Source of the DNA: Candidatus Helarchaeota archaeon
GTDB lineage: Archaea; Asgardarchaeota; Lokiarchaeia; Helarchaeales; RDOG01
NCBI GenBank assembly: GCA_019058315.1
Contig: JAHPZH010000001.1
Location: 32,001-96,000 of the forward strand
Direction of reading: 5' to 3'
Length of the DNA stretch: 64,000 nt
Shown here: piece after piece, positions 1 through 64,000 of the stretch
Numbering within the stretch: position 1 is the first letter of the stretch
Layout of the letters: the number at the start of each line of letters is the position of its first letter
The notes under the pieces: model-generated
What the model was told of the DNA's origin: nothing
Database searches by the model: none
Seen by the model: only the letters and a program-made list of their open reading frames with translations
Program-made: the position numbers and the translations under genes

Positions 1-2
1 AA

Positions 3-3000
3 TTTGAAGCAGAAATGACCAATAGAACTGCAATTTATATCCCCTTTCCCCAAGCAGTTCCCCGAAAAGCAGTTATTGATACTGAAAATTGCCTATATTT
101 TCAAAAAGGCATTTGTAAAGCATGCGAAAAATTTTGTCAAGCAGGAGCTATAGACTTCGAACAAAAAGATGAAGAAATTGAAGTCGAAGTCGCTTCAATA
201 GTTGTTGCTACAGGATTTGATTTAATTGATCCTTCTACAGTATCTGCTCGATTTGGTTATAAAAAATATCCCAATGTGGTGACTAGCCTTCAATATGAGC
301 GGATTCTGAGTGCCTCAGGACCTTATGGTGGAGAAGTATTGCGTCCTTCTGATAAAAAACATCCGCATAAAATAGCATTTATGTTATGTGTGGGCAGTCG
401 TAACACAGATAAGAAAGCCAAGTCTTATTGTAGTAAATTCTGTTGCATGTATAGTTGTAAGGATTCAATTATCACTAAGGAACATGCACCAGATGTAGAT
501 GTGACAATTTTTTATAATGACTTGAGAACTATTGGAAAAGGCCATGAGGAATTTTTTGTAAGAGCTGAAAATGAGTATGGTATTAATTTCATTAATGGTT
601 TACCTGCTTATATTGAAGAAGATCCTTTAACAAATGATCTGATTGTTCAATATGAAAATATCAAAGAGGGAACCATTCAAACTGAAACGTTCAATATGAT
701 TATTCTAGCACCAGCTGTAATTCCAAGAAGTGATTCAACTGAATTAGGGAAAATTTTAGGCATTAAAGTTGATGAAAACGGTTTTTTCGAGCCTACTAAT
801 TCAGCCAATATTCTTGAATCATCTGTTGAAGGAATATATCTTGTCGGATCTTGTCAGAGTCCAGAAGATATCTCACATTCGGTTGCAAAAGCATGTGGTG
901 CTTCGGCTCTAGCGGGTTCACGAGGTCGTCCTGATTTTGAAGTTGGAAAGAAGCTAGAAGTTCCAGAAAGGATAGTTTTACCCACTGATCCCCCAAGGAT
1001 AGGTGTATTTATCTGTCATTGTGGAATAAATATTGGTGGGGTTGTTGATGTCCCAAAAGTGGTAGAATATGTAAAAACACTCCCCAATGTTGTTTATGCT
1101 ACTGAAAATCTCTATACCTGTTCTGAAGATTCTCAAGTTCTTATAAAAGAGGCAATTGAAAAAAATGACCTTAATCGAGTAATCGTAGCAGCATGTACAC
1201 CAAGAACTCATGAGCCATTATTTAGGGAAACAATCAAAGAGGTTGGCTTAAATCCATATCTATTTACATTTGCAAGTATACGAGAACTTGTTTCTTGGGT
1301 TCATATGAAAGAACCTGAAGCCGCTACTGATAAAGCTAAAGATATGGTAAGAATGGCGATTTCACGATCAAGGTATTTAGAACCTCAAACTACAATTGAA
1401 GCTGATGTGAGACAATCTGTTCTAGTCATAGGAGGCGGAATCGCAGGGTTAAGTGCAGCTAATGCAATAGGAATTAGGGGCTATCGTGTGCATCTGATCG
1501 AACAAAAAGATCATTTAGGAGGTCTATTAACCGAACTTGATTCGATCAATTTTGAACGAATTAATGCTAAGGATTTTATCAACCAAGTAATCGAAAATGT
1601 AAAAGCTAATGCCCAAATAAAAATCTACACCAATACCATTATTAAAGACATTCATGGTTCAATTGGAGATTTTAATGTTGACCTTAATATTAATGGAGAA
1701 ATAAAAAACGTTAAAGTTGGGGCTATAATTGTAGCAGCAGGATCTGACCTATCTAAAGATGGTATATTTGGTTATGGAACTCATCCAAATATTTACACTC
1801 AACTTGAATTCATTAAGAAATTCGAAAATAAGGAATTTAAAGATGGTGAAAATTTCGCATTTATTCAGTGTGCAGGACAACGAGATCCAGAAGGATTGAC
1901 CTATTGTTCGAACATTTGTTGTGAAGTTGCAATAAAAAGTTCGATGCAGATTAAAGAAATCTATCCTAATTCTAATGTGTGTATCTTATATCGTGATATA
2001 CGAGTAGAACCTGAAGGGGAAGAATATTATCGAAAATCAAGAGAAAATACAGCTTATTTAAAATACGTAGAAAAACCAAGAGTTTCAGTTGGTTCTGATA
2101 ATAAAATTATGATTCAGGTCAAGAATGTATTGACTGGTTCAGATATAGAATTGCCTGTTGATCATTTAATTCTTGCAACTCCAATGATAGCTTATCCAGA
2201 TAATAAAAAACTTTCCGAATTTTTGAAAGTTCCTCTAGGACCGATGGGATTCTTCTTGGAAGCTCATCCAAAGCTAAGACCCGTCGATTTTGCTACAGAT
2301 GGAATTTTTGTTTGTGGTGCAGCTCAAAGTCCTAAAAATGTAGCTGATTCCATAAGTCAAGCATTAGGTGCTGCTTCTAGAGCGTTGCGATTCATTGAAA
2401 GAGGAAAGGTTGAGAGTGAAGCCATCACGGCGTGGGTGGACCCAAATCTATGTATAAGTTGCGGAATGTGTCAACATATTTGTCCATATGGTGCAATTGG
2501 AATTAGAGTTGAGGAAGGTAAAATAGTTTCCGAAGTAAATCAATTATTGTGTAAAGGTTGTGGAACATGTAGTGTTGTATGCCCTGCCCAAGCCATTACA
2601 ATGCGCCATTATGGTATGGAACCCATATTAGATATGGTTCATGAAGCAGTAGCGATACAACCACCTGAAGATGAACCAAGAGTTGTAGCTTTCTTGTGTA
2701 ATTGGTGTTGTTACGCCGGCGCAGATAATGCGGGTGTTAGTCGATTTCAATATCCACCTAATATCAGAGTGATAAGATTAATGTGTAGTGGTCGTGTTGA
2801 TCCACTATTTGTTCTCGAAGCATTTGCAAGTGGCGCAGATGGTGTATTCATCGGAGGATGCCACATAGGAGATTGTCACTATATTTCGGGCAACGAAAAG
2901 GCATATCGGAGAGTCATAAAGCTTAAAAAAACATTAGAAGAGGTGGGCATCGATCCTGCAAGATTTAAGTTAGAATGGGTATCGGCTAGTGAAGGCAAGA

Positions 3001-3089
3001 TTTTCCAAAAAGTAATAACTGAATTTGTTCAAGAGTTGAAAAAATTAGGTCCTAGTAAATTAAGACCAAAAATACTTGGAGGTAATTAA
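3..3089 (+). CDS. hdrA: Large HdrA-like FAD/4Fe-4S flavoprotein (duplicated HdrA modules) with C-terminal MvhD domain fused; 5'-partial
   Basis: Frame is open from the window edge. RIGVFICHCG, VIVAACTPRTHE, VIGGGIAG FAD motif, ferredoxin CxxCxxC motifs, and C-terminal FLCNWCCYAGAD...CSGRV...GCHIGDCHY (MvhD). Confidence 0.9.
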   Translation, partial: FEAEMTNRTAIYIPFPQAVPRKAVIDTENCLYFQKGICKACEKFCQAGAIDFEQKDEEIEVEVASIVVATGFDLIDPSTVSARFGYKKYPNVVTSLQYERILSASGPYGGEVLRPSDKKHPHKIAFMLCVGSRNTDKKAKSYCSKFCCMYSCKDSIITKEHAPDVDVTIFYNDLRTIGKGHEEFFVRAENEYGINFINGLPAYIEEDPLTNDLIVQYENIKEGTIQTETFNMIILAPAVIPRSDSTELGKILGIKVDENGFFEPTNSANILESSVEGIYLVGSCQSPEDISHSVAKACGASALAGSRGRPDFEVGKKLEVPERIVLPTDPPRIGVFICHCGINIGGVVDVPKVVEYVKTLPNVVYATENLYTCSEDSQVLIKEAIEKNDLNRVIVAACTPRTHEPLFRETIKEVGLNPYLFTFASIRELVSWVHMKEPEAATDKAKDMVRMAISRSRYLEPQTTIEADVRQSVLVIGGGIAGLSAANAIGIRGYRVHLIEQKDHLGGLLTELDSINFERINAKDFINQVIENVKANAQIKIYTNTIIKDIHGSIGDFNVDLNINGEIKNVKVGAIIVAAGSDLSKDGIFGYGTHPNIYTQLEFIKKFENKEFKDGENFAFIQCAGQRDPEGLTYCSNICCEVAIKSSMQIKEIYPNSNVCILYRDIRVEPEGEEYYRKSRENTAYLKYVEKPRVSVGSDNKIMIQVKNVLTGSDIELPVDHLILATPMIAYPDNKKLSEFLKVPLGPMGFFLEAHPKLRPVDFATDGIFVCGAAQSPKNVADSISQALGAASRALRFIERGKVESEAITAWVDPNLCISCGMCQHICPYGAIGIRVEEGKIVSEVNQLLCKGCGTCSVVCPAQAITMRHYGMEPILDMVHEAVAIQPPEDEPRVVAFLCNWCCYAGADNAGVSRFQYPPNIRVIRLMCSGRVDPLFVLEAFASGADGVFIGGCHIGDCHYISGNEKAYRRVIKLKKTLEEVGIDPARFKLEWVSASEGKIFQKVITEFVQELKKLGPSKLRPKILGGN

Positions 3090-3092
3090 AAA

Positions 3093-3761
3093 ATGATAAT
3101 AACTAAAGAAAAACCACTAGAAGAAATATATGCAATGTTAGAACCTCATAAAAAAATATTAATAATAGGTTGTGATGGTTGTTTTCAACCCCCACGCGGA
3201 CTTAAACAAGCAAATTTAACAGCAAAATTAATACAAATTAAGAGAAAACTTGAAAATAAAGGATTCGCGGCAAAAACTGCCACGGTTTTAAGACAATGCG
3301 ATGATGACATAACTGTTTCAACACTCAGACCAATATTGGATGACGAACAATTTGATGCAATTTTATCCCTAGCATGTGGTGTGGGAGTTCAAACGGTTGC
3401 TGAAATTTACGATATACCTGTCTATCCTGCTCAAAATACTTTATTTATGGGATCAAAAATAGGTGATGAGTTTCTCGAAAAATGCGCAGCATGTGGTGAT
3501 TGCCTTTTGGGCTATACTGGAGGTCTCTGTCCTATCGCTAATTGTGCAAAATCATTGGTTAATGGTCCATGTGGTGGCCCAATTGATGGGAAATGCGAAG
3601 TAGGTGAATACAAAAATCAATGTGCTTGGATAGAGATATATAAAAGATTAAATTCGCGTCCTGGTGGTTTAGAACTATTCATGAAATTTAGGACACCTGT
3701 TGATTATAGAAAACGTAGCAATCCACGAAAATCCGCAGAAGAGGTGATCGAGATTGAGTGA
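3093..3761 (+). CDS. metV: Methylenetetrahydrofolate reductase small subunit (MetV; MTHFR C-terminal-domain protein)
   Basis: IIGCDGC, LRQCD, SLACGVGVQ, CAACGDCLL..TGGLCPIANCAKSLVNGPCGG...C...CAW; overlaps the metF start. Confidence 0.88.
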   Translation: MIITKEKPLEEIYAMLEPHKKILIIGCDGCFQPPRGLKQANLTAKLIQIKRKLENKGFAAKTATVLRQCDDDITVSTLRPILDDEQFDAILSLACGVGVQTVAEIYDIPVYPAQNTLFMGSKIGDEFLEKCAACGDCLLGYTGGLCPIANCAKSLVNGPCGGPIDGKCEVGEYKNQCAWIEIYKRLNSRPGGLELFMKFRTPVDYRKRSNPRKSAEEVIEIE

Positions 3762-4686
3762 TAGAATATTCAGTAATTTAATGCGAGAAATTAAAGCTGG
3801 AAGATTCGCGTTTACAGGAGAATTGGAACCAGAGAAAACAACAAACTTACATGAATTAATTGAAGGTGCTAAAGTCATGAAGGACGCAGTGGTTGCTGCC
3901 AATGTCACGGATAATCCTCAATCAATGGCTTATATGTCTAGTCTAGTTGCTTCCTACTCCGTTCAAAAAGAATCTGGATTAGAAATGGTTTATCAATTGC
4001 GGTGTTCTGATAGAAATCGTATTGCATTAATATCGGATCTACTGGGAGCCGGTCATCTCGGAATTAGGAACATCCTTGCTCTCACGGGAGATCATACAGC
4101 TCTTGGGGATACACCTGAAGCAAAACCTGTTTTTGATCTTGATTCAGGTCAACTTTGTTATCTCATTCGTAAAATGGTTGACGAAGGTACTGATTTAAAT
4201 GGTAATGAAATCCATGACCCTCCAAAGTACCATGTTGGAGTAGCTGGAAATCCAAATTGCGTACCAATGGAAGCCGAAATATTAAAAATAGGCAGAAAAA
4301 TCCAAGCAGGAGCCGAATTCGTTCAAACTCAAGTAATTTATGACATTGAATTAGCAAAAAAATTCATAAAGGAAATAGAGCGTTATAAAACTCCTGTTTT
4401 AATCGGCATCTTTCCAATGAAATCCTATGGTGTAGCAAAATATTTTGATCAATATATTCCTGGTGTGAGCGTTCCTAAAGAGATACTTGAAAATATGAAA
4501 GCAGTGAAAAAATCAAATATGGAGAAGAAAGAGAAAAAACAAAAATATGCGGAGATTAACTTCGAATTTTTCGTTCCATTTATACGAGAACTGATGAAAA
4601 ACACTAAAGCCGCAGGAGTTCACGTCATGGCTGTTGCATGGGAACCAATCGTGGTTCAATTAATCAAAAGAGCCCGTGGCGAATAA
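3754..4686 (+). CDS. metF: Methylenetetrahydrofolate reductase (MetF)
   Basis: TGELEP, NVTDNP, CSDRNRIAL, NILALTGD, KIQAGAEFVQTQ, GVHVMA motifs. Confidence 0.92.
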   Translation: MSDRIFSNLMREIKAGRFAFTGELEPEKTTNLHELIEGAKVMKDAVVAANVTDNPQSMAYMSSLVASYSVQKESGLEMVYQLRCSDRNRIALISDLLGAGHLGIRNILALTGDHTALGDTPEAKPVFDLDSGQLCYLIRKMVDEGTDLNGNEIHDPPKYHVGVAGNPNCVPMEAEILKIGRKIQAGAEFVQTQVIYDIELAKKFIKEIERYKTPVLIGIFPMKSYGVAKYFDQYIPGVSVPKEILENMKAVKKSNMEKKEKKQKYAEINFEFFVPFIRELMKNTKAAGVHVMAVAWEPIVVQLIKRARGE

Positions 4687-4720
4687 TTTATTTTTTATTT
4701 TTTTAATTTTTACTAATTTT

Positions 4721-5182
4721 TTATATCTTTTCTGTAAATTCTTTTTGATATTCATTTAAAATAATACAATTTATCACTCTTTTTATACCCTCAATTTTTC
4801 CCACATATTGTTCTAAAAATCTATCTAAATGTGGAATATCAATAAAATTTGCTCGAACCCAAATACCACATTCTCCACTCATAAAAAATAAATGTTCTAC
4901 TTCCGAGAATCCCGATAATTTTTTTGCAATATCTCGGGTTTTAGAAATATCTGGATCTATTCTCAAAAAAGCTTTAATTTTTTTTTCCTTAGAGGGTAGA
5001 TTTACTTGAATTGTATATCTTGATATTACTCCTTTATCTTCTAAAGTTTTGATTCTTCTTCTAACTGTTGTTTCAGTCTTCCCAACTTCCTCAGCAATGA
5101 CTTTTAAAGAGATTTTAGCATCCTTTTTTAGAAATGTTAAAATTCTTTTGTCAATTTCATCCAAATTATATTCCTGTTCCAT
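4721..5182 (-). CDS. Lrp/AsnC family transcriptional regulator
   Basis: LDEIDKRIL..LKKDAK.S...IAEEVG..ETTVRRRIK.LE..GVI HTH followed by a RAM-like domain. Confidence 0.92.
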   Translation of the reverse strand: MEQEYNLDEIDKRILTFLKKDAKISLKVIAEEVGKTETTVRRRIKTLEDKGVISRYTIQVNLPSKEKKIKAFLRIDPDISKTRDIAKKLSGFSEVEHLFFMSGECGIWVRANFIDIPHLDRFLEQYVGKIEGIKRVINCIILNEYQKEFTEKI

Positions 5183-5312
5183 TCAAAAAACCCATTAAAA
5201 TTTGTTAAATTTCTAATATTATTATTAAAAAAATTTATAAAAATGTTATTTTTAATAAATAAAAATTTTTAATTTGTTAAAAAAACAAAATAAATTGAAG
5301 AATTTTATTAAT

Positions 5313-5507
5313 CATATCTTATAAATATCTTAGGTTAGATAATTCAAATTGAATTAACTTATGTATGACATTTAAATACTAAATAAATCCATTTGTATAA
5401 AATTATACATATCTTATTAAATATCATAGGTTAGATAATTCATATTAAATTTTACTTATGTACGACATTTAAATATGAAAATAAATCTATTTGTATAAAA
5501 TTATACA
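5313..5507. repeat. Tandem duplication of a ~96-bp intergenic unit, each copy ending in the palindrome TGTATAA-AA-TTATACA
   Basis: Copy 1 is 5313-5407 and copy 2 is 5408-5505 (both contain taggttagataattca...gacatttaaata...atttgtataaaattatac). Palindromes at 5394-5409 and 5492-5507. Confidence 0.9.
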
Positions 5508-5821
5508 CATTTATCACATAATATGTTAAAAAAGTTGGGAAATCTTATAAATAATAATACTGAATTTAATCATTTTTCAATAAAAAAAATCATGAAAAAT
5601 ATAAATCAATTATTAATTTGTTTTTTTTTTTACATTTTATACATTTATAAACAATATTTATGATCAAATTTATTTCTAAAGCAAATTTATGAATTTTATT
5701 TCATCAAAAATAATAAATTTTAACGCATTTTTGACTAAAAATGGAAGATTTTCCCACTCCGAAATATATAAAAAGCTTTGCATATTAGATTTATATAGAA
5801 AATAATGGATGTTGATGAAAA

Positions 5822-6271
5822 ATGGAATTGATTCAAAAAAGTATTGAAGTAAAACCGGTTATTGAAATACCAAAACTAAAATACCGAAATATTTTGTTAG
5901 ATATAATCTATTTATATTCCACAGTTGAACAAGAAAAATTAGAACAAACAAAAAAATATCCTGTAAAAGGCTCTCGATGTACTAAAAGAAGAGTACCCTC
6001 ATTAGCACCTGTTATGGCGATACTAAATAGAATGCAATATGTGGATGAAAAAATTAATTATTTAAGGGCTTATATAGACGGTCTTGAAAGAACAAGAGAA
6101 ACAATTTATTCTCAGAGAAGTCTTCCAAATATAATTGGTCAAGAAGATTATAGAGCACAAATGAGTGTCTATTTACAGGTTTATCCAGAAATGCTCAAGC
6201 TAGCTCGAAACAAACTTAGAGAGCTAGAAGATGAAAGATACGAAAACAAGACCCTAATTCATAAATTTTAA
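5822..6271 (+). CDS. Hypothetical helical protein
   Basis: 149-aa ORF with ATG start; no recognisable motif. Confidence 0.65.
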   Translation: MELIQKSIEVKPVIEIPKLKYRNILLDIIYLYSTVEQEKLEQTKKYPVKGSRCTKRRVPSLAPVMAILNRMQYVDEKINYLRAYIDGLERTRETIYSQRSLPNIIGQEDYRAQMSVYLQVYPEMLKLARNKLRELEDERYENKTLIHKF

Positions 6272-6406
6272 TCATTTTTTATTAATTTTAAAGTCAAACT
6301 CAAAATAACACATTTTATTTCTCATAATTTTCTAATTTATTAAATTTCATTACTACTTTTTTCACTCTATCGAAAGTGACTTTTTCCTGTCATTAATAGT
6401 AGGATA

Positions 6407-6808
6407 TTAAACCACTGGAATAGTTAATTTGAAAAGCTGAATATGCTTTTTAAAACTACTTCGACTCAATAGCTTATAAAAACCAGATTGAGTCGCTTTT
6501 TGCATATTCCCAGGGTCTAGAAAAACTTTGCGATCTAGAGCTGCATATAAAAGACGATCTCCATAGTCAACCAAATCTGTTGCCTCTAAAATATGCCGTA
6601 AAATGGAGAAATCAGAAAATTTTACCATCATTTCCCCTTTTCTATCAGTCAATTTAGCGATTTTTATAAAAAGTTGTTTCTCAATTCTTGTAATTTTAAT
6701 AATACAGTTATCTACTTTAATAAAAATAGTATCATCTTTAATAGGTCTCAATTTTTTAAATCTAGAAAATAAATCCTCATATAAGTCAACAACTTCTTGA
6801 CAATCCAT
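6407..6808 (-). CDS. Hypothetical protein (weak resemblance to the SCP2-like lipid-binding fold)
   Basis: 133-aa ORF divergent from the BAR-like triplet. The helix / beta-strand run / helix pattern is only suggestive. Confidence 0.6.
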   Translation of the reverse strand: MDCQEVVDLYEDLFSRFKKLRPIKDDTIFIKVDNCIIKITRIEKQLFIKIAKLTDRKGEMMVKFSDFSILRHILEATDLVDYGDRLLYAALDRKVFLDPGNMQKATQSGFYKLLSRSSFKKHIQLFKLTIPVV

Positions 6809-6951
6809 GTCTTTATTTTTAATTAATCAAATTATAAATTTATTTTTAACAAATAATACTTCAAAAAAATTTTAAGAAATGCAAATAATTAAAATATTCA
6901 ATTAAATTAGAAACAAATCAAAAACTATACTATTTACATATGGTGAAAAAA

Positions 6952-7617
6952 ATGCTTTTAGATATTGAAAGGCTGATTAATGAAGACATAGACTTAAGAA
7001 ATGAAATGCGTTCCATTTTCAGAAAGCTAGAAGATGGTTATGGCGATATGATTGAGGTATATGAAAAATTTGAAAAACCATTAATACAAATAATCGATAC
7101 TTTAAAAGAATACGCCAGACAAACCTCAGAAGACCAACAAGATTCCCCATATTTCGCCCTTGCTAAAAAATATGAGTCTTTAATTGACGCACAAAAGCAA
7201 CTCGCTCATACTGTAACAAATGATGTGATATTATTACTTCAAGGAATTGAGAACAAATCAGAACTTTTAAACGATTCGATTAAAGATTTAAATTCCGCTG
7301 CGAAAAACGCTAGAAAATTAAGGAACAAAATTAATAAATTAGATGAACAAATCGAGGAATTAAAAGCTAAAGGTAAACCTGAAAAGGTTCCCAAAAAAGA
7401 AAGCGAAAAACAGATTAAAACATCTGAATTCAATCTTGCGAGGGATAGACTTATTGAAGCAAAAGGGAAGTTTGAAGGTACTCTAGGAAATTTCAACATG
7501 GAACGGGACGATAGTCTAAAAGATGCTTTAGAAAAGTTAGCAGAAGCAGAAAACAAGTATGTAGATGCCTTGAAAGAAATAATTGACGAAGAAAAAGATG
7601 TTGCTGGAAAGCTCTAA
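6952..7617 (+). CDS. BAR-domain-like all-helical protein, paralogue 1
   Basis: ATG 6952 follows a GGTGA SD. Three long amphipathic helices, GKPEK tip, C-terminal F.....NFNMERD..LK.AL pattern; aligns end to end with the next two ORFs. Confidence 0.7.
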   Translation: MLLDIERLINEDIDLRNEMRSIFRKLEDGYGDMIEVYEKFEKPLIQIIDTLKEYARQTSEDQQDSPYFALAKKYESLIDAQKQLAHTVTNDVILLLQGIENKSELLNDSIKDLNSAAKNARKLRNKINKLDEQIEELKAKGKPEKVPKKESEKQIKTSEFNLARDRLIEAKGKFEGTLGNFNMERDDSLKDALEKLAEAENKYVDALKEIIDEEKDVAGKL

Positions 7618-7744
7618 TTATCCATTTATTTTTAACCACTTTTAATTTTTTTAGGATTTTAAATTTCAGATTTAATAAATTAACAAATAATAAAAGGAAA
7701 GAAATCAAATAAATAATTAAAAAATTGGATTGGGTGATATAAAA

Positions 7745-8491
7745 ATGAGTTATGATATTGACACGATTATTGCTGAAGATATCGACGTAAAAAATGAATT
7801 TAATACTATTTTTAAGAACCTTGAAGATGGTTTTAAAGGAATTTTAAGTGTCTATGAAAAACTTGAAAAACCTTATTTACAAATCAGTGAAAATCTTAAG
7901 GAATATGCTAAAGCGACTTCTGAATCTGGGAAAGAAGAATCTTCGCCGTTTTTTAGCCTTGGAAAAAAATATGAAACACTTATAGATAGTCATAAAGAGC
8001 TTTCTCACGATATTACAGACGATGTAGTAATTGTTTTGCAGACCTTAGTTAGTAAATCTGTACTTCTCAATGAAGAATTCAAAGTTTTAAATTCTAGCGT
8101 GAAAGATGTAAGAAATTTGAGAAATAAAATCGCTAAATTAGAGGTTCAAATAGAAGAAGCACATGGTAAAGGTAAACCTGATAAAGCTACAAAAAAGGAA
8201 GCTGAAAAGCAAATAAAACAGGATGAATTAGATTCAGCAAACACTAAATTAAAAAGTAAAAAAGAACATTTTGATAAAACAATCGCAGATTTTAATGAAG
8301 AACGGGATGAAATGTTGAAAAAAGCATTAAAGAAGTTGATAACAGCGGAAAATACACAAATAAAGGCAATAAATGGAATAATTGGTGGATTAGAGAAAGC
8401 TTCTGGAGAAAAAGTCGCTAAAAAGAAAGCCCCTGTCAAAGAAGAACCAGTAGAAGAAGCCCCTGCAGAAGAAGAAGACACTACTGTATAA
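7745..8491 (+). CDS. BAR-domain-like all-helical protein, paralogue 2 (acidic C-terminal tail)
   Basis: ATG 7745 follows GGGTGA. Shared EDIDVKNE, LEDG, LKEYA, SPFF, KKYE, DDV, GKPDK, DFNEERD motifs; extra KKAPVKEEPVEEAPAEEEDTTV tail. Confidence 0.7.
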   Translation: MSYDIDTIIAEDIDVKNEFNTIFKNLEDGFKGILSVYEKLEKPYLQISENLKEYAKATSESGKEESSPFFSLGKKYETLIDSHKELSHDITDDVVIVLQTLVSKSVLLNEEFKVLNSSVKDVRNLRNKIAKLEVQIEEAHGKGKPDKATKKEAEKQIKQDELDSANTKLKSKKEHFDKTIADFNEERDEMLKKALKKLITAENTQIKAINGIIGGLEKASGEKVAKKKAPVKEEPVEEAPAEEEDTTV

Positions 8492-8738
8492 TTAATACAA
8501 ATGGACTACACAAAAAATTCAAATATTACAATCAATTTCATATTTTTATTTTTTTTTTAGAAAATCTTGTTTTGTCTCAATTTTTTTTTTTAGATTCACA
8601 TTTTCTTATGTTCTATATCCTTTAAATTAAAAAAATGATTGGAGATTAAAATAAAATTAATAAAGTATAAAACTATAATAAAAGGAAATAGCAAATTAAA
8701 AATTAAAAGATTAAAGAATTAAAAATGGTGAAAATAAA

Positions 8739-9410
8739 ATGAGTTTTGATCTTGAACAATTAATTTCTGAAGATGTTGACGTAAAAAATGAAATGCATAA
8801 TATTTTCAAGCAGCTAGAAGATGGTTTTCAAGATATACTAAAAAATACTGAAAAATTCGAAGGTCCCTATAATAAAATTATTGAAAATTTAAAAGATTAT
8901 GCGAGAGTAACTACAACGACTGGCAACCAAGAGGATTCGCCATTCTTTGATGTGGCAAAAAAATATGAGGGACTTCTTGATGGTCATAAAGAATATATTC
9001 ATGATGTAACTGATGATGTAATTTTAGTATTGCAGCAATTGATAGGAAAATCCAAATTATTGGATGAAGCAATCAAGGAATTAAGTTCCGCTGCAAAAGA
9101 TGCTAGAAAATTAAAAAATAAACTTGAAAAAATCGATGAAGATATTTCAAACGCGCAAGCTCAAGGTAAATCTGATAAAGCAACAAAAAAACTAGCTGAA
9201 AAAGAAACGAAAACTGCAGAATTTAACTCTGCAAAAGATAAACTAGCAAGCATTTTGGAACGATTTAATGTTAAAATAGATGATTTTAATTCGGAACGAG
9301 ACGAATTAATGAAGAAATCATTAGGTGATTTAATCGCTTCAGAAAAGAAATTAATAGAAGCAATGCAATCAGTGCATGATGAGCTTGATAAAGCAGCGGG
9401 AAGCCTTTAA
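8739..9410 (+). CDS. BAR-domain-like all-helical protein, paralogue 3
   Basis: GGTGA upstream; same motif series (EDVDVKNE, LEDG, LKDYA, SPFF, KKYE, DDV, GKSDK, DFNSERD). Confidence 0.7.
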   Translation: MSFDLEQLISEDVDVKNEMHNIFKQLEDGFQDILKNTEKFEGPYNKIIENLKDYARVTTTTGNQEDSPFFDVAKKYEGLLDGHKEYIHDVTDDVILVLQQLIGKSKLLDEAIKELSSAAKDARKLKNKLEKIDEDISNAQAQGKSDKATKKLAEKETKTAEFNSAKDKLASILERFNVKIDDFNSERDELMKKSLGDLIASEKKLIEAMQSVHDELDKAAGSL

Positions 9411-9519
9411 AACTTTTTATTTTTTTTATTCTAATCTATTTTTCCCTTTAACTGATATTTTCTATAATTCTTATTATCTTTTTTTTATTAAAATTAGAAA
9501 TTACCCGTTGCATCGGGGA

Positions 9520-9555
9520 GTCATTTCATAACACAAGTTTATTTATGAAATTCAT
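9520..9555 (-). promoter_or_regulatory. Putative eukaryote-type SECIS element overlapping the hdrA stop codon
   Basis: Minus-strand RNA AUGA-AUUUCAUAAAU-AAA-CUUGUG-UUAUGAAAU-GA-C: AUGA/GA core, perfect 9-bp stem (AUUUCAUAA/UUAUGAAAU), AAA 11 nt after AUGA; lies directly after a gene with two Cys-position TGAs. Confidence 0.75.
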
Positions 9556-11531
9556 TCTCTTTTTATTGAGATTTCTGTCTCTTCGGCGAAAAGATTGTCG
9601 ATATACGACTCAAATTGTGTATTTCCATATGCTTTAAGGGTCATAGCGTTATTCTTACATATAGCTGCACATGCTCCACAACCACGACAGAACATTTCAT
9701 TTACCTTTATTTTATTATTTTCCAATGATATTGCTTGGTAAGGACAAATAATCACGCATTGTCCACATCTGCTGCATATTTCATCATCTACTTTTGCGCG
9801 TATTAATTCCATTTCATAGACTCCTGTTGTCATCGGAATTGCAGCCGAAGCAGCAGCTCCTTTTCCTTGATTAACAGTTGCATCAACCGCTTTGGGACCT
9901 TGAGCAACACCTGCGACATAAATTCCGGGTATTTTAGTCCTTACTGGATCTAATCGTTGGTGAAATTCTTTTATAAATCCATCAGGGCTTTTTTCCAATC
10001 GTAATTGTTCTGCTATCTTCTCTGTGCCTTCAGAAGGTTCCATAGCAACTGAAAGAACTACCAATTCTGCTTCCAACTTTTTGATCTCTCCATTAAGAGT
10101 ATCTTCAACGCGTAAAATTACATTTTTTGTTTCCGGATCCTCCTTAACCTCTGCAATATTTCCACGGAGAAATTTAATCCCTAATTCTCGCATACGTTTG
10201 TAATATTCTTCGTATGCTTTTCCAGGTGTCCTAATATCCATGTAACAAATTGTAATATCCGTATCTGGGTTTTCATTTTTTAATAGACCAGCATTTTTAA
10301 TAGCTACAAGACAGCAAACTCCAGCACTGCAATATTCATTAGTTTCAACGCTTCTTGAACCAACACATTGTATCATGACTACTTTACTAGGGAATTTATC
10401 ATCAGAAATTCTCCTAAATTCACCAAAAGTAGGTCCATTTGGGCTTAAAAGACGTTCCAATTGCAACTGGGTTATAACATTTTCGTACTTACCAAAACCA
10501 AATGCACCTGCTGGATCAAAAGTTTTGAACCCACTTGCTACAATTATAGTTCCTACGTTAATTGTCAATTCTTCAGGTTGTTGATCGAAATCAATTGCTT
10601 CTTCCTCGCATTCCCGAACACATAATCGGCATTTAATACACTTATCTTCATCTATTGTGTATTTTAATGGGACAGCTTGCGGAAATAACGTGTATATAGC
10701 TCTTCTGGTGTTATACCCGAAATTAAATTCGTTAGGTACTTGAATCGGACATACTTCGTCACAGGCCCCACAACCTGTACATTTATCTTCATTCACAAAT
10801 CTCGGTTTTTTCAAGATTTTCACTTGAAAATTACCGATATATCCCTGTATTTCCTTTATTTCACTGTATGTAATTAATTCAATATTAGGGTGGCTACCAG
10901 TTTCAAGCATTAGCGGTCCAAGAATTCAGATACAACATTCGTCTGTGGGGAAAATTCGATCGAACATTGCAGTATGTCCACCAATCGTGGTAGATTTTTC
11001 CACTAAGTACACTTTAAATCCTTGATCTGCGAGACTTAGGGCGCTAGTCATCCCAGCAATACCACCGCCAACAACTAATACTTTAGGATCTATATCAACC
11101 CGTTTAATCGGAATCAATTCCAGGAGCGCAGCTTTATGAACTGCTGCTCTTAGCAAATCCTTTGCCATATTAGTCGCTATCTTTGGTTCATTACGATGAA
11201 CATATGAATCATGCTCTCGAATATTTACGAACTCAAGCATACTGGGGTCTAATCCGTTATCTTTTAGAACCCTTCGGAAAACTCTTTGGTGTGTCTGAGG
11301 AGTGCAAGCAGCAACTAATATACGATTCAACCCAAATTCCTTGATCTTTTCCGCAATTAAGGCAGCACCAGCTTCGGTACACATGGAAATATATTCCTCA
11401 GAAACTGATACTAATGGTAGTGATTTTGCGTATTTGACGACTTCTGGGACATTAATAATATCGGCAATATTTTTACCTCAGCGACAAACAAAAACTCCAA
11501 TGCGAATAGTATCTTCAGTCAACGCTCTCAT
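9552..11531 (-). CDS. hdrA: Heterodisulfide reductase subunit A, selenoprotein with two in-frame TGA (Sec) codons at 11478-11480 and 10926-10928
   Basis: One 660-codon frame from ATG 11531 (or TTG 11522): RIGVFVCR-TGA-GKNIA ... RIFPTDECCI-TGA-ILGPLM. Both TGAs align to Cys in the paralogue at 18173 (IGVYICECGINIA; FPTLDCSACILTPKM). Joins track ORFs 10926-11384 and 9552-10910. Confidence 0.9.
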
Positions 11532-11946
11532 CACCACCTCCATTATTTTTTTTAAGTGGATTTGGTCCTAATTTTTTAATATTTTCTGTAAATTCTTGAA
11601 CAGTATGTGAAAATTTAGATCCTTCACTTGCAGAAACCCATTCAAGTCGAAGTCGTTCTGCACCAAGACCTAGATTTTCAAGTACATTTTTTAAACTTGA
11701 CATACGCTTTTCAGCAGCTAGATTCCCAGAGATGTAATGACAATCGCCAGGATGACAGCCCCCAACTAATACTCCATCAACTCCATTTTCAAAAGCTTTC
11801 AAAATGAAGACTGGATCTACCCTACCAGAACACATAACTCGGATAACACGTATAGTAGGTGGGTACTGAAATCTGCTGACTCCAGCTAGGTCTGCCCCAG
11901 CATAGCTGCACCAATTACATAGGAATGCTAATATTTTTGGGAACAA
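11515..11946 (-). CDS. mvhD: MvhD/FlxD-type 2Fe-2S subunit
   Basis: FLCNWCSYAGADLAG, MCSGRVDP, GCHPGDCHY, WVSASEG. Confidence 0.93.
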   Translation of the reverse strand: MFPKILAFLCNWCSYAGADLAGVSRFQYPPTIRVIRVMCSGRVDPVFILKAFENGVDGVLVGGCHPGDCHYISGNLAAEKRMSSLKNVLENLGLGAERLRLEWVSASEGSKFSHTVQEFTENIKKLGPNPLKKNNGGGDESVD

Positions 11947-12143
11947 ATAAAGTGACCTCTAAAATAATATCGAAATGTTTATCATAAATTTTTGCTTAAT
12001 TGAAAAGATACTTTGATTAAAAATCCCATAAGAATTTAAAAATGATTTTACAAGTTCCAGAAAAAATTGGGTTCAAGTATATTTTATAACCATTATAAAA
12101 TAATTCTTGACATTAGTTCAAGATATTAAACAGCTAAATTTAA

Positions 12144-12974
12144 GTGAGCTTTTTGACAAAAAAAATTAAAATTATCTATCAAGAGGCTGATTGGAAAGAT
12201 GGATTTGATCCTGATAATATAAAATTCGATGATGAGACTGATGAAACCGCCACATATGAAATTATTAGGCAAAATCTAATATATGAAGATATTGAAGAAG
12301 AAATTCCTGCTAATGTTGATATTATAGACCTTCATCAGTTAGGAATTTCAAAAATTGATACTCACCAATTTGCCAAATTCCCCAAATTAAATGAAATTGT
12401 TCTTGGTTATAACCGTTTAGGGTTTCCAGACCCCTTTGATCTTTCAGGTCTCTCAAAATGTAAGAAATTAGAAGTACTTATCCTAGAGCGTAATTCACAT
12501 CGTTGGATTAACCTTACTCCTCTCGGATCTTGTCCTAAATTTAAAGGAATTACATTACGAGCAAATGTAATTGGGCAGATAGATTTATCACCCTTTAGCA
12601 AATGCCCAAAATTTGAAACACTTGAAATCCCTATGAATCGCCTAAAACATATTGATCTTAAACCTCTTGCGAAATGTCCTAAATTTAAATGGCTCGCCTT
12701 GGATTCCAACCAACTGCAGCATATTGATCTTTCACCACTAGCAAATTGCCCTAAACTGGAAGGTTTATATCTTCAGGACAATCAATTAAAAAATATTGAC
12801 CTTTCGCCTCTTACAAATTGCCATAATTTAAGTGATATCACTCTAAATAAAAACCAGTATGAGTTTATTGACCTAACGCCACTCGCTTCATGTCCAAACC
12901 TTGAACGTGTAGTTATTGATGATGTTAAACATAAGATTCCCAAAGGCGATAATAATTGGTTAAATGTGTATTGA
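12144..12974 (+). CDS. Leucine-rich repeat protein (Asgard-type 22-aa LRR)
   Basis: Repeats IDLSPLxxCPKLExLxLxxNQL. Confidence 0.9.
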   Translation: MSFLTKKIKIIYQEADWKDGFDPDNIKFDDETDETATYEIIRQNLIYEDIEEEIPANVDIIDLHQLGISKIDTHQFAKFPKLNEIVLGYNRLGFPDPFDLSGLSKCKKLEVLILERNSHRWINLTPLGSCPKFKGITLRANVIGQIDLSPFSKCPKFETLEIPMNRLKHIDLKPLAKCPKFKWLALDSNQLQHIDLSPLANCPKLEGLYLQDNQLKNIDLSPLTNCHNLSDITLNKNQYEFIDLTPLASCPNLERVVIDDVKHKIPKGDNNWLNVY

Positions 12975-13021
12975 TGATTTAATAATTTAAAAGGATTAAG
13001 TCTTCCCCAAACCAAAAAACC

Positions 13022-14164
13022 TCAAATAAGATAAGCACTTTTAGCTACAAACGTAGCAAAATCCTCGATTTGAATCTTAAATTCTTTTTCACTAGGTTCT
13101 TCTTTTAATTCATGTTTTAAGCAGTTAAAATGCATCTGACATTTTGGACAAGTTGTGACTAGAATTTCAGCACCCGTATTTTCAGCTTCGGTTAATCGTA
13201 AATTTCTTAAAGTTTTTGTTTCAATATTGCAATTAATCCATGAATTAACACCACAACATTGGGCATCTTCACGAGAATTTTCCATTTCGATTAATTCTAC
13301 TCCAGGAATTGCTTGAAGAACTTTGCGAGGGGCATCATAAATTCCTAAATGTCTCCCATATCGACAAGGATCGTGATAAGTAATTTTTCTTGGATATTCA
13401 TAAGGAAATTCTAGTTCATTATTCTCAATTTTCTTAAGCAAAAATTCCGCTAATGAAGTAATTTCAAAGTCAAATTTCCTTATGAATCTAGGATAATCAA
13501 TTTTAAAGGTTTTATACCCTTCTGCACAATTAAATATAACTAATTTAGCACCTGACTTTTCGATAGCATTAATATTATATTCTCCTAATTTTCTAAAGGT
13601 CTCTATATCTCCAATCCATAAACTATCATGCCCACAACATTTCTCATCATCTAAGATAGCGGGAATTACTCCCAATTTATTTAAAATCTTGATTGTGCTA
13701 AATGTATTTTTTGAATAATCAACTCCTACCTCAACCATATGTTGTTCGTTATTATAAAATGGAACACAACCCATAAAATATAAAATATCACCAGTTTTAG
13801 AAACTTTTACACCTTTTGGAATAGAACTGATTCGATTAGGTGTTAGTTTTTCGTTTGCCATTATTCTATTTATCAATGAAAAGTAGCCATAATGAGCTTG
13901 TTCAGCTGCCATAGTCCCTTCTTTAAATGATTTTATTCTTTGATTTAAAACAAAATCGGAAAATTTTATGCCCATCGGACATCTAGAGGAACAAAGGTCG
14001 CATGTCAAACATTTCCAGATTTTTTTATTCGCTTTTCCATCAAGTATAAAGTCTTGTGCAATAATCCTTGGTGAAAAATCACTAACTTTTCTTAATGGAC
14101 AAGATCCAGTACATTTTCCGCACTGATAACATGTTCGGATAACTTTCTGGTTTGTAACTGTCAA
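13022..14164 (-). CDS. HdrD/GlpC-like (Fe-S)-binding protein with CCG domains
   Basis: N-terminal CYQCGKCTGSCP and CLTCDLCSSRCP; YFMGC, EKCCG, ITYHDPC, QCCG, TTCPKC. Confidence 0.9.
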   Translation of the reverse strand: MTVTNQKVIRTCYQCGKCTGSCPLRKVSDFSPRIIAQDFILDGKANKKIWKCLTCDLCSSRCPMGIKFSDFVLNQRIKSFKEGTMAAEQAHYGYFSLINRIMANEKLTPNRISSIPKGVKVSKTGDILYFMGCVPFYNNEQHMVEVGVDYSKNTFSTIKILNKLGVIPAILDDEKCCGHDSLWIGDIETFRKLGEYNINAIEKSGAKLVIFNCAEGYKTFKIDYPRFIRKFDFEITSLAEFLLKKIENNELEFPYEYPRKITYHDPCRYGRHLGIYDAPRKVLQAIPGVELIEMENSREDAQCCGVNSWINCNIETKTLRNLRLTEAENTGAEILVTTCPKCQMHFNCLKHELKEEPSEKEFKIQIEDFATFVAKSAYLI

Positions 14165-14563
14165 AATTTATACTCCATAGCTTACCTAATAACATTTTAG
14201 AATATATATTTAAAAAATTTATTAATTAAATAATTTTCCATCCACATTTTCTCGTATTTTCTGGTAATAATAAGATTTATAATCAAAATCATAAATTTAA
14301 ATTTCTTTAACTATCAACCTTTATTATATTTATGTAAAATTATTTCCTACGGAATTCTAATTATTTTATTATATATTTTTTTTTAAATCAAAGACAATTC
14401 AAGAAATCTGGGTATAATAATCATTGAATTATAGTTAAAATTTAGATTAAAGAGAAGTTGTAGGGATTTCCGTAGTTTTTTTCTTCTCAATCACAATCTG
14501 TGTATTTGATAAAACTGAACATTTATTAATTCACAAATCTATCTAATAATACCAAAAAAAAAG

Positions 14564-16300
14564 ATGGGATATATTTTGGAAAAAAAAATTAAAGTAATAA
14601 TCCTAATTGCTATAATTGCTGGGACTGGCGTATTTATTGGTGTGACTGTTGGAATTATGGCTCAACAAGGAGCAATGGATCAAATATTGTTATTACTAGG
14701 TATAACATTACCAAAAAAAACTACATATATTGCACCGACATCGAACCACCCGGAAGACGTTGCAACAGATCTTGGTGGAACAGAAACTATTAATTGGACG
14801 TTATATGATGATGTTGGTCCTGGACAATATAGAGTCTGGGTTAACGATACAAACGACAATTATTACCTCAGGGTAAACTGGACTCCTTGGATTAATGATA
14901 CCAATTTAGCAATATCAATAAATCGTACTTATATGAATGTTGGAATTGTATTTAATTATACTATCGAATTTTATGACAATAATAGTCGTTTTGGTACCCC
15001 TGATACTGTAATGGTAACCCAAAAAATGTGGACGTGGGTGTCGGGAAATAACACAATTAATGAGCAAGGGACTTATGGCACGCAGGGTGTGCCCGCTGCG
15101 GAAAATGTCCCTGGAGCAAGGTATATGAGCGTCTCTTGGAGGGATTCCGATGACAATCTCTGGCTCTTCGGGGGATATGGACGTGATAGTGCAGGTAGCG
15201 AGGGCAGACTTAATGACTTGTGGATGTACAACACGACGAGTGGATGGTGGATGTGGGTATCAGGAAATAACACAATAAATCAAGCAGGGACCTACGGTAC
15301 CCAGGGCGTGCCCGCTCTAGGGAATTTTCCAGGAGCAAGGCAAGAATGCTTCTCTTGGACGGACTCAAATGACAATCTCTGGCTATTCGGAGGATGGACA
15401 CCCATTGGATGGGGTTGGCTTAATGAATTATGGATGTATAACATGACGAGTGGATGGTGGACGTGGGTGTCAGGAAATAACACAATAAATCAGAATGGGA
15501 CCTATGGCACGAAGAGCGTGCCCGCTGCGGGAAATATCCCTGGATCAAGAGATGGAGGCGTCTCCTGGAGGGACTCGAATGATAATCTCTGGCTCTTCGG
15601 GGGATTTGCATTTGATAGTGTAGGTGATCAAGGTAGGGTTAATGACTTGTGGATGTTCAATATAACGAGCGGATGGTGGACTTGGGTGTGGGGAAGTAAT
15701 ATAATAAATCAGGGGGGTATCTACGGCTCGCAGGGTGTCCCCGCTGCGTCAAATGAACCCGGAGCAAGGTTTGATTGCATCTCTTGGACGGACTCAAATG
15801 ACAATCTCTGGCTCTTCGGGGGATTTGGACGTGACAGTACAGGTTTCTATTGGAGACTTAATGACTTGTGGATGTACAACATTACGAGTGGATGGTGGAC
15901 TTGGGTGTCGGGAAGTAATATAGGACAGCAATGGGGGAACTATGGTTCAAGGGGCATGCCCGCTTCGACAAATGTCCCCGGAGCAAGGGATTATAGCGTC
16001 ACTTGGAAGGATACGGATGACAATCTCTGGCTCTTCGGGGGATGGGGACATGATAGTGGAGGCTTATTAAACAAGCTTAATGACTTGTGGATGTTCAACA
16101 TGACGAGTGGATATTGGACCTGGATATCGGGAAGTAATAGAATAAATCAGGCAGGAACCTACGGCACGAAGGGTGTGCCTGCTGCAACAAATGTTCCTGA
16201 AGCAAGGAGAATTCTCGTCTCCTGGACGGACTCCGATGACAATCTATGGCTCTTCGGGGGAGGTGGACTGCTTAATGACCTGTGGAAATATGGAAAGTAA
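14564..16300 (+). CDS. Membrane-anchored Kelch-repeat (6-blade beta-propeller) surface protein
   Basis: N-terminal TM helix, Ig-like segment, then six ~72-aa repeats WxWVSG...PGAR...DNLWLFGG...LNDLW. Confidence 0.88.
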   Translation: MGYILEKKIKVIILIAIIAGTGVFIGVTVGIMAQQGAMDQILLLLGITLPKKTTYIAPTSNHPEDVATDLGGTETINWTLYDDVGPGQYRVWVNDTNDNYYLRVNWTPWINDTNLAISINRTYMNVGIVFNYTIEFYDNNSRFGTPDTVMVTQKMWTWVSGNNTINEQGTYGTQGVPAAENVPGARYMSVSWRDSDDNLWLFGGYGRDSAGSEGRLNDLWMYNTTSGWWMWVSGNNTINQAGTYGTQGVPALGNFPGARQECFSWTDSNDNLWLFGGWTPIGWGWLNELWMYNMTSGWWTWVSGNNTINQNGTYGTKSVPAAGNIPGSRDGGVSWRDSNDNLWLFGGFAFDSVGDQGRVNDLWMFNITSGWWTWVWGSNIINQGGIYGSQGVPAASNEPGARFDCISWTDSNDNLWLFGGFGRDSTGFYWRLNDLWMYNITSGWWTWVSGSNIGQQWGNYGSRGMPASTNVPGARDYSVTWKDTDDNLWLFGGWGHDSGGLLNKLNDLWMFNMTSGYWTWISGSNRINQAGTYGTKGVPAATNVPEARRILVSWTDSDDNLWLFGGGGLLNDLWKYGK

Positions 16301-16700
16301 AAGAGAACTGAAGAATCTTAAAATCATTACTTACTATTTTTTTTTACTCTAAATCTTAAATTTCATAAAGTCATATGATGAAAAAAGCTATGAAAAATTT
16401 GAAAATTAGATCTATTTAAAATTATTTCTTATAGAGATTTAATGATTCAATAAGAAGAAGATTAGATAAAAAAGGTAAAATCGGAATGAAAATAACATAA
16501 TCAATAACTTAAATAGACCTTTGTGCTTTACTGGGTTTTTCAGATAAGGAAATAATATTTTTTTCTAAATTTTGTTTTTCTTATCTATTCTTATTTCTAG
16601 GAATAGTAGTTATAAAAAAAGTTTTAAATAATTTTTAGTATGTGGTTATGGATTAAAAATATTGAATTATAACATTTTTTCAACCGAATATGGTGTTTAT

Positions 16701-17264
16701 TTGATTGATGTTAAGCTTATTAAAAAATCTGATTCAAAATTCATTAAGGAAATAATTGAATACGGCAAAAAATTCTTTGGTGATGACGTAGAGAAGATAA
16801 AGGCTTGTATCCAGTGCGGAACTTGCACTGGAGGTTGCCCATCTGCCCGTCGGACCGCTTGGAGAACCAGGATGCTATTTAGAAAGTGTCAAATGGGGAT
16901 GAAAGATGAGGCACTTTCTGGAGAAGAGTTATGGGACTGTACAACATGCTATACTTGTCAAGAACGCTGTGTTCGTGGCATTCCAACAACGGATTTAGTT
17001 AGAATAATAAGAAACCTAGCTTTTGCTGAGGGCAAAGGAATTCAAAAGGCACACATTTTCGTAGCAACTTTATTACCAAGATTTGGTCATGCAGTCCCCA
17101 TAAATGATGAAACGAAAGAGGTACGAAAGGAAGTTGGATTAGGTGAATTACCTCCCACAGTTCACAGCTACCCCGAAGGTTTAAAGGAAATTAACAAAAT
17201 AATGGAAGAAACAGGTTTTGATAAAAAAGTAAAAAAGCTGCAAGAGGAAGGTGAGAATAAATAA
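16701..17264 (+). CDS. hdrC: Heterodisulfide reductase subunit C
   Basis: CIQCGTCTGGCPS, LWDCTTCYTCQERC, GHAVPIN, PPTVH. Likely TTG start at 16701 (track start 16662). Confidence 0.92.
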   Translation: MIDVKLIKKSDSKFIKEIIEYGKKFFGDDVEKIKACIQCGTCTGGCPSARRTAWRTRMLFRKCQMGMKDEALSGEELWDCTTCYTCQERCVRGIPTTDLVRIIRNLAFAEGKGIQKAHIFVATLLPRFGHAVPINDETKEVRKEVGLGELPPTVHSYPEGLKEINKIMEETGFDKKVKKLQEEGENK

Positions 17265-18151
17265 TGCAAAAATATTCTTATTTTCTGGGTTGTTTAACAC
17301 CGAACCGATATCCTGGTGTAGAAGCTGCGACAATTAAAGTCATGAAGATGTTTGATATTGATCTTATAGAAATGAAAGGGGCATCTTGTTGTCCTGCTCC
17401 AGGAGTATTTGGGTCTTTTGATCTAGATACATGGATGTCTATAGCTGCAAGAAATATATCAATAGCTGAGGAAAGTGGAACTGACATTACAATGACATGT
17501 AATGGGTGTTATGGATCTTTGCAAGAAACTCATCATTTATTAGAAGATCCAATAAAGAAAGAAAAAGTAAATAAAATCCTTGGGAAAATCGGACGCGAAT
17601 ATAAGGGAACATCCAAAGTTCGTCATGTTATTGAACTTTTAGTTGAAGATGTCGGTTTAGATAGAATCCGAGAAGCTGTGGTGCAACCATTAACTGGAAT
17701 AAGAGTAGCAATACATTATGGCTGTCATTTCTTGAAACCCTCTAAAGTGCGTCATCAAGGAAGTGCCGAAACACCACATGTTCTTGATGATATAATGGAA
17801 GCTATAGGTGCAGAATCTATAGATTATAAAGATAGAAATATGTGTTGCGGCGCTGGTGGAGGAGTAAGAGCTGCTTTTAAAGATGTGGCTCTGAGTTTCA
17901 CTAAAGAAAAAATTGATAATATTTTAGAAGCAAAAGGAGACTGTATAACGACCCCCTGTGCTTTCTGTCTATTTCAATTTGATGTGGGACAGAATGAAAT
18001 TAACGAACAATTGAAAACCACATATCAAGTTCCTGTTTTATATTTTACACAATTAATGGGGTTAGCATTTGGATTATCACCAGAAGAATTAGGAATTTTA
18101 CATCATAAAACCCCAGTTCAACCTTTATTAGATAAATTATTAACAATGTGA
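17264..18151 (+). CDS. hdrB: Heterodisulfide reductase subunit B
   Basis: YFLGC..PNRYPG, SCCPAPG, CNGC, HYGCH, MCCGAGGG, CAFC. Confidence 0.95.
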   Translation: MQKYSYFLGCLTPNRYPGVEAATIKVMKMFDIDLIEMKGASCCPAPGVFGSFDLDTWMSIAARNISIAEESGTDITMTCNGCYGSLQETHHLLEDPIKKEKVNKILGKIGREYKGTSKVRHVIELLVEDVGLDRIREAVVQPLTGIRVAIHYGCHFLKPSKVRHQGSAETPHVLDDIMEAIGAESIDYKDRNMCCGAGGGVRAAFKDVALSFTKEKIDNILEAKGDCITTPCAFCLFQFDVGQNEINEQLKTTYQVPVLYFTQLMGLAFGLSPEELGILHHKTPVQPLLDKLLTM

Positions 18152-18172
18152 TCAAAAAAGGAGAAAGATTTA

Positions 18173-20143
18173 ATGAAAATTGGCGTATATATTTGCGAAT
18201 GTGGAATAAATATTGCTTCTATGGTTGATGTAGAAAAGGTTATGGAATTTGCAAAAGAACTCCCAAATGTTGTGGTATCACGTTGGTATAAATTTATGTG
18301 TAGTGATCCAGGTCAGGACTTAATTCGACAAGATATTGACGAATTAGGATTAGATAGAGTTATTGTTGCTGCTTGTTCACCTAGGATGCATGAACCAACA
18401 TTTCGAGAATTAGTAGAAAAATGTGGTGTGAATCCTTATTGTTTTGAGATGGTAAATATTCGAGAACAAAATTCTTGGGTTCACACAGATAAGGTACAGG
18501 CAACAAAAAAAGCTATGACATTGATAGCAGGCTCTGTAAGTCGTGCAGCATTATTAGAACCGCTTGTTAGAAGTAGAGTGGGAGTTACTCATGAAGCTAT
18601 GGTGATTGGTGGCGGTGTAGCTGGAATTCAAGCTGCATTGGATATTGCTAATAATGGTTATAAAGTTTATTTAGTTGAAAAATCTCCCACTATCGGAGGA
18701 AGAATGGCTCAACTTGATAAGACTTTTCCAACATTAGATTGTTCTGCTTGTATTCTAACTCCAAAAATGTCTAATGTGGGTAGAAATCCGAATATAGAAT
18801 TGCTTACCAATACCGAAGTTGTAAAAGTAGACGGATATGTTGGTAATTTCAAGATTACTATTCGTAAGAATGCTACTTGTGTCATTCCTGATAAATGCAA
18901 TGCCTGTGGTGATTGTGCTGACATTTGTCCTGTAATTGTACCCAATGAATTTGACGTTGGTTTGAGTCCAAGAAAAGCTATATATATTGCTTTTCCTCAA
19001 GCAGTTCCAAATAAATATTTAATTGACCAAAATGCCTGTATTAAATGTGGACTATGTGTCAAATCATGTGAAGCAGAAGCGATCGACCTCAATTTAGAAA
19101 CTGTTGAAGAAACTCTTGAAGTTGGTACAATCGTAATGGCATCTGGTTATGATGTGTTCCAAGCAGAAATAATTGAACCTTATGGATTTGGAAAATATGA
19201 TAATGTTATTAATGGACTTCAAATGGAACGTCTTTTCAGTTCATTTGGACCCACCTTAGGAAAAGTTGTCAAGATATCAAATCCTCATGAGGCACCAGAA
19301 AAAGTTGCATTTATTCATTGTGTTGGGAGTAGAAATTTACAAGAAGGGGCTAAAGAATACTGTTCAAGAGTATGTTGTATGTATTTAATCAAACAAGCAT
19401 TACTGTATAAGGAAAAACACCCAGAAGCAGAAGTCTATCTTTTCTATATGGACATTAGAGCATTTGGAAAGGGATTTGAAGAATTCTATAATAGAGTTCA
19501 ATTACATTCTGGAGTAACATTTGTGAGGGGTCGAGTTGCAGAAATTTATGAAAAAGAAGATAAAACATTAACTATTCGAGCAGAAGATACATTTCTAAGA
19601 CGCCCCGTTGAATTAGACTTTGATATGGTAGTTCTAGGTGTAGGACTAGTTGCCAAGGAAGATTTAACCGAATTAGCAAGATTATTCAACTTATCGCGCA
19701 GTCCTGACGGATTCTTACTGGAAGCACATCCAAAATTACGTCCTAACGACACTTTTACAGATGGGGTCTTTTTGGCAGGTTGTGTTCAAGGTCCAAAAGA
19801 CATTCCTGACACTGTTGCACAAGCTTCTGGTTCCGCAGCAAAGGCATGTGAAATCTTATCAAAAGATGAACTACTCATTGAACCAATCACTTCAATAGTT
19901 AATGAAGATAAATGCCGAGGCTGTGGAATGTGTGTAGAAGTATGTCCTTATACTGCCATTGAGTTAAAAGTTGTAAATAAATTTGGACATCTAGTAACTG
20001 TAGCTTCTGTTAACGAAGCATTGTGTAAAGGTTGTGGATCTTGTAATGCTGCTTGTTTGTCAGGTGCTATTGAACAAAGACATTTTAAAGATAATCAAAT
20101 TCTAGCAATCATTGAAACATTTACTAAGGGTGTTGTAAAATGA
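18173..20143 (+). CDS. hdrA: Heterodisulfide reductase subunit A (Cys-containing)
   Basis: KIGVYICECG, AACSPRMHE, GGGVAG, DKTFPTLDCSACIL, YCSRVCCM, EAHPKLRP. Confidence 0.96.
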   Translation: MKIGVYICECGINIASMVDVEKVMEFAKELPNVVVSRWYKFMCSDPGQDLIRQDIDELGLDRVIVAACSPRMHEPTFRELVEKCGVNPYCFEMVNIREQNSWVHTDKVQATKKAMTLIAGSVSRAALLEPLVRSRVGVTHEAMVIGGGVAGIQAALDIANNGYKVYLVEKSPTIGGRMAQLDKTFPTLDCSACILTPKMSNVGRNPNIELLTNTEVVKVDGYVGNFKITIRKNATCVIPDKCNACGDCADICPVIVPNEFDVGLSPRKAIYIAFPQAVPNKYLIDQNACIKCGLCVKSCEAEAIDLNLETVEETLEVGTIVMASGYDVFQAEIIEPYGFGKYDNVINGLQMERLFSSFGPTLGKVVKISNPHEAPEKVAFIHCVGSRNLQEGAKEYCSRVCCMYLIKQALLYKEKHPEAEVYLFYMDIRAFGKGFEEFYNRVQLHSGVTFVRGRVAEIYEKEDKTLTIRAEDTFLRRPVELDFDMVVLGVGLVAKEDLTELARLFNLSRSPDGFLLEAHPKLRPNDTFTDGVFLAGCVQGPKDIPDTVAQASGSAAKACEILSKDELLIEPITSIVNEDKCRGCGMCVEVCPYTAIELKVVNKFGHLVTVASVNEALCKGCGSCNAACLSGAIEQRHFKDNQILAIIETFTKGVVK

Positions 20144-20592
20144 GTAAGAAAGAAATAGATAAGGATTGGGAACCTAATATTGTTGCTTTTTTATGTAATT
20201 GGTGCTCCTACGCTGGTGCAGACCTAGCAGGAACAAGTAGGGTTAAGTATCCAGCAAATATCAAAATAATCCGAGTAATGTGTTCAAGCCGAATAAATCC
20301 AATGTTCGTTATCAATGCACTCCAACAGGGAGCTGACGGAGTATTAATCTCTGGTTGCCATATTGGAGATTGTCATTATATTTACGGAAATTATTATACA
20401 AGAAGAAGATTTGCTATTTTAAAAGAATTATTAGAATATGTGGGGATAGATCCCAGACGATTTCGCCTATCTTGGGTCTCTGCATCAGAAGGAGTAAGAT
20501 GGGGAGAAGTTGTTTCTGAGGTTGTGAATGAAATTAAAAAAATTGGCCCAATTAAAAAGTTCCAGAGAAAATTGGAGGCAGTACAAAAATGA
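20140..20592 (+). CDS. mvhD: MvhD/FlxD-type 2Fe-2S subunit
   Basis: FLCNWCSYAGADLAG, GCHIGDCHY, WVSASEG. Confidence 0.93.
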   Translation: MSKKEIDKDWEPNIVAFLCNWCSYAGADLAGTSRVKYPANIKIIRVMCSSRINPMFVINALQQGADGVLISGCHIGDCHYIYGNYYTRRRFAILKELLEYVGIDPRRFRLSWVSASEGVRWGEVVSEVVNEIKKIGPIKKFQRKLEAVQK

Positions 20593-21575
20593 ACATTGAC
20601 GAAATGAAAAATTTAATGAAAGATTTATTAAAACGGGACGACGTTAAATATGCTATTGGATATGAAAAAGGAACTTATGGAGCGAGAGTGAGACCCCTTT
20701 TTGCCATTAATCCTGATGATGTTGATAATTTTATTTTAAATCCCTTATGTGTTCCAAACTTAGCAACTTACCTTACAAAGGAAGAAAAATTACCTTTACC
20801 ACGTGGTCAGACAGCAGAAAAAAAGAAGATCCTTATCGTAGCAAAGGGTTGTGATACAAGATCTATTATTAATCTTATTGAAGAGAAGGGTATTGCTAGA
20901 GAGGATGTTATAATATTTGGTGTAGCATGCACAGGTGTTATAGATCTAAAGAAATTAAAAAAATATTTGAAAGGAATTCCAAAAGTCGATGATGTAATTG
21001 AAGAGGGCGAAAAATATATAGTTAAAGCAGGAGATAAATCCTTAGAAATTCCTAAGGATGAAATCATTGCTACAAAATGTTTAACTTGTGAATATCCGAA
21101 TCCTCTTATTTATGACCATCTTGTTGGTGAAATGGTAGAGGATGTTAAAGAGGAAGATTATAAATCGATTGAAGAACTGGAAAATATGTCACAAGAAGAA
21201 CGCTGGGCTTTTTGGGAAGATCAATTTAGTGAATGTATTAGATGCTATGCTTGTCGTAATATTTGTCCTATGTGCTATTGCAAAACATGCAAGGTAGATG
21301 ATCTCAGCCCACAATGGATTAGAAGATCTGTAAATACTTCTGAAAATACAGCTTACCATCTTATGCGTGCATTCCACCTAGCAGGTCGTTGCATTGGTTG
21401 TGGCGAATGTGAGAGAGCTTGTCCAAAAGGAATTCCATTGACAAAATTATACAAAAAATTGAACAAAGAAGTTAAACGAATATTTAATTATGTTGCCGGA
21501 ACAGACGAAAAAGAAATACCAGTTCTGTCATTTTTCAAACCAGAAGATAGTGCAATTGATGAGGATATTCTGTAG
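20589..21575 (+). CDS. 4Fe-4S protein, FlxC/FdhB-like, of Hdr-associated operon
   Basis: VAKGCD, CIRCYACRNICPMCYC, RAFHLAGRCIGCGECERACP. Confidence 0.85.
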   Translation: MNIDEMKNLMKDLLKRDDVKYAIGYEKGTYGARVRPLFAINPDDVDNFILNPLCVPNLATYLTKEEKLPLPRGQTAEKKKILIVAKGCDTRSIINLIEEKGIAREDVIIFGVACTGVIDLKKLKKYLKGIPKVDDVIEEGEKYIVKAGDKSLEIPKDEIIATKCLTCEYPNPLIYDHLVGEMVEDVKEEDYKSIEELENMSQEERWAFWEDQFSECIRCYACRNICPMCYCKTCKVDDLSPQWIRRSVNTSENTAYHLMRAFHLAGRCIGCGECERACPKGIPLTKLYKKLNKEVKRIFNYVAGTDEKEIPVLSFFKPEDSAIDEDIL

Positions 21576-21587
21576 AGGTGTGATAAC

Positions 21588-22619
21588 TTGGAAAATAAAA
21601 TACTCAAAAAGGATAATTTAACCAAATTTTCTGAAGCAATAATGAAAAATCACGTACTATATGCCCCAATTATCAAAAATGAAATACCTCAATTCAAAAT
21701 TATTACAGATCCAAAGAATATATCCTTGGATTTTCAAAATACAATTATGTCCGCCAAAGAAGTTCTATTTAAACAAACAGAAACCATGTATTGCTATACT
21801 TTGAGTGGCGGTGTGGAATTATCTCCCGCAAAGCCATCTGAAAAATCAGTTATACTAGGCATTCGACCATGTGATGCTAAAAGTTTGTCTGTTCTTGATG
21901 AAATTTTTACGAAGGACATTATTGATCCTTATTATAAAGCGAGGAGAGAAAATACGACTCTTATTGGATTAGCGTGTAACGAACCTGGATTAAATTGTTT
22001 CTGCACCTCTGTTAAGGGATCACCCACAGGGACTGAAAATGTTGATATTCTTCTTACTGATTTAGGAGATAAATATTTAGTAGAAGTTTTAACAGAAAAA
22101 GGGCAAAAAATAGCGGATGATACTAAAGGATTACTTCAAAACGCATCATCTACAGATAAAAGTGCAAAAGAAAAACTTCAAAAAGAAGTCTTGGAGAAAT
22201 TTACGCGAAGTGTTGACGTAGATGGTATAGCAGAAAAGATAAAAGAACTTTTCGAAAATGAAATCTGGGAAGATCTTGCAAGAATATGTCTAGGATGCTC
22301 CATTTGCACTTATATGTGTCCTACATGTACGTGTTTTGATGTGCAAGATGAATGTGAAGGAAATGTTGGATGTAGAATTCGAGTTTGGGATAACTGTCAA
22401 AATCCTGAATATTCTTTACATGGATCAGGTCATAATCCTAGACCTGCACGAACAAATCGTGTAAGACATAAAATAGGGCATAAATTTTCATATCTTCCTA
22501 TAACTGCAGATATTTTTGGCTGTGTTGGTTGTGGGCGATGCATCGAAAATTGCCCCGAAAATTGGGATATTATCGATGCAATCGAAAAAATAAAAAAAGT
22601 CAAAGTTAAAGCTGATTAA
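21588..22619 (+). CDS. 4Fe-4S protein, FlxB/AsrA-like
   Basis: GIRPCD, CFCTS, CLGCSICTYMCPTCTCF, RVWDNC, GCVGCGRCIENCP. Confidence 0.87.
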   Translation: MENKILKKDNLTKFSEAIMKNHVLYAPIIKNEIPQFKIITDPKNISLDFQNTIMSAKEVLFKQTETMYCYTLSGGVELSPAKPSEKSVILGIRPCDAKSLSVLDEIFTKDIIDPYYKARRENTTLIGLACNEPGLNCFCTSVKGSPTGTENVDILLTDLGDKYLVEVLTEKGQKIADDTKGLLQNASSTDKSAKEKLQKEVLEKFTRSVDVDGIAEKIKELFENEIWEDLARICLGCSICTYMCPTCTCFDVQDECEGNVGCRIRVWDNCQNPEYSLHGSGHNPRPARTNRVRHKIGHKFSYLPITADIFGCVGCGRCIENCPENWDIIDAIEKIKKVKVKAD

Positions 22620-22855
22620 TAATAGAATTTATATCCAACATCTTTTTTTATAAATTAAACACTCATAATAAAAATATGATTAATTTTATTTCTATTTTAA
22701 AAATTCCATTTTCGCCCTTTTAACATAAAATTAAGAGATGGTGTTTCAAAACGTCGTATGGTGGAGATTTACTTAATTTCTTTAATCAATTTATAAATGG
22801 TGAAATACCACTGACTTTTAATTCAAAGAAATTATCGAAGTGGTTTAGAGAAGGA

Positions 22856-23797
22856 ATGAGTTCCATCTATTATTTGATGTTTGGTATAACTTATGAATGT
22901 CAGCTTAACTGCCCTCATTGTTGTGTTGGAAATTATGCAAAAGAAAAACACAGAGAACTTTCAACAAAAGAGATTAAGGATGTCTTGGATCAAGCTTCTA
23001 CAACTTTTATAGTTAATTTCTTTGGTGGAGAACCAACACTGAGACCAGATATAATGGAATTAATAAGTTATGCTTCGAAAAAATCAATATTTGTGTTCTT
23101 AGACACTAATGGGATACGAGTTACAAAAGATTTCGCACGAGAATTGAAAGCTAATGGATTAGAAATGCTTTACGTAAGCATTGATAGCCCTATTCCCGAA
23201 AAACATGATAATCTACGCGGTATGGAAGGATTATTCGAAACTGCTGTTGGAGCTATAAAGAATGCTCTTGATATAGGATTAAAATGTTCTTTATCAACTT
23301 ATATAACAAGGGAAAATCTAAGCAATGGTGAGTTTGAACAAGTGATACAATTGGCAAGAAAACTTGGTGCAACAGGAGTAAGGTATTTATTACCCACACC
23401 TGCTGGTAGATGGTTATATAACGTAGATGTAAGGTTGACACCCAAAGAAGAGAAGAAAGTCTGGGAAATTGTGGAATATCCTTTCGTTTGTAGAGATTTC
23501 TATTTTCAAAATCAAAGTTCAAGCCAATGTAGAGGATTGTCTGAAAAAGCATACCTTTATATTTCTCCCTATGGTGATGTCCAGCCTTGCTGTTTTATAC
23601 CTCTTACATTCGGGAATATAAGAGAAGAACCCCTAAATAAGATCGTTAATAGAATGTGGAGCCACCCGATGTTTAGACATCCTTGTATATATAAAGAATG
23701 TCCAATGCTTAATGATGATTTCAGAAAGAAATATATAGATAAAATTCCCAGAGGCACAAAATTACCATTTAAATTGCATGAAAAAAATAGTTCTTAA
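22856..23797 (+). CDS. Radical SAM protein with SPASM/twitch domain
   Basis: CQLNCPHC, GGEP, DTNG, SIDS, C-terminal C...YISPYGDVQPC...GNIRE. Confidence 0.9.
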   Translation: MSSIYYLMFGITYECQLNCPHCCVGNYAKEKHRELSTKEIKDVLDQASTTFIVNFFGGEPTLRPDIMELISYASKKSIFVFLDTNGIRVTKDFARELKANGLEMLYVSIDSPIPEKHDNLRGMEGLFETAVGAIKNALDIGLKCSLSTYITRENLSNGEFEQVIQLARKLGATGVRYLLPTPAGRWLYNVDVRLTPKEEKKVWEIVEYPFVCRDFYFQNQSSSQCRGLSEKAYLYISPYGDVQPCCFIPLTFGNIREEPLNKIVNRMWSHPMFRHPCIYKECPMLNDDFRKKYIDKIPRGTKLPFKLHEKNSS

Positions 23798-23811
23798 TGG
23801 TGTAAGTTAAT

Positions 23812-25197
23812 TTGGTTATAAAAGTAGGATTTATGCAATTAAGTAGCTGCTGGGGTTGTCATCAATCCTTACTTAACTTACACGAAGAACTTCTTGAAAT
23901 TCTTCCATTAATAGAAATAGTGTATTGGCCAGCTGTTATTGATGTAAAAGAAAAAGATCTTGAAGCTATGCCCAATGATTCCATTGATGTTGGATTTATT
24001 GAAGGGATGATTAGAACAGAACAAGATTTAAATAATGTTAAACTTATTAGAAAAAAATCTAAAATAATTGTAGCTTGGGGAGCTTGTGCTGTCCTTGGTG
24101 GAATTCCAGGACTAGCAAATTTATATGATAAAGATGAATTACTTTCGAGAAAATTTAAAGAATGTGAATCCATTGAAATAACTAAAGGTGTTCCATTAGA
24201 AAATGTGCCTAACATTGAAGAATGTGTTGAATTAGTTAAATCAATTGTAACTGTTGATGCATTTATTCCTGGGTGTCCTCCAAGCCCTGAACAAATTAAA
24301 AGTGCTATTATTTATTTAATTGTCTTATTATCAGATAAGAAATATCCTGGTACTAATGTCTGTAAAGTCTGTGAAATGAGGGGTGATTCCTGCATTTTAA
24401 ATCAAGACATATTATGTTTTGGTCCAATTTCACAAGCAGTTCCTAATTTAAAATGGAAAAAAGATAAAGGAGCATGTTTAGGTGAATATGGATATACAGA
24501 TGTGCCATCAGAACCTGAGGTCCATAAATTAATGGATTTATTAATATCTAAAGTTCAAGACCCCTTGACAGAAAAACAAATCAGCCAATTTAATAAATTC
24601 ATAATTTTATTTTTACGTTTATCAAATTTAGGTTACTTATATTCCCCACACGACCCTATTATGCGAATATCTACAAAAAGAGAAGGTCTTCCTTCAAAAA
24701 AAATAAAAATAAAAAACAAAAATTTTACAATATTTGATTTAAATTTACCAAATTATCCTGAAATTACTAAAAATATTCTTGGTATGATTTTGTATAGATT
24801 AAACGAAGATCCTGGATTTAAGGTTATTTGGAAATCTGTCTGTGCTACATGTCCCCGAGATACCAAAGAAAAACATTTGACAAATATTAAGAGAGATTTT
24901 GAAGGTATTGCTAATCCAGATGATTGCCTTTTAGAACAAGGCTATTTATGTATGGGACCTGCCACACAAGCAGGCTGCGGGGCAATTTGTCCTAAAGCTG
25001 GAGTTCCTTGTTTAGGATGTTATGGTCCTACAGCAAACACTCAAGATATTGGTGCAAAATTCATAAGTGCAATAGGTTCGATTTCAACAGAATTACATCC
25101 AGAGGAAATCTTGAGAAAAATGATCGATCCAGCTGGTCTCGTATATAGATTTCAACTTCCTGCTAGTATTTTACACAAAAAAATAAAGGAGAAATAA
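23812..25197 (+). CDS. mvhG: MvhG-like [NiFe]-hydrogenase small subunit with duplicated Fe-S C-terminal domain
   Basis: LSSCWGC, EG.IR, GACA..GGIPGL, PGCPP. Degenerate VCKVC...CILNQDILCFGP, then complete VCATCP...CLLEQGYLCMGP...CGAICP...CLGCYGP. Confidence 0.85.
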   Translation: MVIKVGFMQLSSCWGCHQSLLNLHEELLEILPLIEIVYWPAVIDVKEKDLEAMPNDSIDVGFIEGMIRTEQDLNNVKLIRKKSKIIVAWGACAVLGGIPGLANLYDKDELLSRKFKECESIEITKGVPLENVPNIEECVELVKSIVTVDAFIPGCPPSPEQIKSAIIYLIVLLSDKKYPGTNVCKVCEMRGDSCILNQDILCFGPISQAVPNLKWKKDKGACLGEYGYTDVPSEPEVHKLMDLLISKVQDPLTEKQISQFNKFIILFLRLSNLGYLYSPHDPIMRISTKREGLPSKKIKIKNKNFTIFDLNLPNYPEITKNILGMILYRLNEDPGFKVIWKSVCATCPRDTKEKHLTNIKRDFEGIANPDDCLLEQGYLCMGPATQAGCGAICPKAGVPCLGCYGPTANTQDIGAKFISAIGSISTELHPEEILRKMIDPAGLVYRFQLPASILHKKIKEK

Positions 25198-25254
25198 ATT
25201 AAAAAAATTAATCTTATTTTCTTTTCATTATTTCCGTTGAGTATTAGGTTAAAT

Positions 25255-25530
25255 TCAATCAAGTGTTACTTTTTCTATTTTTCCATCTGTAATTTTATAC
25301 TTTTCTAGAGTTAATGCACCTCGATAGCATGCTGCCGCACAGTTTAAACATTCACCCTTCTTTAACACGTACTGCGCACATGCTACTCGATTAACTATTA
25401 GTTCTCCTACACCCCACTCAATAGCTTTGATAGGACATGCATGTACACATGCACGACATTTATGACAAGCCGAAATAAATTTAATTATAGGAGAATAAAA
25501 GATTCCTTCATTCTTTTTCAATATATTCAC
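25255..25530 (-). CDS. Ferredoxin-like 4Fe-4S protein
   Basis: CHKCRACVHACP and CLNCAAAC. Confidence 0.8.
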   Translation of the reverse strand: MNILKKNEGIFYSPIIKFISACHKCRACVHACPIKAIEWGVGELIVNRVACAQYVLKKGECLNCAAACYRGALTLEKYKITDGKIEKVTLD

Positions 25531-25546
25531 AACGATTAAAAATTCT

Positions 25547-25756
25547 TTATAATTTTGGAAGTAATTTTATCGCATTAAATTTACAGAATTTTTGGCATCT
25601 ACCACATCCAAGACACATTGTTTGATTTATCATCACTTTTTTCATGCTTGGAAGATAAAAAATTGCATTTCTCGGACAAATATTAATGCATTGTTGGCAT
25701 CCCATACATTTAGTAAAATCTACTATCCCATATAATTGGTAATTTAATTTTTGCAT
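25547..25756 (-). CDS. 2x[4Fe-4S] ferredoxin
   Basis: CMGCQQCINICP and CLGCGRCQKFC. Start uncertain (25756 or 25783). Confidence 0.82.
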   Translation of the reverse strand: MQKLNYQLYGIVDFTKCMGCQQCINICPRNAIFYLPSMKKVMINQTMCLGCGRCQKFCKFNAIKLLPKL

Positions 25757-25879
25757 TTGCAATTCCCACATTAGAAGAACCATCAGAAAAATCTGAAGAA
25801 ATAGGGTTCCTTTATATAAACGCTGTAAAATTAATTAAAAATCATTAAATTATTCAATTAATTGTGACTAATTTGCTAT

Positions 25880-26737
25880 TTATGTTTTTTTCAAGATTAT
25901 ATCTCCAATCTCTACCCCTAGATCGGTCGCAATAACTGGACATTTTGCCATTAATAGGAAAAAAATATTCTTTTGATTGCTTAAAGCTTCATAATTACCT
26001 TGACCTTTGCTAATAATTATATCAGATTTTCTAACTATTTCTAAAAATTCCTCACCCCAACGTTCTAGACCTGAACCCTCAATTCCAACGTTGACTTTAA
26101 TAAATTCAACATTTGGAAATTTATCAAGTCCTACATATTTAGCATCATCTTGGGTTGCATCATTAAGAATTGGAGCGCCTTTAACAGCAAATTGAATTTT
26201 ATCTATTTTATATTTATCTGAAATAGTTTCTAACAATAATTTATCAAAAACAATTTCTCCCGTATTGTCTAAAATATAAGAAATGCTTTTTGCTTGTTTT
26301 AAAGCTTGAACTAATTCGTTATAATTATTAATTTTTAATGTTTTTTCTAATACTTCTGTTATTGTACTATTTAAATCAAAGTTTGATTTAACACCAAAAT
26401 CTATCACATTACCCGCGATAGCTAATTTTACGGCGGTTAAAAGAGGTTTATCTGAATTTTCCACCATATCTTGTAAACTGGAATATAAATTTAAAGCAAT
26501 ATCATTGTATTTCTTTTTAACTTTTTTATAAGGATCCTTCTCTTTAGTTTCTTTTTTGACAATGGCGTGTACAACGCGAGCAAGTTCAGGTGGAGATTTT
26601 TGCCAATCTAATTTAGCTAGTTCTGCAATTACTTTTCTTAAAATTTTTTCATGTATGACTTCATCATTTGTAACGAATCTAGAGGCTTGAAGAGCTTGTC
26701 TTTGAAAACAAGGAATGCAATCCAGATGTGCTTTCAT
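25880..26737 (-). CDS. DUF89/ARMT1-like damage-control phosphatase
   Basis: DCIPC, DPYK..K, AIAGNVIDFG, DNTGEIVFD, PILNDAT, SKGQGNYE, AKC. Confidence 0.92.
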   Translation of the reverse strand: MKAHLDCIPCFQRQALQASRFVTNDEVIHEKILRKVIAELAKLDWQKSPPELARVVHAIVKKETKEKDPYKKVKKKYNDIALNLYSSLQDMVENSDKPLLTAVKLAIAGNVIDFGVKSNFDLNSTITEVLEKTLKINNYNELVQALKQAKSISYILDNTGEIVFDKLLLETISDKYKIDKIQFAVKGAPILNDATQDDAKYVGLDKFPNVEFIKVNVGIEGSGLERWGEEFLEIVRKSDIIISKGQGNYEALSNQKNIFFLLMAKCPVIATDLGVEIGDIILKKT

Positions 26738-26844
26738 CTTAATTTCACTCTTTTCATAGATTATTTATAGTAGAATCAAAAATTTTTTTGAATATGCTTA
26801 AACTATTAATATGTATTTTTATATTTTTTTTAGATGAATACGAA

Positions 26845-27813
26845 TTGAAAAATAAAAATCTCATAGCGTTTGGACCAGTTCCTTCAAGGCGTTTAGGTCA
26901 TAGTTTGGGGATAAACAATATTCCTCCAAAAATTTGTTCATATTCTTGTATTTATTGTCAACTAGGTAAAACTAAAAACATGAAATTTCAAAGAAGCACT
27001 TTTTATAAGGTTGAAGATATAATACAAGCTGTAAAAAATCAACTTGAAAAAACAAAAGGTAGGGGAGAATCCGTAGATTATTTGACTTTTGTTCCTGATG
27101 GAGAACCCACTCTAGATATCAATCTTGGTCATGAAATTGAACTATTAAAACCCTTAGGAATTAAAATTGCAGTCATTACCAATTCATCTCTTATATGGAA
27201 TCCGGATGTTAGAAATAACCTTCAAAAAGCTGATTTAGTATCTTTAAAGATTGATGCAGCTAGTAAAGAAATCTGGAAAAGAATGAATAGACCTCATAAA
27301 AATATCAAATTAAATGAAATATTAGATGGTCTAATAAGGTTTGCAAAGACTTTCAAGAACAAATTAATTACAGAAACTATGTTAATTCAAAATATAAATG
27401 ATAATATTAGTGAATTAAATAAAATTGCAAATCTTATTGAACAAATCAATCCCGATGAATGTTTTATTTCTATTCCTATTAGACCTCCAGCTGAAAAATG
27501 GGCCATCCCAGCAAATGAAGAATCAATTAATAATGCATTTCAAATTTTTAACAAAAAATGTAATAGAGTAGAATATCTCATAGGTTATGAAGGAAATGAG
27601 TTTGCATTCACAGGAAACATCGAAAATGATTTGTTAAGCATAACTTCAGTGCATCCAATGAGGGAAGAAGGTGTAAAAGAGTTACTAAAGAGAGCTAATA
27701 CAAACTGGTCTATAATTAATAGATTATTAGATGAAAAAAAACTCACAGAATTAAAATTCCAAGGCAAAAAATTTTATATGCGGAGATTATCAAGTATTTC
27801 GAGTTCGAATTAA
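26845..27813 (+). CDS. Radical SAM protein (FGPVPSRRLG family)
   Basis: FGPVPSRRLGHSLGINN, CSYSCIYC, DGEPTL. Likely TTG start at 26845 (track 26788). Confidence 0.9.
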   Translation: MKNKNLIAFGPVPSRRLGHSLGINNIPPKICSYSCIYCQLGKTKNMKFQRSTFYKVEDIIQAVKNQLEKTKGRGESVDYLTFVPDGEPTLDINLGHEIELLKPLGIKIAVITNSSLIWNPDVRNNLQKADLVSLKIDAASKEIWKRMNRPHKNIKLNEILDGLIRFAKTFKNKLITETMLIQNINDNISELNKIANLIEQINPDECFISIPIRPPAEKWAIPANEESINNAFQIFNKKCNRVEYLIGYEGNEFAFTGNIENDLLSITSVHPMREEGVKELLKRANTNWSIINRLLDEKKLTELKFQGKKFYMRRLSSISSSN

Positions 27814-27838
27814 TTCTTTTAAAATAGAGGCTGAAGAA

Positions 27839-29041
27839 ATGGTAAAAATTTCCAATTTTATAAAAGTAGCGCTTCTATTATTAATGTTTAGAACTATTCT
27901 ATTTGTAATTAAATTGATTTTTGGAATTTTAATTAATAGTTTACTATTAATAGCCGATTCAATCAATAGCGGAGCAGATATGGTAATTGCTCTTGGGATT
28001 TTAATTGGCTCAATACTATCAGAGCGAAAACCTTCTAAAAAATACCCTTATGGGATGTATAAAATTGAAAATCTAATAGAATTATTCATTTCTTTAGCAG
28101 TTTTTTATATTGGTTATACCATTTTGTCTGAAATTTTTCAGAATTTTGAAATTATTCAAACAACCAATATTGAATTAGGATTATTAATTTCAGCTATTTG
28201 TATAGGAATCTCTATTTCTCTTATGATTTTTCTAAGTAAAAAAGGAAAAAATATGAATTCTCCTATGTTTATAGCAGAAAGTGCGGATATAAGGATGGAT
28301 ATTTTAGCTACAACTCTAGTCTTTATAGGTATAAGTGGTCAATATTTCGGTTTCGACTTTTTAGAACTCTTTATGGGTATTTTTCTTGCGATTTTAGTAT
28401 TTATAACAGGATTACAGATTTTCATTCATTCGACTAAAGTTTTACTTGATGCCAGTGTGGATTATGATAAGTTAAATATTATTCGGAATATGATTGAAAA
28501 ACAACCTAATGTATTTGCTATTGAAAGATTATTTGTTCGAAGTGCAGGTAGATATTATTTTTTGGAACTTAATATAAAAACCCATTTGAAACTAGTTAAA
28601 AAAGCTCAAGAATTGAGAGATGAGATTGAAAAGGAAATTAAGGAAGAATTTCCAGAAATTTCTAGGATTATTATTGATATTGATCTAGAAAAAAAAGAAT
28701 TTACTCGATATGCAATTCCTTTACTAGATAATGAGGGACTAAATTCGATAATATCAGACCATTTTGGTTCCGCTAAATACTTCCTCAATTTTGATTTAAA
28801 AGATAATAAAATTATTAACTTAAATTTTATGCAGAATCCCTATTTGACCGAAGAAAAACGAAAAGGAATATTAGTAGGGAATTGGCTTGCCGCAAAATCG
28901 ACTGACATAATACTTGTGAAAGAACCCTTAAAAGGCGGAGCAAAACTGGCTTTAGAAAAGCATTTAATAGAGATTAAAATAATAGAAAATCCCTCTATAA
29001 AAGAATATTTTGAAAAGTTAGGTCTAAATTTCGAATTCTAA
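27839..29041 (+). CDS. Cation diffusion facilitator transporter with C-terminal NifB/NifX-like domain
   Basis: Six TM helices, YPYG..KIE, dimerisation domain, C-terminal AIPL....GL.S.ISDHFG.A.YF. Confidence 0.9.
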   Translation: MVKISNFIKVALLLLMFRTILFVIKLIFGILINSLLLIADSINSGADMVIALGILIGSILSERKPSKKYPYGMYKIENLIELFISLAVFYIGYTILSEIFQNFEIIQTTNIELGLLISAICIGISISLMIFLSKKGKNMNSPMFIAESADIRMDILATTLVFIGISGQYFGFDFLELFMGIFLAILVFITGLQIFIHSTKVLLDASVDYDKLNIIRNMIEKQPNVFAIERLFVRSAGRYYFLELNIKTHLKLVKKAQELRDEIEKEIKEEFPEISRIIIDIDLEKKEFTRYAIPLLDNEGLNSIISDHFGSAKYFLNFDLKDNKIINLNFMQNPYLTEEKRKGILVGNWLAAKSTDIILVKEPLKGGAKLALEKHLIEIKIIENPSIKEYFEKLGLNFEF

Positions 29042-29085
29042 TTAGTTTATTTGATTATAAAATAGTAAATATCGATAATTGATCA

Positions 29086-29100
29086 GTTTCAATTTGAAAC
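29086..29100. promoter_or_regulatory. Palindromic operator GTTTCAA-T-TTGAAAC
   Basis: Perfect palindrome ~115 bp upstream of the NifX-family/ATPase operon; identical copy at 35444. Confidence 0.65.
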
Positions 29101-29216
29101 ATAAATTTAAAAAAAAAGTTCTATTTTTATTCATTAGAAAGAAATTTTTCAAGATTTGAATCTTATAGAATTTTATGATGAAAATTAAAAAAAAATTATT
29201 GGAGGTCTAATGACTT

Positions 29217-29681
29217 ATGAGTGAAACAAAAAAGATTGTAGTAACATCACAACCCCCTGGAGGATTAGATTCACTAGTAGACCCTCGTTTTGGAAGATGT
29301 AATTCTTTTACATTAGTATCTGTAACAGGAAACGATATTAAAGAAGAAAAAATTATACCCAATGGTGCAATGAATGCAATGGGTGGAGCAGGAATACAAG
29401 CAGCCCAAACTGTGGCTAACTTAGGTGCCAATGCTATAATAACAGGGAATCTTGGACCAAATGCGTTTAATGCACTTCAGCAAACAGGTCTTCAAATTGC
29501 AATTTCAACTCCGATTAAAGTTAGAGATGCTGTGCAGAATTATATAGATGGAAAGTTACAAATCGTATCAAGTTCAACTGTAGGACTTCATGCCGGAATG
29601 GGGATGGGAATGGGTGGAGGAATGGGAGGCGGAAGAGGTCGCGGTATGGGTGGAGGAAGAGGACAAGGAAGAAGGTTTTGA
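29217..29681 (+). CDS. NifB/NifX family (dinitrogenase FeMo-cofactor-binding domain) protein with Gly-rich tail
   Basis: LDSLVDPRFGRC, GAGIQAAQ, ITGNLGPNAF, GMGMG...GRGRG tail. Confidence 0.9.
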   Translation: MSETKKIVVTSQPPGGLDSLVDPRFGRCNSFTLVSVTGNDIKEEKIIPNGAMNAMGGAGIQAAQTVANLGANAIITGNLGPNAFNALQQTGLQIAISTPIKVRDAVQNYIDGKLQIVSSSTVGLHAGMGMGMGGGMGGGRGRGMGGGRGQGRRF

Positions 29682-29691
29682 GGAAAATTAG

Positions 29692-30597
29692 TTGGAATCA
29701 TGGAAAAAATTAAAGATACCTGTTATCGGTATAACTGGAGGTAAAGGTGGAACTGGAAAAACCACAGTAGCCATTAACTTGGCATATCTTTTTTCCCGTG
29801 ATAATAAGGTTTTACTTCTAGATCTTGATGTTGATGCCCCAAACGTTGCAATTTTATTAGGTGCAAAATTAAAAGAAGTAAAAAAAGTAAAAGATTTTAT
29901 ACCACTTTTTAATGAAAATTGTACTTTTTGTGGAGAGTGCCAAAAAGTATGTCGTGCACATGCTTTATTTCAATTTGGAGAAAATCTACCCACTTTAGTC
30001 CCTGAATTATGTAATTGTTGTGAAGCCTGTAAAATTATCTGTCCGAATAATGCCATCGATAATGGGATAAAGACTTTTGGTTATATACATGAAGGATCTA
30101 TTTATAATAATATTGACCTATTAGTAGGAGAGCTGAAGATAAAGGAACCGCGATCTGCAAAAGTAGTCGAAGAAGTCAAAGATTATGCAATTGAGCAAAT
30201 CAATAATAATGGTTATGATATAGTTATAGCAGATACCGCACCTGGTGCTCATTGTGATATTGTAATAGCACTCGATGGTGTAAAATCTATTTTAAGTGTG
30301 ACAGAACCCACTATATTTGGTCGCCATGACTTAGAACGTATTCTTCAATTGATTGAAATTGTAAATAAAGAAGCAAATTCTAAAATAGTTTTAAACCGTG
30401 CAGATATGACTAAGGAGAAAAAAATCATCTATGAGCTAGCAAAAAAATATAATAGTGAAGTAATTGAAGAAATTCCAATGGATAATGCCGTATTGAAAAG
30501 TTATAGCGAAGGAGTGCCTGTATGTAAAAAATTTCCAAAATCGGCTGCGGCAAAAGCATTTAATAAATTATATAATAAAATGAGGGGTTCAATTTGA
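29692..30597 (+). CDS. MinD/CobQ-like P-loop ATPase with 4Fe-4S ferredoxin insert
   Basis: GGKGGTGKTT, DLDVDAPN, CTFCGECQKVC, DTAPGAHC, VTEPT. Confidence 0.9.
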   Translation: MESWKKLKIPVIGITGGKGGTGKTTVAINLAYLFSRDNKVLLLDLDVDAPNVAILLGAKLKEVKKVKDFIPLFNENCTFCGECQKVCRAHALFQFGENLPTLVPELCNCCEACKIICPNNAIDNGIKTFGYIHEGSIYNNIDLLVGELKIKEPRSAKVVEEVKDYAIEQINNNGYDIVIADTAPGAHCDIVIALDGVKSILSVTEPTIFGRHDLERILQLIEIVNKEANSKIVLNRADMTKEKKIIYELAKKYNSEVIEEIPMDNAVLKSYSEGVPVCKKFPKSAAAKAFNKLYNKMRGSI

Positions 30598-31511
30598 TGG
30601 AAATAACTGTTCTAAGTGGTAAAGGTGGTGTTGGGAAAACTACTCTAACCGCCTCTCTTTCATATTTATTTCATCAAGATAATCAAAATATCATTTCTGT
30701 TGATACTGATGTCGATGCACCAAATTTATTATTAATTCTAGGTGGCAAAGAGCTAGAGAGGAAAAGTATCGAAGCGTCTGAAAAAGCATTTCTTGATAAA
30801 CAGAAATGTAGAAACTGCGGTGCATGTGAAAAAATTTGTAAGTTTGGTGCTATAAGTTGGGATGATGTAAATGATATTCCTATAATCAGCAGACTTCATT
30901 GTGAGGGATGTGGCGTGTGTTCATTAATCTGCCCTGAACAAGCAATAGAAATTAGACCGGTAAAAAGTGGTAAACTTATACATATGGAAACAAAATTTGG
31001 TTATCCCGTAATTACCGGAGATATTGAAATTGGAGATGCAAGCTCGGGAAAAATTGTCGCCGAAGCAAAAACAAAAGCCCGGGAATTATCTAAAACATTA
31101 AGTTCTGATACCTTATTAGTAGATGGTCCGCCTGGAATAGGCTGCCCTGTAATTGCTTCAGCTTCTGGTTCTACATATATTGTTTTAATAAGTGAACCAA
31201 CACCTGCAGCAAAGCATGATCTTGAAAGAGTATTAGAAATTTCGAGGTTTTTCTGCAAAAGGATTGGTTTAGTTATTAATAAAGCTGATATAAATAAGAA
31301 ATTTACAGAAGAATTAATTAAATTTGCAAAAACTGAAAATTTAGACATTCTTGGAACAATTCCCGTTGATGACGCTGTACCAAAATCCATTACCAATGGA
31401 GTCCCCGTTGTTGTTGATAATCCCAATTCTCCAGCTTCTAAAGCTATTTATTCCATATATGAGAAGTTAAAGAATCATTTAAATGACACTTTAAATGAAA
31501 ATTCGCTTTAA
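30594..31511 (+). CDS. MinD/CobQ-like P-loop ATPase with 4Fe-4S ferredoxin insert (partner paralogue)
   Basis: SGKGGVGKTT, DTDVDAPN, CRNCGACEKIC, DGPPGIGCPV. Confidence 0.9.
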   Translation: MMEITVLSGKGGVGKTTLTASLSYLFHQDNQNIISVDTDVDAPNLLLILGGKELERKSIEASEKAFLDKQKCRNCGACEKICKFGAISWDDVNDIPIISRLHCEGCGVCSLICPEQAIEIRPVKSGKLIHMETKFGYPVITGDIEIGDASSGKIVAEAKTKARELSKTLSSDTLLVDGPPGIGCPVIASASGSTYIVLISEPTPAAKHDLERVLEISRFFCKRIGLVINKADINKKFTEELIKFAKTENLDILGTIPVDDAVPKSITNGVPVVVDNPNSPASKAIYSIYEKLKNHLNDTLNENSL

Positions 31512-31531
31512 CTTGAATTCTATTCCTATTT

Positions 31532-34171
31532 TTATGTTTTTTTAGTTAAATAGCAAATACCTTGTTGTGTAAAAGAATTCATAAAGATATTAACTATTTT
31601 TCCATCCACATCATCGCTTAAATCAATCACTTTAACTGCATCGGCCCAAATTTGAGAATCAGGTATTAACTCTAGAAGCGAATTCTTAGCATTTTGAAAA
31701 TAATTTCGATTTATTATATAATTCTCTTTTTCAGGATGAATAACTAAATAGAGCATATCTGATTCCACGAGAATATTAAAAAAATGGGTTCCAAGTGAAA
31801 CGTCGGGAATCAGATCTCCTATTTTTTCTGTAATTTCGCCTATAATTGAAACATTATCAATTTCAGCGAAAGAAATGGGAACTCCAAAACTCGGTGTAGA
31901 CGTCCCCCAACGTCCGGGACCTAAAAGCATTATTTTTTTGTCCGAATCTTCTTCTAATTGATTTATTTTACCAATTAAACGTGCAATAGAATATCTATCA
32001 CTATCATTCATTTTGCTATAAACTTCAGGAACAACATAGATAATACGATCAATTTGTGTTGCAACACTATTTCCAATAATTGGACCTGAAGTTTTTATTA
32101 TCACCGAATCAATTTCAATATCTTTCGGAGCTGTTATATCTTTTATTTTATTATTAACTTGAAATCGACGGCACTGAAGAAGATTTATTTTATACATTTG
32201 TTCATCAAAGAAGTTTACTGTATATTCTATATCAACAGGAGCTTCATATGCATTTTCTAATGTATTTAATATTTCTTTCATATCATTTATGAAATTAGTA
32301 TTTTTTAAGAGGTTATCAAATGTTAAAACCCAAGGAAAAATAATGGGTCTATTTAGTTTTTGCATTCTTTTTTCCAGTTCTTGATCATAGGTTGCAAAAA
32401 TACTTAAAGGTAACGTGTCTTCAATTAATCGGAAATCCAAGAAATTCAAAGTGTCAAATTTATTCTTTTCAATGTCTAATAAATCAATCTTTTTTTGCGA
32501 AAACCTTTCCACCTCCTCCCAAGAGCTCTCAACACGTAATAAAGGTTCATTTATGGCTACCAATCTAGTAAAATCATCTTCTATACGTTCAACTGCCCTT
32601 GTCCCAAGACCAAATACTAATCTTAAAAATCCAGCATATGGATCAATTTTTTCATTCCATACATAAGGATTAAACGAAAATCCCGTTCCAGCAACTTGTG
32701 GGAAAAAATATTTTCCATACATCGAACCCGAGACTCTTTGAACTAATAAAGCCATTTGTTCATCGTAGGATAATATACCTCGATTTTTTCGGTATACTAA
32801 AGCATCTGGTTGCACGGTACTTGCATAAACCTTTCTAATTGCATTTAAAAATTCTCCTAAACGTTCTTTAGAAGTACCTTGATTTGCACAAAACACACTA
32901 TCATATTTGCCAGAAAATGAATTTCCATATGAATCTTCTTGTAAGCTACTGGAGCGAACAATAATTGGTGCTTGGCCGAAATAATCAAGGATCTCAGAAA
33001 ACTTCTCAATTAAATAATTTGGAAAGGTTCCCGATAGAATTTTTTCATATGTTTCTTTCCATCCCTCAAGGAAAGTATCTAGGTTTGATAATTTTCTGCG
33101 CATCCACCAACAATCATTCTTAACTAAAAATGTATAAAATACATCGCTACCAATATAAAAGGAATCATGTAATTCTAATTTTTTTTCTAAAAGCGGTGTT
33201 TCTTTTTTTAATATTGCTCGTGCAAGTAACATTCCAAAAGTCTTTCCTCCAATAAAACCTGTACCAATCATTCGTTTTCTTATTGAAAGAATGTCTTCAA
33301 TATCAAAATATTTCAGTGCTAATAATAATTGGATTTCATCCTGAACAATTGCTTTTCTTAATAGTTTGCTCTTAAAAACAGACGATTCTTTAACCGAAAT
33401 TTCCCCTAAAAGTAACCCTTCTAATGTTTTTTGGGCTTCTTGAAATGTAAGATGCCATGAATCAACATATTCTCTACTAATATCAAGCCATTGATAATGT
33501 TTTTTTGAAAGGATTTCTGTAATTATAGCACTTTGTTTAATGGTTTGGAAAGTACTTGATGGATCATCTAAATCAACCCATTTATGCAACATAAATATTG
33601 TTGGAGAAAAGCGATTAAAGACTTTTAAGGGATGAACATAAAGAGCATTTTTATCATCATGATAGACATCAATAATGACTTGTGCTGTTTCATGGATATC
33701 ATTAAAAGTTTCTGAATCATGATAATGTCGAAATAAGGCAAAATATGCTACAGTTTTTAGCTCATATAAATAAGGACATATTATCATAAAGAAATTTCCT
33801 AACATCACGTTAGAATACCAATCAACTGCTAAATCAGAAAGAGAATCAAAAACATAACAAGCCCCTATCCCATGCTTATCGATGATACGAATTATTTCTG
33901 AAATAAAATAGTCAAATCCTTTCTCTGGAAATAACTCATAAACTGATACCTTAATATGTTTTTGTATCAAATATTGATGTTGAGCAAAGCGAAAATAAAC
34001 TAAATCTAATTTTTCTCTATCTGCATAAGAGCAAAATGCACGAACAAATGGAAGATAATTTCCGATTTTATCAATCTGAAAAACCACGTTATCTCCGGCA
34101 ACAATACCTTGTAGAATCCCATCTAATGCTGGAATTCCTGAGCTATATTTTAGATTTAATTCATTTTCCAT
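31532..34171 (-). CDS. PEP/pyruvate-binding (PPDK N-terminal ATP-grasp) domain protein with N-terminal RecA/KaiC-like domain
   Basis: SSGIPALDGILQG..GDNVV; IGGKT.GMLLA, PIIVRSSSLQED...FSGKY, FGLGTRAV, LLQCR, GPGRWG, SLGTHFF. Confidence 0.85.
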   Translation of the reverse strand: MENELNLKYSSGIPALDGILQGIVAGDNVVFQIDKIGNYLPFVRAFCSYADREKLDLVYFRFAQHQYLIQKHIKVSVYELFPEKGFDYFISEIIRIIDKHGIGACYVFDSLSDLAVDWYSNVMLGNFFMIICPYLYELKTVAYFALFRHYHDSETFNDIHETAQVIIDVYHDDKNALYVHPLKVFNRFSPTIFMLHKWVDLDDPSSTFQTIKQSAIITEILSKKHYQWLDISREYVDSWHLTFQEAQKTLEGLLLGEISVKESSVFKSKLLRKAIVQDEIQLLLALKYFDIEDILSIRKRMIGTGFIGGKTFGMLLARAILKKETPLLEKKLELHDSFYIGSDVFYTFLVKNDCWWMRRKLSNLDTFLEGWKETYEKILSGTFPNYLIEKFSEILDYFGQAPIIVRSSSLQEDSYGNSFSGKYDSVFCANQGTSKERLGEFLNAIRKVYASTVQPDALVYRKNRGILSYDEQMALLVQRVSGSMYGKYFFPQVAGTGFSFNPYVWNEKIDPYAGFLRLVFGLGTRAVERIEDDFTRLVAINEPLLRVESSWEEVERFSQKKIDLLDIEKNKFDTLNFLDFRLIEDTLPLSIFATYDQELEKRMQKLNRPIIFPWVLTFDNLLKNTNFINDMKEILNTLENAYEAPVDIEYTVNFFDEQMYKINLLQCRRFQVNNKIKDITAPKDIEIDSVIIKTSGPIIGNSVATQIDRIIYVVPEVYSKMNDSDRYSIARLIGKINQLEEDSDKKIMLLGPGRWGTSTPSFGVPISFAEIDNVSIIGEITEKIGDLIPDVSLGTHFFNILVESDMLYLVIHPEKENYIINRNYFQNAKNSLLELIPDSQIWADAVKVIDLSDDVDGKIVNIFMNSFTQQGICYLTKKT

Positions 34172-34292
34172 TTTTTAATTCCTTTATTTTATCTAATCTA
34201 AAATATAGAAAAAAAGCATTTTGAATTTTATTATTATGAATTAAAATAAAAGACTTTATAGGAATAGTTTGGAGAAAAAACTTAATTTAGGA

Positions 34293-34727
34293 TTATTTTG
34301 AACGACTTTCTAGGGCTGCTTTCAAGGTATTAATAGTTAATTCAGCACAATGCGCATTTTCTGGTGGTAAACCATCTAGAGCATTTTTTAGATCTTCTTT
34401 AGTGATTTTTTCAATTTCTTCGATTGATTTATTTTGGATTAACTTAATAACCATACTTCCGCAAGCAACAGTAGCTCCGCATCCATCTGTAAAAAAAGTT
34501 GCATTATCGATTCGATCTCCATTGATTTTTAGAAAAATCTGCATTGTATCACCGCACCAACCTTTAATTTTCGCCATTGCAGATGGATTTTCTATTGTTC
34601 CAAAATGATATGGATGTTTATATTCTTCAATAACTTTTTCAGAAAATATTTTCCTTGCTTCATCATCAATTTCATTTTGGAGTTGAGCAACGAATTGATC
34701 TAATTCTGAATCTTTATCCCGAGCCAT
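34293..34727 (-). CDS. iscU: IscU/NifU-like Fe-S cluster scaffold
   Basis: FSEKVIE, GWCGDTM, DGCGAT.ACGS, GLP.ENAHCA. ATG 34727 lies just after the upstream stop. Confidence 0.88.
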   Translation of the reverse strand: MARDKDSELDQFVAQLQNEIDDEARKIFSEKVIEEYKHPYHFGTIENPSAMAKIKGWCGDTMQIFLKINGDRIDNATFFTDGCGATVACGSMVIKLIQNKSIEEIEKITKEDLKNALDGLPPENAHCAELTINTLKAALESRSK

Positions 34728-34728
34728 T

Positions 34729-35127
34729 TTAACGACAAATTTCGCCTGGTTTATGATTATGATCTCTAAATGCATGTTGTTGGCATGCGTCATCTATTGA
34801 ATTTACAGCTTGAAGTTGGTCATTTTTCCACATGATATATGAATCATTTACCGTACCTTGAGCCCCAATAAAAACTTGAATTTTGAACTGGTCAAATAAC
34901 ATAATTGCACGACGTCCTAATCCTCTACAAATTAAAATATTAATTCCTTTTTGTTGTAATATTTCTGCGGGTAGACCCATTCCACCCATATGTTCGCTTG
35001 TATTTTGGATTACTGTTACTTTATCTGTTTCAGTATCTATAATAGTATATGTAGGACAACGCCCAAAATGTTGTCCGATCTGTTCATTAAATCCATTATT
35101 TCCCATAGTTGGCATACAAATCTTCAT
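34729..35127 (-). CDS. NifB/NifX family protein
   Basis: KICMPT, QHFGRCP, ICRGLG.RA, His-containing tail. Confidence 0.9.
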   Translation of the reverse strand: MKICMPTMGNNGFNEQIGQHFGRCPTYTIIDTETDKVTVIQNTSEHMGGMGLPAEILQQKGINILICRGLGRRAIMLFDQFKIQVFIGAQGTVNDSYIMWKNDQLQAVNSIDDACQQHAFRDHNHKPGEICR

Positions 35128-35295
35128 ATAATAACACCAACTTTCAAAATCAAGATACTTTTTAAAATTTTTTTCATAAACATTTCTTATATACTTCCAT
35201 TTTTTAAAATCAAACTTTTATTATTTGAAAGACTGCCATTCTTTTTCATATTGTGAAAAATATAGTAATTTTTTTTATTTTAATATTTTAGAAAC

Positions 35296-35316
35296 TTGGT
35301 TGCGATCCGAAACCAA
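35296..35316. promoter_or_regulatory. Degenerate palindromic operator TTGGTTGCGA-T-CCGAAACCAA
   Basis: Same GTT.C-N5-GAAAC core; lies in the nifX/cdhA divergent intergenic region. Confidence 0.5.
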
Positions 35317-35442
35317 AATCTAAGAAATATATTGATCTCGAATACTTCAATATGAATAAAGTTTAAAAATCTTATTTAATTTTTCAAAATCAGATAGAAT
35401 TTAAAAATAAAAAGAAAATGAGATTAAATTATTAAAAAAAAT

Positions 35443-35459
35443 AGTTTCAATTTGAAACT
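35443..35459. promoter_or_regulatory. Palindromic operator AGTTTCAA-T-TTGAAACT upstream of cdhA
   Basis: Perfect 17-bp palindrome 21 bp before the cdhA ORF. Confidence 0.65.
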
Positions 35460-35480
35460 TACTATAAATTATTTAATTAA

Positions 35481-37868
35481 GTGATAAAAATGGCAAAAGA
35501 TTCTTTAAGAATGAAATTTGATGAAATAAAGTCTGATAAGATTATTGTTAAAGGTTTACAGGTTCAAATTGGCCGTTTACCTTCTGAAGAATGGGAAGAA
35601 GAATCACTAGGTCCTACCCCTTTACCCAACCACACTGATCTCCGAGAATGGCACCATTTTCTTAACTATCGATATCCCCCATTGTATGCTCCTCTTTGTG
35701 ACATGTGTTGTCTTTGTACTTTTGGAAAATGCGATATGTCACAAGGCAAAAGAGGTGCATGTGGTCTGGGTCTATCGGCTCAACAATCCCGTATAGTCTT
35801 ATTGGCTTGTTTAATAGGTGCAAGCTGCCATGCAGCTCATTCAAGACATTTGGTGCATCATTTAATTGAAGAATTCGGACCGAATAAATCCATAGATATG
35901 GGTGAGGATATCGCAATAGAAGCACCAAATATTCGCATGATCTGTGGATATCGCCCTAAGACTATAAAAGATTTAGAAATTGCATTAGAATGGTGTGAAA
36001 ATCAAGTACTTCATGGAGTTGCAGCTGCCCACACAGGTCAAGAGGGTGCGGCTAAAGATTATGAATCGAAAGCTATGCATATTGGTATGCTTGATCATGT
36101 AGGTATGGAAGTGGCTGATATTGCACAAATTGCTGGATGGGATTTACCCAAAGGTGAAGCTGATGTACCTTTAGTAGAGTCGGGTTTAGGTGTTATTGAC
36201 GAAAAAAAACCAGTTCTACTATTAATCGGTCATAATGTTTCACCCGGTATTGAAGTTATGAATTATATAAATGAAGAAGGACTAGAAGATAAAATTGAAG
36301 TGGGTGGGATTTGTTGCACTATTCTTGATCTTACCCGTTATGATAAGAGAGCAAAAATTGTAGGCCCAATATCTTGGCAACTCAGAATTGTAAGATCAGG
36401 TATAGCTGATGTAATCCAAATTGACGAGCAATGTATAAGACCTGATATTATTGAAGAAGCAAAGAAAGTCAAAGCAAAAGTTATCGCTACTAATGATAAA
36501 GCTACCCACGGACTTCCAAATCAAACAAAATTAGATGAAGATGAAATTGTTGAATTATTAGTTAGTGATAAGCAAGATGCAACTCTTATTTTAGATCCTG
36601 TAAAAGCAGGTCGAGTTTCTGTAAAATTAGCTTTAAAAATGTTTGAAAAACGAAAAAATGAAAAAGGAGAAAAAATTAAAATAATTCCTGACAATATTGA
36701 AGAAGCAATAAAGATAGCCCAAAATTGTACCGATTGTCTTTCTTGTCAACGAGCATGCGGTAATAATTTGGAGGTTAATGAAGCAATGCAAGCAATGAAA
36801 GCTGGCGATCCTTCGTTATTAAAGTTAGTATACGAAAATTGTGTAGGGTGTACAAGATGTGAGGAAGCATGCCCTCAAGAAATACCAATCCATTCTTTAA
36901 TGGTATTTGCTGCTAAGGATCAAATTGAAAATGAGAAATTTAAGTGTCGAGTAGGTCGTGGTCCAATTAAAGATACTGAAATTCGTAATGTAGGTGCACC
37001 TATTGTATTGGGAGAAATTCCTGGGGTAATTGCTATAGTAGGTTGTGCGAATTATACAAAAGGAACTCAAGAAGTCGCTTTGATTGCAGAAGAATTTTTA
37101 AAACGACGATATATTGTAGTTGTAAGTGGATGTGGAGCAATGGATATTGGGAGATATTGGACAATAGACGATGAAGGTAATAAAGTAACCCTTTATGAAA
37201 AATATCCCGGAAACTTTGAAGCTGGAGGGTTAGTTAATGTAGGTTCTTGTGTAAGTAATGCACATATTACTGGAGCATGTGTTAAAGTAGCGAGTATTTT
37301 TGCAAGAAGACCTATAAGAGGTAATTTTGAAGAAATTGCGGATTACATTTTAAATAGGATAGGAGCTTGTGGGATAGCTTGGGGTGCTATGAGTCAAAAA
37401 GCAGCCTCGATCGGAACTGGATGTAATGTATTTGGGATCCCAGTAATCTTGGGAGCTCATGGCATAAAATATCGTCGTCAATTACTAGGAAGATCTGATC
37501 TCTCCGAGAAATGGGAAGTTTATGATGCAAATACTGGTGAAAAAATCAATGGTGGTCCATGTCCAGAACATTTGTTATACTCCGCTGAATCCGTAGAAGA
37601 ATGTATTGTCATGGCTGCGAAATTGTGCCTTCGTTCAAGTGATAATTTCAAAGGAAGACAAGTAAAATTAACTCATTATATCGATTTACATAAAAAATAC
37701 TTTGGAACTTTTCCAGAAGATGTTTATCTCTTCATACGTGAGGAAGCAGATATTCCTCTCACATTAAAAGATGAAGTCCAAGCGCATTTAAAGAAAAACA
37801 AATGGAAACCTACTTACATATGTACAAATACAACTACATTAAAAAGATTGATTCGGAAGAAAAAATAA
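35481..37868 (+). CDS. cdhA: CO dehydrogenase/acetyl-CoA synthase complex subunit alpha (archaeal CdhA)
   Basis: GPTP.P, CDMCCLCTFGKCD, GACG, HAAHSRH, GHN, GICCT, DEQC, two ferredoxin motifs, GSCVSN, WGAMSQKA. Confidence 0.96.
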   Translation: MIKMAKDSLRMKFDEIKSDKIIVKGLQVQIGRLPSEEWEEESLGPTPLPNHTDLREWHHFLNYRYPPLYAPLCDMCCLCTFGKCDMSQGKRGACGLGLSAQQSRIVLLACLIGASCHAAHSRHLVHHLIEEFGPNKSIDMGEDIAIEAPNIRMICGYRPKTIKDLEIALEWCENQVLHGVAAAHTGQEGAAKDYESKAMHIGMLDHVGMEVADIAQIAGWDLPKGEADVPLVESGLGVIDEKKPVLLLIGHNVSPGIEVMNYINEEGLEDKIEVGGICCTILDLTRYDKRAKIVGPISWQLRIVRSGIADVIQIDEQCIRPDIIEEAKKVKAKVIATNDKATHGLPNQTKLDEDEIVELLVSDKQDATLILDPVKAGRVSVKLALKMFEKRKNEKGEKIKIIPDNIEEAIKIAQNCTDCLSCQRACGNNLEVNEAMQAMKAGDPSLLKLVYENCVGCTRCEEACPQEIPIHSLMVFAAKDQIENEKFKCRVGRGPIKDTEIRNVGAPIVLGEIPGVIAIVGCANYTKGTQEVALIAEEFLKRRYIVVVSGCGAMDIGRYWTIDDEGNKVTLYEKYPGNFEAGGLVNVGSCVSNAHITGACVKVASIFARRPIRGNFEEIADYILNRIGACGIAWGAMSQKAASIGTGCNVFGIPVILGAHGIKYRRQLLGRSDLSEKWEVYDANTGEKINGGPCPEHLLYSAESVEECIVMAAKLCLRSSDNFKGRQVKLTHYIDLHKKYFGTFPEDVYLFIREEADIPLTLKDEVQAHLKKNKWKPTYICTNTTTLKRLIRKKK

Positions 37869-37873
37869 AATAG

Positions 37874-37901
37874 ATGTGCAATAAATTAAGGTATTGCACA
37901 T
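37874..37901. terminator. Perfect 10-bp inverted repeat after cdhA (terminator or operator)
   Basis: ATGTGCAATA-aattaagg-TATTGCACAT followed by a T-run, between convergent genes. Confidence 0.55.
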
Positions 37902-38004
37902 ACTCTTAAGACTTTTTTTTTTATTCAAATTGATTTAATATTTGTAGATATTAAATTTCAAAAAATTAAAAAAAAAAATTTGGATATTACAAGTTCTAAT
38001 TTAT

Positions 38005-38352
38005 CTATTTTACTTCTAACTCTTCCAATCTTTGTTTAATATTATCAATAGCTTGCTGCAATTGTTTTAATTGTGCTTCTAGTAGTTGTTTTTCTTGAGT
38101 AGGATCTACTGTAGGAGTTATTGGGATTGTGGGATCATAAGTAAAAATTGTGCTAGGTAAATTTTGAGTATATGCAGGATTTGCCCACCACCATCTAGGT
38201 AACCAAGGAAACCATCGGCAATTAAGAGAAGGATTTGGACCTAGACCACGTCCTATTCCATATCCTGGACCCCAAAAACCTTTTCCAAATCCTAGCCCCA
38301 AACCAAAGCCAAATCCGCGCCTAAAAAACCTAAATCCGCGACCACGCCACAT
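38005..38352 (-). CDS. DUF5320-like Gly/Arg-rich protein with C-terminal coiled coil
   Basis: GRGFRF..GFG repeats, CRWFPWLPRWWW, EKQLLE.Q...L...I..RLEEL. Confidence 0.75.
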   Translation of the reverse strand: MWRGRGFRFFRRGFGFGLGLGFGKGFWGPGYGIGRGLGPNPSLNCRWFPWLPRWWWANPAYTQNLPSTIFTYDPTIPITPTVDPTQEKQLLEAQLKQLQQAIDNIKQRLEELEVK

Positions 38353-38355
38353 TTT

Positions 38356-38724
38356 TTAACCTTCCTCCTCTTCCAAATCTTTAAGTTTTTTACTTATCTG
38401 TTTAATTTGAGATTCTAGAAAACCTAATTGGTCTTTTAGAATCTGTTTTTCTTGTTCCTTCGTCATGTTCATAGAAGGGGGAGGAATGTTTTGTTGAACA
38501 CCAACATTCTGAGAAACATTAGGAATGTTCTGTTGAGAAGCTAACCATTCTTGAAACTGGGGAAGGTTGCCAGTCTCTTGTAACCATTGAGCAGTGGGAG
38601 GTAATCCAGATGGCGTCTTTCCTACCCAACCTGGAGAAAATCCAAATCGCATCCAGCCTGGGAGTCCTGTCAATTGAAACATCCTACGATGTCTTCCTCT
38701 TTGTCCTCGATTCATACTAATCAT
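38356..38724 (-). CDS. DUF5320-like protein
   Basis: GRHRRMF.LTGLPGWMRFG motif; KEQEKQILKDQ..FLE..IKQI coiled coil. Confidence 0.8.
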   Translation of the reverse strand: MISMNRGQRGRHRRMFQLTGLPGWMRFGFSPGWVGKTPSGLPPTAQWLQETGNLPQFQEWLASQQNIPNVSQNVGVQQNIPPPSMNMTKEQEKQILKDQLGFLESQIKQISKKLKDLEEEEG

Positions 38725-38770
38725 CTTTTAATTTCTATTCTTAGATATTGCACAAAAATACTTAAATATT

Positions 38771-38789
38771 TGGTTGCAAGTTGATACCA
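38771..38789. promoter_or_regulatory. Degenerate palindromic operator TGGTTGCAA-G-TTGATACCA
   Basis: Matches the 29086/35444 palindrome at 12 of 14 arm positions; upstream of the DUF5320 genes and divergent DUF134. Confidence 0.55.
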
Positions 38790-39022
38790 TCTTTTTTTTA
38801 AATTTATGCTGTAAAGATAATAAAATAGAAATAAAAAATAGGAAATGATGGAAAATATAAAATTTTCCGTATTTAAATTTGCTATTTTAAAATATTTTAT
38901 AAAAAATATTTATGATTTTTTTTTATTTTATCAACAAAATAAGGAATATTGCACAAAAATTTTTAAATAAACATTTATGAATAAAATTAGAGAAAAACTA
39001 ATTTTTTTATTGGGTGGAATAA

Positions 39023-39373
39023 TTGAATCCTCGTGGAAAAAGAAGAAGATTTGGAAAAAATAGAATATGGCAAGGAAAAGGTCCTGGACGACCAATATCT
39101 TCCAAAAACGTTAAAGAACCTACATTTAAACAATTTCTACCAGTAATCCCGCCAAACTTAATCGAAAAAGTCAATAAAAACCCAATTTTCTTATATTATG
39201 ATGAATTGGAGGCTACTAGACTCGTTGATCATGAAAATCTTACTCAAGAACAAGCAGGGGTTGAAATGGGCGTATCTAGGGGAACTATTTGGAGACTGGT
39301 GCAGAGTGCAAGGACTAAAATTCTAACTTCCATCCTTGAGGGGCAAGCCTTATACATAATTCCTCGAGAATAA
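39023..39373 (+). CDS. DUF134 family HTH (sigma-70 region-4-like) regulator
   Basis: GPGRP, DELEATRLVD.ENLTQEQAG.EMGVSRGTIWR.V.SAR.K. Confidence 0.9.
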   Translation: MNPRGKRRRFGKNRIWQGKGPGRPISSKNVKEPTFKQFLPVIPPNLIEKVNKNPIFLYYDELEATRLVDHENLTQEQAGVEMGVSRGTIWRLVQSARTKILTSILEGQALYIIPRE

Positions 39374-39467
39374 GAAATAACCTATAATAATTAAATTTTT
39401 TTAAGAGAAAAAATTTAGATAATAAAGAATTATATTAGGTTATTATATTTCAAAGGAGAAAAACGCA

Positions 39468-40100
39468 TTGAGCTCAAAATTAATTGAAGCAATAATCAAT
39501 TTAGAAGAAGAAGAATCGATAAAGATAACTCAAGATAGAATAAATTCTGGGGAAGATCCTCTAAATATTTTAAACGAAATTAGAGAAGCAATGACTAAAA
39601 TAGGAAAACGTTTCGAAAATAATGAATACTTTTTACCAGATTTAATGATGTCTGGAGAAATTCTTAGGCAAGTAAGTGATATTATTACACCCAAACTCAA
39701 AGAAATAAAAACAAAAGATCAAATTGGTAAAATTTTATTAGGTACAGTAGCTGGGGATATCCATGATATTGGTAAGGATATCGTAAAGTTTATGTTAGAA
39801 GCTAATGGTTTTGAAGTTCTAGATTTAGGTGTAGATGTTCCCGTAGATACCTTTGTAGAAAAAGTCAAAGAATTTAAGCCTGATATAGTGGCATTAAGTG
39901 GTTTTCTTACGATTGCATTTGATGCTATGAAAGAAACTGTTCAGAAAATCAAAGATGCGGGCTATCGAGATAAAGTAAAAATTATGGTTGGTGGAGGAAC
40001 TGTTGATGAACAAGTAAAAATTTATTCGGAAGCTGATGCATTTGGGGATAGTGCCGTTGATGCAGTAAATTTTGCCAAAAAATGGATGGGTGTTAATTAA
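39468..40100 (+). CDS. Corrinoid (B12-binding) methyltransferase protein
   Basis: YFLPDL, GTVAGDIHDIGKDIV, DLGVDVP, VGGG. Confidence 0.94.
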   Translation: MSSKLIEAIINLEEEESIKITQDRINSGEDPLNILNEIREAMTKIGKRFENNEYFLPDLMMSGEILRQVSDIITPKLKEIKTKDQIGKILLGTVAGDIHDIGKDIVKFMLEANGFEVLDLGVDVPVDTFVEKVKEFKPDIVALSGFLTIAFDAMKETVQKIKDAGYRDKVKIMVGGGTVDEQVKIYSEADAFGDSAVDAVNFAKKWMGVN

Positions 40101-40102
40101 TA

Positions 40103-41389
40103 ATGGCAGAAAAATCACCCAGAAAGTTATTTAAAGAACGTAAAAAAAGGATTTTCGAAGCTATTGCTCTTAAAGAACCGGATAGAGTTCCGATTAGTCC
40201 GATGTCAACATATTGGCCTATGTTATATAAAGGAATGACACATAAGGAAGCGATGTATGATCTTGAACGCTCATCCCAAGCTATAGTAGATACTGCACTA
40301 GAATTTCAATGGGACACTGCTCCAAGCGTTATTGTTATGTACCCGGTCCGTGCATTCGATATTCTGGACTCTAAATTATGGAAGTGGCCAGGTGCTAAAA
40401 ACCCAGATCAAAGGGTATCAGATAATTCACCATACCAGTTTTGCGAAGGAGAATACATGAAAGCTGATGAATATAAGGAATATTTTGAAGATCCAACTAG
40501 CTATATCATAAGAAAGGTAATTCCTAGACATTACGCGGCACTTTCAGGATTTAAGAGATTTCCTTCAAGAAATGATATGGTTAATGGTTATATGGTAATG
40601 TTAGGAGCTCCACTTACCTTTAATTCACCCGAATTTAAAGCTTCTAGCCAAGCATTAGAAGATGCATTAAAGGAAGTTCAAATCTGGTTTCAAAAAGGGA
40701 TTGAATCTATGATGAAACTTCAAAGATTAGGATTTCCACCCATTTTTGCGGGAATAGCACAAGCACCTTTTGATGTTGTTAGCGAATTTCTACGAGGTAT
40801 GAGAGGTAGCATGCTTGACATGTACAGAAGACCCGAAGATTTATTGAAATTAGTCGATTCTATTATTAAACCTATGATAGAAGGTGCATTGAAATTGGCA
40901 GTATTACCTGAAGCCCCGCTTGTATTCATACCCCTTCATCGCGGAGCCGATGGCTTTATGAATGATAAACAATATTCAAAATTCTATTGGCCGAGTTTAA
41001 AAGAACTTATGGTAGGATTAATAAAAGCTGGAAAGATCCCGATGCCATTTTTTGAAGGAAAATATAATACCCGTTTAAACTATATAGAAGAATTTGGAAA
41101 AGAATATCCTGGAAAAATGGTTGCATGGTTTGACCAGACTGATATTTTCAAAGCTAAGGAAATATTTGGAGATAAAATTTGTATTCGAGGAAATGTCCCA
41201 GGATCTTTAGTGGTAACTGGAACTCCACACCAAGTTGAAGAATATGTAAAGAAATGTATTGAAATCGTTGGTGAGAGTGGTGGTTATATACTAGATGGTG
41301 GAGTTAGTGGAATTCCAGATGAATCTAAACCTGAAAATGTAAAAGCAATGACTGATGCATGCATGAAATATGGAATTTATAAAAAATAA
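40103..41389 (+). CDS. Uroporphyrinogen decarboxylase family (MtaA/CmuA-like) methyltransferase
   Basis: EPDRVP, APFD...LRG....DMYRRPE, PLHRG.DGFM, GNVP, GGYI; adjacent to the corrinoid protein. Confidence 0.88.
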   Translation: MAEKSPRKLFKERKKRIFEAIALKEPDRVPISPMSTYWPMLYKGMTHKEAMYDLERSSQAIVDTALEFQWDTAPSVIVMYPVRAFDILDSKLWKWPGAKNPDQRVSDNSPYQFCEGEYMKADEYKEYFEDPTSYIIRKVIPRHYAALSGFKRFPSRNDMVNGYMVMLGAPLTFNSPEFKASSQALEDALKEVQIWFQKGIESMMKLQRLGFPPIFAGIAQAPFDVVSEFLRGMRGSMLDMYRRPEDLLKLVDSIIKPMIEGALKLAVLPEAPLVFIPLHRGADGFMNDKQYSKFYWPSLKELMVGLIKAGKIPMPFFEGKYNTRLNYIEEFGKEYPGKMVAWFDQTDIFKAKEIFGDKICIRGNVPGSLVVTGTPHQVEEYVKKCIEIVGESGGYILDGGVSGIPDESKPENVKAMTDACMKYGIYKK

Positions 41390-41442
41390 TTATTTAAATT
41401 TATAAATAATTATTACTTATCAATTTTAACGAAGGGATTTAA

Positions 41443-41934
41443 ATGAGCGATAAACCCAATCATAGGGTGAAAGGTTACCCATTTTATATACCTAAACCTG
41501 TTATAAAAAAAGATGAAAAAGAAATAGGACCTTATGAGATATTGGAAAGAAAATTTAGCCAAATTTATTCTTACATCAAAGAATGGGATACAAAAAAGCT
41601 CGAAGAACTTATACTTTATTTAATTAGGCGAATAAAAAAAATGGTAATAAAGAAAGAATTAAGTATGGAGGAGAAAGATGATGATCCTTTCGTAAGAAAT
41701 TCTGATATTCCAATTTTCATTAAAGGATGGGAAGTAGAGGAGCTCGAAGAACTCATATCATTTATAATAAAGAGAATGGAAAAAACAATTAAAGATGGAT
41801 ATAAAAAAATAATTTCAATATATGTTAATAAAATCAAAGAAATGAAGAAAGCTGAAATGGAAAAATTGAAGGATGCTGAACGAACTCCAATAAACGATTC
41901 TTCTATTCGTTATGGTGTTTACAAACAAGATTAG
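41443..41934 (+). CDS. Hypothetical protein with internal repeat (IK.W....LEELI.[YF][LI]I.R..K)
   Basis: 163-aa ORF with two copies of the motif. Confidence 0.65.
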   Translation: MSDKPNHRVKGYPFYIPKPVIKKDEKEIGPYEILERKFSQIYSYIKEWDTKKLEELILYLIRRIKKMVIKKELSMEEKDDDPFVRNSDIPIFIKGWEVEELEELISFIIKRMEKTIKDGYKKIISIYVNKIKEMKKAEMEKLKDAERTPINDSSIRYGVYKQD

Positions 41935-41945
41935 TTCGGAGTTTA

Positions 41946-42893
41946 TTGACTTTGAGTGAAAAAAAATTTAATATTTCTTTTTTAGGATTATATAATGCGG
42001 GGAAATCGTCTTTTTTACGTTCATTAAATAATACACCAAAAAATCAACAAATAGTTGGTAAGACTAGAGGTCCAAATAAAATGGAAATTGAAATTTTGGG
42101 TTTTAAATTATATTTATTCGATTTTGGGGGCTTTAAAGAGCATAGAAATAATTTTCTAGAAAAAAAAGGCAATTATATCAACACTGATTTAATTTTTTAT
42201 ATCGTTGATACTCAAGATAACCACACATTCGGCGATTCTGTCGAATTTTTTGGCAAAATGCTTCAAGAATTAGAAAAAAATGAAGCCAAGCCAAAAATTG
42301 TCGTGTGCCTTCATAAATGTGACCCAGAATTACTTTCAGATAAGTTTTCATTTATTTATGAAAACTTAAAATTCTTAAACAGCTTATTTAGGAACAGAAG
42401 TAAGGGATGGGAAATAACTTATTTGCAGACATCAATTTATAATTACTCGAGTCTAGTCCGAGCTTATATTAAAGGATTAATAAAAATATTTGTAGATCCT
42501 CCAATTATAATGAATACTATCTTTAAAGAATTTATGGATAAAACTGATTTCGATGGTATATGCCTTTTTGATCAAGATGGTTTAATTCTATTTGAATTGT
42601 ATAATCAGACACCATATGCTAGAAAAATCATTGAAGTAATTGGTTTAAATATGGCACAAATGTCTGAAAAATTAATATCTTATAACGTTGGATTCCCTAA
42701 TTCGATTCAGGTAGATATGAAGGGACAAACCTTTTTTAGAAATTTTGAATTAGAGAATGGAAATCGATATTATTTAACAATTTATTCCCGAGATATTGAA
42801 AATTTTGAAAAAATTAATAATTCTTTGCCATATTTTACCGATACTATTTCAAATGCTATGGAAGATATATTAATTATGATTTCAGATAGGTGA
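41946..42893 (+). CDS. Arf/Rag-like small GTPase with C-terminal roadblock/longin-like domain
   Basis: G1 GLYNAGKS, G2 T, G3 DFGG, G4 HKCD, G5 TSI; C-terminal ICLFDQDGLIL alpha/beta domain. Confidence 0.88.
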   Translation: MTLSEKKFNISFLGLYNAGKSSFLRSLNNTPKNQQIVGKTRGPNKMEIEILGFKLYLFDFGGFKEHRNNFLEKKGNYINTDLIFYIVDTQDNHTFGDSVEFFGKMLQELEKNEAKPKIVVCLHKCDPELLSDKFSFIYENLKFLNSLFRNRSKGWEITYLQTSIYNYSSLVRAYIKGLIKIFVDPPIIMNTIFKEFMDKTDFDGICLFDQDGLILFELYNQTPYARKIIEVIGLNMAQMSEKLISYNVGFPNSIQVDMKGQTFFRNFELENGNRYYLTIYSRDIENFEKINNSLPYFTDTISNAMEDILIMISDR

Positions 42894-42899
42894 TATGAT

Positions 42900-43511
42900 T
42901 TGGCAGATGTTCCATTAGAAAGATGTCCAAAATGTGATAAAAAACTGATATATCTCAAAGTGAAGCGAAAAAACGATAAGGCAGAGGTAGAAGCTATCTG
43001 TCTAGAAGGTCATAAGAAATCCTTTACCACGCCGTTAGCGAAAAAACCAGCATGGGTTCGTCTCATGGCTCAAAGAATTCTATCCTGTGCTGTTTGTGGA
43101 GGGCGTGCAGTTCCAGATAGAGATACAATGAAAAAAGAAAAATATAAAGATAAATTTAAGGTTAGATGTAGAACGGGTTGTAATGATAAATATGAAAGGG
43201 AAGTAGCAAAAGGATTGGCTGATGCTATAAGGAGAATGATAGCTAAATCAAGAAAAATGGGTGTAAAACCATTTCAAAAACCTTTTCCCAAACCTGGTGT
43301 AAAACCTTATCCGCGAAGAGGTGGTAGATATCCTCGTCGAAAACCAAGTGGTATGCAGCCAAAACCTAGAATTAAATTAATTGTACCTGAAGAATGTCCA
43401 AAATGCGATGCACCTTTAAAGAAGGAACAAATAGAACAACTAAGAAAAAATGAAGTTGTTGAGTGTAAATATTGTGGTAGTGCAATCCAAGCTGAAAGAG
43501 AAGAAATTTAA
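42900..43511 (+). CDS. Multi-zinc-ribbon protein with basic Pro-rich linker
   Basis: CPKC, CLEGH, CAVC, CRTGC, CPKC, CKYC. Confidence 0.75.
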   Translation: MADVPLERCPKCDKKLIYLKVKRKNDKAEVEAICLEGHKKSFTTPLAKKPAWVRLMAQRILSCAVCGGRAVPDRDTMKKEKYKDKFKVRCRTGCNDKYEREVAKGLADAIRRMIAKSRKMGVKPFQKPFPKPGVKPYPRRGGRYPRRKPSGMQPKPRIKLIVPEECPKCDAPLKKEQIEQLRKNEVVECKYCGSAIQAEREEI

Positions 43512-43589
43512 AAATTACTCAATTTGGTAAATATTTTATTCATCTTTTCTATTAAAATAACGGAATTAAATTTTAAATAGTGATGTCAA

Positions 43590-44087
43590 ATGGAGAACGT
43601 AGATAGAGTAAAATTATTTAAATTAATATTTTGCATTATAATTTGCCAATTAGCCGGTATTATTGGTTCATTTGCTACTGCACCCGCTATTTCGAACTGG
43701 TATCAATTCTTAAATAAGCCAATTTTCACACCCCCTTCATGGTTATTTGCACCAGTCTGGATCTCACTATATATTTTAATGGGAATTGCTACATATATAG
43801 TTTGGAATAAAGGTTTAGATGAGTTAAATAATAAAATAGGTTTACTTTTTTTCTCAATCCAATTGGGATTTAATACTATATGGTCAATTATCTTTTTTGG
43901 ATTTAAATCAATTATCGGTGGTCTTATAGTAATTTTTGTTCTTGATATATCGGTTATAGTAACTATCATATTTTATTTCAAGGTTTCTAAAACTGCAGGA
44001 ACACTTTTAATTCCTTATATTATTTGGTTATCAATAGCTACAGCCCTAAATTATTCTTTATTACTTTTGAATCCCTTGCTTTCTTAA
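43590..44087 (+). CDS. tspO: TspO/MBR family tryptophan-rich sensory protein
   Basis: WYQFLNKP.FTPPSWLFAPVW..LY, QL..N..WS..FFG, LLIPY..W. Confidence 0.95.
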   Translation: MENVDRVKLFKLIFCIIICQLAGIIGSFATAPAISNWYQFLNKPIFTPPSWLFAPVWISLYILMGIATYIVWNKGLDELNNKIGLLFFSIQLGFNTIWSIIFFGFKSIIGGLIVIFVLDISVIVTIIFYFKVSKTAGTLLIPYIIWLSIATALNYSLLLLNPLLS

Positions 44088-44126
44088 TTTTTAAAATAAA
44101 CACAATAGAATTAACAATTTTTTTTT

Positions 44127-44456
44127 CTATTTTCTCTTTTTAATTGTAATTGAGGGCCATTCTATCCGTTCCTCCCGACATTTAGGACATTTAGATGGGA
44201 TTTTTAAAGATTTAATTGTCTGCTGAAATATGAAACCGCACGCTATACAACGTGGAGGGTAAATGGTTAGAGTAACACCCTTATTTTTCAAAGTCATAGC
44301 AATACTTTTAATATCGTGAATTAAGGTTTTCTTATTAGAATATTCCATTTCTCTTAAGCTTGTTTTCAAATCGATAACTGCCCCTTCATTCATTAATAGA
44401 TTAATCAACCTTTCCTTTCTTGTATTCCAAGTTTTTTTATCTTCTAAATCAGCCAT
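44127..44456 (-). CDS. Archaeal wHTH plus Zn-ribbon transcriptional regulator (COG3357-like)
   Basis: TRKERLI.LL, PPRCIACGFIF...PSKCPKC..ERIE.P. Confidence 0.85.
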   Translation of the reverse strand: MADLEDKKTWNTRKERLINLLMNEGAVIDLKTSLREMEYSNKKTLIHDIKSIAMTLKNKGVTLTIYPPRCIACGFIFQQTIKSLKIPSKCPKCREERIEWPSITIKKRK

Positions 44457-44573
44457 TTGCGATTTTTATCCTTTTATAATGTGATGATATGTTAGATTAA
44501 ATTTAAACAGCTATATATGGTAAATTAATATTATTAATTGTTTAGAACAGTTTATTTAAATCTGTGATTTGAT

Positions 44574-45011
44574 TTGTTCGATCCTCCTTTAGAAATTTGT
44601 CCAAAATGCAATGAAAAATTAGTATATATTAGGAGTAGACAGAAAAAAGATGAAATAGATGTCGATGCAATTTGTCTTAATGGACATAAGACAACTTTCA
44701 CTATATCGAACAAAAAAAGAACAGCTCATAAAGATTTAATAAGGGAAAGGATTTTTTCTTGTGCAATTTGTGGAGGACCGGCTTTTCCAGACTATAAAGG
44801 TTCTTTTAAGAAAGAGTTTAATAAGACTAGTTTTAAGGTTAAATGTAAATCTGGATGTAACGATAATTATTTAAGGGAATATGAGAAGGAATTACCCAAA
44901 GAATGCCCTAGATGTGGTACTCCATTAACAGAAGAAAAGCTTGAAAAACTGAGAACTCAAGCAATACTTGATTGTTCGAAATGTGGTTTATGGGCAATGT
45001 TCTCCTATTAA
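44574..45011 (+). CDS. Multi-zinc-ribbon protein (paralogue of 42900-43511)
   Basis: PLEICPKC, AICLNGHK, RIFSCAICGG, FKVKCKSGCND, ECPRC, CSKCG. Confidence 0.75.
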   Translation: MFDPPLEICPKCNEKLVYIRSRQKKDEIDVDAICLNGHKTTFTISNKKRTAHKDLIRERIFSCAICGGPAFPDYKGSFKKEFNKTSFKVKCKSGCNDNYLREYEKELPKECPRCGTPLTEEKLEKLRTQAILDCSKCGLWAMFSY

Positions 45012-45113
45012 CCTATTTCGATTATAACTTAGTTTTTTTTATAAAAATTAGAAAGTTAGTCATTATTAAGTAGATAATTGAAATTGCATTATTAATAACA
45101 AAAAGTGATATGA

Positions 45114-45965
45114 ATGCCAAAGGATATGAATGGAAAAATCTGCCTTATTACGGGTGCTAATTCAGGAATAGGAAAAGTCACAGCTCTAGAATTAGCTAAA
45201 TTAGGTGCAAAAGTTGTTATGTTTTGTCGTAATTCAAAAAGAGGAGAAGATGCATTAGCTGAAATTAAACAAAAATCTGGAAATGCTTCTGTAGATTTAA
45301 TGATTGCTGATCTTGCATCTCTAGATTCAGTTCGTCGTTTTGCAGCCGATTTTAAGGCAAAATACAATAAATTACATGTATTAATTAACAATGCCGGAAT
45401 TCATTATCCCGAACGTAAATTGACTATTGATGGATATGAAGCAATGTTTGCTGTAAATCATTTAGGCCATTTTTTATTGACTTTGTTGTTACTTGATATG
45501 ATAAAAGCCAGTGCTCCTGCTAGAATCATTAATGTAAGTTCTGAAGCTCATGTCTTTAGTAAAATAGACTTTGATGACTTGAATCTGGATAAAAAATTCA
45601 ATGAATTTCAAGCATATGGTCGATCAAAATTAGCAAATATCTATTTTACATACGAACTGGCTGAGAGGCTAGCAGGAACAGGAGTTACAGTTAATTGTCT
45701 TCATCCTGGCATGGTGAAAACAAATTTCCAAAGATACTCAAAAATGGTTCAAGATGCTATCAAGAAAGCCCCTCCCGGTCTACTGATAAGTCCTGAAGAA
45801 GGAGCTAAGACTACAATATACTTGGCAACATCAACAGAAGTCGAAAATGTTACCGGAAGATATTTTGAAAATTTAAAGGCTAAAAAATCGTCAAGAAGGT
45901 CTTATGAGAGAGAGATACAAAAAAAATTATGGGAAATTAGTGAAAAACTTACTGGTTTGGCATAG
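45114..45965 (+). CDS. Short-chain dehydrogenase/reductase (retinol-dehydrogenase-like)
   Basis: TGANSGIG, INNAG, VNHLGHF, YGRSK, HPG.V.T. Confidence 0.94.
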   Translation: MPKDMNGKICLITGANSGIGKVTALELAKLGAKVVMFCRNSKRGEDALAEIKQKSGNASVDLMIADLASLDSVRRFAADFKAKYNKLHVLINNAGIHYPERKLTIDGYEAMFAVNHLGHFLLTLLLLDMIKASAPARIINVSSEAHVFSKIDFDDLNLDKKFNEFQAYGRSKLANIYFTYELAERLAGTGVTVNCLHPGMVKTNFQRYSKMVQDAIKKAPPGLLISPEEGAKTTIYLATSTEVENVTGRYFENLKAKKSSRRSYEREIQKKLWEISEKLTGLA

Positions 45966-46059
45966 TTAAGATAATTGAATCTCTTTTAATCTTCCTTAAA
46001 TTAAAAAAATCGATAAGTACAATAGAAACTATTTTTATTATTTTTTAGGAGTTTAGATA

Positions 46060-46962
46060 ATGGGTGCTGTACGAAAAATTAAACACATTTCGAAAAGTAT
46101 TCCAACCATTGAAGGTGCAGGAGTTCATTTAAAGCGAGCTTTTGGTTTTAATGAAAGTCCTTCCTTGGATCCATTTTTATTGTTAGATGATTTTCACTCT
46201 GATAATCCTAAATACTATTTAGCGGGATTCCCATGGCATCCTCATCGAGGCATTGAGACGATTACTTATATGCTCCATGGTGAAGTTGAACATGGAGATA
46301 GTTTAGGTAATGGTGGTGTCATTAGGTCTGGAGATGTTCAGTGGATGACTGCGGGATCTGGAATCATTCATCAAGAGATGCCCAAGTCAAATCATAAAGA
46401 TAGTTTGTTATGGGGTTTTCAATTATGGGCAAATCTTCCTGCCTCACAAAAGATGATGGATCCCCGCTATCGAGATGTTAAAAGAGAGCAAATTCCAGAA
46501 GTTAATTTGAATAATGATGTGAAGGTGAGAATCATATGTGGAGAAATTAATGGAACGAAAGGACCTGTCAAGGATATTGTTATTGATCCAGAGTATTTAG
46601 ATATAACAATTCAACCAAATTCAGAATTTATACATCCAGTTAAGATTGGGCATACTATCTTCGCTTATGTTATTGAAGGAAAAGGATATTTTGATCAAAA
46701 TCAAAATAAATTAATTGATGCAGAAAATCTGGTTATATTCGAAAATGGTGATGAAGTAAGAATTAAAACTATTGATGATAATGTTCGTTTTTTATTAATT
46801 TCGGGCAAACCTATTGGTGAACCAGTCGCTTGGTATGGACCTATTGTTATGAATACACAAGAAGAGCTAAGAATAGCCTTTGAGGAATATCGTAATGGAT
46901 CATTTATTAAACATAAAAAGAGTATTTTTCAGACTGAAGGAGCTTCTTATTATAAAAAATAA
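46060..46962 (+). CDS. Pirin family protein
   Basis: DPFLLLD, HPHRGIETITY, QWMTAGSGIIHQE, QLWANLP, GPIVMNT. Confidence 0.96.
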   Translation: MGAVRKIKHISKSIPTIEGAGVHLKRAFGFNESPSLDPFLLLDDFHSDNPKYYLAGFPWHPHRGIETITYMLHGEVEHGDSLGNGGVIRSGDVQWMTAGSGIIHQEMPKSNHKDSLLWGFQLWANLPASQKMMDPRYRDVKREQIPEVNLNNDVKVRIICGEINGTKGPVKDIVIDPEYLDITIQPNSEFIHPVKIGHTIFAYVIEGKGYFDQNQNKLIDAENLVIFENGDEVRIKTIDDNVRFLLISGKPIGEPVAWYGPIVMNTQEELRIAFEEYRNGSFIKHKKSIFQTEGASYYKK

Positions 46963-47002
46963 GTGAAAAAATAAAACTAAAAGCCTTACTTTTTATTTTT
47001 TA

Positions 47003-47719
47003 TTAATCTTTAAAATAAGGGCAATTATTTTTCAAACATTCTTTATTTAATTCATTAAATTCGCATTTATGTTCTTTATTTATATCTAAAACCACATCAA
47101 AGTTCTCTTTTAAGAATTCAACAGCTTCTTTTATCGCTAAAAAAGAATCCCTTTTACAGCATCTTGGGCCTCCATGCTCTGCTATTGTTTGTAAACTTTT
47201 AGTAGTCATCATAATACTTTGCTTCCATTCTTTAACTTTCAAAGGTGTTGAACCTGTTATTAAACTAATAAATATGCCTGTTCCAATCCCTGCTCCACAA
47301 GCGCCCCAAAAGCCGCAAAAACCACCCAAGACTTGTTTAGCTCTTCTGCTTGCCTCAACTATCTTTTTTTTCTTCTCTTCGTAATCCCCTCTCTTATTAT
47401 AGTACGCTGCGAGAAGAACTGCGGGAACCATAAAATGATGCTCTGGACCATGCATCTTTACTTGTGGGTTTCTCATTAAGATACATGCCATTTCTAGGGG
47501 GTCTTCCAGTTTAGTATTAAAACAGAATTCTTTAATTAAATCATAGGCTGATAAACTATGGCAATGATCACAAATATAATGTCCATTTACACATTTAGTG
47601 TTTGATTCATATATATTTTTGCAATAAGAACATTCCATTTCTTCAGATTCATTAAGATATGTTAATACGTCTCCACAAACAAGACAATTTACTTTATGAT
47701 TTGTAATTTCTTCTTCCAT
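47003..47719 (-). CDS. DUF5714 Cys-rich protein
   Basis: CLVCG, CSYC, CVNGHYICDHCH, MHGPEHH, GGFCGFWGACGA, GPRCCKR. Confidence 0.85.
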   Translation of the reverse strand: MEEEITNHKVNCLVCGDVLTYLNESEEMECSYCKNIYESNTKCVNGHYICDHCHSLSAYDLIKEFCFNTKLEDPLEMACILMRNPQVKMHGPEHHFMVPAVLLAAYYNKRGDYEEKKKKIVEASRRAKQVLGGFCGFWGACGAGIGTGIFISLITGSTPLKVKEWKQSIMMTTKSLQTIAEHGGPRCCKRDSFLAIKEAVEFLKENFDVVLDINKEHKCEFNELNKECLKNNCPYFKD

Positions 47720-47762
47720 TATTCACCACTAAATTACGTAATAATCAAAAAAAAAAGATAGG

Positions 47763-48335
47763 TTATTTAATAAGGAATGTAAACGCTTGAGGAGCGTATG
47801 CTATAATTCCTCCTAAAATAAATCCAAGAATTGCCGGTCCTGCGTCTTTAAATGCAATTGACAAAGAATGAAGTATTAATATAAGTGACCAAATAGTAAA
47901 AACTGCTGTTACAATGCCTACTGGGATTGCCATTTCAGGAATTATCCCTAAAAGTGAAAAAGCGTTTACAATTACTAATGGAAAATTTGAGTATCCAGTT
48001 GCTCTAAAAGTATGCAAAATAGAATTTGCTTCTCCACCAACTGCATTACCTATCAAGTAAGTGAAAATCCACCATAGAATCGGGGTTGTTACTCGAAAAA
48101 TTGCTTCTAATGCGATTCTTAAAGTGCTGTAAATCCCAAAGAATACAGGAGCCCATATAGCATAAGTTTTATCTGAAACTAACAAGTAACTTAAGACACC
48201 TAAGCCAATTGATAATATAAAATATATAGCTGCCATTAAAGTTGATCCTTCGTCATCTATGATTTGTTCAAGATTCTCTTTTTTATTACGCATAAAATTT
48301 TTTAATTTATTCAATTCCTCACTCATCAAAATCAC
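47763..48335 (-). CDS. Yip1-domain membrane protein
   Basis: About five TM helices; GG....F...GYS.FP, WS.IL pattern. Confidence 0.7.
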   Translation of the reverse strand: MILMSEELNKLKNFMRNKKENLEQIIDDEGSTLMAAIYFILSIGLGVLSYLLVSDKTYAIWAPVFFGIYSTLRIALEAIFRVTTPILWWIFTYLIGNAVGGEANSILHTFRATGYSNFPLVIVNAFSLLGIIPEMAIPVGIVTAVFTIWSLILILHSLSIAFKDAGPAILGFILGGIIAYAPQAFTFLIK

Positions 48336-48561
48336 TTTATTTAGTAGATTATTTTTTCAAATATTTTTATCTTATAAAAGCATTTCTTTAATCTAAATAA
48401 AATATTACATTTCCTAAAAATATTGGATTAATCCTATCTTTTATCGAATATTTGCATTAAATAATTATTAAATTAAAAATAATTACTTTTTTAGTAACAT
48501 ATAAAAAAAATAAATAAAAAATTAATTGGTATATTAGTAAAGAAATAAATTAACTCTTCTT

Positions 48562-48882
48562 TTAAAAAGTAGGGAATTGTTTATTTAATTCAATATTCAT
48601 TTTTCGAATAATATTATTTGCTTCCAAAATTTCTAAATCTAATACTGTTGTCTTATTTGAAGTTTTTGAAATTCCTTTTGTAATAGTGCTAGAAATTTGA
48701 CATTCGATACAACCATTAAAACCATTTTCAAAAAATTTCATATATTCTGTAATAATGTTTTCTCCTGTAAATAAAGAAATTATATTTGAATTTTGATTTA
48801 AAACATATAAATATTCAGTTCCTTTGTATTCGAGTGCGACAATCTTACTATTATTTCTTTTTAAATTATGTAAAATCTTAAT
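48562..48882 (-). CDS. Unannotated 106-aa ORF with probable ATT start, CxxC motif, downstream of DsrE gene
   Basis: Open frame IKILHNLK...GCIECQ...NKQFPTF-stop fills the gap after dsrE; GGGCGA SD-like motif before ATT. Missed by the track. Confidence 0.55.
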   Translation of the reverse strand: MKILHNLKRNNSKIVALEYKGTEYLYVLNQNSNIISLFTGENIITEYMKFFENGFNGCIECQISSTITKGISKTSNKTTVLDLEILEANNIIRKMNIELNKQFPTF

Positions 48883-48907
48883 TGTTTCTCGCCCTTAAAA
48901 ATGAATC

Positions 48908-49255
48908 TTAAAAGGTTATCGTTTTTTCATTATATGCGACTGCTTCGACAATCTCATGCATTCCAACAATTTTACAACCTTCTGCTAAGTCTTCTTGTAT
49001 AACTCCTCTAGCCTGGCAACAAACCCCGCATACTATTACTTTAAGACCTTCGGATATCGCGTTTTCTAAATATTCAAGATGATTTGGATATTCTGCAGGA
49101 TTTTGAGCTTTCTTAGCAACGAAAATACCGTCTTGAAGCAAAACCATAGTTACATCATGACCATCCACAATTGCGGTTAATGCAAATCTAAGAGCAGTAT
49201 AGGGTTTTTCGCGTCCATATGGGGATTCGTAATTGATCACACACATTTTGACCAT
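48908..49255 (-). CDS. DsrE/DsrF family sulfur-relay protein
   Basis: ESPYGRE...ALRFA, LLQDGIF.AKK.Q, VCGVCCQARG. Confidence 0.88.
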   Translation of the reverse strand: MVKMCVINYESPYGREKPYTALRFALTAIVDGHDVTMVLLQDGIFVAKKAQNPAEYPNHLEYLENAISEGLKVIVCGVCCQARGVIQEDLAEGCKIVGMHEIVEAVAYNEKTITF

Positions 49256-49348
49256 TTTTTAACACCTTAAAAAATGAAAGAAAGTGAAAATTTAAAAATA
49301 TCAGAAAAAATTATTATATATATAAGAAAAAGTTATGAAGTCGTTAAA

Positions 49349-50254
49349 ATGAAGTTAAATTTAGATTTCTTAAAGACTTTTACTAAAATAGCAGAAATTG
49401 GTAGCTTTTCCAAAACAGCAGCTAAATTAGGTATTACTCAAAGTGCGATTAGCCAACAAATGGATAGTTTAGAAACTTTTTTTGGTGCTAAGTTATTTAA
49501 CAGAACTATTAAAGGTGTTGAACTAACAGAAGAAGGAAAAATTTTGTTGAAAAAAAGTAAAATTATTCTAGATAATATTGAATTGGCGAAAAATGAGATT
49601 GTAAAATCACTTAAAGAAATCAAAGGTACATTAAGAATTTCTGCCAGTACAATTCCAGGACAGCATCTTCTACCTAAATATATTACGAAATTTAAAGAAT
49701 TAAATCCAAATGTGAATTTTAAAATTGAAGTTAATGATTCTGCAATAAGTTTATCAAAATTATTAGAGGATCAAGCGGATCTTGCCGCTGTTGGGAGCTT
49801 AATGGGATATGATATTAATAAATTCGATACAATAACATTAACAGAAGAAGAATTATGTTTTGTAGTTTCAAAAAATCACCCACTTGCAAAAAAAGATACT
49901 TTATCTGCCGAGGATATTAAAAATCAAACGTTTATTTTAAGAGAATCGACCTCTGGCACAAGAAAAGAAAGTGAAAAGCTTTTAAAAGATCTTGGAATTT
50001 CTCTTGATGATTTAAATATTTCGTTTGAATTAACAACAACTGAATCTATATTGACCGCAGTTTCAGAGGGGACTGGTATAAGTCTAATTTCTTCTATTGC
50101 AGCATCGAAATCAGAAGCTGCAGGATTAATTAAATGTCTAAGTTTACCAGAAAAAGTTACATCTAAAAGAAAATTATATTTAGTTAAATTAAAAGGAGAA
50201 AAATTTGAGAAATACTTAATTAATTCATTCTGGAAATTTGTAAAAGAGTTTTAA
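49349..50254 (+). CDS. LysR family regulator (CysL-like / selenium-metabolism-associated type)
   Basis: GSFSKTAAKLGITQSAISQQM..LE, LF.R....V.LTEEG, ASTIPG..LLP, RE..SGTR. Likely ATG 49349. Confidence 0.9.
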   Translation: MKLNLDFLKTFTKIAEIGSFSKTAAKLGITQSAISQQMDSLETFFGAKLFNRTIKGVELTEEGKILLKKSKIILDNIELAKNEIVKSLKEIKGTLRISASTIPGQHLLPKYITKFKELNPNVNFKIEVNDSAISLSKLLEDQADLAAVGSLMGYDINKFDTITLTEEELCFVVSKNHPLAKKDTLSAEDIKNQTFILRESTSGTRKESEKLLKDLGISLDDLNISFELTTTESILTAVSEGTGISLISSIAASKSEAAGLIKCLSLPEKVTSKRKLYLVKLKGEKFEKYLINSFWKFVKEF

Positions 50255-50256
50255 AG

Positions 50257-51348
50257 TTATTTTATATATTTCATTATCTCTTCTTCGTCTAAATCAAAGC
50301 TAAGCCCCGGTCCATCTGGAATTTTAACATAACCCTCTGAATCTAACTGATAGGAACCCGCTTTACTAAAAAGTATGAAATCTGGATAAAATCCATATTC
50401 AAAATATGGGCAATTTGGAAGACTTCCAATTATTTGTAGATTGGCTGCTTGAACTAACCCTGTTCCAAATACATGAGGTATACACAGTTTTCCATATGCT
50501 TCAGCAAGACTCCCAATTTTTTTTACGATTGATATTCCTCCCGACCTTGTTGCATCGGGTTGGATAATGTCATATGCTCCTTTTTGTAATAATGTTTGAA
50601 ATTCATGAACTCCAAAATTATTTTCTCCTCCTGCTATAGAAATGTCCACTTGAGACCTTAATTCGGTTAAGTTATCAATTTCATCACTAAAGACCGGTTC
50701 TTCTAACCATTTAAAATGATCATGACTTTCTAATATTCGAGCTAATTTTAGGGTAGTTTTTAAGTCATAACCCGAGTTTACATCAACCATAACTTCTAAT
50801 TCACTTGGAGAAAAGTTATCAGTTAATGCATTTATAACCACTTTGTCTTTATCTAAACCTTGTCCAAGTCTTATTTTAATAGCTTTAAAATTTCGTTCAT
50901 CTAATGCAGTTTTTGTCATTTTTACTGTCTCATCAGGCTTCATCCAATAGGGCATGGAAGCATAAGCCTTTATTTTTCTTTGATATGTTCCAATTATTTG
51001 ATGAACTGGTTTTCCTAAATCCTTACCTATAATATCCCATAATGCACAATTAACTAAAGAAATACCTATTGGATTTCCAATCAAGATTCGATAAGTATAA
51101 TTGATTAAATCTTGAGTTATCGCCTCAATATCATAAGGATCACGTTTTAGAATTAATTTTTTCCATCGTCGAATGAAAATTGCACAAGCTTCATCTGAAT
51201 TCACAAAATGTCCAGCTGCAACTCCTTCTATACCTTCATCAGTTTTTAATCTTAATAAAGTACCTGTGATTTTGAATTTAGGCATTGCACCTATTTTAAT
51301 TTTTACTGGTAATTCAAACCAATTTGACTCAATTTCTTTAATCTGCAT
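50257..51348 (-). CDS. Mandelate racemase/muconate lactonizing enzyme (enolase superfamily)
   Basis: ALWDI.GK..G.PV, KIRLG, MVDVN, WLEEP, AGGEN, QPD, PH, GPGL. Confidence 0.92.
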   Translation of the reverse strand: MQIKEIESNWFELPVKIKIGAMPKFKITGTLLRLKTDEGIEGVAAGHFVNSDEACAIFIRRWKKLILKRDPYDIEAITQDLINYTYRILIGNPIGISLVNCALWDIIGKDLGKPVHQIIGTYQRKIKAYASMPYWMKPDETVKMTKTALDERNFKAIKIRLGQGLDKDKVVINALTDNFSPSELEVMVDVNSGYDLKTTLKLARILESHDHFKWLEEPVFSDEIDNLTELRSQVDISIAGGENNFGVHEFQTLLQKGAYDIIQPDATRSGGISIVKKIGSLAEAYGKLCIPHVFGTGLVQAANLQIIGSLPNCPYFEYGFYPDFILFSKAGSYQLDSEGYVKIPDGPGLSFDLDEEEIMKYIK

Positions 51349-51440
51349 AATATCACTTTTAAATATCTAAAAAATTCCTATTCAAATGAAATTAGTAATT
51401 TCTAATTGATAATTTAATAAAAAAAAGAAAAATTTGAGTT

Positions 51441-52547
51441 TTAACTTTTTTTCTCTTCTATTGCCTCTTTCTTTGCTTGATGTTTTCCGAGCTGATAAAT
51501 TGTGTATGCCAAAGTAGCCATTAAATATAAGGAAACACCATAAGGATGGTCCACACCAGGAATGAAATGGATAAATTTCATTAGAACAAAAATGGCGAAG
51601 ATTCCTGTTGCAAATAACATCAATAAAAAGCCAATACCGTCAATCAGATAATAATGTAATTGTGTTAACCCTGTGAATGTCCCGGCTATATCAAATATTG
51701 GCCATGCTAGTAATCGTATAAAAAACTTAGCAATATTTAATTTATTTAACTCCATGTATTTATCTTCCGGATGTTTTTTAAGTCTCCAAAGATGGAATAC
51801 TCCCCAACCTGCGAATAAAGGGATAAAAGCCATTACAAGTATATAAATATTCTTTCTAATAACATAATTAGTTTCCATCATATCTATTGTGCTTAGACCT
51901 GCAGATCCATTTACAGGAGTATAAAACCATCCAGTAAATAAAAGTCCACAAGTTACATCATGATACATTTTTCCCAATACATGTGATCCAGTTTCATTAA
52001 AAGCATAATAATTCCAAGAAAATTCAGGTCCTGCGAATTCATGGTAATATACCTCTACTAGACCGAGACCTATAAAGTCTCCCTCTAAACCAGTATAGTC
52101 TGGAGAAAAAATCATGCCTCCTAATTCATCACCAAGCATCATTTGAACTGTAGATCGTGCAGAAGGTGGGTCAAAATAAAATATTAATGGTGGTTTTATT
52201 TCTTCATTCTCAAGATCAAGTATTACTCCAGTATCTGTTGAAACGGTATATATTGTAATATTTGTATAACCTGTAACAACTGCCGCTATACCTATTGGTC
52301 CTGCCCCTGCTGTGTAAATTTCAACTATTGTTAAAGAAAAATCATTTCCATTTAATTGTGCCGCAAGTGGACCGGTCACAAGATATTTTGCAGTATAAGG
52401 GTTTTCATAGAAATCATCATATACTAAATATTCTCCTGCCAAAGATGCAATCGCTACACCAGCTACAACACAAATCATGCCGATTGCCAGTATTAGTAAA
52501 TCTTGTCTCAATGTTTTGTTATTATGGATAGTTTTTAATGTTTCCAT
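51441..52547 (-). CDS. Hypothetical membrane protein (N-terminal TM, extracellular domain, several C-terminal TMs)
   Basis: Hydrophobicity pattern; ATG 52547 follows GGGGT. Confidence 0.7.
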   Translation of the reverse strand: METLKTIHNNKTLRQDLLILAIGMICVVAGVAIASLAGEYLVYDDFYENPYTAKYLVTGPLAAQLNGNDFSLTIVEIYTAGAGPIGIAAVVTGYTNITIYTVSTDTGVILDLENEEIKPPLIFYFDPPSARSTVQMMLGDELGGMIFSPDYTGLEGDFIGLGLVEVYYHEFAGPEFSWNYYAFNETGSHVLGKMYHDVTCGLLFTGWFYTPVNGSAGLSTIDMMETNYVIRKNIYILVMAFIPLFAGWGVFHLWRLKKHPEDKYMELNKLNIAKFFIRLLAWPIFDIAGTFTGLTQLHYYLIDGIGFLLMLFATGIFAIFVLMKFIHFIPGVDHPYGVSLYLMATLAYTIYQLGKHQAKKEAIEEKKS

Positions 52548-52651
52548 AATAAATACCCCATAAAAATACCTTTGAAAAAATTTTTTCAAATTATATAAAT
52601 TGTAATTCATTCTGTTTAAAAATTAATAGTTATTACTTGGAGGAATCAACA

Positions 52652-52959
52652 ATAAAAGTTAAAGAATTAGGTGTAGCGTATTATGGAAATGTCTATCTAG
52701 ACCACGCACGCCAAGATTTTAAAGAAATGCAAGAGCATGGGTGCAATTGTGGTTATTAGCCTTTTTAATTCCTGCGAATAGAGAGGACGAATTGAAAGAA
52801 GCAACTAAAATTATGGCCAAGACTAATGTTGATAGTATTTTTGCATGGTGTTATAGAGGTGGGCTTGGAACCTTAATAAAATCAGATAATCCAGAATTAG
52901 TTTGGAAGATAGTTGGAGAGGTTTTTAATAAGATAAAAGAAAATGTTAATAAATTTTAA
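52652..52959 (+). pseudogene. Internally deleted glycoside-hydrolase-like TIM-barrel gene
   Basis: N-terminal fragment (ATA)KVKELGVAYYGNVYLDHARQDFKEMQEHGCN (52652-52759, GGAGG upstream) is joined out of frame to C-terminal fragment VQLW...VDSIFAW.Y.G...SDNPELVW. Confidence 0.65.
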
Positions 52960-52984
52960 AATAAAAAAATAAAGAAATTAAGTT

Positions 52985-55900
52985 TTAATCTGATTTATCA
53001 GTTTTATCTTTCAATGGAAGGTGTGAATTAGGTCCTTTTTTACTCATCTTACCTTTAGGCTCTTTTTTAATCTTCTTGGTTTCACTTTTTGTTCCTCTTT
53101 TAGTTATCATTATTCCCGCAATTAGAGAAGCTGCAGCTACAACCCCTAATATTACCAAACCAATTGGCGACATTAATGATTTTAAAATATTATCGTCTGT
53201 TGATGTCCCCGGTAAAGGCAAAATAAACTCTTCTGGTCCAGGTTCTGGTGCAATAACTACATATTGATAAGGTCCCGCGGTATAATCGTTATCGTATGTA
53301 TCATTAACCCAGATCGAGTAAGCTATTCGTGTCCCAATAGGAGAAACCGGAATAGTAAAGTTCCAATAACCATCTAGAATAGTCCCCGATAGTAGATCCA
53401 TTGTATAATAAGTCGGGGTTCCAGTGTGATTTGAATTAATTAAAACCGTATCTACTCCCAGATTATCAGTAATATGAACAGTGATATTAACTACTTCTAG
53501 CTGATTAGGAGTAGTTGGGTCTCTTGAAACTGATATTATATTGGGATCTTCAGAGTCGCTGACTGTATATTGGTATGGTCCATCAGAGTCTTGATTATTA
53601 GTTGTATCATTTACCCAGATCGAATAAGTTATTGTAATTCCTGCGGAATAAACCGGTATAGTAAAGTTCCAATAACCATCTAGAATAGTCCCCGATAGTA
53701 GATTCAATGTATAATTGGTTTGTGTTCCAGTATGATTTGAATTAAATAAAACCGTATCTACACCTAGATTATCAGTAATGTGAACAGTGATATTAACTGT
53801 ATCTAGCTGATTAGGACTGGTGGGATCTCTTGAAACCAGAAGTATATTGGGATCTTCGGAATCACTAATTGTATATTGGTATGGTCCATCGGTGTCTTGG
53901 TTGTTAGTTGTATCATTTACCCAGATCGAATAATTTATTGTAATTCCTGCAGGATAAGCTGGTATAGTATAGTTCCAATAACCATCTTGAGCCGTCCCTG
54001 AGAGTGGGTCCATGGTATAATTTGTTTGCGTTCCATTATGATTTGAATTAATTAAAACCGTATCTACACCTAGATTATCAGTAATGTGGACAGTGATATT
54101 AACTGTATCTAGCTGATTAGGGCTGGTGGGATCTCTTGAAACTAGAAGTATATTGGGATCTTCAGAATCACTAATTGTATATTGGTATAATCCATCGGTG
54201 TCTTGGTTGTTAGTTGTATCATTAACCCAAATCGAATAATTTATTGTAATCCCTGCAGGGTAAGCTGGTATAGTATAATTCCAATAACCATCTTGAGCAG
54301 TCCCTGAAAGTGGGTCCATGGTATAATTTGTTGGCGTTCCAGTATAATTTGTATTAATTAAAACCGTATCTACTGCCATGTTATCAGTAATATGTACGGT
54401 AATATTTACTATATCCGACTGATTAGGGGTAATAGGATCTCGTGAAACTAAAATTATATTTGGATCTTCCGCATCACTAATTATATATTGATATGGTCCA
54501 TCAGTTGCATTATTATTGCTAGTATCATTGACCCAGATCGAGTACATTATTGTGGTTCCAGCGGGATAAGATGGAATAGTATAGTTCCAATAACCATCTC
54601 GAGTAGTACCAGATAGGTGATCCATTGTATAATTAATTGGTGTTCCAGTATGATTTGAATTAATTAAAACGATATCTACTCCTCTGTTCTCAGTAATATG
54701 CACAGTTACACTTACTGTATCCAAATTACTAGGGTTAGTTGGATTCCTTGAAGTTAGTATTATATTTGGATCTATCTTATCAATAGGCCACTCAAAGCAA
54801 GAATACATTATTTCTGCATCTATTCCCCATTCACCGTCCGTATTATCATACCATACTACTGATATGTTTCCTTTATTGTCTGTAGCTATTTGAGGATTGA
54901 GGCTACCACCATCATTCCAAAGTGTATAATCTTCTGAAACTACTGACACATTAGACCAACCAGACGTAGAGGTATAATTTATATAAAAAATTTCATCATC
55001 AATTCCCCATTCACCATCTGTCATATCATACCAAACTACGTATAAAGTTCCACTATTATCCGCTGCTATGTCAGGTGCTAAACTCAAATCAGTATTCCAA
55101 TGTGTATAATCATCTGAAACTACCGTTGCATTAGACCATCCAGAGGAGGTATAATTTGTATACATTACTTCTCTATCAGTTCCCCATTCACCATTTGTCG
55201 AATCTTCCCAAACAACATGAATACTACCATTAATATCCGTATCGATACTGGGATATTCGCTACCACCAGTATTCCACCCGAATAAATCTGAAATCGCAGT
55301 AACATTCGACCAACCTGCTCCTGTATTATTTACATACAAAATTTCATTATCAGAACCCCATTCACCATTTGTTTGATCCCACCAAACAACATGTTGGTAT
55401 CCATTATTATCAACAGCAATTTGAGGGTTATTACTTCCACCATCATTCCATCCAGTATAATCGTCTGAAATTACAGTTGCATTAGACCAACCTGAAGCAG
55501 TATAATTTACATACATTACTTCCAAATCCGTCCCCCATTCACCAGCCGTAAGATCCTGCCAGACCACATGAATAGTCCCAGTATTTTCATCTATAGCGAT
55601 GCTTGGAGCACCACTAACACCATCATTCCATCCGTAAATATCTGAAATAACAGTTACATTAGACCAGCCAGCCCCTGTATTATTAACATACATTACTTCA
55701 TAATCAGTACCCCATTCCCCATCTGTCCCATCCCACCAGACAACGTGTAAATTTCCATTGTTGTCTATTGCGATGCTTGGATCACTACTAGGACCATCAT
55801 TCCAGTTAGTGTAATCGTCTGAAATTACAGTTGCATTGGACCAGCCAGTAGCAGTTAAATTTGCATACATTATTTCTCTGTCAGTTCCCCATTCGCCATT

Positions 55901-57436
55901 TGTATCATCATGCCAGACTACATGTACTACTCCATTATTATCCATAGCTATATCAGGATTATAACTATGATCATCATTCCATCCCATATAAAATGGATGA
56001 TCTGAAACTGCGGTTACATTCGACCAACCTGATCCTTTGTAAACATGTAATATATCTGTATCGGTTACTCCACCTCCCCATATACCGGCTGTATTATCAT
56101 CCCAGACAACATGAACATTTCCAGTATTATTGTCTATTGTTATACTTGGATTATTACTAGAACCATCATTCCATCCAGTCTGATTATCAGAAATTACTGT
56201 TGCATTAGACCATCCTGAAGCTGTATAATTTGTATACATTATCTCCTGATCAGTTCCCCATTCACCATCTGTATCATCTGCCCATACCACATGTAAAATG
56301 TCATTATTATCTATTGCAATATCACCAGCAACACTGGCTCCGTCATTCCATCCTGTTATATCATCCGAAATCACTGTAGCATTAGACCAACCTGATACGG
56401 TAAAGTTAACATAAAATATTTCCCAATCTGCTATTGTCTGGTCTTCCCAAATCACATGTATCACAGAATTATTATCAGTTACAATCTTGGGATATAAACT
56501 TTCTAAATCATTCCATCCATATACATCTGAAATTACTATAGTATTGGATACACCAGATGCAGAATAATTTGCATACATGATCTCAGGATCTGATAAACCT
56601 CCACCCCAAGCTCCTGTCGTCCAATCATGCCAAACCACATGCACTATTCCATTTTTATCAACAGCGATATCAGGATATTCACTATGACCATCATTCCAAT
56701 TTGTAATATCATCTGAGATTAAAGTTACATTAGTCCAACCAGTTCCTGTATTATTAACATACATTATTTCTTCATCAGTTCCCCATTCACCATCTGTATC
56801 TTCGGTCCAGACTACATGTATATTTCCATTAGTATCAGTTGCAATACTAGGTGCATAACTACCACCATTATTCCATCCAGTAATATCATCTGATATTACT
56901 GTTGCGTTAGACCAACCAGAAGCCGTATAGTTAGCATACATGATTTCTCTATCAGTTCCCCATTCCCCATTTGTGTCATCATCCCAAACTACATGGATAT
57001 TTCCATCATTATCTGTAGCTATTCGAGGATTAACACTCCAACCATCGTTCCAACCGAAAAGATCCGAAATTACTGTTATATTGGACCAGCCAGAAGATGT
57101 AAAGTTTGCATACATTATTTCTCTGTCAGTTCCCCATTCGCCATCTGTATCATCAGTCCAAACTACGTGAATATTTCCATCTTTATCAACAACTATATCA
57201 GAGTCCCAACTAAGATCCCTGTTCCAGTACATGGTCCTTTTAGTGTCTGTGATAACTGTAGCATTTGACCAATTAGAATCATTCAAATTCATAGTATTTA
57301 AATTAAAACCATTGTTGTTAACTATTGGAAACGGTACATTTATAGTAAGTCTATGTGGAATTGTACTTAATATTGTAAGTAACAGAAATTGAGATAAAAT
57401 TAGACTTAAGATCAATCTTTTTTTGGTTTTTTTAAT
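52985..57436 (-). CDS. Large type-I membrane surface glycoprotein: 14 beta-propeller-type repeats, 5 Ig-like repeats, TM, Lys-rich tail
   Basis: 14x GWSN.T.ISD...WNDG.S..P.IA.D..G..HVVW; 5x DPNI..VSRDP..PNQ.D.VNITVHITDN; many N-x-S/T. Probable ATT start at 57436 gives a KKTKKR signal n-region. Confidence 0.88.
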   Translation of the reverse strand: MKKTKKRLILSLILSQFLLLTILSTIPHRLTINVPFPIVNNNGFNLNTMNLNDSNWSNATVITDTKRTMYWNRDLSWDSDIVVDKDGNIHVVWTDDTDGEWGTDREIMYANFTSSGWSNITVISDLFGWNDGWSVNPRIATDNDGNIHVVWDDDTNGEWGTDREIMYANYTASGWSNATVISDDITGWNNGGSYAPSIATDTNGNIHVVWTEDTDGEWGTDEEIMYVNNTGTGWTNVTLISDDITNWNDGHSEYPDIAVDKNGIVHVVWHDWTTGAWGGGLSDPEIMYANYSASGVSNTIVISDVYGWNDLESLYPKIVTDNNSVIHVIWEDQTIADWEIFYVNFTVSGWSNATVISDDITGWNDGASVAGDIAIDNNDILHVVWADDTDGEWGTDQEIMYTNYTASGWSNATVISDNQTGWNDGSSNNPSITIDNNTGNVHVVWDDNTAGIWGGGVTDTDILHVYKGSGWSNVTAVSDHPFYMGWNDDHSYNPDIAMDNNGVVHVVWHDDTNGEWGTDREIMYANLTATGWSNATVISDDYTNWNDGPSSDPSIAIDNNGNLHVVWWDGTDGEWGTDYEVMYVNNTGAGWSNVTVISDIYGWNDGVSGAPSIAIDENTGTIHVVWQDLTAGEWGTDLEVMYVNYTASGWSNATVISDDYTGWNDGGSNNPQIAVDNNGYQHVVWWDQTNGEWGSDNEILYVNNTGAGWSNVTAISDLFGWNTGGSEYPSIDTDINGSIHVVWEDSTNGEWGTDREVMYTNYTSSGWSNATVVSDDYTHWNTDLSLAPDIAADNSGTLYVVWYDMTDGEWGIDDEIFYINYTSTSGWSNVSVVSEDYTLWNDGGSLNPQIATDNKGNISVVWYDNTDGEWGIDAEIMYSCFEWPIDKIDPNIILTSRNPTNPSNLDTVSVTVHITENRGVDIVLINSNHTGTPINYTMDHLSGTTRDGYWNYTIPSYPAGTTIMYSIWVNDTSNNNATDGPYQYIISDAEDPNIILVSRDPITPNQSDIVNITVHITDNMAVDTVLINTNYTGTPTNYTMDPLSGTAQDGYWNYTIPAYPAGITINYSIWVNDTTNNQDTDGLYQYTISDSEDPNILLVSRDPTSPNQLDTVNITVHITDNLGVDTVLINSNHNGTQTNYTMDPLSGTAQDGYWNYTIPAYPAGITINYSIWVNDTTNNQDTDGPYQYTISDSEDPNILLVSRDPTSPNQLDTVNITVHITDNLGVDTVLFNSNHTGTQTNYTLNLLSGTILDGYWNFTIPVYSAGITITYSIWVNDTTNNQDSDGPYQYTVSDSEDPNIISVSRDPTTPNQLEVVNITVHITDNLGVDTVLINSNHTGTPTYYTMDLLSGTILDGYWNFTIPVSPIGTRIAYSIWVNDTYDNDYTAGPYQYVVIAPEPGPEEFILPLPGTSTDDNILKSLMSPIGLVILGVVAAASLIAGIMITKRGTKSETKKIKKEPKGKMSKKGPNSHLPLKDKTDKSD

Positions 57437-58017
57437 CTTAAAAATCTCCTAATATGTCTATATGTCTAAAAATCCGTTGATTTTGGATATAAAATAATAG
57501 AATTTTTTAATAACTTAGTTTTTAAATTTTATAATATCCTAGAAAAAGTTAAAATATTTAAAGGTATTCATCTATTATCCTCACTCTTGTAATCTATAAG
57601 GTTGATAAGCTCATTTTTACATTAAATAAGGTTGTTAAGTAATTAACTTACCACAATAAGAATTTTCAATCATAATAATTAATGGTTTAAAATGAATTGA
57701 TAGGATATAAAAACAGGTTATAGATTTCAAGTAATTTGTAGAGAAAAAAATAAATTATAAAAATTGGGTTCTAATGTCATTTATCGGATCTATCTGTCCA
57801 TGGGAAAGTTGATTGAGGTCCTTCCTTGCTTATCTCGTCTTTATGCTAGCCGTCTTGATTAGTCCCTGTGAGTAAAGTCATTTTCATTGAATATTAACCT
57901 TAAGAATTGGTTAATTTATTTTCAAATCGGATATTTTGAAGAAAAAATTATTAAAAAAACATTTATTTTAAGACAAATTACGTATATTATCACTGATAAA
58001 ATTGAGAGATTATTGGA

Positions 58018-59382
58018 TTGGAATCAAATTGGAAATATTTTAGAACTGTTTTTTTCTTAATTATTGTAAGTTGGTCAATTACTGCACTATTGGGACCAAT
58101 GGTTAGGGAAATTGCTGTTGATCTACGTGTGGAAAGCGAGGCACAAATCGGTTTTATAACTTCAATCTTCCTTATTATTGCTAGTTTATTATCTTTCGTA
58201 TGGGCTTTCCTAGAAGATCGATACTCAAGAAAATCTCTATTAATTTCTGCTGGTTCGTTGAATTTTATTGCAATATTATTAATTAGTTTAACAAATACAT
58301 ATTTTGATTTATTTTTATTTCATGTGGTTGCAGCCATAGGGTATGCCGCAATCTTTCCAATCGGATGTAGCATGACTATGGATTATATCATTCCAGAGGA
58401 GCGTGCTAAAGCATTTTCGCTTCTTAGTATAGCAAGAACTATAGGAATTGGGTTATCTTATATTTTATCAGGAATATTAGTGGATGTAAGTTGGAAGCTA
58501 CCCTTCCTAATTATTTCAATTTTAGGTTTTGTAAATATTATTTTTCTCTTTAAAATAAAGGATCCGAAAAAGGGGAGTAGAGAAAAAGCATTATCCCATA
58601 TTCTATCAGAAAGACTGATATATAATTATCATATTAATAGAGAAGATATCAAGGTACTTGTTAAAAATAAAGCATCATTATTAATTTTTCTATTCAATTT
58701 CTTTCTAGTTTTAGCATCCGGAAGTATATATTATTATTTAATTACAATGCTAAAATCTGATCATAATTTTTCTTCCATCGCTGCTACTCTATTTGTGGTA
58801 GCGACTTATAGTGATGGAATGGTCGGGAACTTGCTTTGGGGGAAAAGAGCCGATAAAAAGTTTACTGAGAGACTCGAAGGAAAAGCGCATGTTTTATTAG
58901 AATCATTAATTTTAGGTCCACCTTTTCTAATTATTGCTTATTCATTAGTTTTTTCAGTTGATCAAATTGAATTGGTTATTATTTTCGCAATTATAATTGC
59001 TATTGGAGTATTTCTTGTATCAGGTTTAATTTCCATCTCGAATTCAATATTAGGAGATAACAATCCCCCAGAGTTAAGAGCAACAGCCTTTTCGATGAAT
59101 AATTTCTCACAAACTATTGGGCGAAGTATTGGAATCGTACTAATAGGTTTGTTCTTCAATATGTTCGGAGGAACTGTTTATTTGGGATTTGGAAATTTTG
59201 TCAATCTATTTGGAGAGGGTTATCGATGGGGTTTTATTATTATGAGTTTATTGTACTTTCTTGGTTTTATTTTTATTATTCCATTGAAGAAAATCTTACC
59301 AGATGAAATAAATAAATTAAATAATATATTAAAAGAACGAGCAAAAAAAATAGATAAAAAATCTAAATCAAATAACAAGTAA
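58018..59382 (+). CDS. MFS transporter
   Basis: About 12 TMs; LEDRYSRK, PEERAKA, WGKRADK, PPELRATA motifs. Confidence 0.92.
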   Translation: MESNWKYFRTVFFLIIVSWSITALLGPMVREIAVDLRVESEAQIGFITSIFLIIASLLSFVWAFLEDRYSRKSLLISAGSLNFIAILLISLTNTYFDLFLFHVVAAIGYAAIFPIGCSMTMDYIIPEERAKAFSLLSIARTIGIGLSYILSGILVDVSWKLPFLIISILGFVNIIFLFKIKDPKKGSREKALSHILSERLIYNYHINREDIKVLVKNKASLLIFLFNFFLVLASGSIYYYLITMLKSDHNFSSIAATLFVVATYSDGMVGNLLWGKRADKKFTERLEGKAHVLLESLILGPPFLIIAYSLVFSVDQIELVIIFAIIIAIGVFLVSGLISISNSILGDNNPPELRATAFSMNNFSQTIGRSIGIVLIGLFFNMFGGTVYLGFGNFVNLFGEGYRWGFIIMSLLYFLGFIFIIPLKKILPDEINKLNNILKERAKKIDKKSKSNNK

Positions 59383-59592
59383 AATTCCCATTTTTCCTAT
59401 TCTTTAAAATAAATATTGAAATTTTTTCTTTAACTATTTTTAATGTCTTTAATTTATATTTAAATAACCAATTCCTTAAAAACAACCTTTAAATATTAGT
59501 TTATAGTAATTTAATAACGTTTGAAAAAAATCAAACGACATTTTTTTAATTAATAGTTGATGAAAAAATGGATAAAAAAAGAGGAAAAGCAA

Positions 59593-62022
59593 ATGAAAAT
59601 TAAAAATTATTTATTTTTTACTATTATTCTAATTTCTTGTGTAGCACTTTCAAGTACACTACTCGATTCCCAAGTAACAATTCCAATTGAGACTATTTCA
59701 ACGATTAAAAAGCAAAATAAATTATTGGATATAAATGCGATACTTGATAATATTACAGGAGAATGTAATGCAAGAATTTCTAATCTCTATCATTATGAGA
59801 ATACCACATTTTCCCAATTCAATAATACAGATAATTTTACTGTAACTTATCCAGCAAATGGATCTTATCCGACAATAGATTTTGGTAATTTGACTCTTTC
59901 AAAATTATCCTTATTAACTATAGCAATGACTGATACTTTTGTGGAGAAACCAGTAGCTAATAACAGTTCAAGGGCAAAAAATGGAACTGAATTTTATAAT
60001 GCATATCAACTTGCCCAAAATTTTTCTATTAATGAAACATCTCAAGTAAGCAATTTCCATTTATATGTAAAATATCGAAATCTTGGAGCAGTCCTTCCTG
60101 GTATAGCTGGAATTGTGTTTGCTAATATTTATAGAGAAGAAGATTTTAATGGAACTGATTTTGAAGGTGACCCAGTAAATACATATGAGTTATACGGAGG
60201 TCTAGCCGATGGTGGAGGGGCGTGGCTCGAAGGTTGGCTACCAATCGAATTCAACAGTCTATTAGTAAAAGGTAATTATTTTCTAGTAACCTATGTTCAA
60301 AGTTTGAGTATAATTCTTAGCCCTAATAATAACAGTTGGCAAATTCAAAATTATTCAATCCCCTTTCAAGATAAAGGAGTAAGTATGTTTCAAAATGGTA
60401 CTGGACATTGGAATAATATTTCGGAAGATGGGAATGCAGATTTTTTACTAACATTAGAAATTGCTCCATATATTGATCCGAGAAAATGGAATTTAACTTG
60501 TTATGTAGATAATCAAAAACTAGATCTTATTCATTATGAAGAGCCAAATCCCCGTTTTCTAAAATTTCCTTGGACAAGTTACGTCGATTATTATCTTCCT
60601 TCTATTCCAAACCAAGATATTAATGTGACTTTTACAACAAACCAAACTTTAGGTTGGGTAGTAGTTGGTGCTACATATAGATATATAAATTCTGTAGAAG
60701 CTAATGGAACTTTTATAGCTAATTTGAAAAGCCGTAAGTGGGTTATAAATTATACTTCAGTAAATTCGACTGCTGAAGTATTTCCAATATTTACTTTCCC
60801 CTCTGATTGGACAATCAACAAATTCTATAATAGATTTTATCAGGAAATTATAGAATATGGGATTATGTATTCGAGTATTTATAATGAAACACTTAATGGT
60901 CTTTATTATCCTGAAACAGGGGATGGGGAGACAACATTTAACTTTTCGGCAATATTTACTTCCCATAATTATGTAAGTAGTATTAACCCCCAGCTCCGTT
61001 CTGGAGTTAACTTTAAGAACCAATTCAATTTTAAAGAAGGAGATACAATAAGATTACAAGCTATAATACAAGATTCTATAGAAAATCCCGCCTCGGGTGG
61101 AAATTGCAGTTTTTATATATTTAATCCCTCAAATAATTCAATATATTTTGAAAATACAACTGCAATTAATGGTATAGCCAACTCGAATAATATATCAACT
61201 TCTGGTTGGGATATAGGCGATTATGTTATTGTAACTACATGGACAAATGGGTCTGAAATAGGCTTTAGCTCATTTACATTTTCACTACAAGAGGAAAAAG
61301 TACCTTTAATTCCACCCCTTTTCGCAACACCAGAACCTATATGGTTGTATATTATTACTACTGCTTTAGTTGTGTCAATGGTAATGGTGGGAGGTCTAAT
61401 AGTAAGACGTAAATTACAAGAGAGAAATTGGGAAAAATCTCTTCTACACTTATTCATAATGGCAAAGGATGGGAGATCGATGTATAATTATCCATTTGGG
61501 CTTGTAACTAAAGATCCAACTTTAATTTCTGGTATGCTAACCGCTATGACAAGTTTTGTGAAAGAAACTGTCGGAAGTAAAAAACAATTAAGAACAATTG
61601 ATCAACAAGATAAAAAAGTTATACTTGGGCATGGGGCTGTATCCACCGTAGCTGTGTTTGCTGAAAAGGATATATCTATTATCCATAATAAAACTGATGA
61701 GTTTCTAGAAGCATTTGAAAGAACGTATGGCTTCAAGATAGAACACTGGGATGGATCAACTGAGGTGTTTAAAGGAGTAAATAAATTAGTGGAGAAATAT
61801 TTTCCAGTTTCTGTTGAATCCAAAATTATCCAAGGCGTAAGTAGAGAGTTACTTGAATTGAAAGAACGTATAATGTCTACTAATGATCCTAATGAAATTC
61901 TTTCTTTACTACAAGAATTCGCAAGCTTAGCTGAAAGATACCAAGATGTCATAAGAGAACATTTTAATAAAGAATATGGAGAAATTTTAAAAATTGCTAA
62001 TAAAAAAATTCAAAATCAGTAA
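59593..62022 (+). CDS. Type-I membrane protein: signal peptide, glycosylated ectodomain, TM, cytoplasmic longin/roadblock-like domain
   Basis: C-terminal LLHLFIM.KDGR.MY.YPF....DPTLISGML.A.TSFVKET....LRTID. ATG 59593 follows GAGG (track 59557). Confidence 0.8.
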   Translation: MKIKNYLFFTIILISCVALSSTLLDSQVTIPIETISTIKKQNKLLDINAILDNITGECNARISNLYHYENTTFSQFNNTDNFTVTYPANGSYPTIDFGNLTLSKLSLLTIAMTDTFVEKPVANNSSRAKNGTEFYNAYQLAQNFSINETSQVSNFHLYVKYRNLGAVLPGIAGIVFANIYREEDFNGTDFEGDPVNTYELYGGLADGGGAWLEGWLPIEFNSLLVKGNYFLVTYVQSLSIILSPNNNSWQIQNYSIPFQDKGVSMFQNGTGHWNNISEDGNADFLLTLEIAPYIDPRKWNLTCYVDNQKLDLIHYEEPNPRFLKFPWTSYVDYYLPSIPNQDINVTFTTNQTLGWVVVGATYRYINSVEANGTFIANLKSRKWVINYTSVNSTAEVFPIFTFPSDWTINKFYNRFYQEIIEYGIMYSSIYNETLNGLYYPETGDGETTFNFSAIFTSHNYVSSINPQLRSGVNFKNQFNFKEGDTIRLQAIIQDSIENPASGGNCSFYIFNPSNNSIYFENTTAINGIANSNNISTSGWDIGDYVIVTTWTNGSEIGFSSFTFSLQEEKVPLIPPLFATPEPIWLYIITTALVVSMVMVGGLIVRRKLQERNWEKSLLHLFIMAKDGRSMYNYPFGLVTKDPTLISGMLTAMTSFVKETVGSKKQLRTIDQQDKKVILGHGAVSTVAVFAEKDISIIHNKTDEFLEAFERTYGFKIEHWDGSTEVFKGVNKLVEKYFPVSVESKIIQGVSRELLELKERIMSTNDPNEILSLLQEFASLAERYQDVIREHFNKEYGEILKIANKKIQNQ

Positions 62023-62052
62023 TGTTCCATATTTCTTTATGGGGTAAAAATT

Positions 62053-64000
62053 ATGAGAAGAAAAAAAACCGTTTTTTGCTTTATATTATCAATATTTTTT
62101 GTTATTTGTTTCAATTCATTATTGATTTCACAAACTATTGACTTATCTAAATTTGTTCGAATATCTGATAACCCTAATCAATTTTTAAAAATTAGCGCAA
62201 TTCTCAATAACATTACAGGCAATTGCACTTCAGAAATCTATAATTTACATGGTTTTGAAAATAATTCAATAGAAGGGTTCAACAATCCTATGAATTATAC
62301 AAAAATGGTACCAGCTAATATAACGTTACCTAATTTTAACCATAGTTTAACTACTTCAAAATTTGAGTTTACTATAACCGCTATGACAGATCCTTTTACA
62401 ACTTATAGCATAGCAAACGATACCTCAAATGCCATGAATGCAACTGATGAAAATAATGCATACATGCTTGCTCAAAACTTTTCTATAGTTGAGCCTTCTC
62501 ATATTGATTATATCTATCTATATCTAAATTATACAAGTTGGCTCCCTATAATTTGGGCTGGAATTGTAACTGTGTATATTTATAAAAGTGATCTGATTAC
62601 CCCTGTTAATGAATATGGTATGTCAATTTTCTTACCAAATAGTGGAGGTTTTGGAAATTGGACCGCAGAATGGTTCAATGTTAGATTTAACAATATCTTA
62701 CCAATAGGAAACTATTATTTAGTAATGTATACATCAAGTACAAGTATTAGGGCACCAAATAATAATAGCTGGCAAATTCAAAATTATACAAACCCAGATG
62801 ATGATAAAGGGGCAACCTTAACAAAATATGGCAATGGTTCATGGATCCCAATTGAAAATGATGGTCATGCGGATTTCTTATTAATGATGAATAAATCTAC
62901 ATATGTTAGTCCTTATGATGTTAATCTATCTATTTATGTTAATAATGATAAATTAAATTTAAATCATTATTATGAAGAAAATCCAACCTTTCTCAGATTT
63001 CCTTGGATAAGTAATGGGATATACTACATCCCTGCTGTTCCTACTAGTGATATCAACATAACAATTACGGTTGATCAAATTTTAGGATGGGGAGCAGTTA
63101 TTACTACTACTAGATATGTCAAATTCTTACCAGCAGCCGGGAATTTTACAGCTTCGTTGGATAGTAGAAAGTGGTCTGTAAATTACACATCAATAAATTC
63201 TACTACTGCATTCCTTCCAGTATTTATCTTTCCTATAGACTGGTCTATTGATAAATTTTATAATAGATTTGGTCAGGAAGTAATAGAATATGGGATAATG
63301 TACTCGAAAGTTTATAATAAAACTTATAACGGTATTTATTATCCAGAAACTGGAGATGGCGAAACTACATATAATTTTAGTGCCGAATTCACTTCTCTCA
63401 ATTATGTAAGTAATATATTTCCTCAAATTTATAATGGAACTGGTTTCCAGACTCAATTCAGTTTTTATAAAGGAGATACAATAAGATTCCAAGCAAATAT
63501 TCAAGATTCAGAAGGTAATTCGGCTATAAATGGAAATTGTACATTTTATCTTTATAATCCCTCAAATAATCTAGAATATTCAGAAAATATTACGGTCGTG
63601 AATGGTATTGCTAATTCAGATAATCTAACTAATTTACCTAGAGGCGAATATTTAATAATTGTAACTTGGACAAATGGCTCTCAAGTTGGTTTTAATTCAT
63701 TCACATTTACAATTTCAACAGAAAAAGAATTTTATCCCTTTATCCCCCCTGCTCAACCAGAACCGATATGGTTATATATTATAACTACAGCTTTAATAGT
63801 TCTAACCGTCATGATTGGAGGTCTGATAGCTAGACGTAAATTACAAGAAAGGAACTGGGAAAAATCCTTACTGCATTTATTTATAATGAATAAAGATGGT
63901 CGAGCAATGTATGATTATCCTTTTGGGATAGAGCAAAAAGATCCAACTCTAATATCTGGTATGCTTACAGCTTTAACAAGTTTTATAAAAGAAACTGTTG
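62053..64000 (+). CDS. Paralogue of the 59593-62022 membrane protein; 3'-partial
   Basis: ATG 62053 follows GGGGT; frame runs to the window end with LQERNWEKSLLHLFIMNKDGRAMYDYPFGIEQKDPTLISGMLTALTSFIKETV. Not listed in the track because it has no stop. Confidence 0.85.
   Translation, partial: MRRKKTVFCFILSIFFVICFNSLLISQTIDLSKFVRISDNPNQFLKISAILNNITGNCTSEIYNLHGFENNSIEGFNNPMNYTKMVPANITLPNFNHSLTTSKFEFTITAMTDPFTTYSIANDTSNAMNATDENNAYMLAQNFSIVEPSHIDYIYLYLNYTSWLPIIWAGIVTVYIYKSDLITPVNEYGMSIFLPNSGGFGNWTAEWFNVRFNNILPIGNYYLVMYTSSTSIRAPNNNSWQIQNYTNPDDDKGATLTKYGNGSWIPIENDGHADFLLMMNKSTYVSPYDVNLSIYVNNDKLNLNHYYEENPTFLRFPWISNGIYYIPAVPTSDINITITVDQILGWGAVITTTRYVKFLPAAGNFTASLDSRKWSVNYTSINSTTAFLPVFIFPIDWSIDKFYNRFGQEVIEYGIMYSKVYNKTYNGIYYPETGDGETTYNFSAEFTSLNYVSNIFPQIYNGTGFQTQFSFYKGDTIRFQANIQDSEGNSAINGNCTFYLYNPSNNLEYSENITVVNGIANSDNLTNLPRGEYLIIVTWTNGSQVGFNSFTFTISTEKEFYPFIPPAQPEPIWLYIITTALIVLTVMIGGLIARRKLQERNWEKSLLHLFIMNKDGRAMYDYPFGIEQKDPTLISGMLTALTSFIKETV

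Follow-up and report, generated by a model that had tools for sequence, protein, structure and literature searches.

Organization of the gene triplet

Three neighbouring open reading frames on the same strand of the window (the whole stretch of 64,000 nucleotides analysed here) encode paralogous, all-helical proteins of 221-248 aa, and a gene for a predicted SCP2-like protein lies next to them on the opposite strand (Table 1). The pairwise identities of the paralogues, termed A, B and C, range from 48 to 52% (50% for A and B, 48% for A and C), with a mean column identity of 67% across the alignment. The first-pass annotation had described three adjacent paralogues, and these are present; the motifs it assigned to them, LK[ED]YA at the end of helix 1, SP[FY]F..KKYE, the tip GK[PS][DE]K and FN.ERD..[LM]K..L, all occur in the alignment.

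Table 1. Coordinates of the gene triplet, its spacers and the adjacent gene (positions in the window)
Feature	Coordinates	Strand	Description	Basis
Paralogue A, probable BAR protein	6952..7617	+	221 aa; 225 aa from the upstream ATG at 6940	ORF
Paralogue B, probable BAR protein	7745..8491 (ORF also readable from 7730)	+	248 aa	ORF
Paralogue C, probable BAR protein	8739..9410	+	223 aa	ORF
A-B spacer	7618..7744	+	AT-rich, with T-runs	Direct sequence reading
B-C spacer	8492..8738	+	AT-rich, two T-runs of 10-11 bases	Direct sequence reading
Predicted SCP2-like-fold neighbour	6407..6808	-	133 aa; divergently transcribed	AF2 model, pLDDT 79

A Shine-Dalgarno-like GGTGA motif lies 5-7 nt before each ATG, at 6942-6946 for paralogue A (5 nt ahead of its start), 7733-7737 for paralogue B and 8727-8731 for paralogue C. 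The previously assigned start of paralogue A at 6952 is favoured over the ATG at 6940, because of the GGTGA spacing and because the resulting 221 aa equal the length of the orthologues. The spacers, of 127 nt (A-B) and 247 nt (B-C), have ATAATAAAAGGAAA in common at -55 to -64, and the A-B spacer possibly contains a putative terminator and a separate promoter.

None of the three proteins has a transmembrane helix, as no 19-residue window is hydrophobic enough (maximum Kyte-Doolittle value 1.46), and the AF2 model of paralogue A has three long helices, in agreement with the all-helical, membrane-segment-free character noted earlier. A hydrophobic N-terminal segment is also lacking; the proteins are presumably cytoplasmic. 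Paralogue B carries at its C-terminus an acidic, disordered, Pro/Glu-rich tail of ~25 residues, which could bind partners.

The product of the divergently transcribed gene has no Pfam match, and its best ~43 Foldseek and best 17 VIA matches are all SCP2-fold proteins, so that its model suggests a lipid-binding fold. This gene adjoins the BAR genes at the related loci L009, L010, L012 and L013. A general linkage of SCP2-like and BAR genes was considered and rejected, since the SCP2-like homologues in genomes G128 and G126 have no BAR gene alongside, and the association of the gene with the triplet is uncertain. Other neighbours of the triplet include Hdr/Mvh and MetFV genes, AsnC regulators and an LRR protein. 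The ORF at 5822-6271 (149 aa) gave no Pfam match and no usable Atlas match.

Relatives and distribution

Paralogues A, B and C each have an orthologue in other Helarchaeota MAGs, with E-values from 1e-63 to 1e-113, which indicates that the genes are real. Orthologues of A include P0005 (84% identical) and P0013. Paralogue B is identical to the database protein P0004, and its orthologue P0006 occupies the same middle position in GCA_013375355.1 (locus L010), where the A-B-C order and orientation are kept. Orthologues of C are the gene at 9441-10106 of L010, P0008 and P0011. A fourth paralogue, D, is encoded elsewhere in the same genome, unlinked to the triplet. Each of the four has orthologues in other MAGs. 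A, B and C each form an orthogroup of their own, so that all three members of the triplet have been retained. Among the sequencing runs listed, only the probable source metagenome contains the stretch in full, and none of the runs containing it is an RNA data set.

Copy sets vary among the related loci: L012 has A-C only, L009 has A and a convergent B-like gene, and L013 has a single copy. A further candidate at L009, 1676-2341 (221 aa), was rejected as a paralogue and is a WD40-like protein. Close relatives span 170-276 aa in a search without length limits, and the family is restricted to a small number of Helarchaeota MAGs, with 3-4 paralogues per genome. The triplet reads as the product of duplications that took place before at least two related genomes diverged.

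Sequence and profile homology

Single-sequence Pfam scans reached no BAR-clan model in any of the 21 family members; for these members and for A, B and C, the scans returned only sub-threshold coiled-coil noise (T3SSipB, KIF9, DUF2203). As Pfam sees nothing in single sequences, the genes are filed as "hypothetical". The FAM92 model PF06730 gave no match in any of the 21 members at E up to 1 (gathering threshold 23.6 bits), so that FAM92/CIBAR is related, yet the triplet family cannot be filed there. A phmmer search against PDB sequences returned nothing meaningful.

Searched against 1.84 billion proteins, the family profile (A2) yielded only 14 matches, and those beyond its own small clade comprised Helarchaeota proteins and three others: P0154, which carries Pfam FAM92 (E 2.9e-6); P0156, a PX and Vps5 BAR protein of Trypanosoma rangeli; and P0157, which carries BAR_3, FAM92, BAR_2 and Arfaptin. 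Library-wide E-values against the FAM92, Vps5 plus PX and BAR_3 proteins are 5e-5 to 4e-4. The matches run in register over ~150-190 positions with proteins that pass Pfam BAR models independently. In an hhalign comparison, the family pairs with the Asgard 'BAR domain-containing protein' family at a probability of 72% (E 3.3e-5, 161 columns), and this pairing aligns the LK.YA motif, the K-rich tip and FN.E.

Such similarities might also arise from helical geometry and a Lys/Glu-rich composition, in which case the proteins would be generic three-helix coiled coils of neither BAR ancestry nor BAR function. The absence of Pfam matches is compatible with this, as is the top A2 match among PDB sequences, a de novo designed coiled coil (E 1.2e-6) that was treated as a composition artefact; it implies that A2 E-values are inflated for Lys/Glu-rich helices. 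Helical bundles also reach high Z-scores by chance in fold comparison. Against it, the BAR targets score 29-48 bits, whereas shuffled targets (300 shuffles each) reach at most 10.3 bits and reversed ones at most 1.4, and the in-register matches involve proteins recognized as BAR by Pfam itself. The fold lists are moreover homogeneous for BAR, and the predicted dimer uses the BAR interface, as described below. A generic coiled coil is therefore already disfavoured and highly improbable.

Predicted monomer fold

The AF2 model of paralogue A (pLDDT 92.8) contains helices at residues 23-62, 70-143 and 147-224, and each monomer is accordingly computed to be a three-helix antiparallel coiled coil. 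The best 50 Foldseek matches in the PDB all belong to the BAR superfamily; they include the FCHO2 F-BAR and FAM92A (9uhd), both at E 2.6e-4, and Vps5 (6h7w_M) with a TM-score of 0.71 and an rmsd of 3.9 over 201 columns. VIA-align, which compared the model with 48,161 chains, places BAR, F-BAR, I-BAR, eisosome or MiniBAR proteins at all of ranks 1-28 (Z 14.3-10.5, 177-216 residues aligned), among them arfaptin (Z 14.3, 193 aligned), Vps5 (Z 13.0, 209 aligned) and FAM92A1 (Z 12.4). According to the tool's own note, long helical bundles reach Z ~13-14 by chance, which makes the VIA-align scores weak on their own, and the ranking of BAR subfamilies is tied (Z 12-14). Lsp1 (3plt_A) aligns at Z 12.3 with an rmsd of 2.9 over 177 residues, tied with the other BAR types, and no sequence link was found between Lsp1 or eisosome proteins and the triplet family. 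I-BAR/IMD actin-binding domains are among the matches of both Foldseek and VIA-align.

The first-pass annotation had named a two-helix coiled coil, a PspA/ESCRT-III fold or an MCP-like fold as outcomes contrary to its proposal; none of these is found among the top matches listed, and no ESCRT-III/PspA fold appears among the 50 Foldseek or the VIA-align matches listed. The ESM Atlas shape search gave a mixed list, in which the F-BAR 'nervous wreck' cluster and plant DUF632 (TM 0.73) stand beside helical proteins of the T7SS and WXG100 types, so that its support is weak. By language-model features, an archaeal FAM92 cluster is nearest, with a score of 0.92 and 185 features in common; eukaryotic clusters of BIN3, FAM92 and arfaptin come next.

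Predicted dimer and surface charge

The homodimer predicted for paralogue A has an ipSAE of 0.77 in three runs, whereas the best control reached 0.00. Of 30 proteins solved as pairs of one chain, 20 attain this mark, as does 1 of 23 proteins whose solved structures are single chains. At least 97% of contacts recur between the runs, the partner pLDDT is 88, and the predicted interface involves residues 22-61 (helix 1) and 190-225 (the last third of helix 3) in antiparallel contacts with dyads near residues 41 and 208. The high score may stem from solved BAR dimers that the model has memorised. In the predicted arrangement, two monomers would pair antiparallel to form the six-helix bundle at the centre of a BAR dimer. 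The hairpins of helices 2 and 3, which bear the conserved KGKP[DE]K tip and a conserved Lys/Arg cluster (~106-177), would then lie at the two distal ends.

The proteins are net acidic, with a pI of about 5. Residues 121-135 are net +4, and many conserved Lys/Arg residues are distributed across 106-177, the predicted distal arms. An amphipathic basic N-terminal helix (H0, a feature of N-BAR proteins) is absent: residues 1-15 average net -2.6 across the family, D8, E10 and E15 are conserved, and the model shows nothing helical ahead of helix 1 except a short stretch (9-14). The proteins, at 221-248 aa, consist of the BAR domain alone and contain no PX domain.

Identity among A, B and C is 44-54% at the interface and 49-51% in the rest of the protein; the interface is thus no more conserved than its surroundings, and nothing in it points to complementary co-variation. 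At the hydrophobic interface positions, the paralogues differ by conservative substitutions.

Comparison with known systems

The closest counterpart in kind is an Asgard (Lokiarchaeia) FAM92/CIBAR-like family (A3; for example P0027), likewise made of stand-alone proteins of ~210-220 aa and of the same class, which shares LK.YA at the end of helix 1, a tip rich in Lys between helices 2 and 3, and the FN of helix 3; the A2 profile finds an A3 member in G215. The A3 family passes PF06730 (39.5 bits), whereas the triplet family fails all Pfam BAR models. A3 occurs in 53 of 400 genomes of the phylum, usually as one copy, and is absent from the present genome and its order: searches with PF06730 (six-frame) and with the A3 profile returned nothing in this genome, which is 94% complete. 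Other Lokiarchaeia commonly carry this FAM92-like BAR family.

Among eukaryotic proteins, CIBAR1/FAM92A (PDB 9uhd, 8ceg; PF06730) is also a stand-alone BAR protein of ~210-220 residues, with a Foldseek E of 2.6e-4, a TM-score of 0.60-0.63 and a VIA Z of 12.4, and FAM92 is nearest by language-model features. Its identity to the triplet is ~13% with no direct Pfam match, and its roles at the cilium and the mitochondrial membrane have no counterpart here. SNX-BAR/Vps5 (PDB 6h7w, 8a1g; PF09325) gives the best TM-score (0.71-0.72, rmsd 3.9), and the A2 profile matches the BAR part of the trypanosome PX-BAR protein. These proteins work as paralogue heterodimers, whereas the triplet has neither a PX domain nor a retromer context. 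The arfaptin BAR (PDB 1i49), a stand-alone BAR dimer, has the highest VIA Z (14.3, rmsd 4.4, 193 aligned) at 11% identity; arfaptin binds Arf/Rac GTPases, and no such partner is indicated for the triplet. In prokaryotes, BdpA of Shewanella oneidensis is reported to have BAR-domain-like membrane-sculpting activity and is tied to vesicles and micrometre-scale structures formed from the membrane of its producer (PMC8687657). BdpA belongs to another domain of life, and its likeness to the triplet is one of description.

Interpretation of the triplet

The fold, the profile homology and the predicted antiparallel BAR-type dimer together bear out the proposal of BAR-domain-like three-helix proteins, and paralogues A, B and C of this Helarchaeota-like Asgard archaeon are probably divergent BAR-domain proteins of the classical, stand-alone type. 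Eukaryotes sense and bend membranes with the BAR fold. By analogy with eukaryotic BAR domains, the dimers would bind an anionic membrane through their basic arms, and bound dimers would sense, stabilise or generate curvature, possibly recruiting partners. Membrane bending by A, B and C would be an extension of this analogy, as would any part that they may play in forming protrusions or vesicles.

Several eukaryotic BAR proteins act as paralogue heteromers, such as Vps5-Vps17, SNX1-SNX5 and Pil1-Lsp1, and the triplet might similarly form one hetero-oligomeric membrane scaffold in which A, B and C would combine into heterodimers or a copolymer lattice. The genes are adjacent on one strand, their order and orientation are kept in GCA_013375355.1, each paralogue is retained as its own orthogroup, and the conservative interface substitutions make mixed dimers sterically plausible. 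However, the homodimer is predicted with high confidence, the interface lacks a sign of complementary co-variation, the copy sets differ between loci, and the two spacers with their T-runs suggest separate transcription. With the homodimer alone folded, this evidence is neutral to mildly against a joint scaffold, which is rather doubtful, and the paralogues read as specialised homodimer-capable copies rather than as an obligate hetero-complex. Alternatively, BAR proteins of this fold could serve mainly as small-GTPase or actin adaptors of the arfaptin or IRSp53 type, with membrane shaping secondary or absent. Arfaptin is the top VIA-align match, I-BAR/IMD actin-binding domains are among the matches, and the acidic, disordered tail predicted for paralogue B could bind partners. 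In addition, co-immunoprecipitation of Lokiactin from Lokiarchaeum ossiferum detected an ARF GTPase and two BAR-domain proteins, the latter not significant (PMC13716822). Yet the adjacent genes include none for a GTPase, actin, profilin or gelsolin, the BAR subfamilies rank within ties, and lipid binding would account for the conserved basic distal arms at least equally well, so that a predominantly adaptor function appears unlikely.

A more ambitious proposal joins the triplet and its SCP2-like neighbour into a clade-specific membrane-remodelling module, in which the BAR proteins would form a mixed lattice, the tail of B would recruit partners and the SCP2-like protein would supply or sense lipid. 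This proposal is speculative and has a low probability; if it is true, the heteromeric BAR coats of eukaryotes would have a prokaryotic forerunner in this module.

Significance

The novelty first ascribed to the triplet was overstated, because BAR proteins have already been reported in Asgard archaea (PMC10307638, PMC13716822) and NCBI names already annotate them there ('BAR domain-containing protein'). The fold and likely function of the triplet are not new; it is an unannotated, lineage-specific expansion within the already known Asgard BAR proteins. No biochemically characterised Asgard BAR protein was found in the searchable literature.

The eukaryote-like membrane tools of Asgard archaea include BAR-domain proteins, and the triplet family shows that domain-based surveys under-count these: Pfam catches none of the 21 members, all of which are annotated as hypothetical, so that a seemingly BAR-less Helarchaeota-like lineage carries three or four. 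With an acidic-tailed copy, an unlinked copy and a neighbour of predicted lipid-binding fold, the paralogues are a small system in which to ask whether the duplication and possible hetero-assembly of BAR proteins, as typically seen in eukaryotic coats, had an archaeal beginning.

Organization of the BAR gene triplet

Three adjacent genes, A, B and C, encode BAR-domain-like paralogues with pairwise identities of 48-52% and a mean column identity of 67% in the alignment of the three products. The first-pass annotation had described a tandem of three such proteins lacking transmembrane segments and sharing several motifs, and this three-gene observation was confirmed as a whole: LK[ED]YA, SP[FY]F..KKYE, the tip GK[PS][DE]K and FN.ERD..[LM]K..L are all present in the alignment, and no 19-residue window in A, B or C reaches membrane-helix hydrophobicity. 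The ATGs at 6952, 7745 and 8739 are each preceded, at a distance of 5-7 nt, by a Shine-Dalgarno-like GGTGA motif; its placement indicates the likely product lengths and makes 6952, the start originally read for A, the better choice. The spacers, 127 nt between A and B and 247 nt between B and C, are both AT-rich with long T-runs, suggesting that the three genes are probably separate transcription units.

Coordinates of the BAR genes, their neighbors and related loci (window positions unless a contig or locus is named)
Feature	Position	Strand	Description
BAR gene A	6940/6952-7617	+	ORF; likely product 221 aa
BAR gene B	7730/7745-8491	+	ORF; likely product 248 aa
BAR gene C	8739-9410	+	ORF; likely product 223 aa
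BAR paralogue D	G000:C3:1104408-1105064 = L004 1495-2160	-	Unlinked to triplet
SCP2-like gene	6407-6808	-	133 aa; divergently transcribed from A
HdrA-MvhD, MetV-like, MetF genes	1-4686	+	Look like one operon
Small ORF	5822-6271	+	149 aa
HdrA-like gene	9552-11531	-	659-codon frame with TGA as Sec
Second BAR-like family	L005 1441-2100	+	P0151/P0152; ~219-244 aa
FAM92-like profile, two matches in one ORF	G136:C69:4824-6104		ORFs of this and the next two rows 448-467 aa
FAM92-like profile, two matches in one ORF	G137:C1:4484267-4485481
FAM92-like profile, one partial match	G134:C1:2597515-2598039

The triplet is flanked by genes for HdrA-MvhD, MetV, MetF, an AsnC regulator, a second HdrA, MvhD and an LRR protein, none of which has a membrane-remodelling function. 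The HdrA-MvhD fusion (1024 aa), MetV-like (DUF5981) and MetF (MTHFR) genes, separated by a 3-nt gap and an overlap, look like an Hdr-linked methylene-tetrahydrofolate reductase operon. The HdrA-like gene downstream is split under standard ORF calling; its single frame contains in-frame TGA at codons 18 (VCR-U-G) and 202 (DECCI-U-ILGP), and it is likely a two-selenocysteine HdrA. The small ORF has no Pfam or Atlas match, and ORFs of 142-147 aa occupy the corresponding place in contigs L009, L010, L012 and L013, flanked there by AsnC-type regulator genes on one side and the SCP2-like gene on the other.

The product of the SCP2-like gene has no Pfam match and is predicted to adopt an SCP2-like lipid-binding fold (pLDDT 79). 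About 43 top Foldseek matches and the top 17 VIA-align matches of the model are SCP2-type, comprising SCP2, UbiJ-SCP2, AF1534 or SCP2-type domains of larger enzymes, with VIA-align Z-scores of 8.1-5.0 for SCP2-type folds and of about 4 and below for unrelated ones. The gene adjoins BAR genes in the same four related contigs. Its homologues in two more distant genomes lie beside other, non-BAR genes: one genome has a metallophosphoesterase-like and a CBS-like gene there, the other a 397-aa ORF that looks acyltransferase-like by eye. The linkage is treated as a lead only.

Predicted fold and sequence homology

AlphaFold2, supplied with the 21-sequence family alignment (A2), predicted three long helices (23-62, 70-143 and 147-224) with a mean pLDDT of 92.8. 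All 50 Foldseek matches listed against the PDB belong to the BAR superfamily, including FCHO2 F-BAR and FAM92A (E 2.6e-4), SNX1-SNX5, MIM IMD, arfaptin, endophilin, amphiphysin and Lsp1, with the best TM-score, 0.71-0.72, to Vps5 (6h7w_M). VIA-align, a method independent of Foldseek, was run against 48,161 representative chains and placed BAR-type structures at ranks 1-28 with 177-216 residues aligned. Its Z-scores for arfaptin (14.3), Vps5 (13.0) and FAM92A1 (12.4) are of a size that helical bundles attain by chance, so what carries the fold call is the uniformly BAR-type list and alignment across the whole domain, rather than Z by itself. Neither a PspA/ESCRT-III nor an MCP-type fold occurs among the Foldseek and VIA-align matches listed.

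None of the 21 family members, searched as single sequences, matches a Pfam BAR-clan model. Library-wide, the A2 profile matches its own family, a second Helarchaeota family and three Pfam-recognised BAR proteins: P0154 (FAM92), P0156 (PX and Vps5; a Trypanosoma rangeli 'phosphoinositide-binding protein', matched on its BAR part) and P0157 (BAR_3, FAM92, BAR_2 and Arfaptin). Since a PDB search with the profile also picked up a de novo coiled coil, a composition control was run, in which real targets scored 29-48 bits, 300 shuffles of each at most 10.3 bits, and reversed sequences, which preserve helical periodicity, at most 1.4 bits. The profile further matches a 211-aa protein of a Lokiarchaeia genome that passes PF06730 with 39.5 bits and belongs to a large family named 'BAR domain-containing protein' at NCBI. 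Profile-profile comparison of the two families gave a probability of 72% (E 3.3e-5, 161 columns); the LK.YA and FN.E motifs and the Lys-rich tip line up between them, and language-model features agree with the link. The second, more distant Helarchaeota family carries the tip motif SGKGDK, is named 'coiled-coil domain-containing protein' or hypothetical at NCBI, and has no Pfam BAR match.

Predicted dimer and surface charge

A homodimer of A was predicted with an ipSAE of 0.77 in three runs; the best of three controls gave 0.00. Of 30 proteins solved as pairs of one chain, 20 attain the mark that A's dimer passed, and of 23 solved as single chains, 1 does. The runs showed at least 97% contact agreement and a partner pLDDT of 88. 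The two chains meet through residues 22-61 in helix 1 and 190-225 at the end of helix 3, with antiparallel contacts such as 54-29, 215-201 and 208-208; in the model this interface is the canonical BAR six-helix core, which leaves the hairpins of helices 2 and 3 at the distal tips. The high score may in part come from solved BAR dimers that the model has learned, and the predicted dimer is evidence of likeness to BAR dimers, not of binding. Interface residues of A, B and C are conserved equally to the rest of the protein, neither more nor less, and that of D is more diverged. This pattern and the confidently predicted homodimer speak against an obligate hetero-complex, but mixed dimers may form.

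The proteins are acidic overall (pI 4.9-5.4). Their distal arms hold a conserved basic stretch (net +4 at residues 121-135) and conserved K/R at 106, 115, 122, 125, 126, 128, 130, 133, 144, 146, 149, 152, 153, 157, 160, 168, 170, 175 and 177. An N-BAR-type H0 helix is absent, since the N-terminus is acidic.

Distribution and evolution of the family

Searching 5.8 billion proteins through a word index with a three-sequence profile returned only 22 relatives (177-276 aa); those that bear a name are all called 'hypothetical protein' and come from MAGs of Candidatus Helarchaeota or Promethearchaeota. The A2 profile, run exhaustively with HMMER against 1.84 billion representatives, gave only 14 matches. 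Among 400 genomes of the phylum, strong matches were confined to four copies in the window's own genome, with one distant match (E 5e-12) in a same-family genome. The fourth copy, D, lies about 1.06 Mb from the triplet on the same contig. An ADP-ribosylglycohydrolase gene adjoins it, and one also adjoins its orthologue in metagenome contig L014, where a myo-inositol-1-phosphate synthase gene is found about 1.4 kb (two genes) upstream.

In the maximum-likelihood tree, A, B, C and D fall into four orthogroups on an unresolved backbone, and all four include orthologues from other MAGs. At the corresponding locus, L010 (GCA_013375355.1) carries the A-B-C triplet as in the window, L012 has A-C, L013 holds one copy, and in L009 A is accompanied by a convergent B-like gene whose acidic tail is longer. 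The FAM92-like 'BAR domain-containing protein' family occurs in 53 of the 400 genomes, usually as a single copy and only in three other families within the same class, and a profile search found it absent from the window's genome and order; the window family may therefore be this lineage's divergent counterpart. Some genomes hold single-chain tandem forms of the FAM92-like family of about 450 aa, and the tabulated ORFs with FAM92-like matches, which belong to other Lokiarchaeia genomes, look like such tandem BAR proteins.

Significance

Vps5-BAR homologues have been reported in Asgard MAGs, Vps28-fused in Thorarchaeia (Eme et al. [quoted passage not shown] The predicted fold, controlled profile homology and predicted BAR-type dimer together give good support to the first-pass assignment of A, B and C as BAR proteins, and the hetero-oligomeric, membrane-shaping scaffold proposed alongside it would be a possible role. 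BAR proteins themselves are already known in Asgard archaea; the triplet represents a new, Pfam-invisible and lineage-specifically expanded family of them.

Follow-up and report, generated by a model that had tools for sequence, protein, structure and literature searches.

Background

The closest described systems are the SECIS elements of Lokiarchaeota. As defined by Mariotti 2016 (PMC4989117), a lokiSECIS is located right where the selenoprotein gene ends and consists of AUGA, a 9-bp stem, an 11-nt loop and GA after the stem, and the first five bases of the loop are mostly A while its last base is G. An overlap between stop codon and SECIS was described in the same paper for VhuU.1, together with an argument from structural constraint and minimal distance, and according to Huang 2024 (PMC11227280) SECIS elements and stop codons "often overlap". 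A lower stem is mentioned in the main texts of both papers, which mention no second hairpin, outer helix or junction.

Here we analyzed a window of 64,000 nucleotides (64 kb; positions without a contig name are counted from its first base) that contains a selenoprotein gene, hdrA, on the minus strand. The initial annotation of this window had proposed that the UGA stop codon of hdrA is part of the AUGA core of a SECIS-like hairpin. We put the probability at roughly 85% that the element at 9521-9555 (minus strand) is a functional Lokiarchaeia-type type I SECIS with a K-turn-style core, located at the 3' end of the mvhD-hdrA message.

Source genome and Sec machinery

The window belongs to a 5.8-Mb assembly with 30% GC, a Helarchaeales-like Asgard MAG from a sediment metagenome. 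The closest public relative of its hdrA showed 65% identity, shared the order mvhD-hdrA and was found in a MAG labelled Candidatus Helarchaeota. Since the initial annotation had named a missing Sec machinery as the first ground for giving up the SECIS reading, the genes for this machinery were searched for in the genome, and tRNA-Sec, EFSec, SepSecS, a Sec-containing SelD and a PSTK-like gene were all found. The tRNA-Sec is located at C5:127141-127232 and is adjoined by the genes for EFSec (profile match of 287 bits) and SepSecS (482 bits), so that the three lie side by side in a Sec gene cluster at C5:124363-128115. The selD gene has an in-frame UGA. The PSTK-like gene scored 170 bits, which is below the curated cut-off of 290, and the presence of a PSTK gene in the genome is therefore probable and not certain. 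An AIR-synthase/SelD-like ORF with weak similarity to SelD (46 bits) was also observed after the Sec cluster on C5.

The hdrA gene and its neighbors

When UGA is read as Sec, the hdrA gene (heterodisulfide reductase subunit A-like, 9552-11543, minus strand) forms a single frame of 663 codons plus the stop codon. As a practical point, gene callers break up this frame into three ORFs. The gene may instead start at the AUG at 11531, which is located after a Shine-Dalgarno-like GGAGGUG. The product matched the NCBIfam models HdrA2 and HdrA with 790 bits and 652 bits, respectively, and Fer4 (ferredoxin) and FAD domains were identified by Pfam. The first of the two in-frame UGA codons is codon 22 (VCR-U-GKN; 11478-11480, minus strand), 1925 nt upstream of the SECIS, which is aligned with a Cys of the Cys-only paralogue and is retained as UGA in most orthologues. 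The second is codon 206 (FPTDECCI-U-ILGP; 10926-10928, minus strand), 1373 nt upstream of the SECIS, where the paralogue likewise has Cys. The position of codon 206 is the canonical Sec site of HdrA, and Lokiarchaeota are known to have extra Sec sites near the N-terminus of this protein (Mariotti 2016, PMC4989117). RNA contigs from a wetland metatranscriptome spanned parts of hdrA, and not the SECIS, at 90-97% identity.

Directly upstream of hdrA is an mvhD/vhuD-type gene (11515-11946, minus strand; Pfam FlpD, E = 5.8e-58) with Cys at all sites. The gene order is thus mvhD then hdrA, while in the HdrA2 fusion and in the Loki pairs the MvhD part comes after HdrA. Elsewhere in the window, at approximately 3-3086 and 18164-20592 (both plus strand), hdrA and mvhD form two further pairs, which are Cys-only and follow the canonical order; both carry Cys at the two sites and have no SECIS. 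The stop codons in these pairs were UGA for hdrA2, UGA for mvhD2 and UAA for mvhD1. As Cys-type genes end in UGA, this codon is an ordinary stop for non-selenoprotein genes in the genome.

Layout of the SECIS element at the hdrA stop codon

The 3' end of hdrA on the minus strand reads ...AGA GAA UGA, with the stop UGA at 9554-9552. This UGA is contained in the AUGA of the SECIS core (9552-9555). The helix P2 and its apical loop follow at 9523-9551 and were identified by base pairing, fold and covariation; the 5' strand AUUUCAUAA (9551-9543) and the 3' strand UUAUGAAAU (9531-9523) form nine of nine Watson-Crick pairs and enclose the 11-nt loop AUAAACUUGUG (9542-9532). The loop starts with AUAAA (4 of 5 bases A), has U as its penultimate base and ends in G, and its AAA starts 11 nt past AUGA. 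The 3' half of the core is the GA at 9521-9522, a column that was invariant or nearly so in the alignment of related elements; paired with the GA of AUGA, it would give tandem sheared G.A pairs. A lower stem is located below the core. Its 5' strand GAG (9557-9559) together with the adjoining A at 9556 was assigned by sequence reading and covariation, and its 3' strand CUC (9518-9520) by covariation and covariance-model alignment. The A at 9556 and the AU of AUGA make up a 3-nt bulge, as in the standard K-turn layout. A second predicted hairpin (P3, CCCG-AUGCAA-CGGG) is found at 9504-9517, 3 nt past GA and on the non-bulged strand. A candidate outer helix (P1) was obtained by constrained folding, in which AUUUCU (9496-9501) pairs with AGAAAU (9571-9576) inside the ORF. 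The last three bases of the P2 5' strand (9543-9545) are an in-frame UAA three codons past the UGA stop.

The initial annotation had reported the hdrA stop within AUGA, a perfect 9-bp stem, AAA exactly 11 nt after AUGA, the small hairpin that follows, and a read-through product with only U-I-S before UAA, and all of these sequence details were correct. Both P2 and P3 were present in the minimum free energy (MFE) structure given by RNAfold, with a modest z-score of -2.0, so that fold stability by itself was insufficient as a case for the element.

Membership in the Asgard SECIS family

A strict pattern, consisting of AUGA, 9 bp with at most one mismatch, a loop of 11 nt that starts A-rich and ends in G, and GA, had 6 matches in the 5.8-Mb genome and 0 matches in each of 5 Markov-1 simulated genomes. 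Five of the 6 matches were located directly 3' of ORFs with in-frame UGA. A loose AUGA-hairpin scan (331 matches) and a three-helix descriptor (640 matches vs 380 in the reversed genome) were useless without loop constraints and were discarded.

A covariance model (R1) was constructed from an alignment (A2) of 28 elements, drawn from hdrA/vhuD loci in 40 relatives and, within the genome of the window, from six further genes; the hdrA element of the window was left out. R1 matched the hdrA element with 44.9 bits, corresponding to E = 2.7e-7 for the 64-kb window and E = 2.4e-5 for the whole genome. No other match below E = 0.5 was found across the window. The view of the initial annotation that the hairpin is a eukaryote-like SECIS of the Asgard kind was supported by this model made from other Asgard elements. 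In alignment A2, 85% of the cells were paired vs 47% in shuffles, and none of 500 shuffles reached as high a value. All nine P2 pairs varied on both sides among the 28 related elements, in which the columns of AUGA, AAA and GA were invariant or nearly invariant. In the 3-bp lower stem, the two inner positions were paired in 26/28 and 21/28 elements, with several pair types. Lack of conservation in orthologues and equal presence in Cys-only copies had also been named beforehand as grounds against the SECIS reading; the stem changes in orthologues were compensatory, and the two Cys-only hdrA-mvhD copies of the window are without the element.

At least 7 further ORFs of the genome that contain UGA were found to have the same type of element on their 3' side. 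The whole-genome R1 search scored 150 first-look candidates, and the elements that lie outside the R1 matches, namely the UUGA-core element of vhuD, the element at C3:494722 and the type II element of selD, were identified by eye and by script.

None of the Rfam SECIS models matched at gathering score in the 64-kb window, and no Rfam SECIS family was found up to E = 10 in the region 9350-9650. SECISearch3 likewise fails on Asgard elements (Huang 2024, PMC11227280). The failure of the Rfam SECIS models indicates that the hdrA element is a member of the Asgard family that only resembles the eukaryotic SECIS. When the 3' region was read by eye (9411-9551), no GAA_A motif was seen, and no other candidate SECIS was found in this 140-nt region or elsewhere in the window. 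Judged from its sequence and that of its relatives, the hairpin is a genuine Lokiarchaeia-type, eukaryote-like SECIS, which fits the lokiSECIS definition point by point.

Other SECIS elements and selenoprotein genes in the genome

A second hdrA with 2 Sec codons is located on C5 (plus strand; UAA stop at 665707) and is followed by a vhuD with two in-frame UGA codons, and one SECIS is common to both genes. This SECIS lies approximately 450 nt past the hdrA stop and has a UUGA core instead of AUGA, together with the same 9-bp/11-nt geometry, a second hairpin and an outer helix. A further hdrA paralogue on C11 (388537-389439, minus strand) has three in-frame UGA codons and a UAA stop. The three-helix element 3' of it has no AUGA...GA core; it has a 10-bp stem, a 13-nt A-rich loop, a second hairpin with the loop AAUGCAA and an outer helix of the ACCC/GGGU type. 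In the SECIS at C3:494722 (minus strand), the stem has 10 bp and the loop 12 nt, and the outer helix (GAAUUAUUU/AAAUAAUUC) has 9 bp.

SECIS elements at C10:42157 (minus strand), C3:786881 (plus strand), C5:241411 (plus strand) and C2:186037 (minus strand) follow ORFs with in-frame UGA. One of these four ORFs encodes a small membrane protein (U-P-L-C) and has a tandem UGA UGA at its end, 12-15 nt before AUGA. The other three encode paralogous small proteins with Sec in a G-U-G-like motif, and their stop, UAA or UAG, precedes AUGA by 15-18 nt.

A small protein ending in ...PDAGC-U-U (tandem UGA) and a conserved tail of approximately 34 residues, here called the "GC-UU" protein, is encoded at C2:355651-356070 (minus strand; L046:1540-1959). 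Of 41 related genomes searched, 37 had homologues, and both UGA codons were kept in 43 of 44 matches. Neither Mariotti 2016 (PMC4989117) nor Huang 2024 (PMC11227280) names the GC-UU protein in its main text as an Asgard selenoprotein family.

Recurrence of the stop codon overlap

The initial annotation had suggested checking whether the overlap of stop codon and SECIS recurs, and it was found to recur in other hdrA genes and in vhuD, and in the GC-UU family as well. In the approximately 40 elements examined, the stop was a UGA inside AUGA in 12 (hdrA, vhuD and the GC-UU protein); each UGA stop was inside AUGA, and the remaining stops were all UAA or UAG, although such counts overstate the statistical support because elements from related genomes are not independent. 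Among the hdrA and vhuD elements, 8 of 28 stops were in AUGA and the other 20 were UAA or UAG. For five of the class's 22 vhuD genes the stop codon is the UGA within AUGA, and the UAA or UAG stops of the remaining vhuD genes ranged from 5 nt after the first base of AUGA to 20 nt before it. For the GC-UU family, twelve loci were examined (L133-L144), of which 4 stop in AUGA and the others in UAA or UAG. UGA makes up 16% of long-ORF stops genome-wide and is used freely in the Cys-type hdrA2 and mvhD2, and therefore UGA stops of the selenoprotein genes appear to be restricted to the SECIS core. Since a stop at the AUGA offset must be UGA by construction, part of this association is trivial.

In the order-level relatives (G000-G005, where G000 is the genome of the window), hdrA is the terminal gene and the SECIS is located at or beside its stop codon. 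The stop is a UGA inside AUGA in G000, in G001, where another stop follows three codons later, and in G004, where no in-frame stop follows for at least 27 codons. In G002 it is a UAG directly before AUGA, and in G005 and G003 it is a UAA 12 nt and 11 nt before AUGA, respectively. The arrangement in the class-level relatives is hdrA with a UAA or UAG stop, then a Sec-containing vhuD and then a single SECIS, which lies 440-525 nt beyond the hdrA stop.

Proposed function of the element and of the overlap

Since the family is associated with selenoprotein genes, we infer that the folded element would recruit the archaeal EFSec-Sec-tRNA(Sec) complex, either directly or via a K-turn-binding protein. 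Ribosomes would then read the hdrA UGA codons located 1373 and 1925 nt upstream as Sec. Once the final UGA entered the A site, the G and A of the sheared pairs would occupy the decoding centre, with all 9 nt of the helix's 5' strand inside the mRNA channel. This geometry follows from the known footprint of the ribosome. With the core UGA in the A site the SECIS could not exist, so that a release factor would terminate translation there. It is plausible, as the initial annotation had proposed and as Mariotti 2016 (PMC4989117) had argued for VhuU.1, that the terminal UGA escapes recoding by lying in the SECIS, and this fits the stop-codon statistics. The overlap would then be a compact and tolerated arrangement, in which one of the three frames of AUGA gives a recoding-safe stop. 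Such a device is apparently not required, since close orthologues stop with UAA or UAG 3-12 nt before AUGA.

The overlap might also be an adaptive or regulatory device, in which terminating ribosomes unfold the junction and thereby couple Sec decoding to ribosome traffic or secure termination. The recurrence of the overlap in three gene families and several genera, the lack of any UGA stop outside AUGA in the hdrA, vhuD and GC-UU genes, and the position of the 5' strands of the lower stem and the outer helix, which are also within the ORF, are in favor of such a role. However, the closest orthologues manage without the overlap, the UGA at this offset is given by construction, and an ORF that drifted into a SECIS in that frame would stop there with no need for selection. 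We consider an adaptive role unlikely, with perhaps one chance in a handful of being correct.

That Sec is inserted at the UGA of AUGA itself often enough to be useful, so that HdrA would gain the tail U-I-S, is very improbable. A UAA is present three codons past the stop, and the corresponding stop in G001 is at the same distance; yet the tail is not conserved, as orthologues have UAA or UAG at the equivalent place and the G004 gene runs on past its AUGA stop, and the SECIS would be unfolded while its own core was in the A site, given the ribosome footprint. The UAA at 9543-9545 was also considered as a designed fail-safe behind the UGA stop. As the G004 orthologue lacks such a backup, this was rejected, and the presence of the UAA is probably fortuitous; the same orthologue suggests that termination at its AUGA is reliable and efficient.

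Least probable of all is that the hairpin pair is a mere 3'-end structure, a stabiliser or terminator resembling a SECIS while something else directs recoding, for which the end of the transcription unit with U-rich sequence downstream of the element, the modest fold stability and the lack of an Rfam SECIS match could be cited, but a terminator needs no invariant AUGA, AAA and GA and no fixed 9-bp/11-nt geometry, the element stands after UGA-containing genes and not after their Cys paralogues, and the 140-nt 3' region and the window hold no other candidate that could direct recoding.

With the hdrA element taken as a functional SECIS, the UGA stop of mvhD (11515-11517) deserves attention. It precedes the first Sec codon of hdrA by 37 nt, lies approximately 1960 nt from the SECIS, and its read-through would add 15 residues, U-RYYSHWSFCLSLR, after ...ESVD before a UAA is reached. 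The equivalent stop in G001 is UAG. As the mvhD UGA lies at a distance at which the SECIS should be active, distance alone fails to explain which UGA codons terminate, and the published reasoning would leave this UGA open to recoding. Read-through may be tolerated, codon context may matter, or mvhD and hdrA may be on separate transcripts and not co-transcribed. A UGA stop that is 37 nt from a Sec codon, and probably on the same mRNA, is a natural counter-case.

Three-helix context of Asgard SECIS elements

The context of the core was compared across loci L010-L038 and L039-L044, and corresponds to 9496-9576 (minus strand) in the window. All 17 sequence clusters had a hairpin 0-4 nt after GA, and its stem sequences were unrelated. 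The mean z-score of this hairpin P3 in the 17 clusters was -1.63 vs 0.02 at a control position 40 nt downstream, and its loop held GC, mostly GCA, in 31 of 34 elements. When the 3' flanks were aligned with MAFFT, the second hairpin was placed in two registers.

In most elements, the bases just 5' of AUGA pair with the bases just 3' of P3 and form the outer helix P1. Examples are UCCGAC/GUCGGA, UCCGAU/AUCGGA, AGGUCG/CGACCU and ACUGGAA/UUCCAGU, and further ones are UUAAAGUU/AACUUUAA and GAAUUAUUU/AAAUAAUUC. By constrained MFE folding the junction topology was obtained in 13 of 17 clusters vs 46% of controls with shuffled 5' flanks. As this test is non-discriminating in AU-rich DNA, a flank-swap test was relied on instead, in which the true P1 pairs gave -8.66 kcal/mol vs -5.23 kcal/mol for swapped pairs, and none of 20000 permutations reached the observed mean. 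P1 is weak and ambiguous in the hdrA element itself, where AGAAAU/AUUUCU gave -5.4 kcal/mol (rank 7 of 17) and the free MFE structure used an alternative register.

These comparisons make it conceivable, and we offer it tentatively, that the Asgard SECIS is a conserved three-helix junction of approximately 70-80 nt, in which P3 perhaps docks an archaeal SECIS-binding factor and which the terminating ribosome would unfold as a whole, so separating the stop UGA from the Sec UGA codons. The conserved three-helix context may aid the construction of working reporters and the search for a SECIS-binding factor.

Comparison with known systems

The locus is a clean example of an Asgard SECIS, from a lineage (Helarchaeales-like) and a gene arrangement that differ from those first described. 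The locus also lends support to the published rule, by which a UGA beside or inside the SECIS terminates while distant UGA codons are recoded. Because the overlap of stop and SECIS was already described by Mariotti 2016 and Huang 2024, it is a new example and not a new principle. The more original parts are the three-helix context, the permuted operon with an upstream cistron that ends in UGA, and the rule that UGA stops occur only in AUGA.

With the lokiSECIS (PMC4989117), which corresponds to the type I eSECIS-like element of Huang 2024 (PMC11227280), the hdrA element shares AUGA, the 9-bp stem, the 11-nt loop and GA, in place of which members of the family rarely have AA, and also its place at the gene end, from where one element would serve several UGA codons up to approximately 2 kb away. 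The 3-bp lower stem agrees with the form G[A/U]G_C[U/A]C given by Huang 2024 (PMC11227280). The locus differs in that hdrA comes last and has both the SECIS and a UGA stop of its own; as described in the main text of Mariotti 2016 (PMC4989117), hdrA is always upstream of vhuD and stops with UAA or UAG, whereas here mvhD comes first and then hdrA. Furthermore, mvhD is all-Cys here and ends in UGA, and the penultimate base of the loop is U where it is usually A.

The sequence around the core fits a K-turn (PMC4005666), with the C stem GAG/CUC, a 3-nt bulge AAU and tandem G.A/A.G pairs, and the two inner pairs of the C stem covary. A k-junction (PMC10573300) is similar in topology only, in that an extra helix, P3, is located on the non-bulged strand; it differs in the 2-3-bp stem that lies between the G.A pairs and the branch point.

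The likeness to the eukaryotic type I SECIS (RF00031) consists in the K-turn-like non-Watson-Crick quartet AUGA...GA, the unpaired apical A residues approximately 11 nt after AUGA, the location in the 3' UTR and the proposed action at a distance. The upper helix of the hdrA element has 9 bp, the Asgard stem being the shorter one according to Mariotti 2016 (PMC4989117), and in contrast to the eukaryotic SECIS the element is without a long helix I and begins inside the ORF. The main text of Mariotti 2016 (PMC4989117) reports that no SBP2 was found. The SECIS of Euryarchaeota (Methanococcales) is likewise archaeal, located in the 3' UTR near the stop codon and accompanied by machinery of the same type (EFSec, PSTK and SepSecS), but it has a GAA_A loop with GC clamps where the hdrA element has an AUGA_GA core. 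A lokiarchaeal SECIS was not functional in Methanococcus maripaludis (PMC11881835), which counts against the proposed function of the hdrA element. The bacterial SECIS, which binds SelB, is also a hairpin directly after a UGA in or at the end of an ORF. However, proximity makes the UGA a Sec codon there, whereas at the hdrA locus the adjacent UGA would terminate translation and the distant ones would be recoded.
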